8,862 nucleotides of DNA from a virus (lineage: Duplodnaviria; Heunggongvirae; Uroviricota; Caudoviricetes). The DNA lies in the IMG/VR virus record IMGVR_UViG_2537562091_000008, positions 1 to 8,862 of that record. The stretch is one strand, 5' to 3'. Positions 1-8,862 of the stretch are shown here, piece after piece (within the stretch, counting starts at the first letter, position 1; the number at the start of each line of letters is the position of its first letter). Below the pieces are notes generated by a model, which had not been told where the DNA came from, ran no database searches, and worked only from the letters and a program-made list of their open reading frames with translations. A program made the translations under genes and the position numbers.

Positions 1-933
1 ATGGACAACGACAAAATTGATCAACACAGCGACGAAATTGAAGTTGAGAGCGAAGAAAAAGAGCGCGGCAAAAAAATAGAAATAGATGAAGACCGACTCC
101 CCTCCCGGGCGATGGCAATTCATGAGCATATCCGCCAGGATGGTGAAAAAGAGCTGGAACGCGACGCAATGGCGCTACTGTGGTCAGCCATTGCGGCGGG
201 TCTGTCGATGGGCGCTTCGTTACTGGCAAAAGGGATATTTCATGTCGAACTGGAAGGTGTGCCGGGCAGCTTCTTGCTGGAGAATCTCGGTTATACCTTT
301 GGTTTTATTATCGTCATTATGGCCCGCCAGCAATTATTTACCGAAAATACCGTGACTGCGGTACTACCCGTCATGCAAAAACCGACAATGAGCAACGTCG
401 GCTTACTTATACGGTTATGGGGCGTCGTGCTGCTGGGTAATATTCTCGGGACAGGTATTGCGGCGTGGGCATTTGAATATATGCCTATCTTCAATGAAGA
501 AACTCGCGATGCATTTGTCAAAATCGGCATGGATGTGATGAAGAACACCCCCAGCGAGATGTTTGCCAACGCGATCATTTCCGGCTGGCTGATCGCCACT
601 ATGGTTTGGATGTTTCCTGCAGCGGGTGCGGCAAAGATTGTGGTGATTATATTGATGACCTGGCTTATTGCCCTGGGTGACACCACCCATATCGTGGTCG
701 GTTCTGTTGAAATCCTCTATCTGGTGTTTAACGGTACGCTGCACTGGAGCGATTTCATCTGGCCCTTCGCACTACCTACTTTAGCGGGGAACATCTGCGG
801 CGGCACCTTTATCTTCGCGTTAATGAGTCATGCACAGATTCGTAACGACATGAGCAATAAGCGTAAAGCAGAAGCACGCCAAAAAGCAGAACGTGCGGAA
901 AACATTAAGAAAAATTATAAAAACCCGGCATAA
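1..933 (+). CDS. yfdC: Formate/nitrite transporter (FNT) family inner-membrane protein YfdC
   Basis: Complete 310-aa ORF, ATG at 1 to TAA at 931-933. Long hydrophobic segments typical of a polytopic membrane protein and a lysine-rich C-terminal tail. Sequence recognised from memory as E. coli YfdC, the gene immediately upstream of argW. Confidence 0.85.
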   Translation: MDNDKIDQHSDEIEVESEEKERGKKIEIDEDRLPSRAMAIHEHIRQDGEKELERDAMALLWSAIAAGLSMGASLLAKGIFHVELEGVPGSFLLENLGYTFGFIIVIMARQQLFTENTVTAVLPVMQKPTMSNVGLLIRLWGVVLLGNILGTGIAAWAFEYMPIFNEETRDAFVKIGMDVMKNTPSEMFANAIISGWLIATMVWMFPAAGAAKIVVIILMTWLIALGDTTHIVVGSVEILYLVFNGTLHWSDFIWPFALPTLAGNICGGTFIFALMSHAQIRNDMSNKRKAEARQKAERAENIKKNYKNPA

Positions 934-968
934 ATGGCGAGGGTTTAAGCAATCGAGCGGCAGCGTAC

Positions 969-997
969 TTACCCCGCACTCCATTAGCGGGTATACT
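969..997 (+). promoter_or_regulatory. Candidate sigma70 promoter for argW (-35 TTACCC 969-974, 17-nt spacer, -10 TATACT 992-997)
   Basis: Hexamers read directly from the sequence; the -10 element sits about 11 nt upstream of the mature tRNA 5' end at 1009. Motif-level prediction only. Confidence 0.3.
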
Positions 998-1008
998 CAT
1001 GCCGCATT

Positions 1009-1083
1009 GTCCTCTTAGTTAAATGGATATAACGAGCCCCTCCTAAGGGCTAATTGCAGGTTCGATTCCTGCAGGGGACACCA
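1009..1083 (+). tRNA. argW: tRNA-Arg (anticodon CCU), argW
   Basis: 75-nt cloverleaf: acceptor stem GTCCTCT/AGGGGAC, anticodon stem AGCCC/GGGCT with loop CTCCTAA (anticodon CCT), T-arm GGTTCGATTCC, encoded 3' CCA at 1081-1083. Matches the argW sequence as I recall it. Confidence 0.9.
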
Positions 1084-1178
1084 TTTATCAGTTCGCTCCC
1101 ATCCGTACCAGTCCGCAAAATCCCCTGAATATCAAGCCTTCTGTAGATGCACAGTTCGTAATGGTTCGCGTCAGATCG

Positions 1179-1244
1179 TTGACAGCCGCACTCCATGACG
1201 GGTAAAAAGTGGATAAAATAATTTTACCCACCGGATTTTTACCC
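1179..1244 (+). promoter_or_regulatory. Candidate integrase promoter/operator: consensus -35 TTGACA (1179-1184) plus three copies of an 8-bp motif immediately upstream of the int start
   Basis: TTGACA at 1179-1184; possible -10 TAAAAA at 1203-1208 (18-nt spacer, weak). Perfect inverted repeat GGGTAAAA (1200-1207) / TTTTACCC (1222-1229) with a further direct copy TTTTACCC at 1237-1244 abutting the ATG at 1245. Confidence 0.3.
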
Positions 1245-2402
1245 ATGCTCACCGTTAAGCAGATTGAAGCAGCAAAGCCGAAAGAAAAACCATACCGCCT
1301 TCTCGATGGTAATGGCCTGTACCTTTATGTCCCTGTATCAGGGAAAAAGGTATGGCAGCTTCGCTACAAGATTGACGGTAAGGAGAAAATCCTGACCGTC
1401 GGAAAATATCCGCTTATGACTTTGCAGGAGGCAAGGGATAAAGCATGGACTGCGAGGAAAGACATCTCGGTTGGCATCGATCCGGTAAAAGCAAAAAAGG
1501 CTTCGTCTAACAACAATTCCTTTAGCGCCATTTACAAGGAATGGTACGAGCACAAGAAGCAAGTCTGGTCTGTAGGTTATGCTACTGAACTTGCCAGAAT
1601 GTTTGATGACGACATTTTACCTATCATCGGCGGCCTTGAAATTCAAGATATTGAGCCGATGCAACTGCTGGAAGTAATCCGCAGATTTGAAGAGCGCGGG
1701 GCAATGGAGAGAGCCAATAAAGCCCGCAGAAGATGCGGAGAGGTTTTCCGTTACGCTATTGTCACCGGCAGGGCTAAATATAACCCAGCACCTGACCTTG
1801 CTGACGCCATGAAGGGATACCGCAAGAAGAACTTCCCGTTTCTTCCTGCAGACCAGATCACGGCATTTAACAAAGCACTGGCAACATTTTCAGGAAGTAT
1901 CGTATCGCTCATTGCCACCAAGGTTTTACGCTACACAGCCCTAAGAACGAAAGAGCTTCGTTCCATGCTATGGAAGAACGTCGATTTTGAAAACAGGATT
2001 ATCACCATCGACGCCAGTGTGATGAAGGGCCGCAAGATTCATGTAGTGCCGATGTCAGACCAGGTGGTTGAACTTCTCACTACGCTAAGCTCAATCACCA
2101 AACCAGTATCAGAGTTTGTTTTTGCCGGGCGCAACGATAAGAAGAAGCCAATCTGCGAGAACGCGGTACTGCTTGTGATTAAACAAATCGGCTATGAAGG
2201 TCTGGAAAGCGGTCACGGATTCAGGCATGAATTCAGCACGATTATGAACGAGCACGAATGGCCTGCCGACGCCATTGAAGTGCAACTGGCACATGCCAAC
2301 GGCGGATCTGTGCGTGGGATTTACAACCATGCACAGTATCTCGATAAGCGCAGAGAAATGATGCAGTGGTGGGCAGATTGGATTGATGAAAAGGTGGAGT
2401 AA
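1245..2402 (+). CDS. intS: Prophage tyrosine integrase (CPS-53/KpLE1 IntS-like, P4-family)
   Basis: 385-aa product starting MLTVKQIEAAKPKEKPYRLLDGNGLYLYV, recognised as E. coli IntS. Tyrosine-recombinase catalytic region present (HGFRHEF ... RGIYNHAQY). Lies about 160 bp downstream of argW in the same orientation, as at the K-12 argW-intS locus. The six-frame ORF extends to a GTG at 1209 (12 extra residues); the ATG at 1245 is preferred on homology but has no obvious Shine-Dalgarno. Confidence 0.9.
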   Translation: MLTVKQIEAAKPKEKPYRLLDGNGLYLYVPVSGKKVWQLRYKIDGKEKILTVGKYPLMTLQEARDKAWTARKDISVGIDPVKAKKASSNNNSFSAIYKEWYEHKKQVWSVGYATELARMFDDDILPIIGGLEIQDIEPMQLLEVIRRFEERGAMERANKARRRCGEVFRYAIVTGRAKYNPAPDLADAMKGYRKKNFPFLPADQITAFNKALATFSGSIVSLIATKVLRYTALRTKELRSMLWKNVDFENRIITIDASVMKGRKIHVVPMSDQVVELLTTLSSITKPVSEFVFAGRNDKKKPICENAVLLVIKQIGYEGLESGHGFRHEFSTIMNEHEWPADAIEVQLAHANGGSVRGIYNHAQYLDKRREMMQWWADWIDEKVE

Positions 2403-2411
2403 TGCCACCCA

Positions 2412-2729
2412 TCACACCACCACGCCATCCTGCAGCGCGCTGTTGATGAAGTACGTAACACGCCCCATCACCTCCACCTCTTCCGCCGCCTCCACTTCGA
2501 TCGCTTCACCATCATCCGTGATTAATGCCCTTCCCATCACTCTGGCAAATTGCGTTCTGCCGCCGGACAAAATCAGCAGAACCTGATTCTGAACCAGCCT
2601 GGTGCACGGCTGGGACGGAAGTCGCTGTCGTTCTCAAAATCGGTGGAGTTGCATGACAAAGTCATCGGGCATTATCTGAACATAAAACACTATCAGTAAG
2701 TTGGAGTCATTACCGACAATGCGCAGGAA
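2412..2729 (-). pseudogene. Decayed coding remnant convergent with intS (one in-frame TGA, no credible start codon)
   Basis: Minus-strand frame reads [31 protein letters not shown]-[TGA at 2634-2636][73 protein letters not shown], ending at TGA 2412-2414, only 10 bp from the intS stop. Protein-like composition, but interrupted and in a different frame from the ORF fragment upstream of it. Confidence 0.2.
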
Positions 2730-2899
2730 TCACGAAACTCGTTCAGATCAGGCTTATTACCATCGACTTTAACGGCAGTATTTGGCTTAAAATAAAAACC
2801 AGCGCCCCACCCGTTACCGCGCACTTCAATAATGGCAATGCTGTTAATTCATTTAACCTCTCCACCGTCAAATTTGAAAGCACCGCTTTCTGTTTTCAT
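2693..2899 (-). pseudogene. Small ORF interrupted by an in-frame TGA, translationally coupled to the upstream 61-aa ORF
   Basis: ATG at 2899-2897 lies 1 nt after the TAA of the 61-aa ORF and is preceded by GGAG (spacer about 10 nt). Reads MKTESGAFKFDGGEVK-[TGA 2849-2851][51 protein letters not shown], stop TGA at 2693-2695. Missed by the ORF track because of the internal stop. Confidence 0.3.
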
Positions 2900-2900
2900 T

Positions 2901-3086
2901 TTAATCATTCTCCGTAACAGGTTCATTGTGAGCAGCATTTAGTACTCGCTGGAGTGGCTGGTCATTTTCGCGATCTAATTCAGCCTGTAATGTATTCATT
3001 GAAGAATTAAAAGCAGGAACTTCATGACCGCTAAGATTTACGCGAAGCATAAACTGCATGATATTTTGAATAGTTTGCTTATCCAT
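2901..3086 (-). CDS. Hypothetical small acidic protein (61 aa) immediately downstream of the tailspike gene
   Basis: ORF MDKQTIQNIMQFMLRVNLSGHEVPAFNSSMNTLQAELDRENDQPLQRVLNAAHNEPVTEND. Good Shine-Dalgarno (AGGA, 7-nt spacer) before the ATG at 3086-3084. Starts 12 nt after the tailspike stop, consistent with co-transcription. No family recognised. Confidence 0.5.
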   Translation of the reverse strand: MDKQTIQNIMQFMLRVNLSGHEVPAFNSSMNTLQAELDRENDQPLQRVLNAAHNEPVTEND

Positions 3087-3098
3087 TTTATTGTCCTG

Positions 3099-4535
3099 TT
3101 AAGTTAAACCAATTAATCCATGCCCGGTTGAAGCATGTAAGTCCTGAATTAATGCTGCAACCACCTTTGCTAAATCTTCGTGAGTTATTGTTCCAGAGTT
3201 AAATGCTGCTCGGGATACGGTGCCGGTTGGCGATCCCCATCCCGTCCTCCTCTCTGAAATAACTTGATTGCCATTAAGTCGTATTCTTAAGTTGTTGAAG
3301 TTAGCCCAGTTTTCAGCCCTGTTGAAACTCAAATGTGTTGTATTTGCCGGGCCCGTTCCTACCGTAATTCGTTGATTGTCGCCCATCAAAATTGCGCAGT
3401 TGTTTGAAAATCCAGCTTCAGAAAATGAAATTCCACTCCTAAAATAATTTGTTCTAAATCTAATGCCGTTTGCAGCTCTAGATGATAGAGATCCCTCAAG
3501 TCTGATGTATTCGCCATTACCTACCTCGGTTAGTTCCTCTGTTGGAGTGGAAATAGAATTACCTCTAAACAACATTCCTGTCCAGATATAACCATTTGGA
3601 GCTTCACTCCCTCTTCCGATGGTAATCATCTGTGTTACTGGATTGCTTTTATCCTGAGTTACACATACCAACCCTCTTACAGATCCTTGCAGTGTATTCT
3701 CCATCCATCCTTTATCGGGACCTCGATTATTCAGATTAAATTCATGTGCAATAGTGCTAATCGCTCCATTCTGCACTGCATCTCCTAATACGGCACCATA
3801 TGACCACCCCCCCCATGTTTCGGCTTGCGGATTTCTTGATTCTCCACGCATGTGGTGACCAATTGAATGCCCATTCCCGCCCTCATGCTTAGCAACACTT
3901 GTAGTTGTGCATGTATATGCACTTCCTGACACCTTGCGCAAAGAGTTATAAATTACCCCCTGATCCCATCGTTTGATGCCGTCATCCCTAGTTGCAGAAC
4001 TAATTTTTTCCAGCCAAATAATGGGATCTGGAATTGGTGTTTCTGGTATGGAGAATCTCTGTCGTGTAGCATTTTTATATATGATAGTTTCATTGTTATA
4101 AATATTGTCACCAGCTGCATCTGAACCAGTCCATCCTGAGCCAGCATAAAAATTATTAAGTCCATCACCAGACTGTCCAGTCAAAACTACTCTTAACTGA
4201 TCCGGGTCATACTTCAGCACATTCGGAAAATAGAACTGATGCGCACCGTACGCATCATAAACAGCCATAGAATGGCCTTGCACGGTAACGAACTTGGCAA
4301 TCTGTCCGTTATATACCGGATATCCAGCAGCGTTAATGATGATTGGTTGAGAAACAGGAATGTGAGAACCGTCTTCGTTCTCTACATAAACCTGAATCTG
4401 GTTTTCAGGGTTTACCGGGTCAGTGTCAATTTTACCGATATAAATTTTGCCATTGGCTACGGCTTTAAAAGAACGAGCCATAGTGAAGAGTTGCGAAGGC
4501 ATGCTTACCACAACATTTGCGGTGATATCTGACAT
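3099..4535 (-). CDS. Phage tailspike protein: P22 gp9-like head-binding N-terminal domain fused to a divergent receptor-binding domain
   Basis: N-terminal ~115 aa ([97 protein letters not shown]...NVLKYDPDQ) align closely with the P22 tailspike head-binding domain as I recall it; the remaining ~360 aa are unrelated to the P22 endorhamnosidase body. Start set at ATG 4535-4533 (GGAG 7 nt upstream) rather than the upstream ATG at 4583. Visibly AT-rich relative to neighbours. Confidence 0.85.
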
Positions 4536-4656
4536 TTCATTGCTCCAGACGAATGATATGATGCAACCATGATGTGATTGCATACCGAAATGGTACTATT
4601 GAGTATTTATCCAGTAGGTTACGATGCCATTCCACCCAACTGGTGAGGCATCAAGG
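4536..4656. promoter_or_regulatory. Divergent control region between the tailspike and mnt genes, with a candidate operator (inverted repeat ATGCAA-N11-TTGCAT, 4561-4583)
   Basis: 121-bp gap between divergent start codons. Inverted repeat read directly. A plausible plus-strand promoter for mnt (-35 TTGCAT 4578-4583, 17-nt spacer, -10 GAGTAT 4601-4606) overlaps the repeat. Contains a TAGGT motif (4614-4618) that resembles part of the P22 mnt operator half-site as I recall it. Confidence 0.3.
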
Positions 4657-4923
4657 ATGTACAGCAAATACGACGAGGCGCAGTTTCACTTGAGACTTCC
4701 GCATGAACTCCACGCGAAAATTAAGCAGCGTGCGAAGATGAATAACAGGTCGCTGAACTCAGAGATAATTGCAGCGATTGAAGAATCATTGGCTAAACAA
4801 AGCTCTGCATCTGTTTACATTGACGATGCAGAGCGTATGGCAGAACAACAATCTGAGATGGTTAAGAAAATTGTCTTTGATACGCTTAAGACCATGTATA
4901 GCAATAATAAAAAGGAAACATAG
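4657..4923 (+). CDS. mnt: Mnt-like ribbon-helix-helix transcriptional repressor (P22 immI-type)
   Basis: 88-aa product MYSKYDEAQFHLRLPHELHAKIKQRAKMNNRSLNSEIIAAIEESLAKQSSASVYIDDAERMAEQQSEMVKKIVFDTLKTMYSNNKKET, closely parallel to P22 Mnt as recalled (FNFRMPMEVREKLKFRAEANGRSMNSELLQIVQDALSK ... NDAERLADEQSELVKKMVFDTLK). Alternative upstream ATG at 4624 would add 11 residues. Confidence 0.8.
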   Translation: MYSKYDEAQFHLRLPHELHAKIKQRAKMNNRSLNSEIIAAIEESLAKQSSASVYIDDAERMAEQQSEMVKKIVFDTLKTMYSNNKKET

Positions 4924-4993
4924 AAATCTAGTTTCCGGCTAAAATGGCATTGCCTTCATGATATCCTGTGAAAAACTAAGGAGAGTTAACCAT

Positions 4994-5479
4994 ATGAAAA
5001 AATCACTGTTAATTATCCCGCTTCTGCTGGTTGGATGCGCAAAAGTAAGTGACTATCAAGCAAGTTGCGAACAACGCTATCAAAAGCTTAGCGATATGGC
5101 TAATTGCCTTGATGCCAGTGTGAAGAACGACTCACGCATGGCATCAGCACCAACACCTAAGCTGTATGTCCTTGCTGCAAAGATGCTCGGGCAAGGTGTC
5201 GATGAAGGCAAGATAAGTGACGCACAGGCAAGACTTGAGCTTCAGAATCTTTATGTTCAATTACAAAGCCAAGAACAAGCCCAACAAATAGCACAAAGCC
5301 AAGCATTCCAGCAGGCTTTATTGAATTATCAGGCTGTAAACACAATGCAAGCGATCGAGCAAAAAGCGCGCCAGCCTGTTATAACTCAACCTTACCCAAC
5401 ACGCGTTGACACTTACACAAACTGCAATTCAGGGTTTGGAAATACAGTCACATGCAACAGTAGCAGTAACATCAGATAA
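4994..5479 (+). CDS. Prophage-encoded lipoprotein (candidate superinfection-exclusion / lysogenic-conversion protein)
   Basis: ATG at 4994 preceded by AAGGAG (4978-4983). N-terminus MKKSLLIIPLLLVGC is a type II signal peptide with lipobox LVGC; the residue after Cys is Ala. Mature part has a Cys-rich N-terminal segment, a Gln-rich predicted helical segment (QNLYVQLQSQEQAQQIAQSQAFQQALLNYQAVNTMQAIEQKARQ) and a C-terminal Cys pair. Same strand as and 70 bp downstream of mnt. Confidence 0.65.
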   Translation: MKKSLLIIPLLLVGCAKVSDYQASCEQRYQKLSDMANCLDASVKNDSRMASAPTPKLYVLAAKMLGQGVDEGKISDAQARLELQNLYVQLQSQEQAQQIAQSQAFQQALLNYQAVNTMQAIEQKARQPVITQPYPTRVDTYTNCNSGFGNTVTCNSSSNIR

Positions 5480-5569
5480 CAATCAGCAAAGGTATCGCCT
5501 ATGCAGAGGAATACGATAAACCTCGCGTTCTACATATTTGGTTTTTGCACGTTCCTGGTGTTTGAAAGG

Positions 5570-7567
5570 CTATTCTGACAACGAATCAGACTTAGCACCC
5601 TGCGTCAGTGCATTAATCGCTTTTTGCGCTTGCTGCATGGCTTTCTCAAACGCTGTCGATCCGCGTGGTGTGTTTGCCATTCGGAGCATTGCATTTCTGA
5701 ATGGTTCGCTCTCATAGGCGCGAGTAAGAAGTCCGTAGCTTACCGCTGCGCCAGTTGTCGCCGGGTTCATTGCTGTCCCATACCCGATAATGAACGGGAT
5801 GGTTTGCTGCCCTGTTGGTGTTGTTACTGCCGCTTTTGCAGCCTGCTGCGTGGATTGCAGGTAGTTTTTCAATCCTTTCAGATAAGCAGCGTCCTGCCCC
5901 TTAAATGTGATGCCAGTCTGGTTTTGCAGGATGTTAAGCTGTCGAAGGAACTGATCAGGGGAACCCCCTGATTTCTCCATCGCCTTTCCAATGATGCCAT
6001 TGCGCATTTGCGCCCTGCCAACACGACCAACTGAGTTATACAGCGTCTTAATTTCCGATTTGTTCTTGCTGAATAGCATGTTGTTGACAACTTCCGGCGT
6101 CAGATCGCCTTTCATGAGAACATTCTTCAGCCTGGTATTCTTTAGTTTCGCCGCTTCGTCAGCGTAGACGGCATTGGCCTGCTGATATTTACGGAGAGTA
6201 TCGTTGCCAAGATTCTGACCAATGGCACCATTGATATCGTCTGTCATCGCCTTGTAAACGCGCTGAATGGCAGCATCGGAACGGTTTGGTAACACTGGTC
6301 GTTCCCCCTTCACGTCCATTCTGAACTGGCTGCGCAGATCGCTTAATTGCTTCAAATCCAGATTTACCGGACCATCAGGACTAGCATTGCGAACAAGCTC
6401 ATCACGATAGGACTGAAGTTTTGAAATAGTCTCGTTATCAGCAACCTTACCAAGCTTCTGCAGGTTAGATATTTCTGTATCAATCTGCTGAATTGCTCGC
6501 GCAGGCTGAATGTTTACTCCAGCCATAGCATTCTGAACCTGCTCCAGTCGATTACCGGCGGCACGACGAATTCCTGATGTTTTCGCTTTAAGGCTGTCAA
6601 TAACAACCGCTGGATCATACTCGCCGAATTTATCAGCAAATCTCTGCACCAACTGACTTCTCGCTTCCTGTTGCGTTGCTCTCATTCCGCTTGTGCCAGC
6701 CAGGGGAATATTTTCTGCTGTAGTCTGCGCCATTTTCCCGACGCGGGAAGTAGGCTGTAACAGGTCTGTGGTGTGCAGAGGCACTCCTTCACGCTCTGCA
6801 AATCTGATAGCTTGCTGCGCTTCTGGTGCAATAGCACCACGAACGCCACGATAAGCAGCGCCTAATCCACGTCCGGCAGCGTTAATAGCGCCGCCAGCCA
6901 GAACGCCAACGCCTAAATCGGTGGCGAGTGCTTCCGCATCATCTTTCGCACTATTTGCAGCAAGTGATCCAACTGCGTTTTCTGCTAGAAGGCGAGTTGC
7001 CCCCTGAGCAATTCGACCAGCAAGTGTTGGTGCCTGTGTTGCCGCTCTCTCAACGCCAGCAGGAGTGAGGTAAGGCAATGCTTCAGCAAATACCCTTCCC
7101 TCTGTCGTTTGTGGAGTCAGCGCGCCTTGCTGAAGGCCAAAGTCCTGCTCTAATCCCTGCGTTGTTACTCGTGGTGCTGGTTGATATGTACCATCGCCAA
7201 TGCCGAGTTTACCGCCAGCCCAAGCCGCCGCGCTTGTTACAGCATCAGCAACTGATGCAGGTATATTTGCCACGTTCACGCCAGCCTGCACCAGTCCGCG
7301 ACCAGTCTCTTTTACTGCTTCGCCAAGATCAGACATAAATCCACTTTGCTGTGGTTGTTGCTGTGCTACTGGTTGCTGTGTCTCCACTGGCTGTACAGAT
7401 GGCAATGGATAGGCAGCATAGAAAGCTTGCTTAGCCTGCTCTGCATTTTCTCCGGCTTGCGGGGCCACGACTTCATTGAAGTATTGCTCCTGAGCTTGCG
7501 CTTTTTGTTCTGGTGCTAACGCCTGATACTGTGGAGAGGCGATAACATCTTTCCATGCTTTAGCCAT
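5570..7567 (-). CDS. Phage ejection (internal virion / DNA-transfer) protein, P22 gp16-like by position
   Basis: 665-aa ORF, the last gene of the late operon before the immunity/tailspike region, which is where gene 16 sits in P22-like genomes. Start ATG overlaps the upstream gene's stop (TAATG at 7565-7569). Long Ala/Gly/Gln-rich low-complexity segments. Assignment is by synteny and composition, not by recalled sequence identity. Confidence 0.55.
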   Translation of the reverse strand: MAKAWKDVIASPQYQALAPEQKAQAQEQYFNEVVAPQAGENAEQAKQAFYAAYPLPSVQPVETQQPVAQQQPQQSGFMSDLGEAVKETGRGLVQAGVNVANIPASVADAVTSAAAWAGGKLGIGDGTYQPAPRVTTQGLEQDFGLQQGALTPQTTEGRVFAEALPYLTPAGVERAATQAPTLAGRIAQGATRLLAENAVGSLAANSAKDDAEALATDLGVGVLAGGAINAAGRGLGAAYRGVRGAIAPEAQQAIRFAEREGVPLHTTDLLQPTSRVGKMAQTTAENIPLAGTSGMRATQQEARSQLVQRFADKFGEYDPAVVIDSLKAKTSGIRRAAGNRLEQVQNAMAGVNIQPARAIQQIDTEISNLQKLGKVADNETISKLQSYRDELVRNASPDGPVNLDLKQLSDLRSQFRMDVKGERPVLPNRSDAAIQRVYKAMTDDINGAIGQNLGNDTLRKYQQANAVYADEAAKLKNTRLKNVLMKGDLTPEVVNNMLFSKNKSEIKTLYNSVGRVGRAQMRNGIIGKAMEKSGGSPDQFLRQLNILQNQTGITFKGQDAAYLKGLKNYLQSTQQAAKAAVTTPTGQQTIPFIIGYGTAMNPATTGAAVSYGLLTRAYESEPFRNAMLRMANTPRGSTAFEKAMQQAQKAINALTQGAKSDSLSE

Positions 7568-8862
7568 TAATCACCCCATAGTGAAGAAAAATTACTGCCA
7601 GTAGTAGGTTGTTGCGCTGGCGTATTCTGTACTGGCTCCTGATAATCAAACTGTTTTTTAACAGTGCTCAACTTGCTTTCAAGCTGATTTCTAATCTTTC
7701 CGATAGAGTCACGAAAAGCCTTTTCACTCATTTTGGGGCTTAGGGCACCAACCGCATCGGATAATTTTTTACCCTCAGCATCTGAAAGAGCACCCATACC
7801 CTTCAGGGACTGCACCATAGGAAGGAATGTTTGAGCTTTAAAGGTGTCGAGCCTTGCTTCAAAGTTAGCCGCATCAGAGCCAGGAACTGTCGGAAACGCT
7901 GAGCGAATTCCTACTGCTTTTGAAAGGCCGGGGCTTTGCTCTATCTCGTTGAGAGAATCAAGCGCGGTGCTGAACGTATCAACTGCACCCTGAGCTGCGG
8001 CCTGCCTGTCAGCGCGGGCTATGTCAGCCTTTTGCCGAACATCTGCCTGTTTCTGTTTTAGCTCTTCAAGCTTTAACTGATTGCTTTCTCTGGCTATCTG
8101 TCTGTCCAGAGCCTTTTCTTGTAACTCTGCTCTTTGTATTTCTCGGGAAAGAGCAGCATTCTGTGCGCTGATGTTCTGTCCACGTATCTGGATGTCCTGA
8201 CCTCGAGCTGTTAGTGCTTCACCTGCCTGATTGCTGCGGATTGTCTCTGCCAGCCTGCCTCTGTCAATTTCACGACCAGCCATCTTGTCCTGAACATTGA
8301 AGTAATCAATCGGACCAAGCGCAGCCATCCCAAGGTGATCAACAAACTCACCAAATCCTGAAGGATTCTGCTGATACATCTGAGCAACGTTGTTAGGGTC
8401 AACAGCGACGCGCGCCAGTTCCTTGGCGTTATTTTGCAGCCACGATTGCATTGCTTCTGGAGATGAGGCCGCAAGGCGTGCGCCAGCCGCTAAGGTGCCG
8501 ATAGAATTACGCTGGTCTTCATCAATGAATCCCATGCCTTTACGAACGGATTCAATCTGGTCTGGATATTGAGTAGCCAACTGACGCAAAGCACCGCGAT
8601 CACCAGACGCATAAGCATTAGCGTACGCCTGCTGGAATTCTTTCTTCCGCTGAGCCTGCTTCTCCTGCTGAAACACCCCCGCAATACCTGAAAGGCCTTG
8701 CAAAGCAGTCAGCCCAACATTGTTAGCGCCTGAACGCTCAATATCATTGTTCTGCCTGATAAGCTGAAGCGTGTTGCCGATGTCATTTACGCTCGGAGCG
8801 TTTGAGTTGACACCACCGATACCAGCCAACAATCCGCCATTTGTTCCTTGCCAAGTAGCCAT
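7567..8862 (-). CDS. Phage ejection protein, P22 gp20-like by position (start coincides with window edge; may be 5'-truncated)
   Basis: 431-aa ORF beginning MATWQGTNGG exactly at the window boundary, immediately upstream of and coupled to the gp16-like gene. Contains a charged predicted coiled-coil segment (AQNAALSREIQRAELQEKALDRQIARESNQLKLEELKQKQADVRQKADIARADRQ). Confidence 0.5.
   Translation of the reverse strand: MATWQGTNGGLLAGIGGVNSNAPSVNDIGNTLQLIRQNNDIERSGANNVGLTALQGLSGIAGVFQQEKQAQRKKEFQQAYANAYASGDRGALRQLATQYPDQIESVRKGMGFIDEDQRNSIGTLAAGARLAASSPEAMQSWLQNNAKELARVAVDPNNVAQMYQQNPSGFGEFVDHLGMAALGPIDYFNVQDKMAGREIDRGRLAETIRSNQAGEALTARGQDIQIRGQNISAQNAALSREIQRAELQEKALDRQIARESNQLKLEELKQKQADVRQKADIARADRQAAAQGAVDTFSTALDSLNEIEQSPGLSKAVGIRSAFPTVPGSDAANFEARLDTFKAQTFLPMVQSLKGMGALSDAEGKKLSDAVGALSPKMSEKAFRDSIGKIRNQLESKLSTVKKQFDYQEPVQNTPAQQPTTGSNFSSLWGD

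Follow-up and report, generated by a model that had tools for sequence, protein, structure and literature searches.

Gene content of the argW-proximal region

The window—i.e., the whole stretch of 8,862 nucleotides analyzed here—opens with the host left flank, represented by yfdC (positions 1–933, + strand), an ORF whose product matches PF01226 of the formate/nitrite transporter family. It is followed by argW (1009–1083, + strand), a tRNA-Arg(CCU) gene and the single tRNA, tRNA-Arg(CCT), that ARAGORN identified in the window. Both the discriminator A and the CCA are present, with the 3' end reading ...GGGGACA-CCA, and 75 of 75 nt are the same as in K-12 argW, which bears out an earlier description of this tRNA (a first-pass annotation made without database searches) as intact up to its CCA end. 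Positions 1–1084 share 99.9% identity with the genome of strain 300709, in which the same site is empty. Downstream, intS (1245–2402, + strand) encodes a full-length tyrosine integrase of 385 aa, assigned by alignment of homologues and by Pfam matches to Arm-DNA-bind_3, Phage_int_M and Phage_integrase. The longest version of this ORF, which extends to 2402, begins at GTG 1209; ATG 1245 is the start in all integrase homologues and lies 162 nt past the tRNA end, in keeping with the ~160 bp estimated in the first-pass annotation. In gapless alignments, the IntS protein of the window is 99% identical to IntS of K-12 and 98% identical to Int of HK620 and Sf6.

The gene content downstream of intS is of P22 type and represents the late-gene end of such a phage. 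The P22-like tailspike gene (3099–4535, − strand) encodes 478 aa and matches PF09008 (Head_binding) in its N-terminal head-binding domain, with E = 2e-66. It is followed by a gene for an Arc/Mnt-family repressor (4657–4923, + strand; PF03869 and PF11423) and by a called gene (4994–5479, + strand) for a predicted lipoprotein of 161 aa, starting with MKKSLLIIPLLLVGC... and featuring an LVGC lipobox, for which no Pfam family match was obtained. In P22, the region between the mnt-like gene and gp16 is the site of superinfection-exclusion genes, and the lipoprotein gene sits in this very position. The window then continues with a gp16-like DNA ejection/transfer protein of 665 aa (5570–7567, − strand), which matches PF26808 (Phage_P22_gp16) and is annotated as such in relatives, and ends with a gp20-like ejection protein of 431 aa (7567–8862, − strand; PF16928 Inj_translocase, E = 1.7e-76), the start codon of which coincides with the window end. 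The P22-type head-binding domain of the tailspike and the gp16/gp20 ejection genes thus occur in P22 order, as they do in relatives of the element.

The slot between intS and the tailspike gene (2403–3098) holds ~170 bp without assignment (2403–2573), an IS1 end and two or three small ORFs without family match, among them a 61-aa ORF downstream of the tailspike gene (2901–3086, − strand) without significant Pfam match. The IS1 right-end fragment (2574–2714, + strand) is internally truncated and comprises the C-terminus of insB together with the terminal inverted repeat: its 49-aa product matches PF03400 (DDE_Tnp_IS1), thousands of IS1 matches begin at query 174, and PGAP calls an 'IS1 family transposase, missing N-terminus' at this fragment in a relative (L004). 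According to the gene maps, the same slot is occupied by gtrABS in K-12 and by oac in Sf6, and other phages carry other conversion genes there, whereas the window has the IS1 scrap and the small ORFs. The combination of integrase gene, IS1 fragment and tailspike gene was found in only three complete genomes, one of them harboring the near-full-length prophage of strain EF5-18-41. As a separate observation, the tailspike is short; the Pfam match is confined to its N-terminal head-binding domain, and the receptor-binding part of ~350 aa is unclassified. This receptor-binding part differs from that of HK620, Sf6 and Kapi1, and matches over most of its length occurred in 5 of 5,426 complete E. coli genomes, one of these being a pseudogene.

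Delimitation of the att core

No second copy of either the last 25 nt of argW or the 16-nt core described below was detected in the 8,862-bp window at up to three mismatches, and a general repeat search of the window returned short repeats at chance level only. These mismatch-tolerant searches agree with the first-pass annotation, which had seen no second argW 3' end and had concluded that the att core could not be delimited. That conclusion holds for the window alone; with comparators, however, the core resolves to positions 1069–1084, matching a core that has already been published. A megablast search of window positions 1000–2500 against phage genomes recovered HK620, Sf6, HK633, IME10, N7, CUS-3, Kapi1 and others at 95–96% identity, and the free phage genomes matched from query position 70 onwards, i.e., window position 1069. 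The empty yfdC-argW-dsdC locus of strain 300709 matched the window up to 1084 and no further, so that the comparison with an uninterrupted locus, proposed in the first-pass annotation as a check, served to delimit the core it had considered out of reach. In the records of HK620 and Sf6, a 16-bp 'attP core' consisting of the same 16 nt is annotated at the aligned position, between int and hkaB/hkaC in HK620 and between int and genes 17/18 in Sf6. The fourth site came from strain H3, a close relative: here, CTGCAGGGGACACCAT occurs once more, without mismatch, downstream of torI and adjoining dsdC.

Placed side by side, attL, attB, attP and attR have exactly 16 bp in common, with immediate divergence on both sides. 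The att core (O) resulting from this four-way comparison (1069–1084, + strand) is CTGCAGGGGACACCAT, in which the 15 terminal nt of argW are followed by one T, a form also written CTGCAGGGGACACCA(T). The locus is thus a phage/tRNA integration junction with a core that duplicates the tRNA 3' end, just as the first-pass annotation had proposed. We also joined the left flank of the window to the right flank of H3 to obtain a synthetic attB, which gave one continuous match (covering at least 80% of the query) at yfdC-argW-dsdC in 911 of 5,426 complete E. coli genomes and was 100% identical to the matches listed. The K-12 annotation has a name, pawZ, for the duplicated 15-nt tRNA fragment at attR. 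The same 16 nt have been published as the core of KplE1/CPS-53 (PMC2951348), and the Kapi1 study describes a core common to Sf6, HK620 and KplE1, with attP located between int and xis (PMC8787464). For this module, the att site with its core, the gene arrangement and the way it is regulated are already known.

A side observation concerns the extent of the core. In the 39-kb prophage of EF5-18-41, the attR core reads CTGCAGGGGACACCAG, with 15 of 16 positions conserved (L005, 15825–15840), and adjoins a DUF4942 fragment and the csc sucrose genes rather than dsdC. The imperfect core in this other flank implies that the 16th 'core' base depends on the host flank; by this sequence comparison, the obligatory core identity appears to be the 15 tRNA nucleotides.

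The P' arm and the integrase promoter

The P' arm of attL occupies the phage-derived positions 1085–1244 (+ strand), as defined by alignment, and contains the intS promoter region; intS, with its ATG 160 nt past the core, adjoins attL and is transcribed away from the tRNA. The arm is nearly identical to KplE1 attL of K-12 and to attP of HK620 and Sf6, and the ~100 nt preceding the intS ATG are 100% identical in the five sequences compared. Three copies of an arm-type-like motif were found within it—GGGTAAAA at 1200 and TTTTACCC at 1222 and 1237—at positions where attP repeats are annotated in HK620. A sigma-70-like promoter site is predicted at 1195–1222. In KplE1, the intS promoter has been placed inside attL by experiment, and the binding sites of IntS and TorI overlap PintS, with both proteins acting as repressors and intS being negatively autoregulated (PMC2951348). 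Moreover, the 220-bp attL fragment that is active in vitro corresponds, judging by the primer sequences, to approximately 1049–1268 of the window (PMC3509656). The candidate promoter and arm sites of the window are assigned from KplE1 and HK620 by sequence identity. By analogy with KplE1, low-level, autoregulated expression of intS probably persists.

The argW core is also used by a second, unrelated tyrosine integrase island, present in ~230 complete E. coli genomes (L016; L017, 5165–9560). This island has genes for an HTH regulator and a rolling-circle replication-associated protein, and it may represent a satellite or else a small replicon that has integrated. The existence of this island raises the question of whether the junction in the window belongs to it rather than to the IntS/TorI module. 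We regard this as wholly improbable, as the P' arm and integrase of the window are 95–99% identical to those of KplE1, HK620 and Sf6, and both the arm (CCCGCCGTACAC...) and the integrase of the second type are unrelated to their counterparts in the window.

A truncated prophage fused to dsdC

None of 5,426 complete E. coli genomes matched 80% or more of the window at a single locus. The source emerged when the gp20-like product was used in an exact-protein look-up: it is scaffold GL872249.1 of GCA_000191015.1, with which the window is 100% identical. From this 2.49-Mb scaffold we inspected 21.3 kb, with flanks of 2.4 kb on the upstream and 10 kb on the downstream side of the window; positions prefixed 'ext' carry the window numbering on into this source contig. 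Past the window end, ~155 bp corresponding to the 3' end of a gp7-like gene (its last ~50 codons) run directly into the interior of dsdC, and the gene order beyond gp20 continues as dsdC' (128 aa), dsdX, dsdA, emrYK and evgAS, in native order. BLAST matches to phage DNA extend to ext 9023, and those to dsdC begin at ext 9015. The junction reads ...GATGGTTTA/CCGGCGTGTAAAG... (the slash marks the breakpoint, here and below), so that codon 128 of dsdC directly follows the gp7-like 3' end. The parental sequences are TTTA/TTGGCGT on the phage side (as in H3) and GATA/CCGGCGT on the dsdC side, with a microhomology of TA only. DsdC is cut to 128 residues by this fusion, with the junction creating a TAA stop. 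DsdC is the activator of D-serine utilization, and the truncation predicts that dsdC is inactivated.

The phage-derived DNA thus measures 7,932 bp (from 1085 to ext 9016). The loss of host DNA amounts to 644 bp, made up of 94 bp of intergenic sequence and 550 bp of the 3' part of dsdC. Core-to-core lengths are 39,096 bp in EF5-18-41, 23,239 bp in H3 and 10,215 bp in K-12; gauged against EF5-18-41, which shares the module of integrase gene, IS1 fragment and tailspike gene, ~31 kb of prophage has been lost. Within the 21.3 kb of source contig, tblastn revealed no TorI, blastn revealed no P arm of attR, and no second core was found, with the last 20 nt of argW being single-copy at up to five mismatches. 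Both the torI-type RDF (recombination directionality factor) and the attR next to dsdC are therefore absent from this stretch, and the IntS/TorI module is only half present; a translocated attR copy might still lie elsewhere in that genome. The head, terminase, lysis, replication and immunity genes that relatives of the element carry are likewise missing, the contig passing from gp20 and the gp7-like remainder straight into dsdC.

These data bear directly on the default expectation of the first-pass annotation, which held that the other junction lies elsewhere and left it unclear whether the element is a complete prophage or a remnant. Under that expectation, the window would be the left end of a P22-like prophage, complete or nearly so, with attR 20–40 kb downstream. 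The 39.1-kb EF5-18-41 prophage, which shares the module of integrase gene, IS1 fragment and tailspike gene and ends in torI-attR, has this layout, and the ORFs for intS, tailspike, gp16 and gp20 are intact in the window. However, the source contig runs from gp20 through ~155 bp of gp7-like sequence to dsdC codon 128 and on to dsdX-dsdA-emrYK-evgAS, and its 21.3 kb hold no torI, P arm or second core, making a near-complete prophage very improbable. The source contig instead identifies the element as a remnant from which attR and torI have been deleted, with fusion to dsdC ~155 bp past the window. The search for a direct repeat beyond the window, as proposed earlier, did not locate a second argW 3' copy in 21.3 kb; the length of 7,932 bp follows from the fusion point in the source contig. 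The accompanying rule—that a second copy nearby would be the mark of a short remnant—fails here, since the element is a 7.9-kb remnant without such a copy; a large element, in other words, cannot be concluded from a missing second tRNA fragment.

The assembly GCA_000191015.1 is a draft at scaffold level, and drafts often collapse prophage regions; the fusion of gp7' with dsdC' could accordingly be an assembly artefact concealing a longer element. We consider this highly unlikely for three reasons. Firstly, two separate Logan assemblies (runs SRR031805 and SRR024151) show the same 150-nt junction; they may share one strain and hence support the assembly rather than an independent occurrence. 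Secondly, the junction is built like a real illegitimate deletion. Thirdly, four other complete genomes have deletions that end at the same dsdC nucleotide (see below). The gp7-like/dsdC junction as such occurs in none of the 5,426 complete E. coli genomes.

Proposed origin of the remnant

Taken together, positions 1069–1244 are very probably the attL (B-O-P') of an IntS/TorI module, and the element a 7.9-kb P22-like remnant that lacks attR and torI. We propose that the original phage integrated at the 3' end of argW through an IntS-catalyzed exchange within the 16-bp CTGCAGGGGACACCAT, regenerating argW; the tRNA gene would be kept intact because the phage core copies 15 of its nucleotides. 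With attP flanked by int and the excisionase gene (torI, hkaC or gene 18), such an exchange would leave intS beside argW and torI-attR beside dsdC. The 160 bp between core and ATG would serve as the P' arm and, at the same time, hold the intS promoter. An illegitimate deletion at a 2-nt microhomology (TA) would then have fused the gp7-like 3' end to dsdC codon 128, eliminating torI and attR along with ~31 kb of prophage and a further 644 bp on the host side, and sparing a left part composed of intS, the IS1 scrap, the tailspike gene, the mnt-like gene, the lipoprotein gene, gp16, gp20 and ~50 codons of the gp7-like gene.

The core boundaries, the identity of attL and IntS to functional homologues, the deletion junction and the absence of attR and torI within 21.3 kb are direct observations. 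By analogy with those homologues, the remnant is predicted to be unable to excise, with neither a partner site (attR) nor an RDF (TorI) at its disposal. For annotation purposes, the element should be recorded as an attR-less and torI-less 7.9-kb P22-like remnant that putatively inactivates dsdC, and not as a prophage end with an unseen partner. The locus is hypervariable, and among its members this remnant does not stand out.

A recurrent breakpoint within dsdC

Across E. coli genomes, we observed at least five different deletion junctions that end at the same dsdC nucleotide, TA/CCGGCGTGTAAAG (GGATA/CCGGCGTGTAAAG). The dsdC sequence at this breakpoint is TA/CCGGCGT; CCGGCGTGTAAAGTCACC is the dsdC-side sequence, and the left partners lie upstream of it. 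The breakpoint maps to ext 9015–9017 in the source contig (153–155 nt past the window) and to 1944/1945 in strain 300709 (L006); in the remaining cases, it is found at ~6008 in L011 (strain 1303), ~6006 in L012, ~6002 in L013 and ~6002 in L014 (strain MB06233). In strain 1303, the breakpoint is joined to the second-type argW integrase, cut ~190 nt into the gene—the same fusion, judging from annotation, as in ZF31, ZF34 and YPE10—and in MB06233 to the same type of integrase gene, cut at ~700 nt. In 3PT and 730V1, it is joined to a lambdoid P gene and an Sf6-type lar gene, respectively. The left partners, i.e., the gp7-like gene, two positions of the second integrase, lambdoid P and Sf6-type lar, are mutually unrelated, and the microhomology with dsdC spans 2–4 nt (TA, ATA, TACC and TA) at the four junctions for which parental sequence was recovered. 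Between the right flanks there are 2–25 substitutions per 6 kb; at least three groups can be distinguished, and one group has its nearest neighbour in a strain whose dsdC is intact. Among the 5,426 complete E. coli genomes, 2,704 are continuous across the dsdC site, and 18 further genomes have the right half with a discontinuity within ~160 bp of the site, at least seven of them exactly there. No non-intact dsdC junction (pattern BTACCGGCGTGTAAAG...) was found in JGI metagenome contigs or GTDB representative genomes.

Several simple accounts of this recurrence were considered and set aside. A single ancestral junction is insufficient, as the left partners have no common residual sequence and the right flanks represent at least three haplotypes. 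Homology-driven recombination was rejected on the grounds that the parents have just 2–4 nt in common, and an IS at the junction because none was present at any junction examined. To our knowledge, the dsdC site bears no convincing resemblance, when inspected by eye, to the att core, hix, gix or res sites, IS ends, gyrase sites or the Chi consensus.

We tentatively raise the possibility, which we consider less likely than not, that the right end of the remnant coincides with a nucleotide-precise deletion hotspot in dsdC. Such a hotspot would point to either a site-specific break or a former mobile-element site processed by excision and end-joining, e.g., by IEE. In IEE-dependent excision, deletions arise next to the excised IS and involve microhomology end joining (PMC9943667). 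A putative IEE-type deletion would fit a fixed endpoint that retains no IS. If the hotspot were real, the underlying process would repeatedly strip attR ends from argW-integrated elements, and the recurrent dsdC breakpoint would help to explain the hypervariability of the argW-dsdCXA region.

A second recurrent breakpoint was noted within the second-type argW integrase gene itself (~nt 695), where CTCTTA/CC is joined to dsdC in MB06233 (L014, ~6001) and to the interior of cscK in PK8568 (L015, ~5861), again at TA.

Comparison with known systems and other elements at argW

Among the closest counterparts of the integration module is the cryptic prophage KplE1/CPS-53 of K-12, which has the identical 16-nt core and argW, a near-identical P' arm and a 99% identical IntS, and which is, like the element in the window, a defective remnant. 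However, KplE1 (10.2 kb) keeps torI, attR and pawZ and still excises, whereas the 7.9-kb remnant has lost all three genetic features, together with part of dsdC. The cargo differs as well, with gtrABS, tail-fibre and yfd genes in KplE1 as opposed to the P22-like tailspike and ejection genes in the remnant. The Lederbergvirus (P22-like) phages HK620, Sf6 and Kapi1 resemble the remnant in their attP core and P' arm, in an Int that is 98% identical (HK620 and Sf6), in the location of attP between int and xis/torI, and in having int convergent with the tailspike gene and the gp16/gp20 ejection genes upstream; unlike the remnant, they are complete, viable genomes of 38–39 kb. The module also shares with lambda a heterobivalent tyrosine integrase, core and arm-type sites, and the need for an RDF in excision. 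In lambda, however, int is transcribed toward attL and co-transcribed with xis, whereas int of the IntS module leaves attL from a promoter inside attL, with the RDF located at the opposite prophage end (PMC2951348).

Finally, other genomes illustrate further variation at argW. In strain 1303, argW adjoins a 350-bp remnant of the second-type integrase island and displays an A-to-G change of the discriminator inside the att core, GGGGACGCCAT (L011, ~5650). In PK8568, a second-type integrase remnant is immediately preceded by a P22-like prophage that ends in torI-core, and this tandem occupancy suggests that a remnant at argW is no bar to re-use of the site.

Follow-up and report, generated by a model that had tools for sequence, protein, structure and literature searches.

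Probable IntS arm-type sites overlapping the intS promoter in the attL junction of a P22/Sf6/HK620-like prophage at argW

The short repeats located immediately upstream of the integrase gene in this argW prophage are, with a probability of roughly 93%, four IntS arm-type sites (P'1–P'4, consensus GGGTAAA) in the attL P' arm, serving both as part of the intasome scaffold and in autorepression of the intS promoter, PintS. The window, meaning the whole stretch of 8,862 nucleotides analyzed here, covers attL, the left-hand junction of a P22/Sf6/HK620-like prophage integrated at argW. The copies, the protein that binds them, and their regulatory role are already known, having been published for an identical sequence in Escherichia coli K-12. 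An earlier note on this DNA had proposed an arm-type site cluster or operator controlling int at attL, and this proposal agrees with the K-12 sites P'1–P'4 over PintS, with the ~5-fold autorepression observed there, and with the comparative tests described below.

Layout of the attL Junction

The junction contains the following features (window coordinates, strand in parentheses):

1–933: yfdC.
1009–1083 (+): argW, the tRNA-Arg(CCU) gene and integration target, found with ARAGORN and annotated as tRNA-Arg/argW in K-12 and other E. coli.
1069–1084 (+): attL core CTGCAGGGGACACCAT, the IntS core-type site at the argW 3' end, found at 1069–1083/84.
1091–1095 (GTTCG) and 1111–1115 (GTCCG) (+): pentameric sites I1 and I2 for TorI, the RDF/excisionase; positions 2464409–2464436 of PMC2951348 equal window 1087–1114.
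1154–1158 (GTTCG), 1164–1168 (GTTCG), and 1174–1178 (GATCG) (+): TorI sites I3, I4, and I5; positions 2464472–2464499 of PMC2951348 equal window 1150–1177.
1179–1184 (+): PintS -35, TTGACA, read from the sequence, named -35 in PMC2951348, and invariant in 18 homologous upstream regions.
1200–1207 (+): arm-type site P'1, an exact match to GGGTAAAA, holding the -10 TAAAAA (1203–1208); its GGGTAAA is invariant in 18 sequences.
1211–1218 (+): arm-type site P'2, GGATAAAA, a degenerate one-mismatch match spanning the transcription starts; its numbering as P'2 is putative.
1214–1215 (+): intS transcription starts T and A, from K-12 primer extension with converted coordinates.
1222–1229 (-): arm-type site P'3, an exact match (read as TTTTACCC on the + strand) within the stretch encoding the 5' UTR; mean column identity 0.96 in 18 sequences.
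1237–1244 (-): arm-type site P'4, an exact match (TTTTACCC on the + strand) touching the ATG; mean column identity 0.97 in 18 sequences.
1245–2402 (+): intS, a 385-aa heterobivalent tyrosine integrase by its Pfam domains, annotated as intS in E. coli genomes.

The gap between argW and the intS ATG is 161 nt. Identity between the HK620 attP and the window starts at the core, which the HK620 record labels "attP core"; CTGCAGGGGACACCAT is also the 16-nt duplicated core given for KplE1 (PMC2951348), and its sequence is unrelated to that of the arm motif. All five TorI pentamers are present at the positions mapped from the paper; they form two blocks, downstream of the core and upstream of the -35, which is adjoined by I4 and I5. 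GTTCG repeats are kept in other species. This junction is carried by ~1,890 of 5,426 complete E. coli genomes.

Repeat Copies Upstream of intS

Three exact copies of the 8-bp motif precede intS, as the earlier note had reported, at 1200–1207 (+), 1222–1229 (-), and 1237–1244 (-). The perfect inverted repeat described there is formed by the first two around a 14-nt spacer (1208–1221), and the perfect TTGACA upstream of the copies is found at 1179–1184. Other details of that description required amendment. The third copy is indeed a direct repeat, but rather than stopping one base short of the ATG it ends at 1244 and touches the ATG at 1245 with zero gap; the inventory had left out the degenerate copy GGATAAAA (1211–1218, +); and while the -35 had been recognized, the -10 box that copy 1 contains was overlooked, as were the five TorI sites immediately 5' of the -35. 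The GGATAAAA copy and the 1222–1229 copy together form an 11-nt near-palindrome (1209–1219/1221–1231), and the direct repeat extends to 9 nt (TTTTACCCA at 1222–1230 and 1237–1245). The four sites are spaced by 11, 11, and 15 bp and their orientation is mixed.

Window-wide, GGGTAAAA occurs four times against an expectation of 0.15, and at least four copies were found in none of 200 shuffles. When the 161-nt intergenic stretch (1084–1244) was shuffled 5000 times, just 0.06% of the shuffled sequences held any 8-mer at least three times. The clustering is far above chance. It is true that the motif includes a -10-like TAAAA and that promoter regions are A/T-rich, which might produce a fortuitous cluster of promoter-like words, but both sets of shuffles, as well as the retention of the sites across genera while the spacers vary, make this explanation exceedingly improbable.

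Two further matches lie outside the junction. A stray exact GGGTAAAA at 7767–7774 (-), within an ejection-protein gene and with no partner copies, is probably a chance occurrence. The same probably applies to AGGTAAAA at 1615–1622 (-), within intS, the equivalent of which is labeled an attP repeat in the HK620 record.

Identity to KplE1 and the Published PintS Data

Window positions 1171–1260 are 100% identical to E. coli K-12 KplE1 (CPS-53) and to phages HK620 and Sf6. KplE1 attL/PintS shares the argW core, the five TorI pentamers, the -35 and -10 boxes, the four P' sites, and the intS start; the two sequences differ at a few positions between the core and I4. The P' arm of the HK620 and Sf6 attP (records of Clark et al. 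2001 and Casjens et al. 2004) is likewise identical to the window; the HK620 record annotates the equivalents of 1199–1220 and 1220–1245 as attP repeats and that of 1179–1228 as a promoter.

Panis et al. (PLoS Genet 2010; PMC2951348) assigned PintS to the boxes TTGACA (-35) and TAaAAa (-10) and, by primer extension in K-12, mapped two intS starts at 2464536/7. Their numbering of -223 to +64 equals 2464344–2464630, so the ATG is at 2464567 and the converted starts fall at window 1214 (T) and 1215 (A), matching the bases reported. The same paper describes four IntS arm-type sites, P'1–P'4, all of which contain TAAA and the first of which overlaps the -10 box, as well as five TorI sites with GTTCG, GATCG, or GTCCG cores. 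The names P'1 to P'4 appear in its plasmid table, and from these four P' sites we inferred the exact site boundaries and the P'2–P'4 numbering and coordinates used here.

In that study, a PintS-gfp fusion was repressed ~5-fold by IntS and ~5-fold by TorI, the latter acting via I4/I5 beside the -35, and autorepression by IntS in K-12 was seen by gfp fusion, RT-qPCR, and primer extension (PMC2951348). Mutation of the P'1 TAAA abolished promoter activity, P'1 not being genetically separable from the -10 box, and IntS repression remained in single P'2, P'3, or P'4 mutants (PMC2951348). Because of these two results, the site of autorepression is assigned by position. Binding of IntS to the K-12 attL arm sites is credited by this paper (PMC2951348) to Panis et al. 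2007 JBC.

A spacer of 18 nt separates the -35 from the -10, and the latter, TAAAAA, is without the usual final T. Since intS reads away from argW, its promoter elements lie within attL; the activity data for them are from K-12 only. A consensus promoter scan picks ATGACG-16-AATAAT (1195–1222) and misses the mapped PintS, owing to the missing T of the -10. The -35/-10 pair in the 1991 Sf6 record (X59553) equals window 1195–1200/1217–1222, the same pair as that picked by the scan. We rejected ATGACG/AATAAT as the main promoter, as the K-12 primer-extension data do not fit it; however, based on the absent final T, the choice of the scan, and the Sf6 annotation, there may be a minor second promoter at this position.

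Integrase Domains, Start Codon, and Leader

The IntS protein contains an N-terminal PF13356 Arm-DNA-bind_3 domain (residues 2–86; E 2e-25), a central Phage_int_M domain, and a catalytic tyrosine-recombinase domain, Phage_integrase (E 7e-39). RefSeq (under the name intS), HK620, and Sf6 records all annotate a 385-aa integrase product.

The start codon is the ATG at 1245, because the GTG at 1209 precedes the mapped transcription start and lacks conservation. The earlier note had raised this GTG as the possible true start, which would place two of the copies in coding sequence. On such a reading, two or three of the copies would be coding and the repeat would reflect a peptide repeat or codon usage. 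The reading frame of the ATG does remain open back to GTG 1209. However, the starts mapped in K-12 are downstream of this codon, and its equivalents in other species read ACG, GCG, or a TTG-shifted sequence while ATG-CTx-ACx is invariant. Moreover, with translation from the ATG, the Pfam arm-domain profile matches from residue 2 onward, and the three sets of annotation agree on 385 aa. Initiation at the GTG is therefore highly implausible, and that suggestion of the earlier note fails.

A function of the inverted repeat in RNA, as a 5'-UTR hairpin affecting translation or stability, is suggested by the 30-nt leader, which contains the sites at 1222–1229 and 1237–1244 along with a weak Shine-Dalgarno GGA (1233–1235). 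However, transcription starts within the left arm of the palindrome, and folding of the leader with early coding sequence yielded no structure beyond shuffled controls (-3.4 kcal/mol, z = +0.91; 169 of 200 shuffles gave a fold of equal or greater stability). In addition, the motif change in a sister lineage of integrases (discussed below) is identical on the transcribed side and on the non-transcribed P arm. We accord this possibility almost no weight.

Conservation Across argW Integrases

IntS homologues were gathered from phage records and from a single genome of each species; a tRNA-Arg(CCU) gene lies ~160 nt upstream of nearly all of them. A comparative footprint was built from 18 distinct aligned upstream regions, with integrases about 67–99% identical, from genera including Citrobacter, Pantoea, Edwardsiella, Erwinia, Serratia, Tatumella, and Rouxiella as well as from Klebsiella phages. 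Column identity in these 18 regions is 0.93–1.0 for the sites versus 0.51–0.82 for the spacers: among argW integrases of the Enterobacterales, all four sites are retained as the spacers diverge. No variation was seen in the -35 or in the GGGTAAA of site 1, and mean identity for sites 2, 3, and 4 is 0.93–0.97. The copies are thus kept in diverged int upstream regions; the earlier note had proposed that their loss from otherwise near-identical regions would count against a binding function, and the opposite was found.

Homologues from Edwardsiella, Pantoea, Erwinia, Serratia, and Tatumella have a perfect GGGTAAA(A) at site 2. On this comparison, the GGATAAA of E. coli represents a weak form of what is a real fourth site.

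Natural three-site variants occur in Escherichia whittamii (locus L035, ~1470–1500) and Xenorhabdus (loci L020 and L023), in which the 15-bp unit between the TTTTACCCA repeats is absent. This is consistent with a deletion via slippage or recombination between these direct repeats. In E. whittamii, only the first ~159 int residues matched, suggesting that int is truncated.

The most divergent E. coli match, from strain MLI104K2 (L088), has the core and TorI-like sites, a scrambled -35 and site 1, intact sites 2–4, and no intact intS annotated. This junction appears to be a decayed remnant and, being degenerate and without an intact intS, was set aside as a comparison sequence.

A Sister Lineage with GGGCATA Sites

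The arm motif is present on both attP arms, with four copies in the P' arm (the window) and two in the P arm of HK620, where two direct GGGTAAAA copies occur 12 bp apart (L001, 522–541). These two lie directly 5' of the core in the phage; in the prophage, they would belong to the attR side, beyond the window.

A sister lineage of argW integrases, 58–73% identical, uses the same tRNA with the same site geometry. It includes Kluyvera, some Pantoea, Izhakiella, Xenorhabdus budapestensis, Salmonella phage g341c, and Erwinia phage phiEt88 (loci L018, L026–L029, L033, and L060, ~100 nt upstream of int; L086 and L087, each at 445–463 and 650–700). In this lineage GGGCATA/TATGCCC replaces GGGTAAA/TTTACCC at most of the corresponding positions in the P and P' arms, although the third P' copy is degenerate or absent in several members. 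The switched first site of this lineage still provides a usable -10, CATATT. In the P arm of g341c and phiEt88, two direct GGGCATA copies are found 12 bp apart in the same place as the HK620 pair. The integrases themselves carry lineage-specific substitutions in the arm-binding domain (e.g. VWQLRY to VWRLRY). Thus site sequence co-varies with integrase lineage at constant tRNA and geometry. A repeat that changes on both attP arms together with the integrase lineage is expected for an arm-type site, unlike a host-factor site or the operator of an unrelated repressor.

In four loci of the GGGCATA lineage (L027–L029 and L060), (A)CGAACC is the sequence repeated 5' of the -35. The TorI core GTTCG appears there as its reverse complement, suggesting either an inverted orientation of the RDF sites or a different RDF motif.

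These data also bear on whether the repeats might instead be the operator of another prophage or host regulator, such as a CI-, Mnt-, or Arc-type repressor or an excisionase. The inverted repeat with its near-palindromic center (1209–1219/1221–1231) resembles the operator of a dimeric repressor, and the prophage encodes a Mnt/Arc protein (4624–4923). Nevertheless, HK620 carries two direct copies of this 8-mer beyond the attP core, the motif switches to GGGCATA on both arms along with the integrase lineage, KplE1, which has no repressor, still shows IntS-dependent repression, and the TorI sites have another motif, GTTCG. The mixed orientation and spacings of 11, 11, and 15 bp are typical of arm sites and unlike a simple dimer operator. 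We consider such an operator very unlikely.

From the GGGTAAA/GGGCATA split we propose, at even odds, that the P4-type integrases of argW comprise at least two arm-site specificity classes, with the same core, geometry, and -10 overlap, distinguished by arm-domain substitutions and insulating competing argW phages. The split may be new to the literature, as we found no discussion of it in the papers that we examined.

Proposed Function and Comparison to Known Systems

Given the sequence identity, we infer that this prophage would act like KplE1 of K-12, including autorepression by IntS. In the arm-site model, the IntS N-terminal domain would bind P'1–P'4 in the P' arm of attL, and these sites, together with the two P-arm GGGTAAAA copies at attR, the core, the TorI sites, and host bending proteins, would scaffold the intasome for integration and excision. 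P'3 and P'4, with P1/P2 at attR, may serve mainly in intasome assembly. The same DNA would hold a sigma-70 promoter (TTGACA, 18 nt, TAAAAA; start at 1214/1215) inside attL, with intS reading away from the tRNA. As P'1 covers the -10 and P'2 the start site, IntS bound there is predicted to occlude RNA polymerase, lowering expression of its own gene ~5-fold; occlusion is deduced from the position of the sites. TorI at I4/I5 beside the -35 would repress intS to a similar degree. With integrase held low and constant, excision would be governed by the supply of RDF.

This arrangement can be compared to that of phage lambda, whose Int is a heterobivalent tyrosine integrase with an N-terminal domain that binds short arm repeats (P1, P2, and P'1–P'3) apart from the core sites for intasome assembly. 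Lambda int is transcribed from PI/PL, and we know of no autoregulation of lambda int through arm sites. The lambda arm sites differ from the argW sites in sequence, number, and orientation, and the N-terminal domain here is a P4-type Arm-DNA-bind_3, unlike that of lambda Int.

Another parallel is provided by satellite phage P4, the integrase of which represses its own promoter near the transcription start, with the RDF Vis also lowering Int (PMC2951348). P4 Int autoregulation thus resembles IntS autorepression in both promoter-start binding and the lowering of integrase by an RDF; however, Vis is proposed to act on mRNA, while TorI binds DNA beside the -35 (PMC2951348).

Remainder of the Prophage and Significance

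Small ORFs lie downstream of int, and the region from 2403 to 8862 is P22/Sf6-like. Its assigned features are:

3099–4583 (-): 494-aa P22-type tailspike with a P22 head-binding domain.
4624–4923 (+): Mnt/Arc repressor.
4958–5479 (+): ORF with no function assigned.
5570–7567 and 7567–8862 (-): DNA-ejection proteins.

Based on the tailspike, Mnt, and ejection proteins, this prophage is apparently a fuller P22/Sf6-like element than KplE1, which is a 10-kb remnant. O-antigen-modification genes, present after int in Sf6 and K-12, were not found after int within the window (to 8862). The window ends inside the prophage, among the ejection-protein genes, and attR and the torI/hkaC RDF would lie beyond it.

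The junction is of practical value for correct annotation (an ATG start and a promoter inside attL), since about 1,890 of the 5,426 complete E. coli genomes have exactly this junction. If the two specificity classes proposed above are real, competing argW phages would be insulated from each other in both intasome assembly and autoregulation, and the classes would be a naturally occurring pair with which to map the Arm-DNA-bind_3 recognition code. More generally, the attL P' arm would be a textbook-style case of one DNA element acting as both recombination scaffold and transcriptional operator, which would account for the low, constant level of integrase in argW prophages and leave excision under the control of the excisionase.

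Follow-up and report, generated by a model that had tools for sequence, protein, structure and literature searches.

The window, the stretch of 8,862 nucleotides that was analysed, comes from a P22-like prophage of E. coli whose host attachment site is argW. This tRNA-Arg (CCT) gene (1009–1083, plus strand) was located with ARAGORN and with Rfam (63 bits), and it was the sole match in the Rfam scan. The prophage integrase gene intS follows on the plus strand (1245–2402); its ORF opens at a GTG at 1209, the RefSeq relatives are annotated at 385 aa, corresponding to a start at 1245, and the gene is named 'prophage integrase IntS' in the related loci L001–L003. A P22-type tailspike gene lies on the minus strand at 3099–4535 (478 aa from MSDITANVV; the ORF extends to 4583) and was assigned using Pfam PF09008 and the PDB. 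A sequence-only reading had described the ~700 bp between intS and the tailspike gene (2403–3098) as a cargo slot occupied by small ORFs and decayed coding sequence in place of O-antigen-modification genes. No gtr, oac or Acyl_transf_3 gene is indeed present in 2403–3098 (ORF list and Pfam), and neither an ORF nor a Pfam match there corresponds to a GtrA, GT2/GtrB, GtrC or Acyl_transf_3 domain. A repeat scan returned one weak 26-nt pair and one 22-nt inverted pair only, both probably due to chance.

Closest to intS, on the minus strand, is the 3' remnant of a 104/105-aa UmuD'-like gene (2412–2611), recognized by comparing its translation with the intact gene of L003 (6010–6324) and by BLAST mapping. 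The remnant keeps codons 40–104 and the stop codon (2412–2414); intS ends 9 bp away, at 2402, and the start and the first 39 codons are gone. This protein-like frame had been noticed beside intS and counted with the neighbouring small ORFs as one module; it is real, but it consists of the last 65 codons of the UmuD'-like gene and is unrelated to them. The intact gene normally adjoins int together with a 79–82-aa partner gene, and its product matches phrog_3469 (E = 3.6e-40; PHROGs label 'UmuD-like'). Intact relatives begin with MGFPSPAGDYVEQR, which corresponds to UmuD residues 25–42, the N-terminal arm of UmuD'. The likeness to UmuD' and P1 HumD is nevertheless limited to these ~18 residues: PDB matches cover residues 2–19 only, Pfam gave no Peptidase_S24 match to the intact protein and the NCBIfam HumD model NF051876 scored 25.5 bits against a cut-off of 120. 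The protein is not a member of the UmuD/HumD (Peptidase_S24) family by these searches, and the window copy retains just the non-matching C-terminal 65 codons.

The adjoining 103 bp (2612–2714, plus strand) are the right end of an IS1 element (BLAST and annotation), which the sequence-only reading had missed. They correspond to IS1 positions 666–768 and comprise the 3' end of insB and the right terminal inverted repeat ...GTTGGAGTCATTACC, at which the IS1 homology of the window stops exactly. Over a longer alignment that runs into the UmuD'-like remnant, window positions 2576–2714 are 92% identical to IS1 630–768 of phage P1 (BLAST); there are thousands of IS1 matches, and other copies reach 96–98% identity to the remnant. 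The high nucleotide identity ending at the terminal inverted repeat identifies the fragment as IS1. It falls short of a full 768-bp element, which would have two inverted repeats and insA/insB, since only positions ~658–768 are present, with no left end and no insA. In L001 and L002 this fragment bears the label 'IS1 family transposase, incomplete'. Between the UmuD'-like and IS1 segments, a three-way overlay of the window, IS1 and L003/L008/L009/L014 located an unstranded 8-bp microhomology, GCACGGCT (2604–2611), which is common to IS1 (positions 658–665) and the UmuD'-like gene and sits within a 33-bp patch of partial similarity. The UmuD'-like homology of the window ends at 2611.

Two small ORFs fill the remainder of the interval, both on the minus strand. 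ORF1 (2901–3086), the intact 61-aa ORF that had been reported, starts at an ATG 12 bp past the end of the tailspike gene, and an AGGA precedes this ATG by 8 nt; in relatives it is annotated as 'hypothetical protein' (RefSeq WP_016231946.1), and it was delimited from the ORF list, homologues and dN/dS. ORF2 (2693–2899) was defined by translation, strain comparison and homologues; it starts at an ATG (2897–2899) 1 nt past the ORF1 stop codon, preceded by GGAG, and encodes a small protein of a type here called B that has been inactivated twice. Its native sequence is confined to 2715–2899 (codons 1–61); the final 26–32 codons were lost at the IS1 junction, and IS1 sequence now supplies the last six codons and the stop. 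The coupled reading frame had also been described as broken by TGA, and it does contain an in-frame TGA at codon 17 (2849–2851). The responsible base is A2851 on the plus strand; strain EF5-18-41, 99% identical in this region, has C, giving GGA (Gly), and the TGA is found in only some of the genomes that share the junctions described above. Intact versions of the interrupted ORF had been predicted to exist in relatives, and full-length homologues of 74–94 aa were found. The protein P0029 was rejected as an intact ORF2: the gene caller had translated a TAG as the 'Q' at residue 14, a position at which the DNA encodes a stop. Independent nonsense mutations in B occur in two lineages, and in the Kagunavirus and L030 ORF1 stands alone without B or the further small gene C; B and C are dispensable in some phages. 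The predicted model of B gave no fold match. As the only gene still intact in the interval, ORF1 agrees with the earlier description of a decayed remnant.

Relatives without the deletion have the gene order tailspike, ORF1 (61 aa), B (88–94 aa) and/or C (80 aa), glycosyltransferase, 79–82-aa gene, UmuD'-like gene, int. The glycosyltransferase gene (393–406 aa) occupies this very interval, on the other strand, in L039–L042, L009–L014, L003 and L037; its product matches Pfam Glyco_tranf_2_4 (35.9 bits against a cut-off of 27.5) and is named 'glycosyltransferase family 2 protein' in RefSeq. At the equivalent place L038 carries an Acyl_transf_3 gene. The small ORFs are hence not a substitute for O-antigen-modification genes, as had been supposed: the glycosyltransferase gene is present in the undeleted relatives and deleted in the window, and by these comparisons the slot did once contain a sugar-modifying cargo gene. 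The position is that of the moron slot of P22-like phages, which extends from the tailspike to int/att (here argW) and holds gtrABC in P22, oac in Sf6 and hyp24 in Kapi1, and the undeleted relatives likewise hold the gene of a sugar-modifying enzyme in the opposite orientation typical of morons. They differ from these examples in that the enzyme is a soluble GT2-type glycosyltransferase rather than GtrABC or an Oac acyltransferase, and the window differs in having lost any such gene altogether.

The extent of the loss was defined by alignment. L039–L042 match the window at 97.4% identity between the tailspike and base 2715, beyond which they continue into the remainder of B, C and the glycosyltransferase gene; relative to the intact L009, 1,959 bp (L009 6373–8331) are replaced in the window. 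Three complete E. coli genomes (EF5-18-41, CFSAN061770 and EP91A) and the IMG/VR contig L019 share these junctions, and in L020 B is cut by IS1 identically, the sequence of L020 ending before the UmuD'-like junction. Because the junctions recur in these genomes (for L020, the IS1 truncation), the alignments point to one ancestral event. The window has lost ~2 kb, including the glycosyltransferase gene, by an IS1-associated deletion.

The simplest reading of the junctions, although not a proven one, is that the IS1 insertion came first and the deletion second. IS1 would have inserted into gene B, and a single illegitimate recombination between an internal site of IS1 and the UmuD'-like gene, at the 8-bp GCACGGCT, would then have removed the left 657–665 bp of IS1 (the break falling somewhere inside the microhomology) together with the 3' end of B, the whole of C, the glycosyltransferase and 79-aa genes and codons 1–39 of the UmuD'-like gene. 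A G-to-T change would later have turned codon 17 of the already truncated B into TGA. As in other IS1-associated deletions and IS remnants of prophages, what is left of IS1 is a terminal piece, its right inverted repeat intact, next to a gene that has been cut short, and the other junction is a short microhomology. The classic IS1-mediated adjacent deletion leaves the IS whole, whereas here it is reduced to its last 103–111 bp; since IS1 itself is truncated, the classic mechanism was rejected in favour of an illegitimate or microhomology-mediated deletion with one end inside IS1.

ORF1 has a conserved N-terminus of ~40 residues (M..Q.IQNIMQFM.RV.L.G.EVPAFN..M.AL) followed by a variable acidic tail, and alignments place it in a family characterized by F12, R15, L18, G20, E22, F26 and L33 in this N-terminal part. 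A profile search returned homologues in 256 clusters at 50% identity. For the first 40 codons dN/dS was 0.10–0.34 against seven relatives at dS of up to ~1.8, values that indicate purifying selection on ORF1; the small ORFs are not chance reading frames. Where a C-type gene follows, ORF1 overlaps it over 17 nt. Searches with ORF1, B and C gave no match in Pfam, NCBIfam, PADLOC and the PDB, and in PHROGs just weak and uninformative matches to families without known function; their sequences show no sign of a signal peptide, a lipobox or a transmembrane segment. Sub-threshold matches of ORF1, B, C and the 79-aa protein to NET2A_C, AcrIC5 (E = 0.44) and REase_II (E = 0.0045) were rejected as chance. 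A literature search on the small ORFs found nothing; the only related argW P22-like phage that it yielded was Kapi1, described in a preprint. By these homologies the ORF1 family is a group of uncharacterized small proteins that travel with this tailspike type across several phage groups.

The tailspike itself carries a Head_binding domain (PF09008, residues 17–129, E = 2e-66), which makes it a P22-type tailspike; its PDB matches are to the N-termini of the Sf6 and P22 tailspikes and cover the head-binding domain only. The receptor-binding domain (RBD, ~365 aa) is of an uncharacterized type, and its AlphaFold2 model, computed from a 15-sequence alignment, has a pLDDT of 46, too low for the model to be used. 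Homologues of this RBD bear Head_binding, Tail_spike_N or T7-tail N-termini. ORF1 starts within ~40 bp downstream of a gene with a C-terminal domain homologous to the window RBD in 26 of the 30 analysed loci that contain ORF1, the window included; the exceptions are L016, L017, L031 and an Aeromonas locus. In the latter, from siphovirus AsC4_1, the tail protein shares only the last 63 residues (E = 5e-11), and ORF1-, B- and C-like genes then follow in a row. The N-terminal anchors upstream of ORF1 are Head_binding in P22-like phages and Phage_T7_tail in L018, and ORF1 is further found in a lambdoid prophage next to TipJ (L008), in a Kagunavirus (L006) and in Phapecoctavirus (L004 and L029). 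Each homologous RBD examined, whether on a P22-like, lambdoid, T7-like, Kagunavirus, Phapecoctavirus or Aeromonas siphovirus backbone, has ORF1 right behind it. A search from the RBD side gave the same association: in four further homologues (P0200, P0201, P0204 and the one encoded upstream of P0187) an ORF of 54–79 aa comes 0–12 bp after the gene. The proposition that every ORF1 relative follows an RBP was rejected, as the distant P0076 (L032) and P0146 (L016) sit among small genes; the linkage is therefore claimed for the close family only, not for the whole superfamily. A simple scan detected no terminator between the tailspike gene, ORF1 and ORF2.

These arrangements indicate that ORF1, with B and C where present, forms the distal part of a portable receptor-binding cassette that is translationally coupled, and would be co-transcribed, with the tailspike. 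The sequence comparisons show the anatomy of the interval, the deletion and the linkage of the genes. The whole explanation, which takes 2403–3098 for the scar of a deletion in the right-hand arm of an argW P22-like prophage and assigns ORF1/ORF2 to a tailspike-coupled cassette rather than to lysogenic-conversion cargo, is considered probable. As regards its biochemical role, we infer that ORF1 is most likely a tailspike assembly or tip accessory factor: a small, probably helical protein that would act on the conserved C-terminal module of the tailspike, either as an assembly (trimerization) chaperone or as a tip-bound factor, in the manner of the tail-fibre assembly proteins encoded after fibre genes. 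Tfa of lambda, P2 and Mu, T4 gp38 and gp57A are encoded by such small genes immediately 3' of the fibre gene, to which they are coupled and with whose C-terminus they move. ORF1 resembles them in lying directly downstream of a receptor-binding gene and in being co-inherited with the C-terminal part of that gene. It differs in being much smaller than Tfa or gp38 and in having no sequence similarity to these proteins; no Pfam, NCBIfam or PDB match places ORF1, B or C in the Tfa/Caudo_TAP, gp38 or gp57A families. None of the P22-type tailspikes studied to date is known to depend on a separate chaperone for folding. The occurrence of one RBD on Head_binding, Tail_spike_N and T7-tail anchors resembles the tailspike exchange among podo-, sipho- and myoviruses (P22, 9NA and Det7), with the difference that the exchanged unit here takes in one to three small downstream genes; we know of no description of such genes for P22/9NA/Det7.

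Three other explanations of ORF1/ORF2 were weighed. The sequence-only reading had taken them for a cargo module, that is, present or former lysogenic-conversion or moron genes in the place of gtr or oac, expressed from the prophage and altering the host (for example its surface or its phage resistance). The interval between int and the tailspike is the classic moron site of P22-like phages, the neighbouring gene in relatives encodes a glycosyltransferase or, in L038, Acyl_transf_3, and ORF1, B and C have no known function; Kapi1, a related argW P22-like phage, holds a candidate seroconversion gene there (bioRxiv 10.1101/2021.04.09.439263). The two ORFs, however, are co-oriented with the tailspike on the late-gene strand, where ORF1 begins 12 bp and ORF2 1 nt after the stop codon of the gene before; they show no evident signal peptide or transmembrane segment and no PADLOC match, and co-vary with RBD type, not with integration site or cargo. 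The same genes follow homologous RBDs in the Phapecoctavirus isolates nieznany and tuntematon, in a T7-like contig and in a Kagunavirus, with no lysogeny module in the sequence examined. On this evidence a cargo function is improbable; what had been observed in the interval stands, as does its interpretation as a decayed remnant, and the cargo module does not.

It is equally doubtful that ORF1 owes its conservation mainly to use as a recombination boundary, with the first ~120 nt serving as a shared linker for tailspike cassette exchange and the protein having little or no function. The first ~115–130 nt of ORF1 are 95–96% identical between the window and L003/L008 with unrelated sequence just downstream, and the RBD cassette has clearly moved between backbones. 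The protein is nevertheless conserved at saturated DNA divergence (dS ~0.9–1.8 and dN/dS 0.10–0.26 against L009, L004, L007 and L018), and homologues at 37–56% identity occur in Aeromonas and T7-like phages among the 256 clusters; this argues for selection on the protein. A third explanation, to which we likewise give little credence, is that ORF1, B and C would guard the phage's own receptor interaction, for example by a late block or modification of the receptor glycan pathway that keeps progeny from being trapped on debris, as do T5 Llp and Cor. The genes llp (T5) and cor (phi80 and N15) are encoded beside receptor-binding genes and move with them, as ORF1, B and C do, and sugar-modifying genes adjoin the latter. 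Llp and Cor, in contrast, are exported lipoproteins or membrane proteins, whereas the sequences of ORF1, B and C show none of the corresponding signals, and it is the last ~60 residues of the RBP with which the association goes, even where the central domain differs. Such tracking is more in keeping with a protein–protein partner of the RBP than with a factor directed at the receptor.

The scar is ordinary, one more case of IS-driven erosion of a prophage accessory region, and the ORF1/B/C family is a modest new lead. The comparison also cautions against reading a cluster of small ORFs as a cargo module without comparing relatives. The soluble GT2-type glycosyltransferase of argW P22-like E. 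coli prophages may be regarded as a candidate O-antigen-modifying enzyme. The 50–60-aa gene after the spike is unnamed and easily dropped by annotation pipelines, and swapping this class of tailspike or tail-fibre domain, in host-range engineering or depolymerase production, may require moving it as well. More tentatively, and with some reserve on our part, ORF1 and its optional paralogue-like companions B and C could constitute an unrecognized class of tiny accessory proteins obligatorily paired with a C-terminal module (...ALI.DL..HGLIG.T) that needs them to fold, trimerize or be capped. If so, what P22-like, lambdoid, T7-like, Kagunavirus, Phapecoctavirus and Aeromonas phages exchange as the true unit of host range would be a cassette of two to four genes and not the spike gene alone.

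Between the integrase gene intS and the tailspike gene, the slot at 2403–3098 is a deletion scar of an ordinary kind, associated with IS1. All three features that a sequence-only reading had listed in it are real. ORF1 (2901–3086, minus strand) is an open 61-aa ORF that starts 12 bp past the tailspike stop codon and is preceded by AGGA; ORF2 (2693–2899, minus strand) begins 1 nt past the ORF1 stop and reads MKTESGAFKFDGGEVK*INS..., with its TGA at 2849–2851; a third frame, the UmuD'-like remnant (2412–2611, minus strand), has its stop codon at 2412–2414, 9 bp from the intS stop. The slot contains neither a gtr nor an oac gene, as had been said. The observations of that reading thus stood and its interpretation was right in part only.

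The window begins with yfdC (1–933), the tRNA-Arg(CCT) gene argW (1009–1083) and intS, which ends at 2402. The right arm of a P22-like prophage follows, reading on the minus strand, with the tailspike gene at 3099–4535/4583 (Pfam Head_binding, E 2e-66) and two ejection-protein genes at 5570–7567 and 7567–8862; an Arc-like gene (4624–4923) and a lipoprotein-like gene (4958–5479) lie on the plus strand. The argW layout was also found in related E. coli genomes. Among complete RefSeq E. coli genomes no single aligned stretch spanned the entire window, and the best record covered ∼80% in two pieces. The product of 4958–5479 (173 aa, or 161 aa counted from an internal Met) has a lipoprotein-like start (MKKSLLIIPLLLVGC) and matches phrog_6067 (function unknown; E 2e-110); because the ORF is placed between the Arc-like and ejection-protein genes, it may be a moron of the immI region.

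With the slot as BLAST query, the matches in collections of phage and E. coli genomes were dominated by IS1 over 2576–2714. When aligned to the annotated IS1 copy in phage P1, this segment corresponded to IS1 positions 630–768, its end coinciding exactly with the right terminal inverted repeat. To place the junction, the window was overlaid base by base with IS1 and with four undeleted relatives; homology to the neighbouring phage gene extends to 2611 and IS1 homology is perfect from 2604 on. Since the eight bases at 2604–2611 (GCACGGCT) are common to both and phage-gene homology stops at 2611, the IS1-only remnant is 2612–2714 (103 bp). The eight bases end a 33-bp patch of ∼70% identity between the UmuD'-like gene and the 3' part of insB in IS1 (window 2580–2611 against IS1 ∼634–665). 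The deletion junction falls exactly in this patch; the likeness is probably due to chance and probably guided illegitimate recombination.

In the E. coli assemblies L009–L014 the order is tailspike (484 aa), ORF1 (61 aa), a gene of the small-protein family B (94 aa), an opposite-strand 393-aa gene, a 79-aa gene, a 105-aa gene and int; relative to L009, 1,959 bp (L009 6373–8331) are replaced by the IS1 fragment in the window. The closest relatives, L039–L042, share 97.4% identity with the window between the tailspike and base 2715, past which they carry the remainder of B (88 aa), a gene of a second small family, C (80 aa), and a 406-aa gene on the opposite strand. The opposite-strand gene matches Pfam Glyco_tranf_2_4 (35.9 bits against a cut-off of 27.5), is named 'glycosyltransferase family 2 protein' in RefSeq and is a GT2-type glycosyltransferase; from domain and position we infer a role in O-antigen modification. 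It is called shorter (319–322 aa) in L010, L011 and L014. The small ORFs had been said to stand in the slot instead of the usual O-antigen modification genes; the slot of the relatives carries cargo of just this kind, the GT2-type glycosyltransferase, which the window has lost.

The int-adjoining 104/105-aa gene matches phrog_3469 ('UmuD-like', E 3.6e-40) and is reduced to codons 40–104 in the window. Homologues occur in 56 phage records, including mEp390, phiES15 and many Klebsiella prophages. The likeness of its product to the N-terminal arm of UmuD' is confined to the first ∼18 residues (GFPSPAGDYVEQR), beyond which no S24 peptidase signature was found. In many enterobacterial temperate phages the int-proximal end carries a conserved pair, a 79–82-aa gene (phrog_3893, function unknown) followed by the 104/105-aa gene (L003 6010–6572; L009 7975–8531; a remnant at window 2412–2611). 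In one undeleted relative an ISL3-family transposase lies between the glycosyltransferase gene and the 79-aa gene (L011 8019–9239). IS activity and decay have struck this slot repeatedly. A metagenomic locus (L038 366–3497) carries a homologue (595 aa) of the receptor-binding domain (RBD; the ∼365 C-terminal residues of the window tailspike), then a 63-aa ORF and an Acyl_transf_3 (Oac-like) gene; this spike type can therefore pair with an acetyltransferase in place of the GT2-type glycosyltransferase.

In the simplest history, IS1 would first have inserted behind codon 61 of B. A single illegitimate recombination at the microhomology would then have taken out the left 657–665 bp of IS1 together with all sequence as far as codon 39 of the UmuD'-like gene, and a later G-to-T change would have produced the TGA in ORF2. 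Strain EF5-18-41, 99.1% identical over the slot, has GGA at the codon that is TGA in the window, and CFSAN061770 has the same TGA. Both scar junctions also occur in these two, in EP91A and in the IMG/VR contig L019; L020 has the same IS1 truncation of B and its sequence ends short of the second junction. The carriers differ in flanking sequence (the UmuD'-like remnant of CFSAN061770, for example, is a mosaic), and the presence of the same junctions within differing flanks points to a single origin of the scar, followed by persistence and recombination. The scar is rare and was found in 3 complete E. coli genomes out of 5,426.

Only 25 close homologues of ORF1 were found in a large protein collection. 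Searching 1.84 billion cluster representatives with a profile gave 256 clusters (E ≤ 0.001), and nearly all of the matches listed were 40–115 residues long. The family has a common N-terminal block of ∼40 residues (M..Q.IQNIMQFM.RV.L.G.EVPAFN..M.AL); the tail behind it varies and is often acidic. This conserved block, together with a dN/dS of 0.10–0.34 over the first 40 codons (dS up to ∼1.8, against seven relatives), shows that ORF1 is a genuine gene with selection acting on its protein.

ORF2 is a member of family B (74–94 aa; core GWSAGFYLKP...GNKPDLNEFRD...FPLPAIDALY.AAC), which in some relatives is replaced or accompanied by the 80-aa C-type protein (LYIRVELPRV.GKY...QCY.HAK.ELPYATIDC). 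The two families can be aligned in register (∼14% identity) and are perhaps distantly related paralogues. L009-type loci retain B but of C no more than a 3' remnant, L003-type loci have C only, L039-type loci keep C with a TAG at codon 14 of B, the window lineage has a truncated B with the codon-17 TGA in part of the lineage, and the Kagunavirus (L006) has neither; B and C seem to be dispensable or to stand in for each other. B has acquired two independent nonsense mutations, both G to T and three codons apart: codon 17 GGA to TGA in the window (2849–2851) and CFSAN061770, and codon 14 GAG to TAG in L039–L042 (L039 2770–2772). With the reciprocal loss of B and C across lineages, they suggest that B is dispensable or redundant with C. 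The database protein P0029 was rejected as an intact B homologue: it has Q at residue 14 where the DNA of L039–L042 reads TAG, and the gene is interrupted; the gene caller evidently applied a recoded-stop model.

ORFs were extracted from all gathered loci and classed by BLASTP against reference proteins. Counting the window, 30 loci contain ORF1, and in 26 of them it starts at most ∼40 bp past a gene with C-terminal ∼365 residues homologous to the window RBD; the exceptions are L016, L017, L031 and an Aeromonas locus. These upstream genes differ in their N-termini and genomic backbones, which comprise the P22-type Head_binding N-terminus, a lambdoid prophage with a TipJ tail protein alongside (strain E3, L008), a T7-like phage (L018) where ORF1 is flanked by gene 17, which has a Phage_T7_tail N-terminus, and the small terminase gene, a Kagunavirus siphovirus (L006), and the Phapecoctavirus myoviruses nieznany and tuntematon with a 154-kb contig (L004, L029). 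The tail protein of Aeromonas phage AsC4_1 (L005 2395–3990, ORF20; annotated 'lipolytic protein, G-D-S-L family') matches the window tailspike over its last 63 residues only (40% identity, E 5e-11), ends GHGLYGLT against GHGLIGLT in the E. coli tailspike, and is followed by ORF1-, B- and C-like genes in a row. The C-terminal module of the tailspike seems to move as a domain of its own. A search from the RBD side agreed: in L037, P0204 precedes intact copies of ORF1, B and C, and P0200 and P0201 have 54- and 63-aa ORFs 0–2 bp downstream. The latter two have no BLAST similarity to ORF1; they show two helix-like segments around an 'EV' motif, a pattern similar to that of ORF1. The protein upstream of P0187, a distant ORF1 relative, ends ...ALIDDLIAHGLIGT, to be compared with the end of the window tailspike; two distant ORF1 relatives have no adjoining receptor-binding protein gene. 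The unit moving between phages is therefore the RBD together with ORF1, to which B, C or both are added in some cases, and the constant partner of ORF1 is the last ∼60 residues of the spike.

The window tailspike ORF is open for 16 further codons (4536–4583) upstream of its conserved MSDITANVV start; these are probably not translated, since relatives begin at MTDITANVV. RefSeq labels the tailspikes in L001 (7779–8133), L002 (7677–8132), L003 (9451–9819) and L007 (6198–6566) fragmentary pseudogenes ('head-binding domain-containing protein, missing C-terminus'). All four have the full ORF open, with 478 aa in L001–L003 and 498 aa in L007, and the label looks like an annotation artefact from an unfamiliar RBD.

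The small ORFs had been taken for a former or partly functional cargo module; the 61-aa ORF1 is part of the tailspike cassette. ORF1, B and C are not lysogenic-conversion cargo, because they lie on the late-gene strand, are tightly coupled (spacing of 12 bp, 1 nt or a 17-nt overlap; a simple scan found no terminator between the coupled genes) and are present in some phages in whose examined sequence no lysogeny functions were seen. In temperate relatives the genes arranged like morons are the opposite-strand glycosyltransferase and the 79-aa/UmuD'-like pair, and these the window has lost. A very small gene directly 3' of a receptor-binding gene and co-inherited with its C-terminus is the signature of tail-fibre assembly factors (Tfa of lambda, P2 and Mu, T4 gp38, gp57A). 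ORF1 resembles these in its placement and co-inheritance but fails the sequence-membership tests for all of those families. The predicted RBD structure model was of poor quality, and the predicted B model gave no fold match. On position and co-inheritance, an assembly or tip-binding factor is the best-supported mechanism for ORF1, put forward tentatively and at somewhat less than an even chance. The slot itself is of low interest; a modest lead is the uncharacterised ORF1/B/C family with its link to a single C-terminal module of the tailspike.

Follow-up and report, generated by a model that had tools for sequence, protein, structure and literature searches.

The question raised by this locus is how the protein-like reading frames at positions 2412-2899 of an 8,862-nucleotide stretch of viral DNA, here called the window, came to be interrupted by TGA codons. 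The original prediction had taken the interval for a single gene of about 165 codons in a moron position and had considered a short leader peptide followed by a UGA readthrough product less likely. The frames were checked by six-frame translation and on the minus-strand sequence, and the TGA codons, the open frames, the Shine-Dalgarno sequence, and the TAA-A-ATG junction that it had reported were all present. On the minus strand, one frame starts with ATG at 2899-2897 and reads MKTESGAFKFDGGEVK, TGA (2851-2849), a further 51 residues, and a TGA-TAG double stop at 2695-2690. The second frame on this strand stays open from about position 2729, meets a TGA at 2636-2634, and ends with TGA at 2414-2412. 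Upstream of the first frame lies its partner orf61 (2901-3086, minus strand), an intact ORF of 61 aa in the sequence. The TAA stop of orf61 is followed by a single A and then by the ATG of the first frame, with GGAG located 10 nt upstream of this ATG. The evidence presented here points to frames that belong to three different entities. We are highly confident that the interval is a composite scar, made by IS1 plus a deletion, that joins the head of a gene designated X to the tail of a UmuD-like gene and carries a secondary nonsense mutation, in a P22-like prophage at argW.

The window starts at its left end with yfdC (1-933), followed by the tRNA-Arg(CCU) gene argW (1009-1083), which lies upstream of the gene for the prophage integrase IntS (ORF 1209-2402, plus strand; the start annotated in relatives is 1245). 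IntS was assigned from Pfam and the RefSeq annotation of relatives and contains arm-binding, central, and catalytic integrase domains according to Pfam. Its gene is convergent with the 2412-2899 interval. On the other side of the interval is the gene for a P22-type tailspike with head-binding domain and receptor-binding part (3099-4583, minus strand), matching PF09008 (Head_binding) with an E value of 2e-66 and also PHROG tailspike families. Two DNA-transfer (ejection) proteins are encoded at 5570-7567 and 7567-8862 on the minus strand, as assigned from the annotation of relatives and the Pfam families of L006 (Escherichia coli GCA_003291775.1). Arc-type genes also lie to the right of the integrase gene, in the minus-strand late end of the P22-like prophage. 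The late genes end with the tailspike gene, after which the cargo interval starts, and 2412-2899, enclosed between it and the convergent integrase gene, occupies a variable cargo (moron) position. To this extent, inactivated coding DNA in a moron position had been recognized correctly. A promoter and terminator scan of 2300-4700 gave counts at chance level.

Some observations concern the neighboring genes. The tailspike ORF of the window has 16 additional codons upstream (ATG 4583), where relatives have a stop and start at the equivalent of 4535. This ORF is unbroken in the window and in the E. coli genomes EF5-18-41 and CFSAN061770. In the latter two, RefSeq annotates the N-terminal head-binding part only and calls it an "incomplete" pseudogene, apparently through an artefact of annotation. 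A 173-aa ORF on the plus strand (4958-5479), between the tailspike and the DNA-transfer genes, matched phrog_6067 (unknown function) with an E value of 2e-110; its N terminus showed weak similarity (E 0.03) to Cor superinfection-exclusion lipoproteins.

The middle part of the interval, 2604-2714, is a remnant of IS1 in plus orientation that comprises nucleotides 658-768 of the 768-bp element (111 bp). By direct alignment it was near-identical (about 97%) to the IS1B copy of ETEC H10407 (L003). The alignment stops at the terminus GGAGTCATTACC, and the terminal repeat GTTGGAGTCATTACC ends exactly at 2714. The right terminal inverted repeat occupies 2692-2714 on the plus strand, and 22 of its 23 positions match the right end of IS1B, GGTAATGACTCCAACTTATTGAT. 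All that remains of the insA/insB coding sequence is the last 31 codons of insB on the plus strand, with the stop TAA at 2697-2699. A complete 768-bp IS1 with both inverted repeats is absent; one end survives, and the left end has been deleted together with its flank. The IS1 of the window is a remnant, not an active element. When the region 2380-3110 was compared by megablast with 5426 complete E. coli genomes, thousands of matches covered the middle of the query only, all of them annotated as IS1. The remnant has already been annotated in RefSeq relatives, as "IS1 family transposase, incomplete" at the equivalent of 2604-2714. An apparent continuation of IS1 homology past 2714 in the megablast matches was attributed to chance extension into the flank on the basis of the direct alignment to IS1B. 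On the minus strand, 2604-2714 is the antisense of the 3' end of insB and no protein frame; the TGA at 2634-2636 lies on this antisense strand. The frame change that had been placed at 2693-2729 proved to be the IS1 terminus at 2714/2715.

To the right of the IS1 end, gene X survives at 2715-2899 (minus strand) as its 5' part, codons 1-61 and 2 nt more, cut at 2714/2715. To the left, at 2412-2611 (minus strand), what is left of a UmuD-like gene (phrog_3469) is its 3' part, from codon 40 to codon 104, with the stop codon at 2412-2414. Chance open frames in noncoding DNA, which the original prediction had named as the finding that would speak against it, were not what was met: the two outer frames match intact genes at the protein level, with 89-98% identity for X and 97% for the UmuD-like part, and show a coding-type substitution pattern. 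The pN/pS ratio was 0.23 for the UmuD-like part compared with L006 and 0.24 for X compared with the copy in Phapecoctavirus phages; the ratio for X compared with L006 was 0.73, from only 11 differences. Because the divergence from the diverged homologues is mostly synonymous, both outer fragments are, judged from sequence comparison, former genes.

The two halves correspond to separate genes, X (88-94 aa) and the UmuD-like gene (104-116 aa), rather than to one ancestral gene. Intact orthologues, the existence of which had been anticipated, were found for both outer frames, but none of them spanned both halves in the protein searches. The single-gene reading, in which about 165 codons were recently put out of action by one frameshift and two nonsense mutations to TGA, would agree with frames that are contiguous and on the same strand and with outer parts that are both real former coding DNA. 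It is nevertheless extremely unlikely, because the middle 111 bp are IS1, neither of the two protein searches returned a homologue that covers both halves, and the halves match two families whose intact members are complete and, in L006-L008, have two genes between them. We therefore return to the composite scar, in which the main lesion would be not two TGA codons and a frameshift but the arrival of IS1 and a subsequent loss of about 2 kb.

The intact arrangement was found in relatives. In L006, L007, and L008 alike, the order is tailspike, orf61, X, a 393-aa gene on the opposite strand, a 79-aa gene, and the UmuD-like gene. In E. coli PK12 (L002), the annotation of the 393-aa gene is family-2 glycosyltransferase; the 79-aa gene corresponds to phrog_3893. 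X and the UmuD-like gene are about 1.5 kb apart in the intact relatives. In a blastn comparison the window was collinear with L006 from window position 4700 to exactly 2714 (L006 4182-6186), and the match resumed at window position 2603 (L006 8153). Thus, 1966 bp of L006 are replaced in the window by the 111-bp IS1 remnant; the skipped DNA comprises what remains of X, both middle genes (393 aa and 79 aa), and the beginning of the UmuD-like gene. The ancestral cargo of the window lineage would have been of this kind, as deduced from relatives that are 80-97% identical, and its content could have differed.

L006 itself shows two further peculiarities. Its P22-like prophage end adjoins ybhB-bioA and is without an integrase gene, and the final 57-94 bp of intS occur twice, at L006 8353-8410 and 8647-8740.

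Homology to L002 reaches position 2611 and homology to IS1 starts at position 2604; the inner, deletion junction is therefore placed at the 8-bp microhomology GCACGGCT (2604-2611), common to IS1 nucleotides 658-665 and the UmuD-like gene. The microhomology lies inside a patch of 36-38 bp with about 79% similarity (2576-2611); when all of IS1 is compared with the intact 2.4-kb L002 interval, no other local similarity is better. The patch scored 29 compared with 22.8 ± 2.0 for shuffled sequences, and its score was reached by 3 of 200 shuffles. Guidance of the deletion by this microhomology is suggested, not proven, by these values.

The events can be ordered as follows. IS1 would first have inserted into codon 62 of X. 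Next, a deletion between IS1 nucleotides 658-665 and codons 39-41 of the UmuD-like gene would have crossed at the 8-bp microhomology. IS1 would thereby have lost nucleotides 1-657, X its 3' end, and the UmuD-like gene its first 39 codons; both genes in the middle would be gone, and the phage DNA lost would total about 2 kb. Finally, codon 17 of the dead X gene changed from GGA to TGA in a sublineage that includes the window. The same scar was detected in 3 of the 5426 complete E. coli genomes (EF5-18-41, CFSAN061770, and EP91A). Among species-representative genomes scanned for the X/IS1 junction there was no match and no complete IS1 inside X, and a metagenome scan for the junction yielded one contig, L010, which ends inside IS1. 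The predicted intermediate with a complete IS1 in X was found neither in the species-representative genomes nor in the metagenome scan.

The nonsense codon TGA at 2849-2851 (minus strand) is codon 17 of X, and relatives have GGA, encoding Gly, in its place. Position 2851 is A in the window versus C in L001. All intact X homologues have Gly at codon 17. EF5-18-41, which is 99.0% identical and has the same scar, differs by one base at 2849-2851 and reads GGA; metagenome contig L010, with the same X/IS1 junction as the window, also has GGA at codon 17. Over 2715-2899, the complete genomes CFSAN061770 and EP91A do not differ from the window at any position (100% identity), hence they have the same TGA. 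Because EF5-18-41 and L010 keep GGA although they carry this X/IS1 junction, the nonsense mutation at 2849-2851 is real and arose later than the IS1 event, in an already truncated X. Of the two premature stops proposed, this one is a true nonsense codon, and the other, at 2634-2636, lies in antisense IS1.

Two alternatives can be weighed against this polymorphism. The first attributes the IS1 junctions or the TGA at 2849-2851 to sequencing errors or a chimeric assembly. IS elements often break or mis-join short-read assemblies, and contig L010 ends inside the IS1 part. The same junctions, however, occur in three independently finished complete genomes, two of which share the identical TGA allele, and an ENA gene call (P0001) has this allele as well; an artefact of this kind has a very small probability. 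The second alternative is UGA recoding, in which a short leader peptide would be made along with a second product that depends on UGA readthrough or on selenocysteine insertion. Both in-frame stops are indeed TGA. But orthologues have GGA, not TGA or TGC, at 2849-2851, the second TGA is located in antisense IS1, and readthrough would meet IS1-encoded residues and the TGA-TAG double stop. The 67 nt after each TGA folded no better than shuffled sequences (z = +1.04 and -1.06), in line with the expectation that SECIS-like hairpins would be absent, and an Rfam scan of the whole window at E ≤ 1 returned a tRNA as the sole match. With glycine encoded by GGA in the orthologues and no SECIS-like structure detected 3' of the TGA codons, readthrough, already held to be the less likely reading, is exceedingly improbable, and a late nonsense mutation in a truncated gene is the preferred explanation of the TGA at 2849-2851.

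In the ENA metagenome gene call P0001, from a 1047-nt contig, the window allele is presented as a single protein of 69 aa in which W stands for each TGA, at codon 17 and after TPTY. Apparently, TGA was read as Trp, so that the pseudogene appears intact in that database.

The UmuD-like gene is present intact in E. coli PK12 (L002 4030-4344), where it encodes 104 aa and directly adjoins intS. The window fragment is 97% identical to residues 43-104 of this orthologue and covers the C-terminal 65 residues only. The PK12 protein matched positions 1-101 of the 106 positions of phrog_3469 ("UmuD-like protein") with an E value of 3.6e-40, and the family had 719 matches in Enterobacterales, with 98-107 aa among the matches listed. 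L006 has a 116-aa version, which owes its length to a frame that extends into the antisense strand of the first int fragment. The intact orthologue starts with MGFPSPAGDYVEQR, and its alignment to UmuD begins at residue 25, where UmuD' starts. The UmuD' N-terminal arm, GFPSPAADYVEQR, was recognized in the intact orthologue with an hhalign probability of 95.6% and a PDB profile E value of 0.004 to 8gmt/1umu. Similarity to UmuD was detectable over UmuD residues 25-62 only and was absent for the C-terminal 65 codons kept in the window; the arm is deleted from the window. The catalytic Ser60 position aligns with Ala or Val (UmuD SGDS60M pairs with SGYAI, consensus SGFAV, with Ser60 opposite Ala), Lys97 had no aligned counterpart, and the Ser60-Lys97 dyad was not found. 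Searches with the intact orthologue gave no Pfam family at E ≤ 0.1, and Peptidase_S24 was not matched. The AlphaFold2 model of the 104-aa protein had a mean pLDDT of 42.7, too poor for a fold search. A search of the literature on phage UmuD-like proteins and HumD returned general SOS and P1 papers only, none of them on the UmuD-like family described here.

CFSAN061770 carries the same scar with a UmuD-like remnant that differs from that of the window by 24 clustered differences and a 1-nt deletion at window position 2488 (L004 6043-6164, equivalent to window 2422-2543), and its X remnant is 100% identical to that of the window despite the altered UmuD-like remnant. This may reflect either a different allele acquired through recombination or uneven decay. 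The 1-nt deletion and the substitutions are consistent with continuing decay.

Intact X homologues (P0002-P0005) have 88-94 aa and showed 87-97% protein identity over the 61 residues in a protein search. They go on as CALSMFPLPAIDALYVAACVAFDAV where the window has the IS1-encoded SVMTPTY. An exhaustive search of 1.84 billion cluster representatives yielded a family of 15 members at E ≤ 0.001, which is unnamed and ranges in length from 77 to 97 aa. Its conserved core consists of W31, P39, G47, K49-P50, and F55 plus a C-terminal helix, PLxAIDALYVAACVAFD (alignment A1). This helix, the best-conserved part of X, is absent from the window; the N-terminal core residues are kept. The window X is a truncated family member with a stop at codon 17. 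Pfam and PHROG scans with the X fragment did not find a family. AlphaFold2 modeling of intact X, based on a 14-sequence alignment, gave three strands and two helices with a pLDDT of 82-92 for residues 20-84, and a Foldseek search of PDB and BFVD with this model gave no match at E ≤ 0.001.

No functional product is expected from 2412-2899. PGAP still calls the 52-aa UmuD-like tail a "hypothetical protein," and the same applies to a 68-aa X'-IS1 chimera in EF5-18-41. The fragments might still act as small genes, either as the 52-aa UmuD-like peptide (TTG 2570) or as a 16-aa X-start peptide coupled to orf61; PGAP annotates the 52-aa ORF in EF5-18-41, and the X start retains GGAG and the TAA-A-ATG coupling. 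We consider this very unlikely, because the 52-aa ORF is without the UmuD'-like N-terminal arm, the sole part detectably similar to UmuD, is without an evident ribosome-binding site, and is frameshifted in CFSAN061770, and because the X remnant is without the most conserved part of its family. Loss of function of both genes is thus the favored outcome of the composite scar.

The pair of orf61 and X with one-base spacing was also found in L006-L009. Moreover, the virulent Phapecoctavirus phages nieznany, tuntematon, and ECML-183-2 have the same pair. In Escherichia phage nieznany (L005 1311-1743), a homologue of orf61 (67% identical) is followed after one base by a homologue of X (80% identical over 41 residues). 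There, the pair comes directly after the gene for a tailspike-like protein, whose C-terminal part is 26% identical to the receptor-binding region of the window tailspike. The small genes (67-80%) are far better conserved than the tailspike receptor-binding part ahead of them (26%). Because the Phapecoctavirus pair directly follows a tailspike-like protein, orf61 and X appear to form a cassette that moves together with tailspike genes. Tentatively, and with rather less than even probability, this two-gene cassette may have passed between virulent Phapecoctavirus myophages and temperate podophages of the P22-like type, and X could be a new tailspike-associated or host-surface-related factor.

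PK12 has a different 80-aa gene, not X, after its orf61 homologue (L002 6003-6245). The end of the encoded protein, LPYATIDC, resembles the tail of the Phapecoctavirus X homologue, PPYAATSIDC, and the two proteins may have a common C-terminal motif.

The scar as such is of little biological weight; routine erosion of prophage cargo by an insertion sequence and a deletion is a well known kind of event and belongs to ordinary prophage decay. It does call for caution in three respects. A run of adjoining "protein-like" frames with TGA stops may turn out to be pieced together from remnants of unrelated genes and the antisense of an IS element, two of the fragments remain RefSeq hypothetical proteins in related genomes, and P0001 displays tryptophan at the TGA codons. 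What has been gained is the identification of the two lost genes, one of which, X, represents a small, rare, uncharacterized family that accompanies tailspikes in two widely dissimilar groups of phages.

Several features of the locus have counterparts in known systems. With the argW prophage CPS-53/KpLE1, which has IntS, the window shares an IntS-type integrase at tRNA-Arg(CCU). With the cargo intervals of P22-like phages, exemplified by gtrABC of P22 and oac of Sf6, it shares the position after the tailspike gene, and relatives of the window also have a glycosyltransferase-like gene there. In contrast to gtrABC and oac, the ancestral set here would have been orf61, X, the family-2 glycosyltransferase-like gene, the 79-aa gene, and the UmuD-like gene, most of which is deleted in the window. 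A protein of phage mEp390 annotated as "UmuD-like protein" is an example of the phrog_3469 family. HumD of phage P1 resembles the pre-cleaved form of UmuD, and the PK12 orthologue likewise begins at the UmuD' start. Finally, remnants of IS1 (IS1A/IS1B) and IS-associated deletions occur in E. coli prophages, and the IS1 of the window too interrupts a gene and borders a deletion. A classical transposase-made adjacent deletion leaves the IS1 element whole, whereas here a junction at short homology would have removed most of IS1 itself.

What the first reader, a model, noticed from the sequence alone, without database searches (positions are those of the whole stretch)
2901..3086. Intact 61-aa acidic ORF co-transcribed directly behind the tailspike gene
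It has a strong ribosome-binding site, a 12-nt gap after the tailspike stop, and an acidic C-terminus (PVTEND). Small proteins riding on late or tail transcripts at prophage ends are often accessory factors. I do not recognise the family.
Basis: partly seen in the sequence, partly recalled or inferred. Interest (0 to 1): 0.45.

Follow-up and report, generated by a model that had tools for sequence, protein, structure and literature searches.

The report
Small partner gene of phage tailspike
The 61-codon reading frame is a real, conserved gene that travels as a fixed pair with one type of phage receptor-binding (tail fibre/tailspike) domain across very different phages, so it is most likely a tiny helper protein for building that fibre rather than a prophage 'extra' gene.

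Summary
The ORF is confirmed on the minus strand (3086→2901): 61 aa, AGGA 7 nt upstream, 12 nt after the stop of a P22-type tailspike, net charge about −5. It is RefSeq WP_000361030.1, 'hypothetical protein'. It is coding: pN/pS is 0.07–0.32 against 13 diverged relatives. A profile finds 254 clusters (50% identity) of 40–70-aa proteins sharing F-x2-R-V-x-L-x-G-x-E-V-P-A-F-N, predicted as a two-helix hairpin with a disordered charged tail. No Pfam, NCBIfam, PADLOC, PDB or fold match. The close subfamily always sits −4 to +26 nt downstream of receptor-binding proteins carrying the window tailspike's C-terminal region (ending …ALIxDLxxHGLIG), whatever the N-terminal anchor. Hosts include P22-like and lambdoid prophages and Phapecoctavirus, Kagunavirus, Aeromonas, SU10-like and BPP-1-like phages. 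Loci chosen through the receptor-binding domain alone all had a 39–59-aa ORF next to it (2 of 4 family members). Best reading: a dedicated late-expressed partner, probably an assembly chaperone or cap, of this domain. This is inferred, not shown. The 'prophage-end accessory factor' reading is not supported. In the window the next cassette gene is dead (nonsense codon plus IS1 truncation).

The parts
2901..3086 (-). Small ORF, 61 aa (WP_000361030.1). The conserved core is codons 1-38 (2973-3086) and the variable acidic tail is codons 39-61 (2904-2972). The stop TAA is at 2901-2903.
   Evidence: ORF; conserved core and motif; AF2: helices 3-16 and 24-40, tail pLDDT below 50; pN/pS 0.07-0.32; exact RefSeq identity, 'hypothetical protein'
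3087..3098 (-). 12-nt intergenic spacer holding the Shine-Dalgarno AGGA (3094-3097), 7 nt before the ATG.
   Evidence: Homologous loci have spacers of -4 to +26 nt, typically 10-12. No terminator-like site was found here.
3099..4535 (-). Tailspike / receptor-binding protein, 478 aa from Met17 (the longest ORF reaches 4583).
   Evidence: P22-type head-binding domain; cluster P0175, 478 aa, 99% identical, 166 member sequences
4197..4535 (-). N-terminal P22-type head-binding (anchor) domain of the tailspike.
   Evidence: Pfam PF09008 at 2e-66 over residues 17-129. PDB matches to the Sf6 and P22 tailspike N-termini.
3102..4196 (-). Receptor-binding region with no Pfam family. It is shared by tail fibres and spikes that carry other anchors. 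It ends in the conserved module ...[50 protein letters not shown] (about 3102-3250).
   Evidence: no family. (homologues with PF09008, PF18668, phage_tail_N or other N-termini; phmmer E-values from 1e-247 to 1e-22). (conserved C-terminal module).
2714..2899 (-). Dead second cassette gene ('type B', EVRGxGWxAGFYxKPN family). The ATG is at 2899, 1 nt after the small ORF's stop. A nonsense codon TGA at 2849-2851 replaces the GGA of relatives. The 3' part is cut off by IS1 at about 2714.
   Evidence: alignment with L007 and L009
2604..2714 (.). IS1 end remnant of about 111 bp. It marks a deletion that removed the rest of the cassette and the neighbouring conversion genes.
   Evidence: (RefSeq annotates a partial IS1 transposase at the same place in strain CFSAN061770), and comparison with strain PK12

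Best explanation
The 61-aa protein is the dedicated small partner of the tailspike's C-terminal receptor-binding region. It is made late in infection from the tailspike transcript, using its own Shine-Dalgarno 12 nt after the tailspike stop. Its conserved 38-residue two-helix hairpin (F12, R15, L18, G20, E22-V-P-A-F-N27, L33) most likely binds the conserved C-terminal module of the receptor-binding protein (...TGWxxPTGTxxRxAF...LAxxVxALIxDLxxHGLIG). By doing so it would help the three chains fold and trimerise, or cap the tip. That is the job an intermolecular tail-fibre chaperone does. The charged disordered tail would keep the complex soluble. SHOWN: the gene is real and under purifying selection. 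It belongs to a large uncharacterised family. It is inherited as one block with this receptor-binding region across unrelated virion types. INFERRED: physical binding, the chaperone or cap role, and late co-transcription.
For: (1) Coding signature. Over codons 1-38, pN/pS is 0.07-0.32 against 13 diverged relatives, and the mean over 15 loci is pS 0.60 against pN 0.10. Invariant or near-invariant residues persist at 30-40% overall identity across 99 family members.
(2) Family size. There are 254 clusters at 50% identity with E<=1e-3, nearly all stand-alone proteins of 40-70 aa.
(3) Fixed position. In every close relative the upstream gene ends ...HGL(I/F/M)G(L/P)T and the small gene starts 8-26 nt later. 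The nieznany fibre looks like an exception only because of a frameshift in an A-run.
(4) The pair crosses phage types while the N-terminal anchor changes. It occurs with the P22 head-binding anchor (window), Tail_spike_N after GpJ in lambdoid prophages and Kagunavirus, Phapecoctavirus myoviruses, an Aeromonas siphovirus between the tape-measure and minor tail proteins, an SU10-like podovirus between capsid and adaptor genes, BPP-1-like phages, and a 236-aa protein just upstream of the terminase and portal genes. All these upstream proteins match the window's receptor-binding region at phmmer E-values from 1.6e-55 to 5.1e-22.
(5) Pairing by HMMs. Among the highest-scoring small proteins, 22 have such a C-terminal module ending within 26 nt upstream. 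Three more (L014, L042, L137) were missed by the script but have HGLI-type ends by eye.
(6) Test from the other side. Four loci were picked only by homology to the receptor-binding region. All four have a 39-59-aa ORF 0-10 nt downstream, and two of them are family members at E 3e-25 and 3e-20.
(7) More distant family members also sit next to genes whose commonest PHROG matches are tail fibre, virion structural protein and endolysin.
(8) Established precedent, from my own knowledge. The chaperones of lambda Stf (Tfa), Mu and P2 fibres and T4 gp37 (gp38) are encoded directly downstream of the fibre gene and act on its C-terminal tip. T4 gp57A is a 79-aa helical, acidic fibre chaperone.
(9) The protein has no signal peptide or membrane segment and its core is helical. 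That fits a cytoplasmic helper.
Against: No experiment or complex model was available, so binding and chaperone activity are not shown. The AF2 model of the receptor-binding region was too poor to use (pLDDT 44). A two-helix hairpin gives no informative fold matches. Lower-scoring family members, such as the marine group that sits between a 115-aa ORF and a fibre of about 900-1,200 aa, do not follow an HGLIG-type protein. The partner may therefore be a more general feature, or the family may have several clients. Two of the four domain-selected loci carry a different small protein, so the family is not strictly obligatory. Gene linkage alone would equally fit an inhibitor or masking role, or a small virion component. 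One amino-acid-identical small-protein core is paired with two different fibre C-terminal subtypes (L009 against nieznany), so there is no tight one-to-one co-variation.
Confidence: 0.55

Rival explanations
1. It is an inhibitor or mask rather than a folding helper. On this reading the small acidic protein binds the finished receptor-binding domain inside the cell and blocks its glycan-binding or enzymatic site until assembly or release. The genetic layout would resemble the immunity proteins encoded directly behind colicin and pyocin killing domains.
For: The genetic evidence is the same as for the main explanation: tight downstream linkage to one C-terminal domain family. The protein is small, helical and acidic. 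An insignificant Foldseek row matches a pyocin immunity protein (E=8.3) and carries no weight.
Against: There is no homology to any immunity family. Nothing indicates that the receptor-binding region harms the producing cell. No catalytic family was recognised in it. The conserved feature shared by all partners is the extreme C-terminal helix and HGLIG module. That looks like a trimerisation or tip element rather than an active site.
Confidence: 0.12
2. It is a small structural component of the virion, a cap or adaptor that stays bound to the distal end of the spike or fibre. On this reading it may dock the next cassette proteins (the 74-97-aa 'type A/B' proteins ending ...IDC).
For: It lies in structural gene blocks of lytic phages. 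In enterobacterial and Aeromonas modules one or two further small genes follow it, overlapping or nearly so: 17-nt overlap for type A and 1-8 nt for type B.
Against: Many loci have the small gene but none of the further genes, for example Kagunavirus, L018, L143 and L147. In the window lineage the second gene is destroyed while the small gene and tailspike stay intact. No virion proteomics was found for any carrier phage.
Confidence: 0.15
3. It is a prophage accessory (moron-like) factor, for example a lysogenic-conversion or superinfection-exclusion gene sitting at the integrase-proximal prophage end.
For: In the window and its E. coli relatives the gene lies between the tailspike and the integrase/argW end. 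P22-like phages keep conversion genes there. Relatives carry a GT2 glycosyltransferase nearby.
Against: The gene occurs at the same position in lytic phages and in the middle of tail modules. It has no promoter-like or terminator-like signals of its own, no membrane segment and no signal peptide, and no hit in the defence library. Its linkage is to the receptor-binding region, not to integrase-proximal position.
Confidence: 0.05
4. It is a hitch-hiker. The ORF is real but functionally unrelated to the fibre, for instance a lysis-timing or regulatory peptide. Its conserved core would mainly serve as a homology patch where receptor-binding cassettes recombine.
For: The small-ORF core, together with the last 15 nt of the tailspike, is the only stretch of the 2850-3150 query that still matches Phapecoctavirus at the DNA level (80% over 2964-3113). 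Mosaic joints fall right after codon 38: homology to strains PK12 and 19KM1803 starts at 2973, and tail type co-varies with the type of second gene. Conserved patches flanking receptor-binding domains have been proposed as recombination hot spots (PMC10408124). In several loci the next genes are lysis genes.
Against: Synonymous sites are far from conserved (pS 0.54 window against nieznany, up to 0.89) while the protein is conserved. Selection is therefore on the protein. Pairing with one domain family holds across phage types that share no DNA similarity. That is not expected for an unrelated function.
Confidence: 0.08

Closest known systems
Tail fibre assembly proteins encoded downstream of fibre genes (lambda Tfa, Mu U/U', P2 G; Pfam PF02413) and T4 gp38
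   Same: The gene lies immediately downstream of the receptor-binding protein gene. It is linked to the fibre's C-terminal tip rather than to its anchor, and it moves together with that tip when fibres are shuffled between phages.
   Different: There is no sequence similarity: no Pfam or PHROG hit to these families. The protein is three to four times smaller (45-65 aa against about 175-260 aa). It is a bare two-helix hairpin with a disordered tail. Function has not been tested.
T4 gp57A (79-aa general chaperone for long and short tail fibres)
   Same: It is very small, helical and acidic, it has no enzymatic motif, and its presumed client is a trimeric fibre (own knowledge of gp57A; for this protein).
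   Different: No detectable homology. gp57A is not encoded next to its clients and serves several fibres. This gene is welded to a single domain family.
C-terminal intramolecular chaperone domains of tailspikes and fibres (Peptidase_S74; K1F endosialidase, T5 pb1)
   Same: The presumed task is the same: helping the C-terminal end of a trimeric receptor-binding protein to fold.
   Different: Those chaperones are part of the same polypeptide and are cleaved off. Here the tailspike shows no such domain, and the candidate helper is a separate gene with its own start and ribosome-binding site.
Small Ig-like and 'hand-like' proteins encoded after the central tail spike of lambda-like siphoviruses (PMC12309495)
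   Same: They are uncharacterised small ORFs directly behind a receptor-binding gene, and a structural or chaperone role has been proposed for them on positional grounds.
   Different: Those are beta-rich Ig-like or 23-kDa proteins following the J-type central spike. This protein is a helical hairpin following a side fibre or tailspike with the HGLIG-type end.

Membership tests
Caudovirales tail fibre assembly protein (Tfa; Pfam PF02413) | Sequence match to the PF02413 profile | tested here: not met
   The Pfam scan of the 61-aa protein at E<=1 gave only an insignificant NET2A_C hit. The PHROG scan gave only phrog_18977, function unknown, at E=0.004.
Caudovirales tail fibre assembly protein (Tfa; Pfam PF02413) | Encoded immediately downstream of the fibre gene and inherited together with the fibre's C-terminal tip | tested here: met
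   The gap is 12 nt in the window. The same arrangement is seen with one C-terminal domain family in more than 20 distinct loci from different phage types.
Caudovirales tail fibre assembly protein (Tfa; Pfam PF02413) | Binds the fibre tip and is required for fibre trimerisation | not testable with these tools
   This needs co-expression or pull-down experiments, or a multimer structure prediction.
T4 gp57A-type fibre chaperone | Homology to gp57A | tested here: not met
   No Pfam, PHROG or NCBIfam family and no PDB sequence match.
T4 gp57A-type fibre chaperone | Small, helical, acidic, cytoplasmic protein | tested here: met
   61 aa with 9 D/E against 4 K/R. AF2 predicts helices 3-16 and 24-40 with core pLDDT 80-88. 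There is no hydrophobic segment long enough to span a membrane.
Prophage moron / lysogenic-conversion gene | Restricted to temperate phages and placed outside the virion-assembly modules | tested here: not met
   The gene is present in Phapecoctavirus, Kagunavirus, Aeromonas phage AsC4_1 and SU10-like and BPP-1-like contigs, inside structural modules.
Prophage moron / lysogenic-conversion gene | Own promoter and terminator, expressed in the lysogen | tested here: inconclusive
   The consensus scan shows no terminator between the tailspike and the ORF. The only promoter-like site nearby lies inside the ORF, and the total number of promoter-like sites does not exceed that in shuffled sequence. 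No expression data were available.
Anti-phage defence / immunity proteins | Match to a known defence or immunity family | tested here: not met
   PADLOC gave no hit. Foldseek against PDB and BFVD gave nothing below E=1.
Uncharacterised 'LxGxEVPAFN' small-protein family (defined here) | A 40-70-aa stand-alone protein with the motif F-x2-R-V-x-L-x-G-x-E-V-P-A-F-N followed by a low-complexity charged tail | tested here: met
   The window protein is the seed and carries every nearly invariant residue (M1, F12, R15, L18, G20, E22, L33).

The most novel reading that the evidence does not exclude
The LxGxEVPAFN hairpin proteins are a previously unnamed, widespread class of mini-chaperones of about 50 aa, or tip caps. 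On this reading they are required to fold one of the most mobile receptor-binding modules of tailed phages (the domain ending ...ALIxDLxxHGLIG). They would have to be carried along whenever that module is transplanted between podo-, sipho- and myoviruses, including in engineered host-range swaps.
Probability: 0.45. Interest if true: 0.6.

Novelty: new variant of a known kind. Interest (0 to 1): 0.42.

Why it matters
Receptor-binding proteins decide phage host range, and they are the parts most often swapped in phage engineering and tailocin design. Such swaps often fail because an unrecognised helper gene is left behind. Here a roughly 50-aa gene, called 'hypothetical' wherever a source names it and missing from Pfam, NCBIfam and PHROG function tables, forms a fixed two-gene unit with one widely exchanged receptor-binding module. 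If it is needed for folding or function, three things follow. Annotation pipelines should keep the pair together. Host-range engineering with this module should include the small gene. The hairpin would also be a minimal model for how trimeric fibre tips are chaperoned. For this particular window the biological news is modest. The gene is ordinary for its cassette, and the cassette is partly decayed.

Tried and rejected
1. Curated libraries gave nothing useful for the small protein. Pfam, PHROGs, NCBIfam and PADLOC were scanned. The PDB was searched by sequence. Foldseek was run against PDB and BFVD. A two-helix hairpin is too simple for fold search.

2. The AF2 model of the receptor-binding region, built from a 14-sequence alignment, came out at pLDDT 44. 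I did not use it and ran no fold search on it.

3. I considered in-frame read-through of the tailspike stop into the small ORF, because the two share a frame in the window with a 12-nt gap. I rejected it: spacer lengths in relatives (−4, 1, 3, 5, 8, 10, 11, 12, 26 nt) do not preserve the frame.

4. At first the acidic tail looked like a possible fusion artefact of the IS1 deletion, because homology to strains PK12 and 19KM1803 stops at 2973. I rejected this. The same 61-aa form with the same tail occurs upstream of intact type-B genes (L009, L010), and Phapecoctavirus has a related tail.

5. The genome-contig scan matched patterns, but tblastn confirmed nothing. The viral-contig scan with alignment A6 also found nothing. 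The broad alignment A2 was too diverse for pattern design.

6. Literature searches found no paper describing this small protein.

7. The window holds only the argW tRNA-Arg as a structured RNA. No RNA element explains the region.

Full report
**1. What is in the window**

The window is the integrase-proximal end of a P22-like prophage inserted at argW in Escherichia coli. On the plus strand it holds:
- yfdC (1-933)
- tRNA-Arg(CCU) (1009-1083)
- intS (1209-2402)

On the minus strand it holds:
- a tailspike
- DNA-transfer and ejection protein genes (5570-7567 and 7567-8862)

**2. Checking the observation**

The reported ORF exists at 2901-3086, but on the minus strand. It has 61 codons, running from ATG at 3086 to TAA at 2903-2901.

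The upstream ORF (3099-4583, minus) is a tailspike.
- Residues 17-129 match Pfam Head_binding at 2e-66 and the N-termini of the Sf6 and P22 tailspikes in the PDB.
- The likely true start is Met17 at 4535. That gives 478 aa, the length of the 99%-identical cluster P0175.

Between the tailspike stop (3101-3099) and the ATG lie 12 nt that contain AGGA, 7 nt before the start. No terminator-like hairpin separates the genes.

The protein has 9 acidic and 4 basic residues and ends ...EPVTEND. The description is therefore correct. 'Strong' overstates a 4-base Shine-Dalgarno. The ORF's length alone is unremarkable, since the window has 61 ORFs of at least 40 aa.

**3. It is a real gene**

The exact sequence is RefSeq WP_000361030.1, 'hypothetical protein'. 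A near-identical cluster member has been seen on 604 contigs.

I compared the first 38 codons across 15 loci that include the window.
- Synonymous differences dominate: mean pS is 0.60 against pN 0.10.
- Window-versus-relative pN/pS is 0.07-0.32, with pS as high as 0.89.
- This is the opposite of the 'nucleotide conservation without coding signature' that would have refuted the finding.

The word-indexed search found 25 clusters at 90% identity in Enterobacteriaceae. A profile of those, run against 1.84 billion representatives, found 254 clusters at 50% identity with E<=1e-3. Nearly all are stand-alone proteins of 40-70 aa.
- The shared core is M-x10-F-(M/L)-x-R-V-x-L-x-G-x-E-V-P-A-F-N-x2-M-x-A-L.
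- M1, F12, R15, L18, G20, E22 and L33 are nearly invariant across 99 diverse members.
- A variable, charged, low-complexity tail follows the core.

AlphaFold2 predicts helix 3-16, a loop, helix 24-40 and a disordered tail. Core pLDDT is 80-88 and the overall value is 74.

No family name exists for this protein.
- Pfam, NCBIfam and PADLOC give nothing.
- PHROGs gives one weak hit to an unknown-function family.
- PDB sequence search and Foldseek give nothing below E of about 1.
- Every name given by a source is 'hypothetical protein'.

**4. What it travels with**

The gene's constant neighbour is not the prophage end. It is the C-terminal receptor-binding region of the upstream protein.

In every close relative the upstream gene ends ...L-A-x2-V-x-A-L-I-x-D-L-x2-H-G-L-(I/F/M)-G-x-T, and the small gene starts 8-26 nt later, typically 10-12. 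Phage nieznany seemed to be an exception. Its fibre gene carries a frameshift in an A-run, and correcting it restores ...ALITHGLIGPT followed by an 11-nt spacer.

The N-terminal anchor of the upstream protein changes with the phage:

| Phage or contig type | Anchor or position |
|---|---|
| Window, PK12, 19KM1803, L149 | P22 head-binding domain |
| Lambdoid prophages and Kagunavirus LM02P1 | Tail_spike_N, downstream of a GpJ-type protein |
| Lytic Phapecoctavirus nieznany, tuntematon, ECML-183-2 | tail-fibre cluster |
| Aeromonas siphovirus AsC4_1 | between the tape-measure and minor tail proteins |
| SU10-like podovirus contig | between capsid and adaptor genes |
| BPP-1-like contigs | next to Bbp19/GP7 genes |
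| Metagenomic contig L145 | 236-aa upstream protein, just upstream of terminase and portal genes |

All these upstream proteins match the window's receptor-binding region, with phmmer E-values from 1.6e-55 to 5.1e-22. All end ...HGLIG.

I paired the two with HMMs over all fetched loci.
- Of the 27 unique small cores scoring above 65 bits, 22 were flagged with such a module ending just upstream.
- Three more (L014, L042, L137) have one by eye but were missed by the script's cut-offs.

Those loci had been chosen through the small gene, so I also tested from the other side. Four loci were chosen only by homology to the receptor-binding region.
- All four have a 39-59-aa ORF 0-10 nt downstream.
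- Two of the four are family members, at E 3e-25 and 3e-20.
- The other two carry other small ORFs of similar size that do not match the family profile. One is an actinobacterial (Georgenia) prophage and one is a metagenomic contig.

More distant family members sit beside other genes. One example is a marine group with the order 115-aa ORF, small ORF, then a fibre of about 900-1,200 aa. The commonest PHROG matches of these neighbours are tail fibre, virion structural protein and endolysin.

**5. The rest of the cassette and its state in the window**

In enterobacterial and Aeromonas modules one or two further small genes follow the small gene. Their starts overlap it or nearly so.
- 'Type B' is 74-97 aa and contains ...EVRGxGWxAGFYxKPN...
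- 'Type A' is 80 aa and contains ...YIRVELPRVxGKY...
- Type A proteins and nieznany's type B protein end ...IDC. Other type B proteins end differently.

These are seen. The variable tail of the small protein co-varies with which of these follows. Mosaic joints fall right after codon 38, and homology to PK12 starts at 2973.

In the window the type-B gene is dead.
- It starts at 2899.
- It carries TGA at 2851-2849 where relatives have GGA.
- It is cut at about 2714 by an IS1 end, whose remnant spans 2604-2714.

The IS1 remnant abuts the last 64 codons of a UmuD'/HumD-like 104-aa gene at 2412-2606. Compared with strain PK12, the deletion removed three things:
- the 3' part of the second cassette gene
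- a GT2 glycosyltransferase
- a 79-aa gene

The tailspike and the small gene remain intact in this scarred lineage.

**6. How it most likely works**

Several features point to a cytoplasmic helper or partner of the fibre's C-terminal module:
- tight translational proximity to the fibre gene
- inheritance as one block with a single C-terminal domain family, whatever the virion type
- absence of membrane or secretion signals
- a tiny helical core with a soluble acidic tail

This is the pattern known for lambda Tfa, Mu and P2 fibre chaperones and T4 gp38, which are encoded directly downstream and act on the fibre tip. T4 gp57A shows that a protein of about 80 aa, helical and acidic, can chaperone fibres. 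These comparisons rest on established knowledge, not on tests made here.

I therefore favour an intermolecular assembly chaperone, or a tip cap, made late from the tailspike transcript.

Shown:
- reality of the gene
- purifying selection
- size of the family
- linkage to the domain

Inferred:
- binding
- the chaperone role
- timing of expression

The rival readings are an inhibitor or mask, a retained structural cap, an unrelated hitch-hiker that serves as a recombination patch, and a lysogeny moron. The report's rival entries weigh each one. The moron reading is the least compatible with the distribution.

**7. Comparison with what is known, and novelty**

The protein is not a member of the Tfa (PF02413), gp57A, gp38 or intramolecular-chaperone families by any sequence test. 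It shares only genomic logic and, presumably, task with them.

I found no paper describing it. A 2025 paper proposes structural or chaperone roles for different, beta-rich small ORFs behind central tail spikes (PMC12309495).

I rate it a new variant of a known kind: a new, very small family of receptor-binding-protein partner genes. As a sequence it is already in databases as a hypothetical protein. In this window it is an ordinary member of its cassette.

The practical interest lies in annotation and in host-range engineering with this mobile receptor-binding module.

Noticed in passing
window 2714-2899 (minus): The gene that follows the small ORF ('type B' cassette gene) is a pseudogene. It has a GGA-to-TGA nonsense change at 2851-2849 relative to L007 and L009, and its 3' part is cut off by an IS1 end.
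   Followed up: yes
window 2604-2714: A remnant of an IS1 end, about 111 bp, marks a deletion. Relatives without it (E. coli PK12, 19KM1803) carry here the complete second small gene, a GT2 glycosyltransferase on the other strand, and a 79-aa gene.
   Followed up: partly
window 2412-2606 (minus): This stretch holds the C-terminal 64 codons of a 104-aa protein (WP_096842063.1 in PK12). The protein's N-terminus, GFPSPAGDYVEQR..., looks like a UmuD'/HumD-type (S24 peptidase-like) protein. Here it is truncated by the IS1-associated deletion. The same gene ends lambdoid prophages that carry the cassette (L138).
   Followed up: partly
window 3099-4583 (minus); L003, L004, L005: RefSeq annotates this tailspike in the closest complete genomes as a pseudogene fragment holding only the head-binding part ('missing C-terminus'). 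Yet the 478-codon frame is open, and cluster P0175 is annotated as a full-length protein. The pseudogene call looks like an annotation artefact of an unrecognised receptor-binding region.
   Followed up: partly
L001 about 4140-4200 (Escherichia phage nieznany, gene nieznany_226): The deposited fibre gene ends early (...ARYVKNYLML*). A one-base shift in an A-run restores ...KKLSDALITHGLIGPT*, followed by an 11-nt spacer and the small gene. This is either a sequencing error or a genuine homopolymer frameshift.
   Followed up: partly
L148 3001-4429 (Georgenia sp. AZ-5 chromosome): A 43%-identical homologue of the receptor-binding region, also ending ...ALIDDLRTHGLIGA, sits in an actinobacterial prophage just upstream of a tape-measure-like gene. 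A 49-aa ORF outside the family follows it. The module therefore crosses the Gram-negative/Gram-positive divide.
   Followed up: no
window 4624-4923 and 4958-5479 (plus): Two plus-strand genes lie between the tailspike and the DNA-transfer gene. One is an Arc/Mnt-like small DNA-binding protein with weak YlcI/YnfO and TprA hits. The other is a 173-aa protein with no family. Related prophages carry different immI-like content here (antirepressor, Rap1a/Tai-family immunity protein).
   Followed up: no
L136 5001-5777 (Aeromonas phage AsC4_1 ORF21-23); L138 5001-6337: Some modules carry the full series: small protein (102 aa in AsC4_1, with a long extra C-terminal part), then a type-B protein, then a type-A protein. 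Types A and B have cysteines at similar positions; type A proteins and nieznany's type B protein end ...IDC. The two types may be distant paralogues. Their function is unknown.
   Followed up: no

Follow-up and report, generated by a model that had tools for sequence, protein, structure and literature searches.

The immI region of phage P22 comprises, besides mnt, the genes arc and ant, the antisense RNA sar, the operators Omnt and Oarc, and the overlapping divergent promoters Pant and Pmnt. The variable region of the related phages has been named the "ant moron", and ST64T, ST104, and Para1 were found to carry only mnt plus one gene of unknown function there (Villafane et al., 2008, PMC2629481). 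The mnt-only layout was reported in phage L as well (Zaworski et al., 2020, PMC8022706), and the authors of that genome considered the lone mnt-like gene as a possible non-functional leftover (PMC8022706). In the mnt-only ant moron (ST64T, ST104, Para1, and L, as well as ST160, SE1, Gally, 720R6, Brookers, Sf101, and IME10), mnt is either the only gene or accompanied by one or two genes without an assigned function; the module is flanked by an injection-protein gene and the tailspike gene, and mnt diverges from the latter across a gap of about 110-150 bp. In our search of the literature, we found no description of retained operators or of their specificity classes in the mnt-only phages. CUS-3 and related loci (L129, L108, and JEP4 in this study) share the same variable region, in which modules are joined at short conserved boundary sequences, but differ in that their antirepressor is under its own ribbon-helix-helix or C2-like regulators. 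Finally, prophage BTP1 expresses the antisense RNA STnc6030, which makes the host immune to superinfection through base pairing (Owen et al., 2020, PMC7067206).

The stand-alone mnt gene of the window

The window, namely the whole stretch of 8,862 nucleotides analyzed here, covers the left end of an E. coli prophage that is P22-like (Lederbergvirus) and lies at tRNA-Arg(CCU); it contains the following genes.

1-933: formate/nitrite-transporter-family gene, adjoining the prophage left end
1009-1083: tRNA-Arg(CCU)
1209-2402, plus strand: integrase
2901-3086, minus strand: 61-aa ORF just 3' of the tailspike gene, taken from the ORF list
3099-4535, minus strand: tailspike gene, 478 aa, with a P22-type head-binding N-terminal domain (Pfam Head_binding, 1.8e-66)
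4657-4923, plus strand: Mnt-family repressor gene, 88 aa, supported by Pfam, PDB, and dN/dS
4994-5479, plus strand: lipoprotein-like gene at the position of P22 sieA, phrog_6067 (PHROG, 1.6e-110), function unassigned
7567-5570, minus strand: homologue of P22 gene 16 (injection protein), phrog_770 (1.7e-239)
8862-7567, minus strand: homologue of P22 gene 20 (injection gene)

The tailspike protein starts with MSDITANVV, and its gene is preceded by a ribosome-binding site, GGAG (4547-4544, minus strand); approximately 25 nt directly 5' of its ATG are similar to the leader of P22 gene 9. The Pfam search gave no match for the lipoprotein-like gene, and the 61-aa ORF, probably the "downstream small ORF" of the initial annotation, had no significant match in Pfam or PHROG.

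The variable region that separates the tailspike gene from the gene-16 homologue is of the mnt-only form in the window: it holds mnt, on the strand opposite to the late operon, and a single lipoprotein-like gene. The ATGs of the divergent tailspike and mnt genes are separated by 121 bp (4536-4656). The initial annotation had described a Mnt homologue divergent from the tailspike gene across 121 bp with neither arc nor ant, and the coordinates, the Pfam and PDB searches, and tblastn all agree with this description. P22 Arc and Ant used as tblastn queries against the window retrieved nothing besides mnt itself, no Rfam match to sar or any other RNA family was found in 4300-5600 at E <= 1, the target of sar (the ant start region) is absent from the window, and no sequence like the P22 Arc operator was seen by inspection. 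The locus resembles P22 immI in the two-domain protein family, the location flanked by the tailspike gene and the gene-16 homologue, the orientation of mnt against the late operon, and the distance between the operator and the -35 of the mnt promoter (see below for the details). On the other hand, it lacks arc, ant, sar, Oarc, and both -35 and -10 of Pant, and its mnt leader (GATGCC...GGCATC) differs from that of P22.

The arrangement is common and has already been described in related phages. Divergent mnt and tailspike genes without arc or ant were identified in Sf101, IME10, VSe13, JEP4 (see below for its gap), Gally, vB_EcoP-720R6, ST160, SE1, Brookers, and MS2 LVA. The Mnt proteins of Sf101 and IME10 are 92% identical to that of the window, and the 121-bp gap is identical in Sf101 and differs by one base in IME10. 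At least 241 of 5426 complete E. coli genomes possess the layout, when matches covering at least 80% of a 601-bp query spanning the junction were counted. Window-type Mnt was found in about 160 IMG/VR and genome loci, an approximate number as a few contigs were entered twice.

The protein encoded by the window is a genuine Mnt homologue with both Mnt domains, namely an N-terminal ribbon-helix-helix (Arc-like) domain (Pfam Arc, PF03869, 7.4e-15) and a C-terminal tetramerisation helix (Pfam Repressor_Mnt, PF11423, 8e-14). It matched PDB entries 1MNT (2.2e-19, residues 6-78) and 1QEY (4.3e-7) and shares 48.7% amino-acid identity with P22 Mnt. The start codon at 4657 lies 8 nt 3' of a Shine-Dalgarno sequence, GGTGAGG (4642-4648, plus strand), which is conserved in the alignment. 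An in-frame ATG at 4624, annotated as the mnt start in Sf101, is an unlikely start, as it falls inside the predicted -10 of the mnt promoter and the equivalent frame is closed by a stop codon in the other Mnt classes.

The mnt gene is under strong purifying selection, with dN/dS of about 0.06 at dS >1.5. Over the first 52 codons, the 56 comparisons to the window copy with dS >0.1 gave a mean of 0.056, and the values ranged from 0.05 to 0.11 in the most diverged comparisons (dS >1.3). All but one of the 168 mnt copies (167/168) are intact. The sole copy with a stop codon belongs to a Citrobacter locus (L014), in which a half-site of the predicted operator is also damaged (ATAGTAC). Such strong selection argues that mnt is not a decaying remnant. 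Thus, the label "immI remnant" given in the initial annotation is misleading for a stand-alone arrangement that is old, widespread, and maintained by purifying selection.

The predicted operator and its specificity classes

The following elements were recognized or predicted in the gap and the mnt leader.

4561-4583: inverted repeat flagged in the initial annotation, arms ATGCAACCA (4561-4569) and TGATTGCAT (4575-4583) around TGATG, 9-bp arms with one mismatch
4582-4596: predicted Mnt operator ATACCGAAATGGTAC, core TACC (4583-4586) and GGTA (4592-4595), from comparative analysis
4599-4625, plus strand: predicted mnt promoter, -35 TTGAGT (4599-4604), 15-nt spacer, -10 TACGAT (4620-4625), from sequence
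4623-4652, plus strand: nested inverted repeat in the mnt leader, GATGCC (4623-4628) and GGCATC (4647-4652) around CACC (4633-4636) and GGTG (4642-4645)

As the initial annotation had proposed, we compared the gap with the P22 mnt operator and found a symmetric TACC-N5-GGTA at the homologous position. Read in the direction of mnt, P22 has AGGTCCACCGTGGACCT-A-TTGAGA-17-TATCAT, which corresponds to the annotated mnt operator and Pmnt, and the window has ATACCGAAATGGTAC-TA-TTGAGT-15-TACGAT. The two-fold symmetric sequence in the window is 2-3 nt from the -35 of the predicted mnt promoter, and takes the position that the P22 mnt operator occupies relative to the -35 of its promoter. Only one copy of the core, against 0.07 expected, is present in the window, and the whole 38.7-kb genome of Sf101 likewise has a single site; no second site was found in either.

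The exact TACC-N5-GGTA core was conserved in 156 of the 167 loci with window-type Mnt, and the remainder bear single substitutions. This conservation is opposed to the scenario, raised in the initial annotation, that related phages had simply lost arc and ant with no conserved operator retained. The half-sites are conserved at 90% or higher in these loci, and the variation is almost wholly confined to two of the five central positions, namely positions 6 (G/T/A) and 10 (T/C) of the 15-mer. The center of the core keeps a distance of 67-70 nt to the start codon of mnt in 154 of the 156 loci, while its spacing to the tailspike ATG is anywhere between 53 and 1390 nt. The DNA on the tailspike side has been exchanged altogether in a number of gap classes (121, 132, and 134-137 bp, and the rearranged loci L059 and L015), and, after the replaced flank in L059, L015, and the 132-137-bp classes, homology restarts exactly at the operator. 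From these comparisons, ATACCGAAATGGTAC at 4582-4596 is likely the operator of the window Mnt.

Across the Mnt classes, the operator half-sites change together with the reading residues on the beta-strand. Three classes were distinguished by the sequence of this strand, as listed below.

DPHFNFRMP (P22 type, H6/N8): operator GGTCCAC-N-GTGGACC; arc and ant present in 15/15 loci
DPQFNLRLP (ST160 and 720R6 type, Q6/N8): operator AGACCAC-N-GTGGTCT; 64/64 loci stand-alone beside the tailspike gene, no arc or ant
EAQFHLRLP/T (window type, Q/H plus a longer N-terminal arm): operator rTACC-N5-GGTAC; no arc or ant except the ant 3' fragment of L151, leaving aside the 419-bp gap of JEP4, which has window-type Mnt

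The residues by which P22 Mnt contacts DNA, which we take to be R2, H6, N8, and R10, align with Y5 (K4 being beside it), Q9, H11, and R13 of the window Mnt, of which the N-terminal arm is two residues longer. As three of the four positions are changed (R2 to Y/K, H6 to Q, and N8 to H), the reading strand of the window Mnt differs from that of P22 Mnt. The P22 half-site AGGTCCAC is nevertheless recognizably akin to the right half of the window operator, AGTACCAT. Among the mnt-only phages, ST160, SE1, Gally, and 720R6 differ from the window in belonging to the operator class of AGACCAC-N-GTGGTCT with Q6/N8. Altogether, the alignments point to the window Mnt as having a distinct operator specificity within an already described arrangement. 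What is new here is a member with such a specificity, not a new kind of system. The repressor/operator pairs of H6/N8, Q6/N8, and Q/H form a natural series, which is possibly useful to study how beta-strand readers change their specificity.

Promoters and possible targets of Mnt

The predicted mnt promoter of the window aligns hexamer for hexamer with P22 Pmnt and with the promoters of the other stand-alone classes. An equivalent of Pmnt (TTGnnn, 17 nt, TAnnAT) was found at the homologous place in every stand-alone class with 7-9 of 12 matches by a simple hexamer score, which allows spacers of 15-19 nt and recovers P22 Pant (TTGACA-17-TATATT) at 11/12 and Pmnt at 10/12. The 15-nt spacer is peculiar to the 121-bp class, in which 2 bp have been deleted, in contrast to 17 nt in all other classes. 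The window promoter was not listed in a promoter scan restricted to spacers of 16-18 nt. The short spacer should weaken the promoter, and transcription of mnt is expected to start near 4632.

In the direction of the tailspike gene, no promoter was listed in 4400-5100 by the scan with 16-18-nt spacers, and the hexamer score detected weak candidates only, at a non-homologous place in each stand-alone class. The site homologous to the -35 of P22 Pant (TTGACA) is AATGGC in the window, with none of the six bases matching, and ATCGGC or ACAAAC in other classes; the matches amount to 0-1 of six across the stand-alone classes. The equivalent of the Pant -10 lacks the key A and T positions. The P22 ant promoter thus has no counterpart in the window.

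These observations are best explained by a stand-alone, self-regulating Mnt module of a P22-like prophage, a reading that we regard as probable. Mnt, by homology a tetramer of two ribbon-helix-helix dimers, would bind the single operator ATACCGAAATGGTAC at 4582-4596, which would lie 2 nt from the -35 of its own promoter and have its center some 43 nt before the point where transcription is expected to start. The geometry is the same as that of the P22 mnt operator and Pmnt, and Mnt would therefore set its own expression level in the lysogen. P22 Mnt, acting from this geometry, represses Pant and favours Pmnt. The option in the initial annotation that Mnt controls its own promoter fits an operator predicted next to the -35 of that promoter. 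With no counterpart of the P22 ant promoter, the tailspike gene would be expressed by read-through from the late operon, as in Sf6, a relative that possesses no mnt at all. The homology, the gene layout, the conservation and co-variation of the operator, purifying selection, and the lack of a second site in a complete related genome are observations, and Mnt binding, the mnt promoter, the direction of autoregulation, and the benefit that maintains the module are inferences.

Control by Mnt probably does not extend to the lipoprotein-like gene. This gene is preceded by its own promoter-like extended -10, TGaTATCCT (4959-4967, plus strand), and approximately 45 nt 5' of the gene are conserved with VSe13, in which a gene on the opposite strand parts mnt from the lipoprotein gene. 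A single Mnt-controlled operon of mnt and the lipoprotein gene is unlikely, because VSe13 keeps the upstream element of the latter apart from mnt. In Sf101, which has no lipoprotein gene, mnt is the sole gene of the region, implying that the control of downstream cargo is not the general reason to keep mnt.

Regulating only itself brings a repressor no evident advantage, but the module is under strong conservation and comprises at least three operator specificities. Such a pattern is more typical of immunity systems directed at other phages, and the split into several specificities hints that Mnt acts in trans from one phage on another. One such possibility is that the stand-alone Mnt protects the lysogen in trans, by repressing ant promoters in phages that superinfect or reside in the same cell and have a complete immI of matching operator specificity, and thereby preventing forced induction. 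According to the P22 annotation, P22 Mnt does so for its own ant gene, and a role in trans would account for both purifying selection and the divergence of specificities with no target in cis. Locus L151 carries window-type mnt and its operator, the boundary sequence, and the last ~330 bp (3' third) of a P22-like ant with the terminator. This arrangement looks like a scar of deletion or recombination, and suggests that window-type Mnt was physically linked to ant at some point. Nevertheless, no intact arc-ant under a matching operator was found in the ~160 window-type or 64 Q-type loci, and all of the 15 loci with arc and ant carry P22-type Mnt, in a survey covering the loci retrieved via Mnt similarity and thus operators with a neighbouring mnt.

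The antirepressor modules beside window-type Mnt likewise lack TACC-N5-GGTA. Antirepressor-like genes beyond mnt, a P22-like ant in L129 and Rha/KilA in L108 and JEP4, have their own ribbon-helix-helix or C2-like regulators, and no second TACC-N5-GGTA site was found at these modules. The separate regulators and the absence of a second operator there imply that window-type Mnt is not the regulator of ant in any locus seen; in L129, L108, and JEP4, window-type mnt is a separate unit beside the tailspike gene. Altogether, we consider protection in trans unlikely, albeit deserving of some weight.

Rather unlikely, in our view, is the possibility that Mnt controls the tailspike gene, either by repressing a promoter in the gap directed at the tailspike gene or by roadblocking transcription that enters this gene from the late operon or otherwise from the right, and possibly also in trans on an incoming related phage. 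In every case, transcription has to pass the operator on its way into the tailspike gene, and the adjacency of mnt, operator, and tailspike gene holds in about 160 window-type and 64/64 Q-type loci, even where a separate antirepressor module with regulators of its own lies beyond mnt. The several operator specificities resemble immunity groups. The P22 ant region has been thought to affect the late transcription that reaches gene 9 (PMC2629481), and the antisense RNA of prophage BTP1 provides superinfection immunity at the same junction (PMC7067206). However, neither the promoter scan nor the hexamer score supplied a leftward sigma-70 promoter, the best candidates being non-homologous among classes, and the -35 of P22 Pant has been lost. 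The operator keeps its distance to mnt but not to the tailspike ATG, and the intervening DNA on the tailspike side is freely swapped. Furthermore, Sf6 and such relatives express the tailspike without mnt. The initial annotation had raised the possibility that Mnt controls the tailspike gene and the small ORF downstream; no tailspike-directed promoter was found, AATGGC stands at the place of the Pant -35, and the spacing of the operator to the tailspike ATG varies over 53-1390 nt. The link to tailspike control is thus unsupported.

Quite improbable is a secondary immunity system in which the stand-alone Mnt is aimed at the tailspike junction instead of an antirepressor. If true, Mnt made in the lysogen would attach to an operator of the same type in a related incoming phage and lower transcription into the tailspike gene of the latter, and the three or more specificities (GGTCCAC, AGACCAC, and rTACC) would act like immunity groups. 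Like mnt, STnc6030 of BTP1 is expressed from the prophage where the injection-protein gene meets the tailspike gene and is transcribed against the late operon, so that, by analogy, the tailspike junction is a known place for such functions. Nevertheless, STnc6030 is a non-coding RNA with neither a Mnt protein nor an operator, and can be regarded as a positional analogue only.

We hardly expect mnt to be a decaying, non-functional remainder of an immI that has been deleted. It is true that arc, ant, and sar are absent, the 15-nt promoter spacer could be a defect, and the same idea was raised by the authors of the phage L genome (PMC8022706), but the low dN/dS persists at saturated synonymous divergence, the copies are intact with the single exception described above, the half-sites are highly conserved, and the only disrupted copy is accompanied by a damaged operator. 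We therefore favour the lone mnt as a working repressor with a matching operator, seemingly kept for long without ant. For the lone mnt of phage L and ST64T type, the question of a leftover versus a working gene is settled on comparative grounds.

Inverted repeats in the gap and the mnt leader

The inverted repeat flagged in the initial annotation, ATGCAA-N11-TTGCAT, is present at 4561-4583, with ATGCAA at 4561-4566 and TTGCAT at 4578-4583 separated by 11 nt, and its last 2 nt overlap the predicted operator. It does not exceed the chance level. Of the dinucleotide-preserving shuffles of the 121-bp gap, 48% contained perfect 6-bp inverted arms no more than 20 nt apart, and 21% a 9-bp inverted repeat with one mismatch. 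The repeat is confined to the 121-bp gap class, accounting for 78 of the 167 window-type loci, and absent from the other 89, which share the same reading residues. It is highly improbable that Mnt, or any other regulator, uses this repeat as its operator. In favour of such a role, the repeat is palindromic and lies in the appropriate gap, the pairing is kept in L011 by one compensatory double change (G:C to T:A), two variants mend the single mismatch, and a second copy, ATGCAA-N13-TTGCAT, exists in non-coding DNA of Sf101. On the other hand, the pairing is broken in L072, L082, and L021, the second copy in Sf101 is within the chance expectation (0.15 per genome), and the repeat is off the P22-homologous position, unlike TACC-N5-GGTA, which is found in 156/167 loci at a fixed distance from mnt. 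TTRCAT, the right arm of the repeat, is directly beside the operator in most classes, and its conservation is better explained as that of the operator flank.

The flagged repeat was also considered as an RNA hairpin in the tailspike leader and rejected, as it folds no better than shuffled sequences (z = -0.87). The same stretch is readable as two pairs of ATGAT pentamers (4553-4578). By eye, a small repeat of another sequence (CCGCAGC-ATG-GCTACGG, namely the boundary sequence) is seen at much the same place in the other gap classes.

In the nested inverted repeat of the mnt leader, the 3' side overlaps the Shine-Dalgarno sequence. The outer stem coincides with the predicted consensus structure, of which the pairs are mostly invariant and the covariation is weak; the fold of the single sequence gave a z of -1.36. 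At the same place in the mnt leader, the other classes appear by eye to have different inner stems.

Predicted promoter and leader of mnt

The predicted mnt promoter (4599-4625) differs from its counterparts in the length of the spacer. A 2-bp deletion (ggtTTtacgat to ggttacgat) has shortened it to 15 nt in the loci with a 121-bp gap between mnt and the tailspike gene, including the window, whereas P22 and every other class carry a 17-nt spacer. The 121-bp class with the 15-nt spacer is the commonest class in E. coli. Two elements with the potential to form hairpins were found in the leader and at the 3' end of mnt, respectively.

4623-4652: leader of mnt, nested inverted repeat with outer arms GATGCC/GGCATC and inner arms CACC/GGTG
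4908-4935, (-), the late-operon strand: hairpin GGAAAC-N11-GTTTCC followed by TTTTTATTATT, inside the mnt 3' end

One side of the leader repeat lies over the -10 element and the other over the Shine-Dalgarno sequence. The outer stem was retained across nearly all of the stand-alone Mnt classes and was recovered by a consensus fold of the leader, albeit the paired positions are mostly invariant. Judged by eye, the inner stems at the same site vary by class (CACTT/AAGTG in ST160 and GTCC/GGAC in L012, one of the compared loci), and the leader of Brookers has TTGTC...GACAA as the outer stem. The hairpin at the 3' end is terminator-like and was missing from the list of the terminator scan because its loop is 11 nt; transcription reading through in the direction of the tailspike gene might be modulated by this hairpin.

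Within the gap, two pairs of the pentamer ATGAT were observed at 4553-4578, ATGATATGAT and ATGATGTGAT separated by gcaacc. The result is a 16-bp direct repeat with imperfect copies, which overlaps the inverted repeat flagged in the initial annotation (ATGCAA-N11-TTGCAT, 4561-4583). Phage Sf101 (L097) possesses a second ATGCAA-N13-TTGCAT at 20008-20032, in the non-coding sequence between a short ORF at the xis position and eag, and this occurrence falls within chance expectation (0.15 per genome).

Module boundaries in related loci

In L022 (1272-1880), 5 codons of the tailspike start remain as a stub beside the mnt gap, and the same arrangement was found in L013, L056, L070, and E. coli EC1515 and EC974. 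In these loci, an insertion of approximately 600 bp separates the stub from a new tailspike start (MTDSINANVVV), and RefSeq annotates an HNH-endonuclease gene at the insert site. The overall pattern resembles an exchange of modules inside the opening codons of the tailspike gene.

Locus L151 (414-790) comprises mnt and the operator of the window type, followed first by the boundary sequence cgtagccacgctgcgg and next by the 3' portion of ant. The latter corresponds to the last ~330 bp of a P22-like ant gene (91% nucleotide identity), terminator included. We regard L151 as a recombination or deletion scar linking the Mnt type of the window to ant. P22 itself also carries this stretch of internal ant sequence a second time, as a short copy located past its ant terminator.

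The Citrobacter locus L014 (about 1925-2015) is the sole one in which mnt is interrupted by a stop codon (MYSK*DEAQ). An operator half-site is also mutated in this locus (ATACCGAAATAGTAC), as if the gene and its operator site were decaying together.

Annotation of Mnt and the flanking genes

RefSeq phage records and PHROG 795 name Mnt homologues "partition protein ATPase" or "putative chromosome segregation ATPase", which is a propagated misannotation of an 88-aa ribbon-helix-helix protein (encoded at 4657-4923 in the window). The Sf101 mnt (14284-14577) is annotated from an upstream ATG equivalent to position 4624 of the window, which is probably not the real start.

One gene of the window lies at the position occupied in P22 by the superinfection-exclusion gene sieA.

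4994-5479: lipoprotein-like gene, signal peptide with an LLVGC lipobox; phrog_6067

No Pfam match was found for this gene. A conserved, promoter-like extended -10 (TGaTATCCT, 4959-4967) lies upstream of it, and we propose the gene as a candidate for a prophage-expressed exclusion or conversion gene.

At 1009-3086, the integrase gene immediately follows tRNA-Arg(CCU), and its transcription is directed at the tailspike gene's 3' end. The interval between the two genes is limited to about 500 bp and holds a 61-aa ORF, and thus the integrase and tailspike genome ends are adjacent in this prophage. In Sf101, in contrast, the attachment site would lie between these two ends.

Follow-up and report, generated by a model that had tools for sequence, protein, structure and literature searches.

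We asked what is encoded by a small gene that stands, in an E. coli prophage, at the place where phage P22 carries sieA. The gene lies in a stretch of DNA of 8,862 nucleotides, which we call the window. A first-pass annotation of this stretch had placed the gene in the sieA position, oriented with mnt on the strand expressed in lysogens, and had described its product as a lipoprotein with an LVGC lipobox that could not be recognized as Cor, Llp or SieA. It also proposed a lipoprotein signal prediction and a homology or structure search, both of which were carried out here. As described below, each of these descriptions was borne out, and the remaining question was that of function.

The window covers one end of a prophage of the P22-like (Lederbergvirus) type (Table 1). 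The tRNA-Arg(CCT) gene between yfdC and the P4-type integrase represents the argW attachment site, and the integrase adjoins the tailspike end of the prophage. In agreement with the orientation given in the first-pass annotation, the lipoprotein gene and mnt are both on the plus strand, and the genes for the tailspike and the gp16-like and gp20-like proteins are all on the minus strand. The gp16-like protein is 33.5% identical to P22 gp16, and homologues of the gp20-like protein bear the Pfam Inj_translocase domain.

The tailspike is short, with 479 amino acids counted from the conserved start, and its N-terminal domain is 72% identical to that of P22 gp9. The C-terminal 349 residues had no match in any compared P22-like locus, and the Pfam and PHROG matches were confined to the N-terminal head-binding domain, so that the receptor-binding part looks like an orphan. 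The 61-residue ORF next to the tailspike gene occupies the place where P22 has gtrABC; it had no family match in Pfam, PHROGs or PADLOC. On the other side of the tailspike gene, across a divergent gap of ≈118 nt, lies mnt, whose product is 49% identical to P22 Mnt and is annotated in RefSeq in an 88-residue form. None of the genes arc, ant, sieA, gtr and oac was found in the window, and the O-antigen modification genes (gtr, oac) are thus absent from this end of the prophage. Since mnt is present without arc or ant, Mnt has no antirepressor gene to control here. The RNA hairpin that spans the mnt stop codon was not called by the terminator search.

Table 1. Features of the window, with positions counted from its first nucleotide.
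Feature	Position	Strand	Remarks
Host gene yfdC	1–933		
tRNA-Arg(CCT)	1009–1083	+	
Integrase, P4-type	1209–2402		
61-aa ORF	2901–3086	−	Begins 13 nt past the tailspike stop
Tailspike gene, P22 gene 9 position	3099–4538	−	Pfam Head_binding domain, 2e-66; divergent from mnt
mnt repressor gene	4657–4923	+	Pfam Arc 1e-14, Repressor_Mnt 7.9e-14; 70 nt upstream of the lipoprotein gene
Hairpin GGAAAC...GUUUCC	4914–4936	+	RNA fold z −2.1; spans the mnt stop codon; no U-run after
Leader homologous to the P22 sieA leader	4955–4983	+	Includes Shine-Dalgarno AAGGAG, 4978–4983
Lipoprotein gene	4994–5479	+	161 aa plus stop; PHROG 6067, annotated function 'unknown'
Signal peptide with lipobox L-V-G-C (predicted)	4994–5038	+	Cys15 codon 5036–5038; Ala at +2
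Helical N-terminal domain, residues 16–98 (predicted)	5039–5287	+	Model pLDDT 95–98
Gln-rich helix extension (to residue 125) and Pro-rich linker 126–138 (predicted)	5288–5407	+	
C-terminal beta-hairpin, residues 139–159 (predicted)	5408–5470	+	Strands 139–146 and 152–159; pLDDT ≈65
Spacer separating the stop codons of the lipoprotein gene and the gp16-like gene, which converge	5480–5569		90 nt; fold z −0.93
gp16-like ejection (DNA transfer) protein gene	5570–7567	−	PHROG 770 'DNA transfer protein', 1.7e-239; convergent with the lipoprotein gene
gp20-like ejection protein gene	7567–8862	−	50% identity to P22 gene 20 over 239 aa

The sieA slot and its lipoprotein gene

The lipoprotein ORF begins at the ATG at 4994, 10 nt after the AAGGAG of its leader, and ends with the TAA at 5477–5479. 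A longer ORF starting from the ATG at 4958 was rejected: homologues from seven genera all begin with M-K-K/R, so the upstream start, which is not conserved, is not that of the gene. PHROG 6067 covers residues 1–161 end to end (E 1.6e-110). We found 94 close homologues of 153–162 residues, and the EC01307 copy, annotated as WP_000749291, is 100% identical to the window protein.

When the gene was compared with its copy in phage Gally, the dN/dS ratio was 0.07. Between genera, dS was saturated and dN ranged from 0.13 to 0.44. The N-terminal domain was the slowest-evolving part in four of the five between-genus comparisons, with dN of 0.075–0.22 versus 0.15–0.56 for the C-terminal part in the comparisons with Serratia, Klebsiella, Yersinia and Morganella; against Proteus, the two were about equal (0.42 and 0.45, respectively). 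Across genera, identity was 60–84% for the lipoprotein, 32–43% for gp16 (partial alignments) and 45–59% for Mnt. Judged by this pattern of substitution, the lipoprotein ORF is a real gene under purifying selection.

The annotated record of P22 shows gene 16 and sieA converging, with orf59a and mnt next after sieA and on its strand. The P22 sieA gene has its own promoter, downstream of mnt, orf59a and a terminator. The window matches this record in having its gp16-like gene convergent with the lipoprotein gene and in keeping part of the sieA leader: the last 29 nt are retained, with 86% identity to the P22 sequence just upstream of sieA (pairwise E 2.7e-4). The annotated sieA −35 region is absent from the window.

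For a wider comparison, 80 IMG/VR contigs bearing the lipoprotein gene were collected, giving 79 loci with enough upstream DNA. In four of them (L063, L089, L034 and L094), the DNA upstream of the lipoprotein gene is 91–98% identical to the DNA upstream of sieA in P22. In L063 and L089, the identity begins with mnt, and in L034 and L094, it begins late in this gene; in all four, it extends across orf59a, the terminator and the annotated promoter of sieA and ends 11 nt before the lipoprotein ATG, a point that lies 7 nt before the sieA start in P22. This near identity, which stops just short of the start codon, indicates that the lipoprotein ORF has taken the place of the sieA ORF, with the promoter and ribosome-binding site of sieA left in front of it. 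In ≈62 of the 79 loci, the leader motif of sieA, TCCTG..AAAACTAAGGAG, was kept. Both presence and absence of the gene were observed, as were at least four upstream arrangements: the type found in the window, with the mnt stop, 70 nt and then the gene (39 of the 79 loci); the P22 sieA promoter (16 loci); the type found in Gally, with an opposite-strand gene upstream (9 loci); and other kinds (15 loci).

A search of 88 lipoprotein loci for SieA matches by tblastn, or for ORFs on the mnt strand with multiple transmembrane segments, yielded none, so that the lipoprotein gene and sieA look like alternatives to each other. At the level of sequence, these comparisons show the lipoprotein ORF to be an alternative cassette to sieA in P22-like prophages. 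Variable cargo is expected in this region, and the cassette swap is a clean one. The slot, also called the 'ant moron', is known to carry varied cargo with non-identical functions (PMC2629481), which makes position alone weak evidence of what the lipoprotein does.

The gene was found in 186 of 5426 complete E. coli genomes (3.4%), always on the chromosome, and the carriers include O104:H4 C227-11, O26 strains and the AIEC strain LF82. At this frequency, it could well have an effect on phage typing, phage therapy and transduction. Among 50,697 phage records, five carry the gene: Gally, vB_EcoP-720R6, the Salmonella phages VSe13 and 'MS2 LVA', and Proteus Brookers. Copies in P22-like prophages also occur in Serratia, Yersinia, Morganella and Klebsiella aerogenes, which brings the distribution to at least seven enterobacterial genera overall. 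The gene is always convergent with a gp16 homologue and lies between that gene and the tailspike, a position shared by the copies in E. coli, Salmonella, Proteus, Serratia, Yersinia, Morganella and K. aerogenes. The neighbors differ: some loci have mnt and others lack it, the opposite strand may carry a Bro-N antirepressor-like gene or GALLYPH_14 (described below), and the gp16 partner may have 665, 728, 774 or 906 residues.

Another possible explanation is that the transcript matters more than the protein. Transcription of mnt and the lipoprotein gene in the lysogen could run into the gp16 gene, because the 90-nt spacer that separates the two genes was not found to contain an intrinsic terminator, and the resulting RNA would be antisense to the late mRNA of an incoming or resident phage. 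In prophage BTP1, this slot yields the antisense RNA STnc6030, which overlaps the injection gene at its 3′ end and makes for complete immunity to BTP1 (PMC7067206). Against such an explanation, the dN/dS value shows strong purifying selection on the protein, the lipobox and four Cys residues are kept across genera despite saturated synonymous sites, and the cassette sits beside gp16 types that are very different from each other. We consider it improbable that the transcript is what matters; in light of the selection at the protein level and the varied gp16 partners, any antisense effect would be an add-on and not the reason why the ORF is conserved.

Lipoprotein signal, predicted fold and relatives

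As criteria for a lipoprotein, we used N-terminal basic residues, a hydrophobic core, the motif [LVI][ASTVI][GAS]C and a Cys within the first ≈15–35 residues. The N-terminal sequence MKKSLLIIPLLLVGC passed this rule, which resembles PROSITE PS51257, with Lys at positions 2 and 3, hydrophobic residues at 4–13 and L-V-G-C ending at Cys15. The signal peptide up to the lipidation Cys is MKKSLLIIPLLLVG, and Ala comes next, at position +2. A lipobox was present in 229 of the 259 family proteins that were fetched. Across the family, the +2 residue was Ala in 180, Thr in 17, Val in 11 and Ser in 9; it was never Asp. An Asp at +2 is the signal for retention in the inner membrane in Enterobacteria, and its absence was the criterion for sorting to the outer membrane by the Lol pathway. 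By this criterion, the lipoprotein is predicted to sort to the outer membrane. The mature part contained no hydrophobic segment or membrane helix (best KD19 score 0.47).

The first-pass annotation had described a Cys-rich N-terminus, a Gln-rich helical middle and a C-terminus containing Cys, and this description agrees with the composition of the protein: Cys residues are found at positions 15, 25, 38, 144 and 154, and 15 of the 45 residues within 84–128 are Gln. An AlphaFold model made from close homologues only had a pLDDT of 63.5, and a deeper alignment of 101 diverse sequences raised the mean pLDDT to 86.9. In this model, helices 18–28, 32–45, 47–51 and 53–70 pack against the start of a 50-residue helix (76–125), and Cys25 and Cys38, which are invariant in the 101 sequences, are placed on neighboring helices. 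In the predicted hairpin, the motif T-x-C-x3-G-x3-4-C places Cys144 and Cys154 on opposite strands; both are at least 90% conserved in the 101 sequences, and the motif is retained in distant relatives. Going by the model, the pairs Cys25–Cys38 and Cys144–Cys154 probably form two periplasmic disulfides. The Gln-rich extension and linker are shortened or missing in distant relatives of 125–140 residues.

The proposed homology and structure searches led to the family PHROG 6067 and to no relative with an assigned function. When the protein and 60 family members were scanned against Pfam, NCBIfam and PADLOC, no functional family emerged, with zero PADLOC families at E ≤ 1. Sequence searches of the PDB, either with the single protein or with a profile of the 101 sequences, returned nothing significant, and Foldseek searches against BFVD and the PDB returned nothing at E ≤ 0.001. 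The literature that was searched contained no experiment on any family member and no mention of the protein accession or of a lipoprotein in the sieA slot. A match to the NCBIfam GspK family was rejected, as its score of 18.9 bits was far from the cut-off of 130 and was noise from the Gln-rich helix. The homologue from Cronobacter dublinensis (P0023) is publicly named 'general secretion pathway protein GspK'; given this score and its origin in the Gln-rich helix, the name is an annotation error.

An exhaustive profile search produced 246 cluster representatives at E ≤ 0.001, nearly all of them metagenomic and none of them named. Most are lipoproteins of 125–140 residues with the same N-terminal domain, a T-x-C-x3-G-x3-C hairpin and a shorter spacer. 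A distant relative of 295 residues (P0229) has the N-terminal Cys-Cys helical domain twice in tandem, followed by a single C-terminal hairpin. One distant relative is chromosomal, with uvrC, UDG, EarP and bio genes as neighbors, and this ordinary neighborhood hints at a general role in the envelope rather than one specific to phages. Another distant relative (locus L009) directly adjoins the gene for a polyvalent protein of 4839 residues (590–10589, minus strand; ddrB-ParB, Eco57I, helicase and MuF_C), which is typical of conjugative or phage mobile elements. A further relative on a mobile element is accompanied by an integrase, DnaB and an LPD37-domain gene. The other readable relatives were on uninformative metagenome contigs, and taken together, these mixed contexts offered no clue to function.

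Transcription of the gene in the lysogen

The claim that the gene is on the lysogen-expressed strand could be compared with transcription data for E. coli LF82, whose prophage Gally encodes a protein, GALLYPH_13, 97.5% identical to the window protein. GALLYPH_13 had 70 normalized reads in LB stationary phase, versus a prophage median of 15.6 (PMC9928086, tables S1/S4), and the neighboring gp16 and gp20 genes of Gally had ≈14 normalized reads in LB (PMC9928086). From the published tables, we calculated that GALLYPH_13 was 4.5-fold over the prophage background. The authors of that study used a 5-fold cut-off for morons and described Gally as being without them (PMC9928086); GALLYPH_13 was left unscored because 4.5-fold falls just under this cut-off. 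In the Gally arrangement, as distinct from that of the window, the gene has the expression expected of a moron, being transcribed while the flanking lytic genes are silent.

Gally also has, between mnt and the lipoprotein gene, a hypothetical gene on the late strand that encodes 139 residues (GALLYPH_14; L001 5447–5866, minus strand). It is the top transcribed gene of its region in LF82 (log2 ≈10–11 outside LB stationary phase), is absent from the window and was found in ≈10 IMG/VR loci. Since the DNA upstream of the lipoprotein gene in Gally differs from that in the window, we infer rather than read off how an arrangement like that of the window is expressed. Between mnt and the lipoprotein gene, a sigma-70 promoter was looked for and rejected, as nothing scored above the chance rate. 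Transcription in the window-type arrangement most likely occurs by read-through from the mnt promoter.

The data from LF82 also bear on a role in the lytic cycle, either in lysis, as a spanin-like protein, or as an accessory protein in virion assembly. The outer-membrane subunits of spanins are likewise small lipoproteins, and the gene adjoins virion genes. However, it is on the strand opposite to the late operon, has its strand and leader in common with mnt and sieA, and is transcribed in a lysogen whose late genes are silent. Moreover, the protein had no PHROG match to spanins or structural families, and the gene is absent from most P22-like phages (5 of 50,697 phage records carry it). The spanin or lysis role was rejected because of the strand and the expression in the lysogen, and any function in the lytic cycle appears very improbable.

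In LB, the log2(fpkm+5) value of GALLYPH_13 was ≈6.1, and it was 7.9–8.2 in other conditions (PMC9928086). After entry into macrophages, it reached 10.3 at 1 h and 8.6 at 6 h (log2FC 2.55, q 4.7e-27; PMC9928086). Such a rise would be expected if the gene were a moron for host fitness or virulence, modeled on lambda Bor and plasmid TraT, in which case the outer-membrane lipoprotein would alter the envelope (serum or stress resistance, adhesion, host survival) and would have no anti-phage role. The presence of the gene in pathogenic lineages (AIEC LF82, O104:H4 C227-11, O26) and the chromosomal copy among the distant relatives are consistent with this possibility, and the conservation of the N-terminal domain across genera would suit a conserved target in the host. 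However, all five genes at that end of Gally, including the tailspike, rise together in macrophages (PMC9928086), so the induction is regional and not specific to the lipoprotein gene. Furthermore, deletion of the whole of Gally left the viability of LF82 in macrophages unchanged (PMC9928086), no similarity to the Bor, TraT or Lom families was found in Pfam or PHROGs, and the precise swap with sieA would be left unexplained. We consider a host-fitness function unlikely, if less so than the alternatives based on the transcript or the lytic cycle. If the protein were a host-adaptation factor, its strong induction in macrophages would be relevant to the biology of AIEC.

A candidate exclusion factor and its counterparts

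The best-supported reading is that the gene represents an uncharacterized lipoprotein family that is a candidate for phage exclusion. From its position and cell compartment only, we tentatively propose that the lipoprotein is a superinfection-exclusion factor acting at the level of the envelope, in line with the suggestion of the first-pass annotation that it could block the delivery of DNA by incoming phages or modify a surface receptor, and would give this proposal a little less than an even chance. Exclusion is favored by the ORF-for-ORF swap with SieA, the one known blocker of podovirus injection, and by BTP1, in which the same slot gives an RNA-based exclusion function (PMC7067206). It is also favored by the SieA model, according to which gp7, gp20 and gp16 must assemble at the periplasmic face of the outer membrane (PMC10883804). 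The precedent of Llp and Cor, together with the lack of O-antigen-modifying genes at this end of the prophage, points in the same direction.

According to this proposal, the prophage would express the lipoprotein during lysogeny, and the product would be exported by Sec and lipidated at Cys15 by Lgt, LspA and Lnt. Because the +2 residue is Ala and not Asp, the Lol system would then be expected to deliver it to the inner leaflet of the outer membrane. In the model, the mature protein would consist of a compact four-helix domain, probably pinned by the Cys25–Cys38 disulfide, a Gln-rich helix and linker that may serve as a spacer of variable length, and a small terminal hairpin, probably clamped by the Cys144–Cys154 disulfide. 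From the periplasmic side of the outer membrane, the lipoprotein would stop incoming P22-like phages from assembling the gp7/gp20/gp16 conduit for DNA delivery. Alternatively, by analogy with the action of Llp and Cor on FhuA, it might inactivate a component of the outer membrane that incoming phages need.

A more ambitious version of the exclusion hypothesis is that the protein is the first member of a class of exclusion factors that would be new, namely periplasmic lipoproteins anchored in the outer membrane, with a fold unseen in solved structures, that act from the outer-membrane side to block either the conduit through which P22-like podoviruses eject their DNA or a factor in the host outer membrane that these phages need; we regard this as rather doubtful. 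If it were true, the 246 distant representatives, on chromosomes and mobile elements, would mark a wider, as yet unrecognized family of lipoproteins that guard the envelope. If the lipoprotein does exclude phages, this would show how an outer-membrane or periplasmic block to DNA delivery by podoviruses can work, and would open a way to study the gp7/gp20/gp16 conduit, which is poorly understood, or the host partners of this conduit.

Among annotated families, the window protein is a full-length member of PHROG 6067 and corresponds to RefSeq WP_000749291, which is called 'hypothetical protein' or sometimes 'lipoprotein'. Among characterized proteins, Llp of phage T5 and Cor of phages phi80, N15 and HK022 are outer-membrane lipoproteins with conserved Cys residues that inactivate FhuA from its periplasmic face. 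They have ≈60–80 residues, and Llp is not helical. The window protein is likewise small, phage-encoded and predicted to be an outer-membrane lipoprotein with conserved Cys, but differs from them in its modeled four-helix domain, long helix and hairpin. Moreover, Llp and Cor come from siphoviruses that use FhuA, whereas the window lipoprotein is found only in P22-like podovirus prophages. The best match of the family profile among PDB sequences was T5 Llp (8a60_B, E 0.051, residues 1–30), and a weak PHROG match was to Cor (PHROG 1119, E 0.035, residues 1–31). Neither match was significant, and no similarity to Cor or Llp extended past the signal peptide and some 15 residues at the start of the mature protein (C-x9-C-E), consistent with the first-pass annotation.

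STnc6030 of BTP1 confers exclusion (PMC7067206) and, like the lipoprotein, is a product of the slot between the last ejection gene and the tailspike, expressed by the prophage from the antisense strand. STnc6030, however, works by base pairing and does not encode a protein, whereas the slot in the window holds a conserved protein-coding gene under purifying selection.

P22 SieA, which blocks the conduit formed by the E-proteins (PMC10883804), shares with the lipoprotein its slot, strand and leader and, in some prophages, its promoter. The two are similar in size (164 and 161 residues, respectively), and both are envelope proteins with modest expression from the prophage, as measured on the Gally copy in the case of the lipoprotein. 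Homology between them was rejected in favor of positional equivalence only: BLASTP against P22 SieA, with type A as the only query, gave no alignment at E ≤ 100. [quoted passage not shown] If the exclusion hypothesis is true, the lipoprotein would be the outer-membrane counterpart of the inner-membrane SieA, with one replaced by the other ORF for ORF.

Follow-up and report, generated by a model that had tools for sequence, protein, structure and literature searches.

In the window, by which we mean the whole stretch of 8,862 nucleotides that was analysed, two large open reading frames lie on the minus strand, as the initial annotation had read them. One encodes 431 amino acids (7567..8862), and the window stops at its start codon; the other, directly downstream of it, encodes 665 amino acids (5570..7567). 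From the reading frames and their homology, the former is the gene for a gp12 or P22-gp20-type ejection protein, and the latter the gene for a gp13 or P22-gp16-type ejection ('DNA transfer') protein. The one-base overlap that had been described between them is present: the minus-strand letters from 7569 to 7565 read TAATG, in which the final base of the gp12 stop codon (TAA) is also the first of the gp13 start codon (ATG; 7565..7569, minus strand). Both reading frames are intact at full length and have no frameshift relative to Shigella phage Sf6.

The DNA from 5570 to 8862 is 96.9% identical to genes 13 and 12 of Sf6 over all 3293 bases. Both encoded proteins align with their Sf6 counterparts over the full length and without gaps, with 423 of 431 residues identical to gp12 (98%) and 657 of 665 identical to gp13 (99%). 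In the Sf6 annotation, gp12 and gp13 are putative proteins of DNA injection and are noted to resemble gp20 and gp16 of P22. The 431-aa protein contains the Pfam domain Inj_translocase (PF16928, the P22 gp20 family; E = 1.7e-76, 257.2 bits with a cut-off of 29.7) at aa 10-225 (8188..8835, minus strand), the part common to P22 gp20, and the match covers profile positions 1-217 of 218. It also matches phrog_2534 over its full length (E = 1.8e-214); no NCBIfam match was found for it. The profile search placed the 665-aa protein in PHROG 770, 'DNA transfer protein' (E = 1.7e-239; aa 19-665, profile positions 3-666 of 668); the local copies of Pfam (E <= 0.01) and NCBIfam gave no match for it, and near-identical database proteins carry PF26808. 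In BLASTP searches, gp12 was 49% identical to P22 gp20 (E = 4e-69) in the N-terminal 245-250 residues or so only, and gp13 was 34% identical to P22 gp16 over 582 aligned positions (E = 4e-79; aa 82-654). Thus the gp20-like and gp16-like pair, originally called from position and composition, is confirmed by the protein searches against P22 and Sf6. The suggestion of a less familiar lineage of injection proteins does not hold, since the sequences are of the Sf6 type, among the best-studied P22-like phages. We estimate a probability of roughly 94% that the pair are orthologues of Sf6 genes 12 and 13 (P22 genes 20 and 16), lying in a P22-like prophage and having a role in ejection.

Homology to tape-measure or tail-fibre proteins had been named beforehand as the result that would speak against this identification. 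Both proteins are long, helix-rich and biased toward Ala, Gly and Gln, like many tape-measure proteins, so that tape-measure, tail-fibre or other tail-structure proteins might by their composition mimic ejection proteins. However, no tape-measure or tail-fibre family was matched in Pfam, PHROGs or NCBIfam, the identity to Sf6 gp12 and gp13 extends over the full length, and the phage is of the short-tailed, P22-like podovirus type with a tailspike. To our knowledge, short-tailed P22-like podoviruses have no tape measure. We regard the chance that the two genes encode tail-structure proteins as negligible.

The pair belongs to a P22-like prophage of Lederbergvirus type, inserted into an Escherichia/Shigella-type chromosome at a tRNA-Arg gene (argW) that yfdC and intS adjoin. 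In Sf6 and in an Escherichia coli H3 prophage, the gene order is gp7-like, gp20-like, gp16-like and tailspike, with the integrase beside argW/yfdC; in both, the gp7-type gene lies 9 nt upstream of the gp12-type gene. The prophage part within the window is the right arm only, and it includes the integrase, argW, a Mnt-like repressor and an intact tailspike open reading frame with the head-binding domain (3099-4535). A remnant of IS1 and small broken open reading frames are found between int and the tailspike, and in a related strain, EF5-18-41, the tailspike and gene 20 are both pseudogenised. A PADLOC search with four neighbouring open reading frames (the lipoprotein, the Mnt-like repressor and two small ones) gave no matches.

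One possible reading of this context accepts the identification of the genes but assigns them to a prophage remnant that is decaying and cannot be induced, so that they no longer act in any infection. The IS1 fragment with its broken neighbours, the pseudogenes of EF5-18-41 and the visibility of the right arm alone would fit such decay. However, both ejection genes are full-length, 98-99% identical to those of Sf6 and free of frameshifts, the tailspike frame is intact, and the integrase, argW and the repressor are present. Decay of this prophage is therefore rather unlikely in our judgement, although it deserves some weight.

The junction between the two genes is neither peculiar to this copy nor due to chance. 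The TAATG arrangement is also found in Sf6, in genes 20 and 16 of P22 and in a prophage of E. coli H3, and it is kept in 75 of the 76 evaluable related viral contigs of IMG/VR. A Shine-Dalgarno-like sequence, GGGGTGAT, lies in the last codons of gp12 (W-G-D; 7570..7577, minus strand, within the sequence TGGGGTGATTAATGG) and ends 2 nt before the ATG of gp13. Its GGTGAT motif is complementary to the 3' end of 16S rRNA, is conserved among the IMG/VR relatives and, judged by its sequence, may function in ribosome binding. A stop/start overlap and a ribosome-binding-like sequence inside the upstream gene are thus both present, a layout that is usual in translational coupling. By analogy with what is generally known of overlapping genes, translation of gene 13 is most likely coupled to termination of gene 12 through the TAATG and GGTGAT sequences. 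A scan of 4500-8862 for promoters and terminators gave no more sites than shuffled sequences, and none between the two genes.

An N-terminal extension of the 431-aa reading frame, which the initial annotation had considered, can be dismissed: Sf6 gp12 is likewise 431 aa long, starting MATWQG, and related loci have a stop codon usually 3 and at most 17 codons upstream of the start. The most hydrophobic segment of gp12 is aa 46-64 (ANNVGLTALQGLSGIAGVF; 8671..8727, minus strand; top Kyte-Doolittle window), which is aligned with residues of about 48-66 of P22 gp20. Hydrophobic residues 51-66 of P22 gp20 are embedded in the outer membrane (bioRxiv 10.64898/2026.09.03.749273). Farther along the protein, AlphaFold2 predicted a single long helix of 108 residues at aa 201-308 (7939..8262, minus strand). 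The N-terminal part of this helix aligns with the PP2 helical barrel of P22 gp20, residues 186-255, which form a 12-helix periplasmic barrel in a dodecamer in situ (bioRxiv 10.64898/2026.09.03.749273).

The predicted helix holds the charged segment at aa 225-286 (nt 8007-8190) that the initial annotation had taken for a charged coiled coil. The charge is real (37% charged residues vs 20% elsewhere in gp12), and a run of 63 residues at aa 229-291 is free of Pro and Gly; however, no 28-residue window of gp12 shows canonical heptads in which seven or more of the eight a/d positions are hydrophobic, and 'long charged helix' is a better description than 'coiled coil'. Similarly, the stretch of gp13 at aa 100-260 (nt 6790-7270), which had been called Ala/Gly/Gln-rich, is rich in Ala (23.6%) and Gly (13.7%), together 37% vs 20% in the remaining protein, but not in Gln (6.2% vs 10.3% elsewhere); it is at aa 1-99 that gp13 is rich in Gln (18%). 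Low complexity, said to be extensive, does not exceed expectation. By a SEG-like criterion of entropy <= 2.2 bits in windows of 12 residues, 41 of 665 residues of gp13 and 27 of 431 of gp12 were scored, and shuffles of the same composition reached these counts in 34% and 21% of trials, respectively. What distinguishes the segments in gp13 (aa 100-260) and gp12 (aa 225-286) is compositional bias only.

The AlphaFold2 models of both proteins are all-helical, with mean pLDDT of 60 (gp12) and 51 (gp13), i.e. low confidence. The underlying alignments were shallow, because the homologues listed were 78-99% or at least 98% identical, and only secondary structure was used. In the 108-residue helix of gp12, pLDDT is below 50 over aa 198-221 and about 58-79 from aa 221. 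In gp13, the helices of aa 1-54 have pLDDT of 69-85 and those of aa 320-575 about 55-86, and the Ala/Gly-rich third lies below 50. A PDB sequence search with both proteins gave no match at E <= 0.01, and the best Foldseek hits of the models in the PDB (E = 0.36 for gp12 and 0.048 for gp13, with TM-scores near 0.1) were discarded as meaningless. Since the sequence search was empty, the models are of low confidence and Foldseek gave no significant match, our structural statements rest on homology to P22, which for gp12 covers the N-terminal 250 residues or so only. The modelled all-helical gp12 monomer with its 108-residue helix is consistent with assembly into a tube.

Three parts can be told apart in gp13. 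The first is a separable N-terminal helical module, aa 1-54 (MAKAWKDVIASPQYQ...; 7406..7567, minus strand), recognised by allele comparison and in the AlphaFold2 model; it is 94-98% identical in gene-16 alleles that are otherwise unrelated or have a 98-aa insertion (L038, L054, L074). The second, evident from composition and hydropathy, is the Ala/Gly-rich region at aa about 77-250 (6818..7339, minus strand), which is strongly conserved in homologues of 78-99% identity and aligns, with gaps, with aa 69-200 of P22 gp16. It includes the most hydrophobic segment of gp13, aa 213-231 (ALATDLGVGVLAGGAINAA), which has small-xxx-small motifs, is rich in Gly and Ala and has a moderate mean hydropathy of 1.36. 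The third is the C-terminal helical core at aa about 251-665 (5573..6817, minus strand), delimited by family matches and AlphaFold2. The gp13 family comprises 1201 clusters at 50% identity. Within the gp16 family this core is conserved more widely than any other part, and most of the distant representatives match gp13 from about aa 170-250 to about 660. Alleles that share the N-terminal third of gp13 but have unrelated C-termini also exist.

The names in databases would suggest another function for the 665-aa protein, i.e. a lytic transglycosylase that cuts peptidoglycan at infection. Most of the near-identical database proteins bear the RefSeq name 'lytic transglycosylase domain-containing protein', T7 gp16 has such a domain (PMC8954989), phrog_29864 'transglycosylase' matches gp13 at aa 163-384, and an SLT domain is indeed present in a sibling allele of 797 aa (PF01464, E = 2.7e-25, aa 7-110). 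This gene-16 allele, found in E. coli prophages (e.g. P0032), is 97% identical to gp13 of the window over aa 73-665. However, this allele carries its SLT domain on an N-terminal module of 204 aa, in place of which the window gp13 has a 72-aa segment rich in Gln, Ala and Pro. In the 665-aa protein no SLT domain was found, nor any other match in Pfam (E <= 0.01) or NCBIfam, and the phrog_29864 match falls on the common part outside the SLT module. Because the 665-aa protein is without the SLT module and the phrog_29864 match is on the non-SLT part, it appears that the RefSeq name spread from the longer allele. We consider it very improbable that gp13 of the window is a transglycosylase, and retain its identification as an ejection protein of the P22 gp16 type.

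The allele comparison also shows a conserved block across the gene boundary. It runs from the final codons of gene 12 (..LWGD) through the TAATG into gene 13, of which it takes in the N-terminal module of 54 codons, and it stays 94-98% identical even where the remaining gene 13 is unrelated or bears an insertion. A tentative explanation, which we think possible but would not favour, is that this block is a 'linker' with two jobs: a patch of homology for swaps of whole gene-16 alleles among P22-like phages, and a common docking or packaging helix that joins differing gp16 bodies to one gp12. If true, this would refine the known mosaicism of genes 20 and 16 and not reveal a new kind of system.

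Genes 12 and 13 would be read from one late transcript. By homology with P22 and Sf6, both proteins would be carried within the phage head and leave it through the tail when a cell is infected. The N-terminus of gp12 may insert into the gp7/gp11 pore in the outer membrane, and gp12 would then span the periplasm as an all-helical tube of several subunits, of which the helix of aa 201-308 would be a part. At the cytoplasmic membrane, gp13, docked on the C-terminal end of gp12, would complete the conduit for DNA entry. Both the assembly of the channel and its location in the membranes are inferred from work on these two phages. In P22, gp7*, gp20 and gp16 form a trans-envelope channel of about 50 nm in situ (bioRxiv 10.64898/2026.09.03.749273), and gp16 associates with membranes, as summarised elsewhere (PMC10461980). 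In gp13 of the window, the one feature in favour of such association is the moderately hydrophobic segment at aa 213-231. Sf6 gp12 forms in vitro a tube with a 25-Å channel, a decamer (PMC4755594). The oligomeric state is thus disputed, with a decamer in vitro for Sf6 gp12 and a dodecamer in situ for P22 gp20.

The identification is correct but ordinary, because the genes are near-identical copies of Sf6 genes 12 and 13 and the pair is already known. It matters little beyond annotation, where the proper label is Sf6-type gp12 and gp13 ejection proteins in a P22-like prophage at argW. The name common in RefSeq, 'lytic transglycosylase domain-containing protein', misleads in the case of the 665-aa allele, since this allele is without the SLT domain. 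The organisation of gene 13 into a conserved N-terminal module of 54 aa, a third rich in Ala and Gly, and an exchangeable C-terminal core fits current ideas of gp16 docking on the C-terminal end of gp20, and these modules could help in choosing constructs with which to study the structure of the P22/Sf6 DNA channel at its inner-membrane end.

Among known systems, T7 gp15 and gp16 are analogous in function and position. In an ejection operon of three genes they are the middle and the large protein, and they make up a tunnel through the periplasm and a part at the inner membrane or in the cytoplasm (PMC8954989). They are much longer, 747 and 1318 aa compared with 431 and 665 aa, and BLASTP detected no similarity (best E = 0.81 for gp12 vs gp15 and 2.1 for gp13 vs gp16); the transglycosylase domain of T7 gp16 (PMC8954989) has no counterpart at the N-terminus of the window gp13. 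P22 genes 20 and 16 occupy the same position in the late operon and have the same one-base TAATG overlap. Their products differ in length from those of the window (471 vs 431 aa for gp20, 609 vs 665 aa for gp16), and no BLAST similarity was found between P22 gp20 and the C-terminal 180 residues or so of gp12, or between P22 gp16 and about the first 80 residues of gp13; mosaicism of the ejection genes of P22-like phages is already known (PMC10461980). The closest system is Sf6 (NC_005344, Sf6p12 and Sf6p13), in which the lengths of 431 and 665 aa, the TAATG junction with its flanking bases and the gene order relative to the tailspike and integrase are all the same, and each protein differs by 8 amino-acid substitutions. 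Outside the pair, the tailspike gene of Sf6 follows gene 13 after 165 bp, whereas in the window the tailspike gene and gene 13 are separated by the genes for the Mnt-like repressor and the lipoprotein; oac, which Sf6 has, is absent from the window.

The 3293-base region formed by gene 13 (665 codons, 5570-7567, minus strand) and gene 12 (431 codons, 7567-8862, minus strand) was 96.9% identical to genes 13 and 12 of Shigella phage Sf6 over its entire length. In gap-free alignments, 657 of the 665 residues of gp13 and 423 of the 431 residues of gp12 were identical to those of the Sf6 proteins. Pfam PF16928 ("DNA/protein translocase of phage P22 injectosome", 257 bits) matched gp12 at aa 10-225, and phrog_2534 matched it end to end; gp13 was matched end to end by phrog_770 ("DNA transfer protein", E=1.7e-239), and the newer Pfam PF26808 was found on near-identical database relatives of gp13. 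The initial annotation had proposed a gp20-like and gp16-like ejection pair, and the 98-99% identity to Sf6 together with the family profiles shows that this was correct. The idea that the pair could belong to a less familiar lineage is refuted, because both proteins are of the Sf6 sequence type at this identity. The ejection gene pair is an already known feature. In Salmonella phage P22, gp20 is 49% identical to gp12 over aa 1-250, with no alignment further on, and gp16 is 34% identical to gp13 over aa 82-654. Both families are large, with thousands of word-sharing homologues each; for gp13, homologues at E<=1e-3 form 1201 clusters (50% identity). Tape-measure or fibre identity was also considered and rejected, such families having appeared in none of the profile libraries searched. 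In NCBI nr, the legacy name "acyltransferase" persists beside "phage DNA ejection protein" on many proteins near-identical to gp12; this name is unrelated, and probably an annotation carry-over.

The overlap of the two genes noticed previously is real. The bases read directly at 7569-7565 of the minus strand are TAATG, in which TAA closes the 431-codon open reading frame and the shared A opens the ATG of the 665-codon frame. Directly upstream, GGGGTGAT lies at 7577-7570, within the last Trp-Gly-Asp codons of gene 12. GGTGAT can base-pair with the 16S rRNA 3' end, and the arrangement is therefore of the classical translational-coupling type; judging from the sequence, translation of gene 13 would be coupled to that of gene 12. 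The bases of the Sf6 junction are identical, a prophage of E. coli H3 has the same one-base overlap, and the junction of P22 genes 20 and 16 reads GAATAATGAAA. When 80 related IMG/VR loci were compared, TAATG with TGGGGTGA before it was present in 75 of the 76 evaluable ones, the lone exception being ATGA, a four-base overlap. The junction is common to other copies and is no peculiarity of the window's own. An N-terminal extension of the 431-aa frame, which had been suggested as well, is unneeded, since Sf6 gp12 is also 431 aa long and begins MATWQG; in related loci, a stop codon mostly lies 3 codons upstream of the gp12 start, and 17 at most.

Comparison with the gene-16 alleles (variants of P22 gene 16 or Sf6 gene 13) downstream of gene 12 in related loci divided gene 13 into three separable parts. 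Residues 1-54 keep an identity of 94-98% even to an otherwise unrelated 828-aa allele, and also to 759-aa alleles in which a 98-aa insertion follows them immediately. Residues 1-244 are 42-62% identical to alleles whose C-termini are unrelated, and most distant family members have in common the core at the C-terminus, from about aa 250 to 665. Furthermore, a frequent allele of E. coli prophages, 797 aa long, is 97% identical to gp13 from aa 73 on, and its N-terminus is a 204-aa module with an SLT transglycosylase domain (proteins P0032-P0075; compare window 7352-7567). The existence of this allele explains why the 665-aa proteins are labelled "lytic transglycosylase domain-containing" in RefSeq, although no SLT domain was detectable in the 665-aa gp13 by Pfam. 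A sharply conserved block spans the junction of genes 12 and 13 and extends to codon 54 of gene 13. It may be a linker for recombination or a docking module in common use, or it may be both; this block is the only mildly new angle. In three 782-aa database proteins (P0026, P0028 and P0030), a P22_gp7 domain (aa 1-208) runs straight into the gp13 body (identity 98-99% at 89% query coverage), the arrangement that an in-frame loss of gene 12 would leave. Defective prophages, or errors of assembly, could account for them.

With regard to composition, the Ala/Gly bias of gp13 and the charge of gp12 described in the initial annotation were borne out; the Gln enrichment and the coiled-coil heptads were not, and "low complexity" was an overstatement. 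In gp13, aa 100-260 contain 23.6% Ala and 13.7% Gly (Ala plus Gly 37%, versus 20% elsewhere), whereas Gln (6.2%) is below the 10.3% of the remainder, the Gln-rich part being aa 1-99 (18%). In gp12, 37% of aa 225-286 are charged, versus 20% elsewhere, within a 63-residue stretch free of Pro and Gly, and no strong heptad pattern was found across gp12 windows. A SEG-like criterion marked 41 of 665 residues in gp13 and 27 of 431 in gp12, numbers equalled in 34% and 21%, respectively, of shuffles with the same composition as each protein. The Ala/Gly-rich region is near-invariant among homologues of 78-99% identity. Given the SEG-like, heptad and composition results, the segments are compositionally biased and conserved, not low-complexity filler.

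According to the ORF map and tRNA scan, the window runs from a chromosomal junction into a prophage's right arm: yfdC (1-933, plus strand), argW, a tRNA-Arg(CCT) gene (1009-1083, plus), and an IntS-type integrase gene (1209-2402, plus) precede a tailspike gene, a repressor gene, a lipoprotein gene and the two ejection genes. The H3 prophage is annotated with this layout at the identical chromosomal site, running on into gp7-like, gp14-like, needle and gp10 genes, as is Sf6 with the same continuation. The whole window was found in one piece in none of the complete E. coli genomes (best, about 80% coverage at 97.7%); its segments match different E. coli strains, and thus the prophage arm combines modules known separately elsewhere into a mosaic. 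The 2403-3098 gap between int and tailspike holds an IS1 3'-end remnant (about 2550-2699, plus), which accounts for thousands of E. coli matches there; for the homologous stretch, the annotation of strain EF5-18-41 gives a partial IS1 transposase. Sf6 has oac at this site and P22 has gtrABC. A small ORF beside the remnant (2693-2899) has a stop codon in the window and is intact in EF5-18-41. The tailspike gene (3099-4535, minus) encodes a short protein, 478 aa from its MSDITANVV start, with a standard P22-type head-binding domain (Pfam PF09008, E=2e-66). Megablast found no phage match for its receptor-binding part (especially 3099-4185), and beyond aa ~119 nothing in the PDB matched by sequence; at >=80% query coverage this part occurs in only 3 of the 5426 complete E. 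coli genomes, two more genomes match it in part, and the homologous gene in EF5-18-41 is annotated as a pseudogene. The 99-aa product of 4624-4923 (plus), an Arc/Mnt-type repressor gene, has both an Arc-like ribbon-helix-helix domain and an Mnt C-terminal domain and is therefore an immI-type Mnt repressor; unlike in P22, it has no arc or ant gene beside it. A 161-aa predicted lipoprotein (MKKSLLIIPLLLVGC..., phrog_6067, function unknown) is encoded at 4994-5479 (plus), in the position that sieA has in P22, between the homologues of gene 16 and the tailspike gene. It had no similarity to P22 SieA and no match in PADLOC or Pfam; a few P22-like phages (Gally, VSe13 and a Proteus phage) encode homologues. 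Its function could be a different kind of exclusion expressed from the prophage.

T7 gp15 and gp16 have an equal place and role in the T7 ejection operon (PMC8954989). Pairwise similarity of gp12 and gp13 to them was not detected, and within the reach of the tools used the two pairs are analogues. The mode of action of gp12 and gp13 would be carried over from P22 and Sf6. The tube that purified Sf6 gp12 forms has a channel of 25 Å (PMC4755594). For P22, cryo-EM in situ showed that gp7*, gp20 and gp16 assemble sequentially into a ~50-nm trans-envelope channel, with the gp20 N-terminus inside the gp7 pore, residues 51-66 as a hydrophobic helix in the outer membrane, residues 186-255 as a periplasm-crossing 12-helix barrel, and a C-terminal "plinth" abutting the cytoplasmic membrane, at which gp16 supplies the rest of the channel; the authors also argued that in vivo the Sf6 protein gp12 probably has twelve subunits, the in vitro decamer being too short for the periplasm (bioRxiv 10.64898/2026.09.03.749273). 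P22 gp16, as summarised in PMC10461980, binds membranes and helps DNA to enter liposomes. The features of the window map onto this picture. The AlphaFold2 model of gp13 (mean pLDDT 51) has confident helices only at aa 1-52 and moderate confidence at aa 320-575; aa 58-316, which include the Ala/Gly-rich third, are below pLDDT 50. This third has numerous small-xxx-small motifs, and hydrophobicity in gp13 peaks within it (aa 213-231, ALATDLGVGVLAGGAINAA); the low-pLDDT pattern would suit a segment that folds only once assembled and membrane-associated. The model of gp12, of modest confidence (mean pLDDT 60), is all-helical. The most hydrophobic stretch of gp12, aa 46-64, aligns with the outer-membrane helix of P22 gp20, and a single predicted helix, aa 201-308, includes the supposed coiled coil and overlaps the barrel segment of P22.
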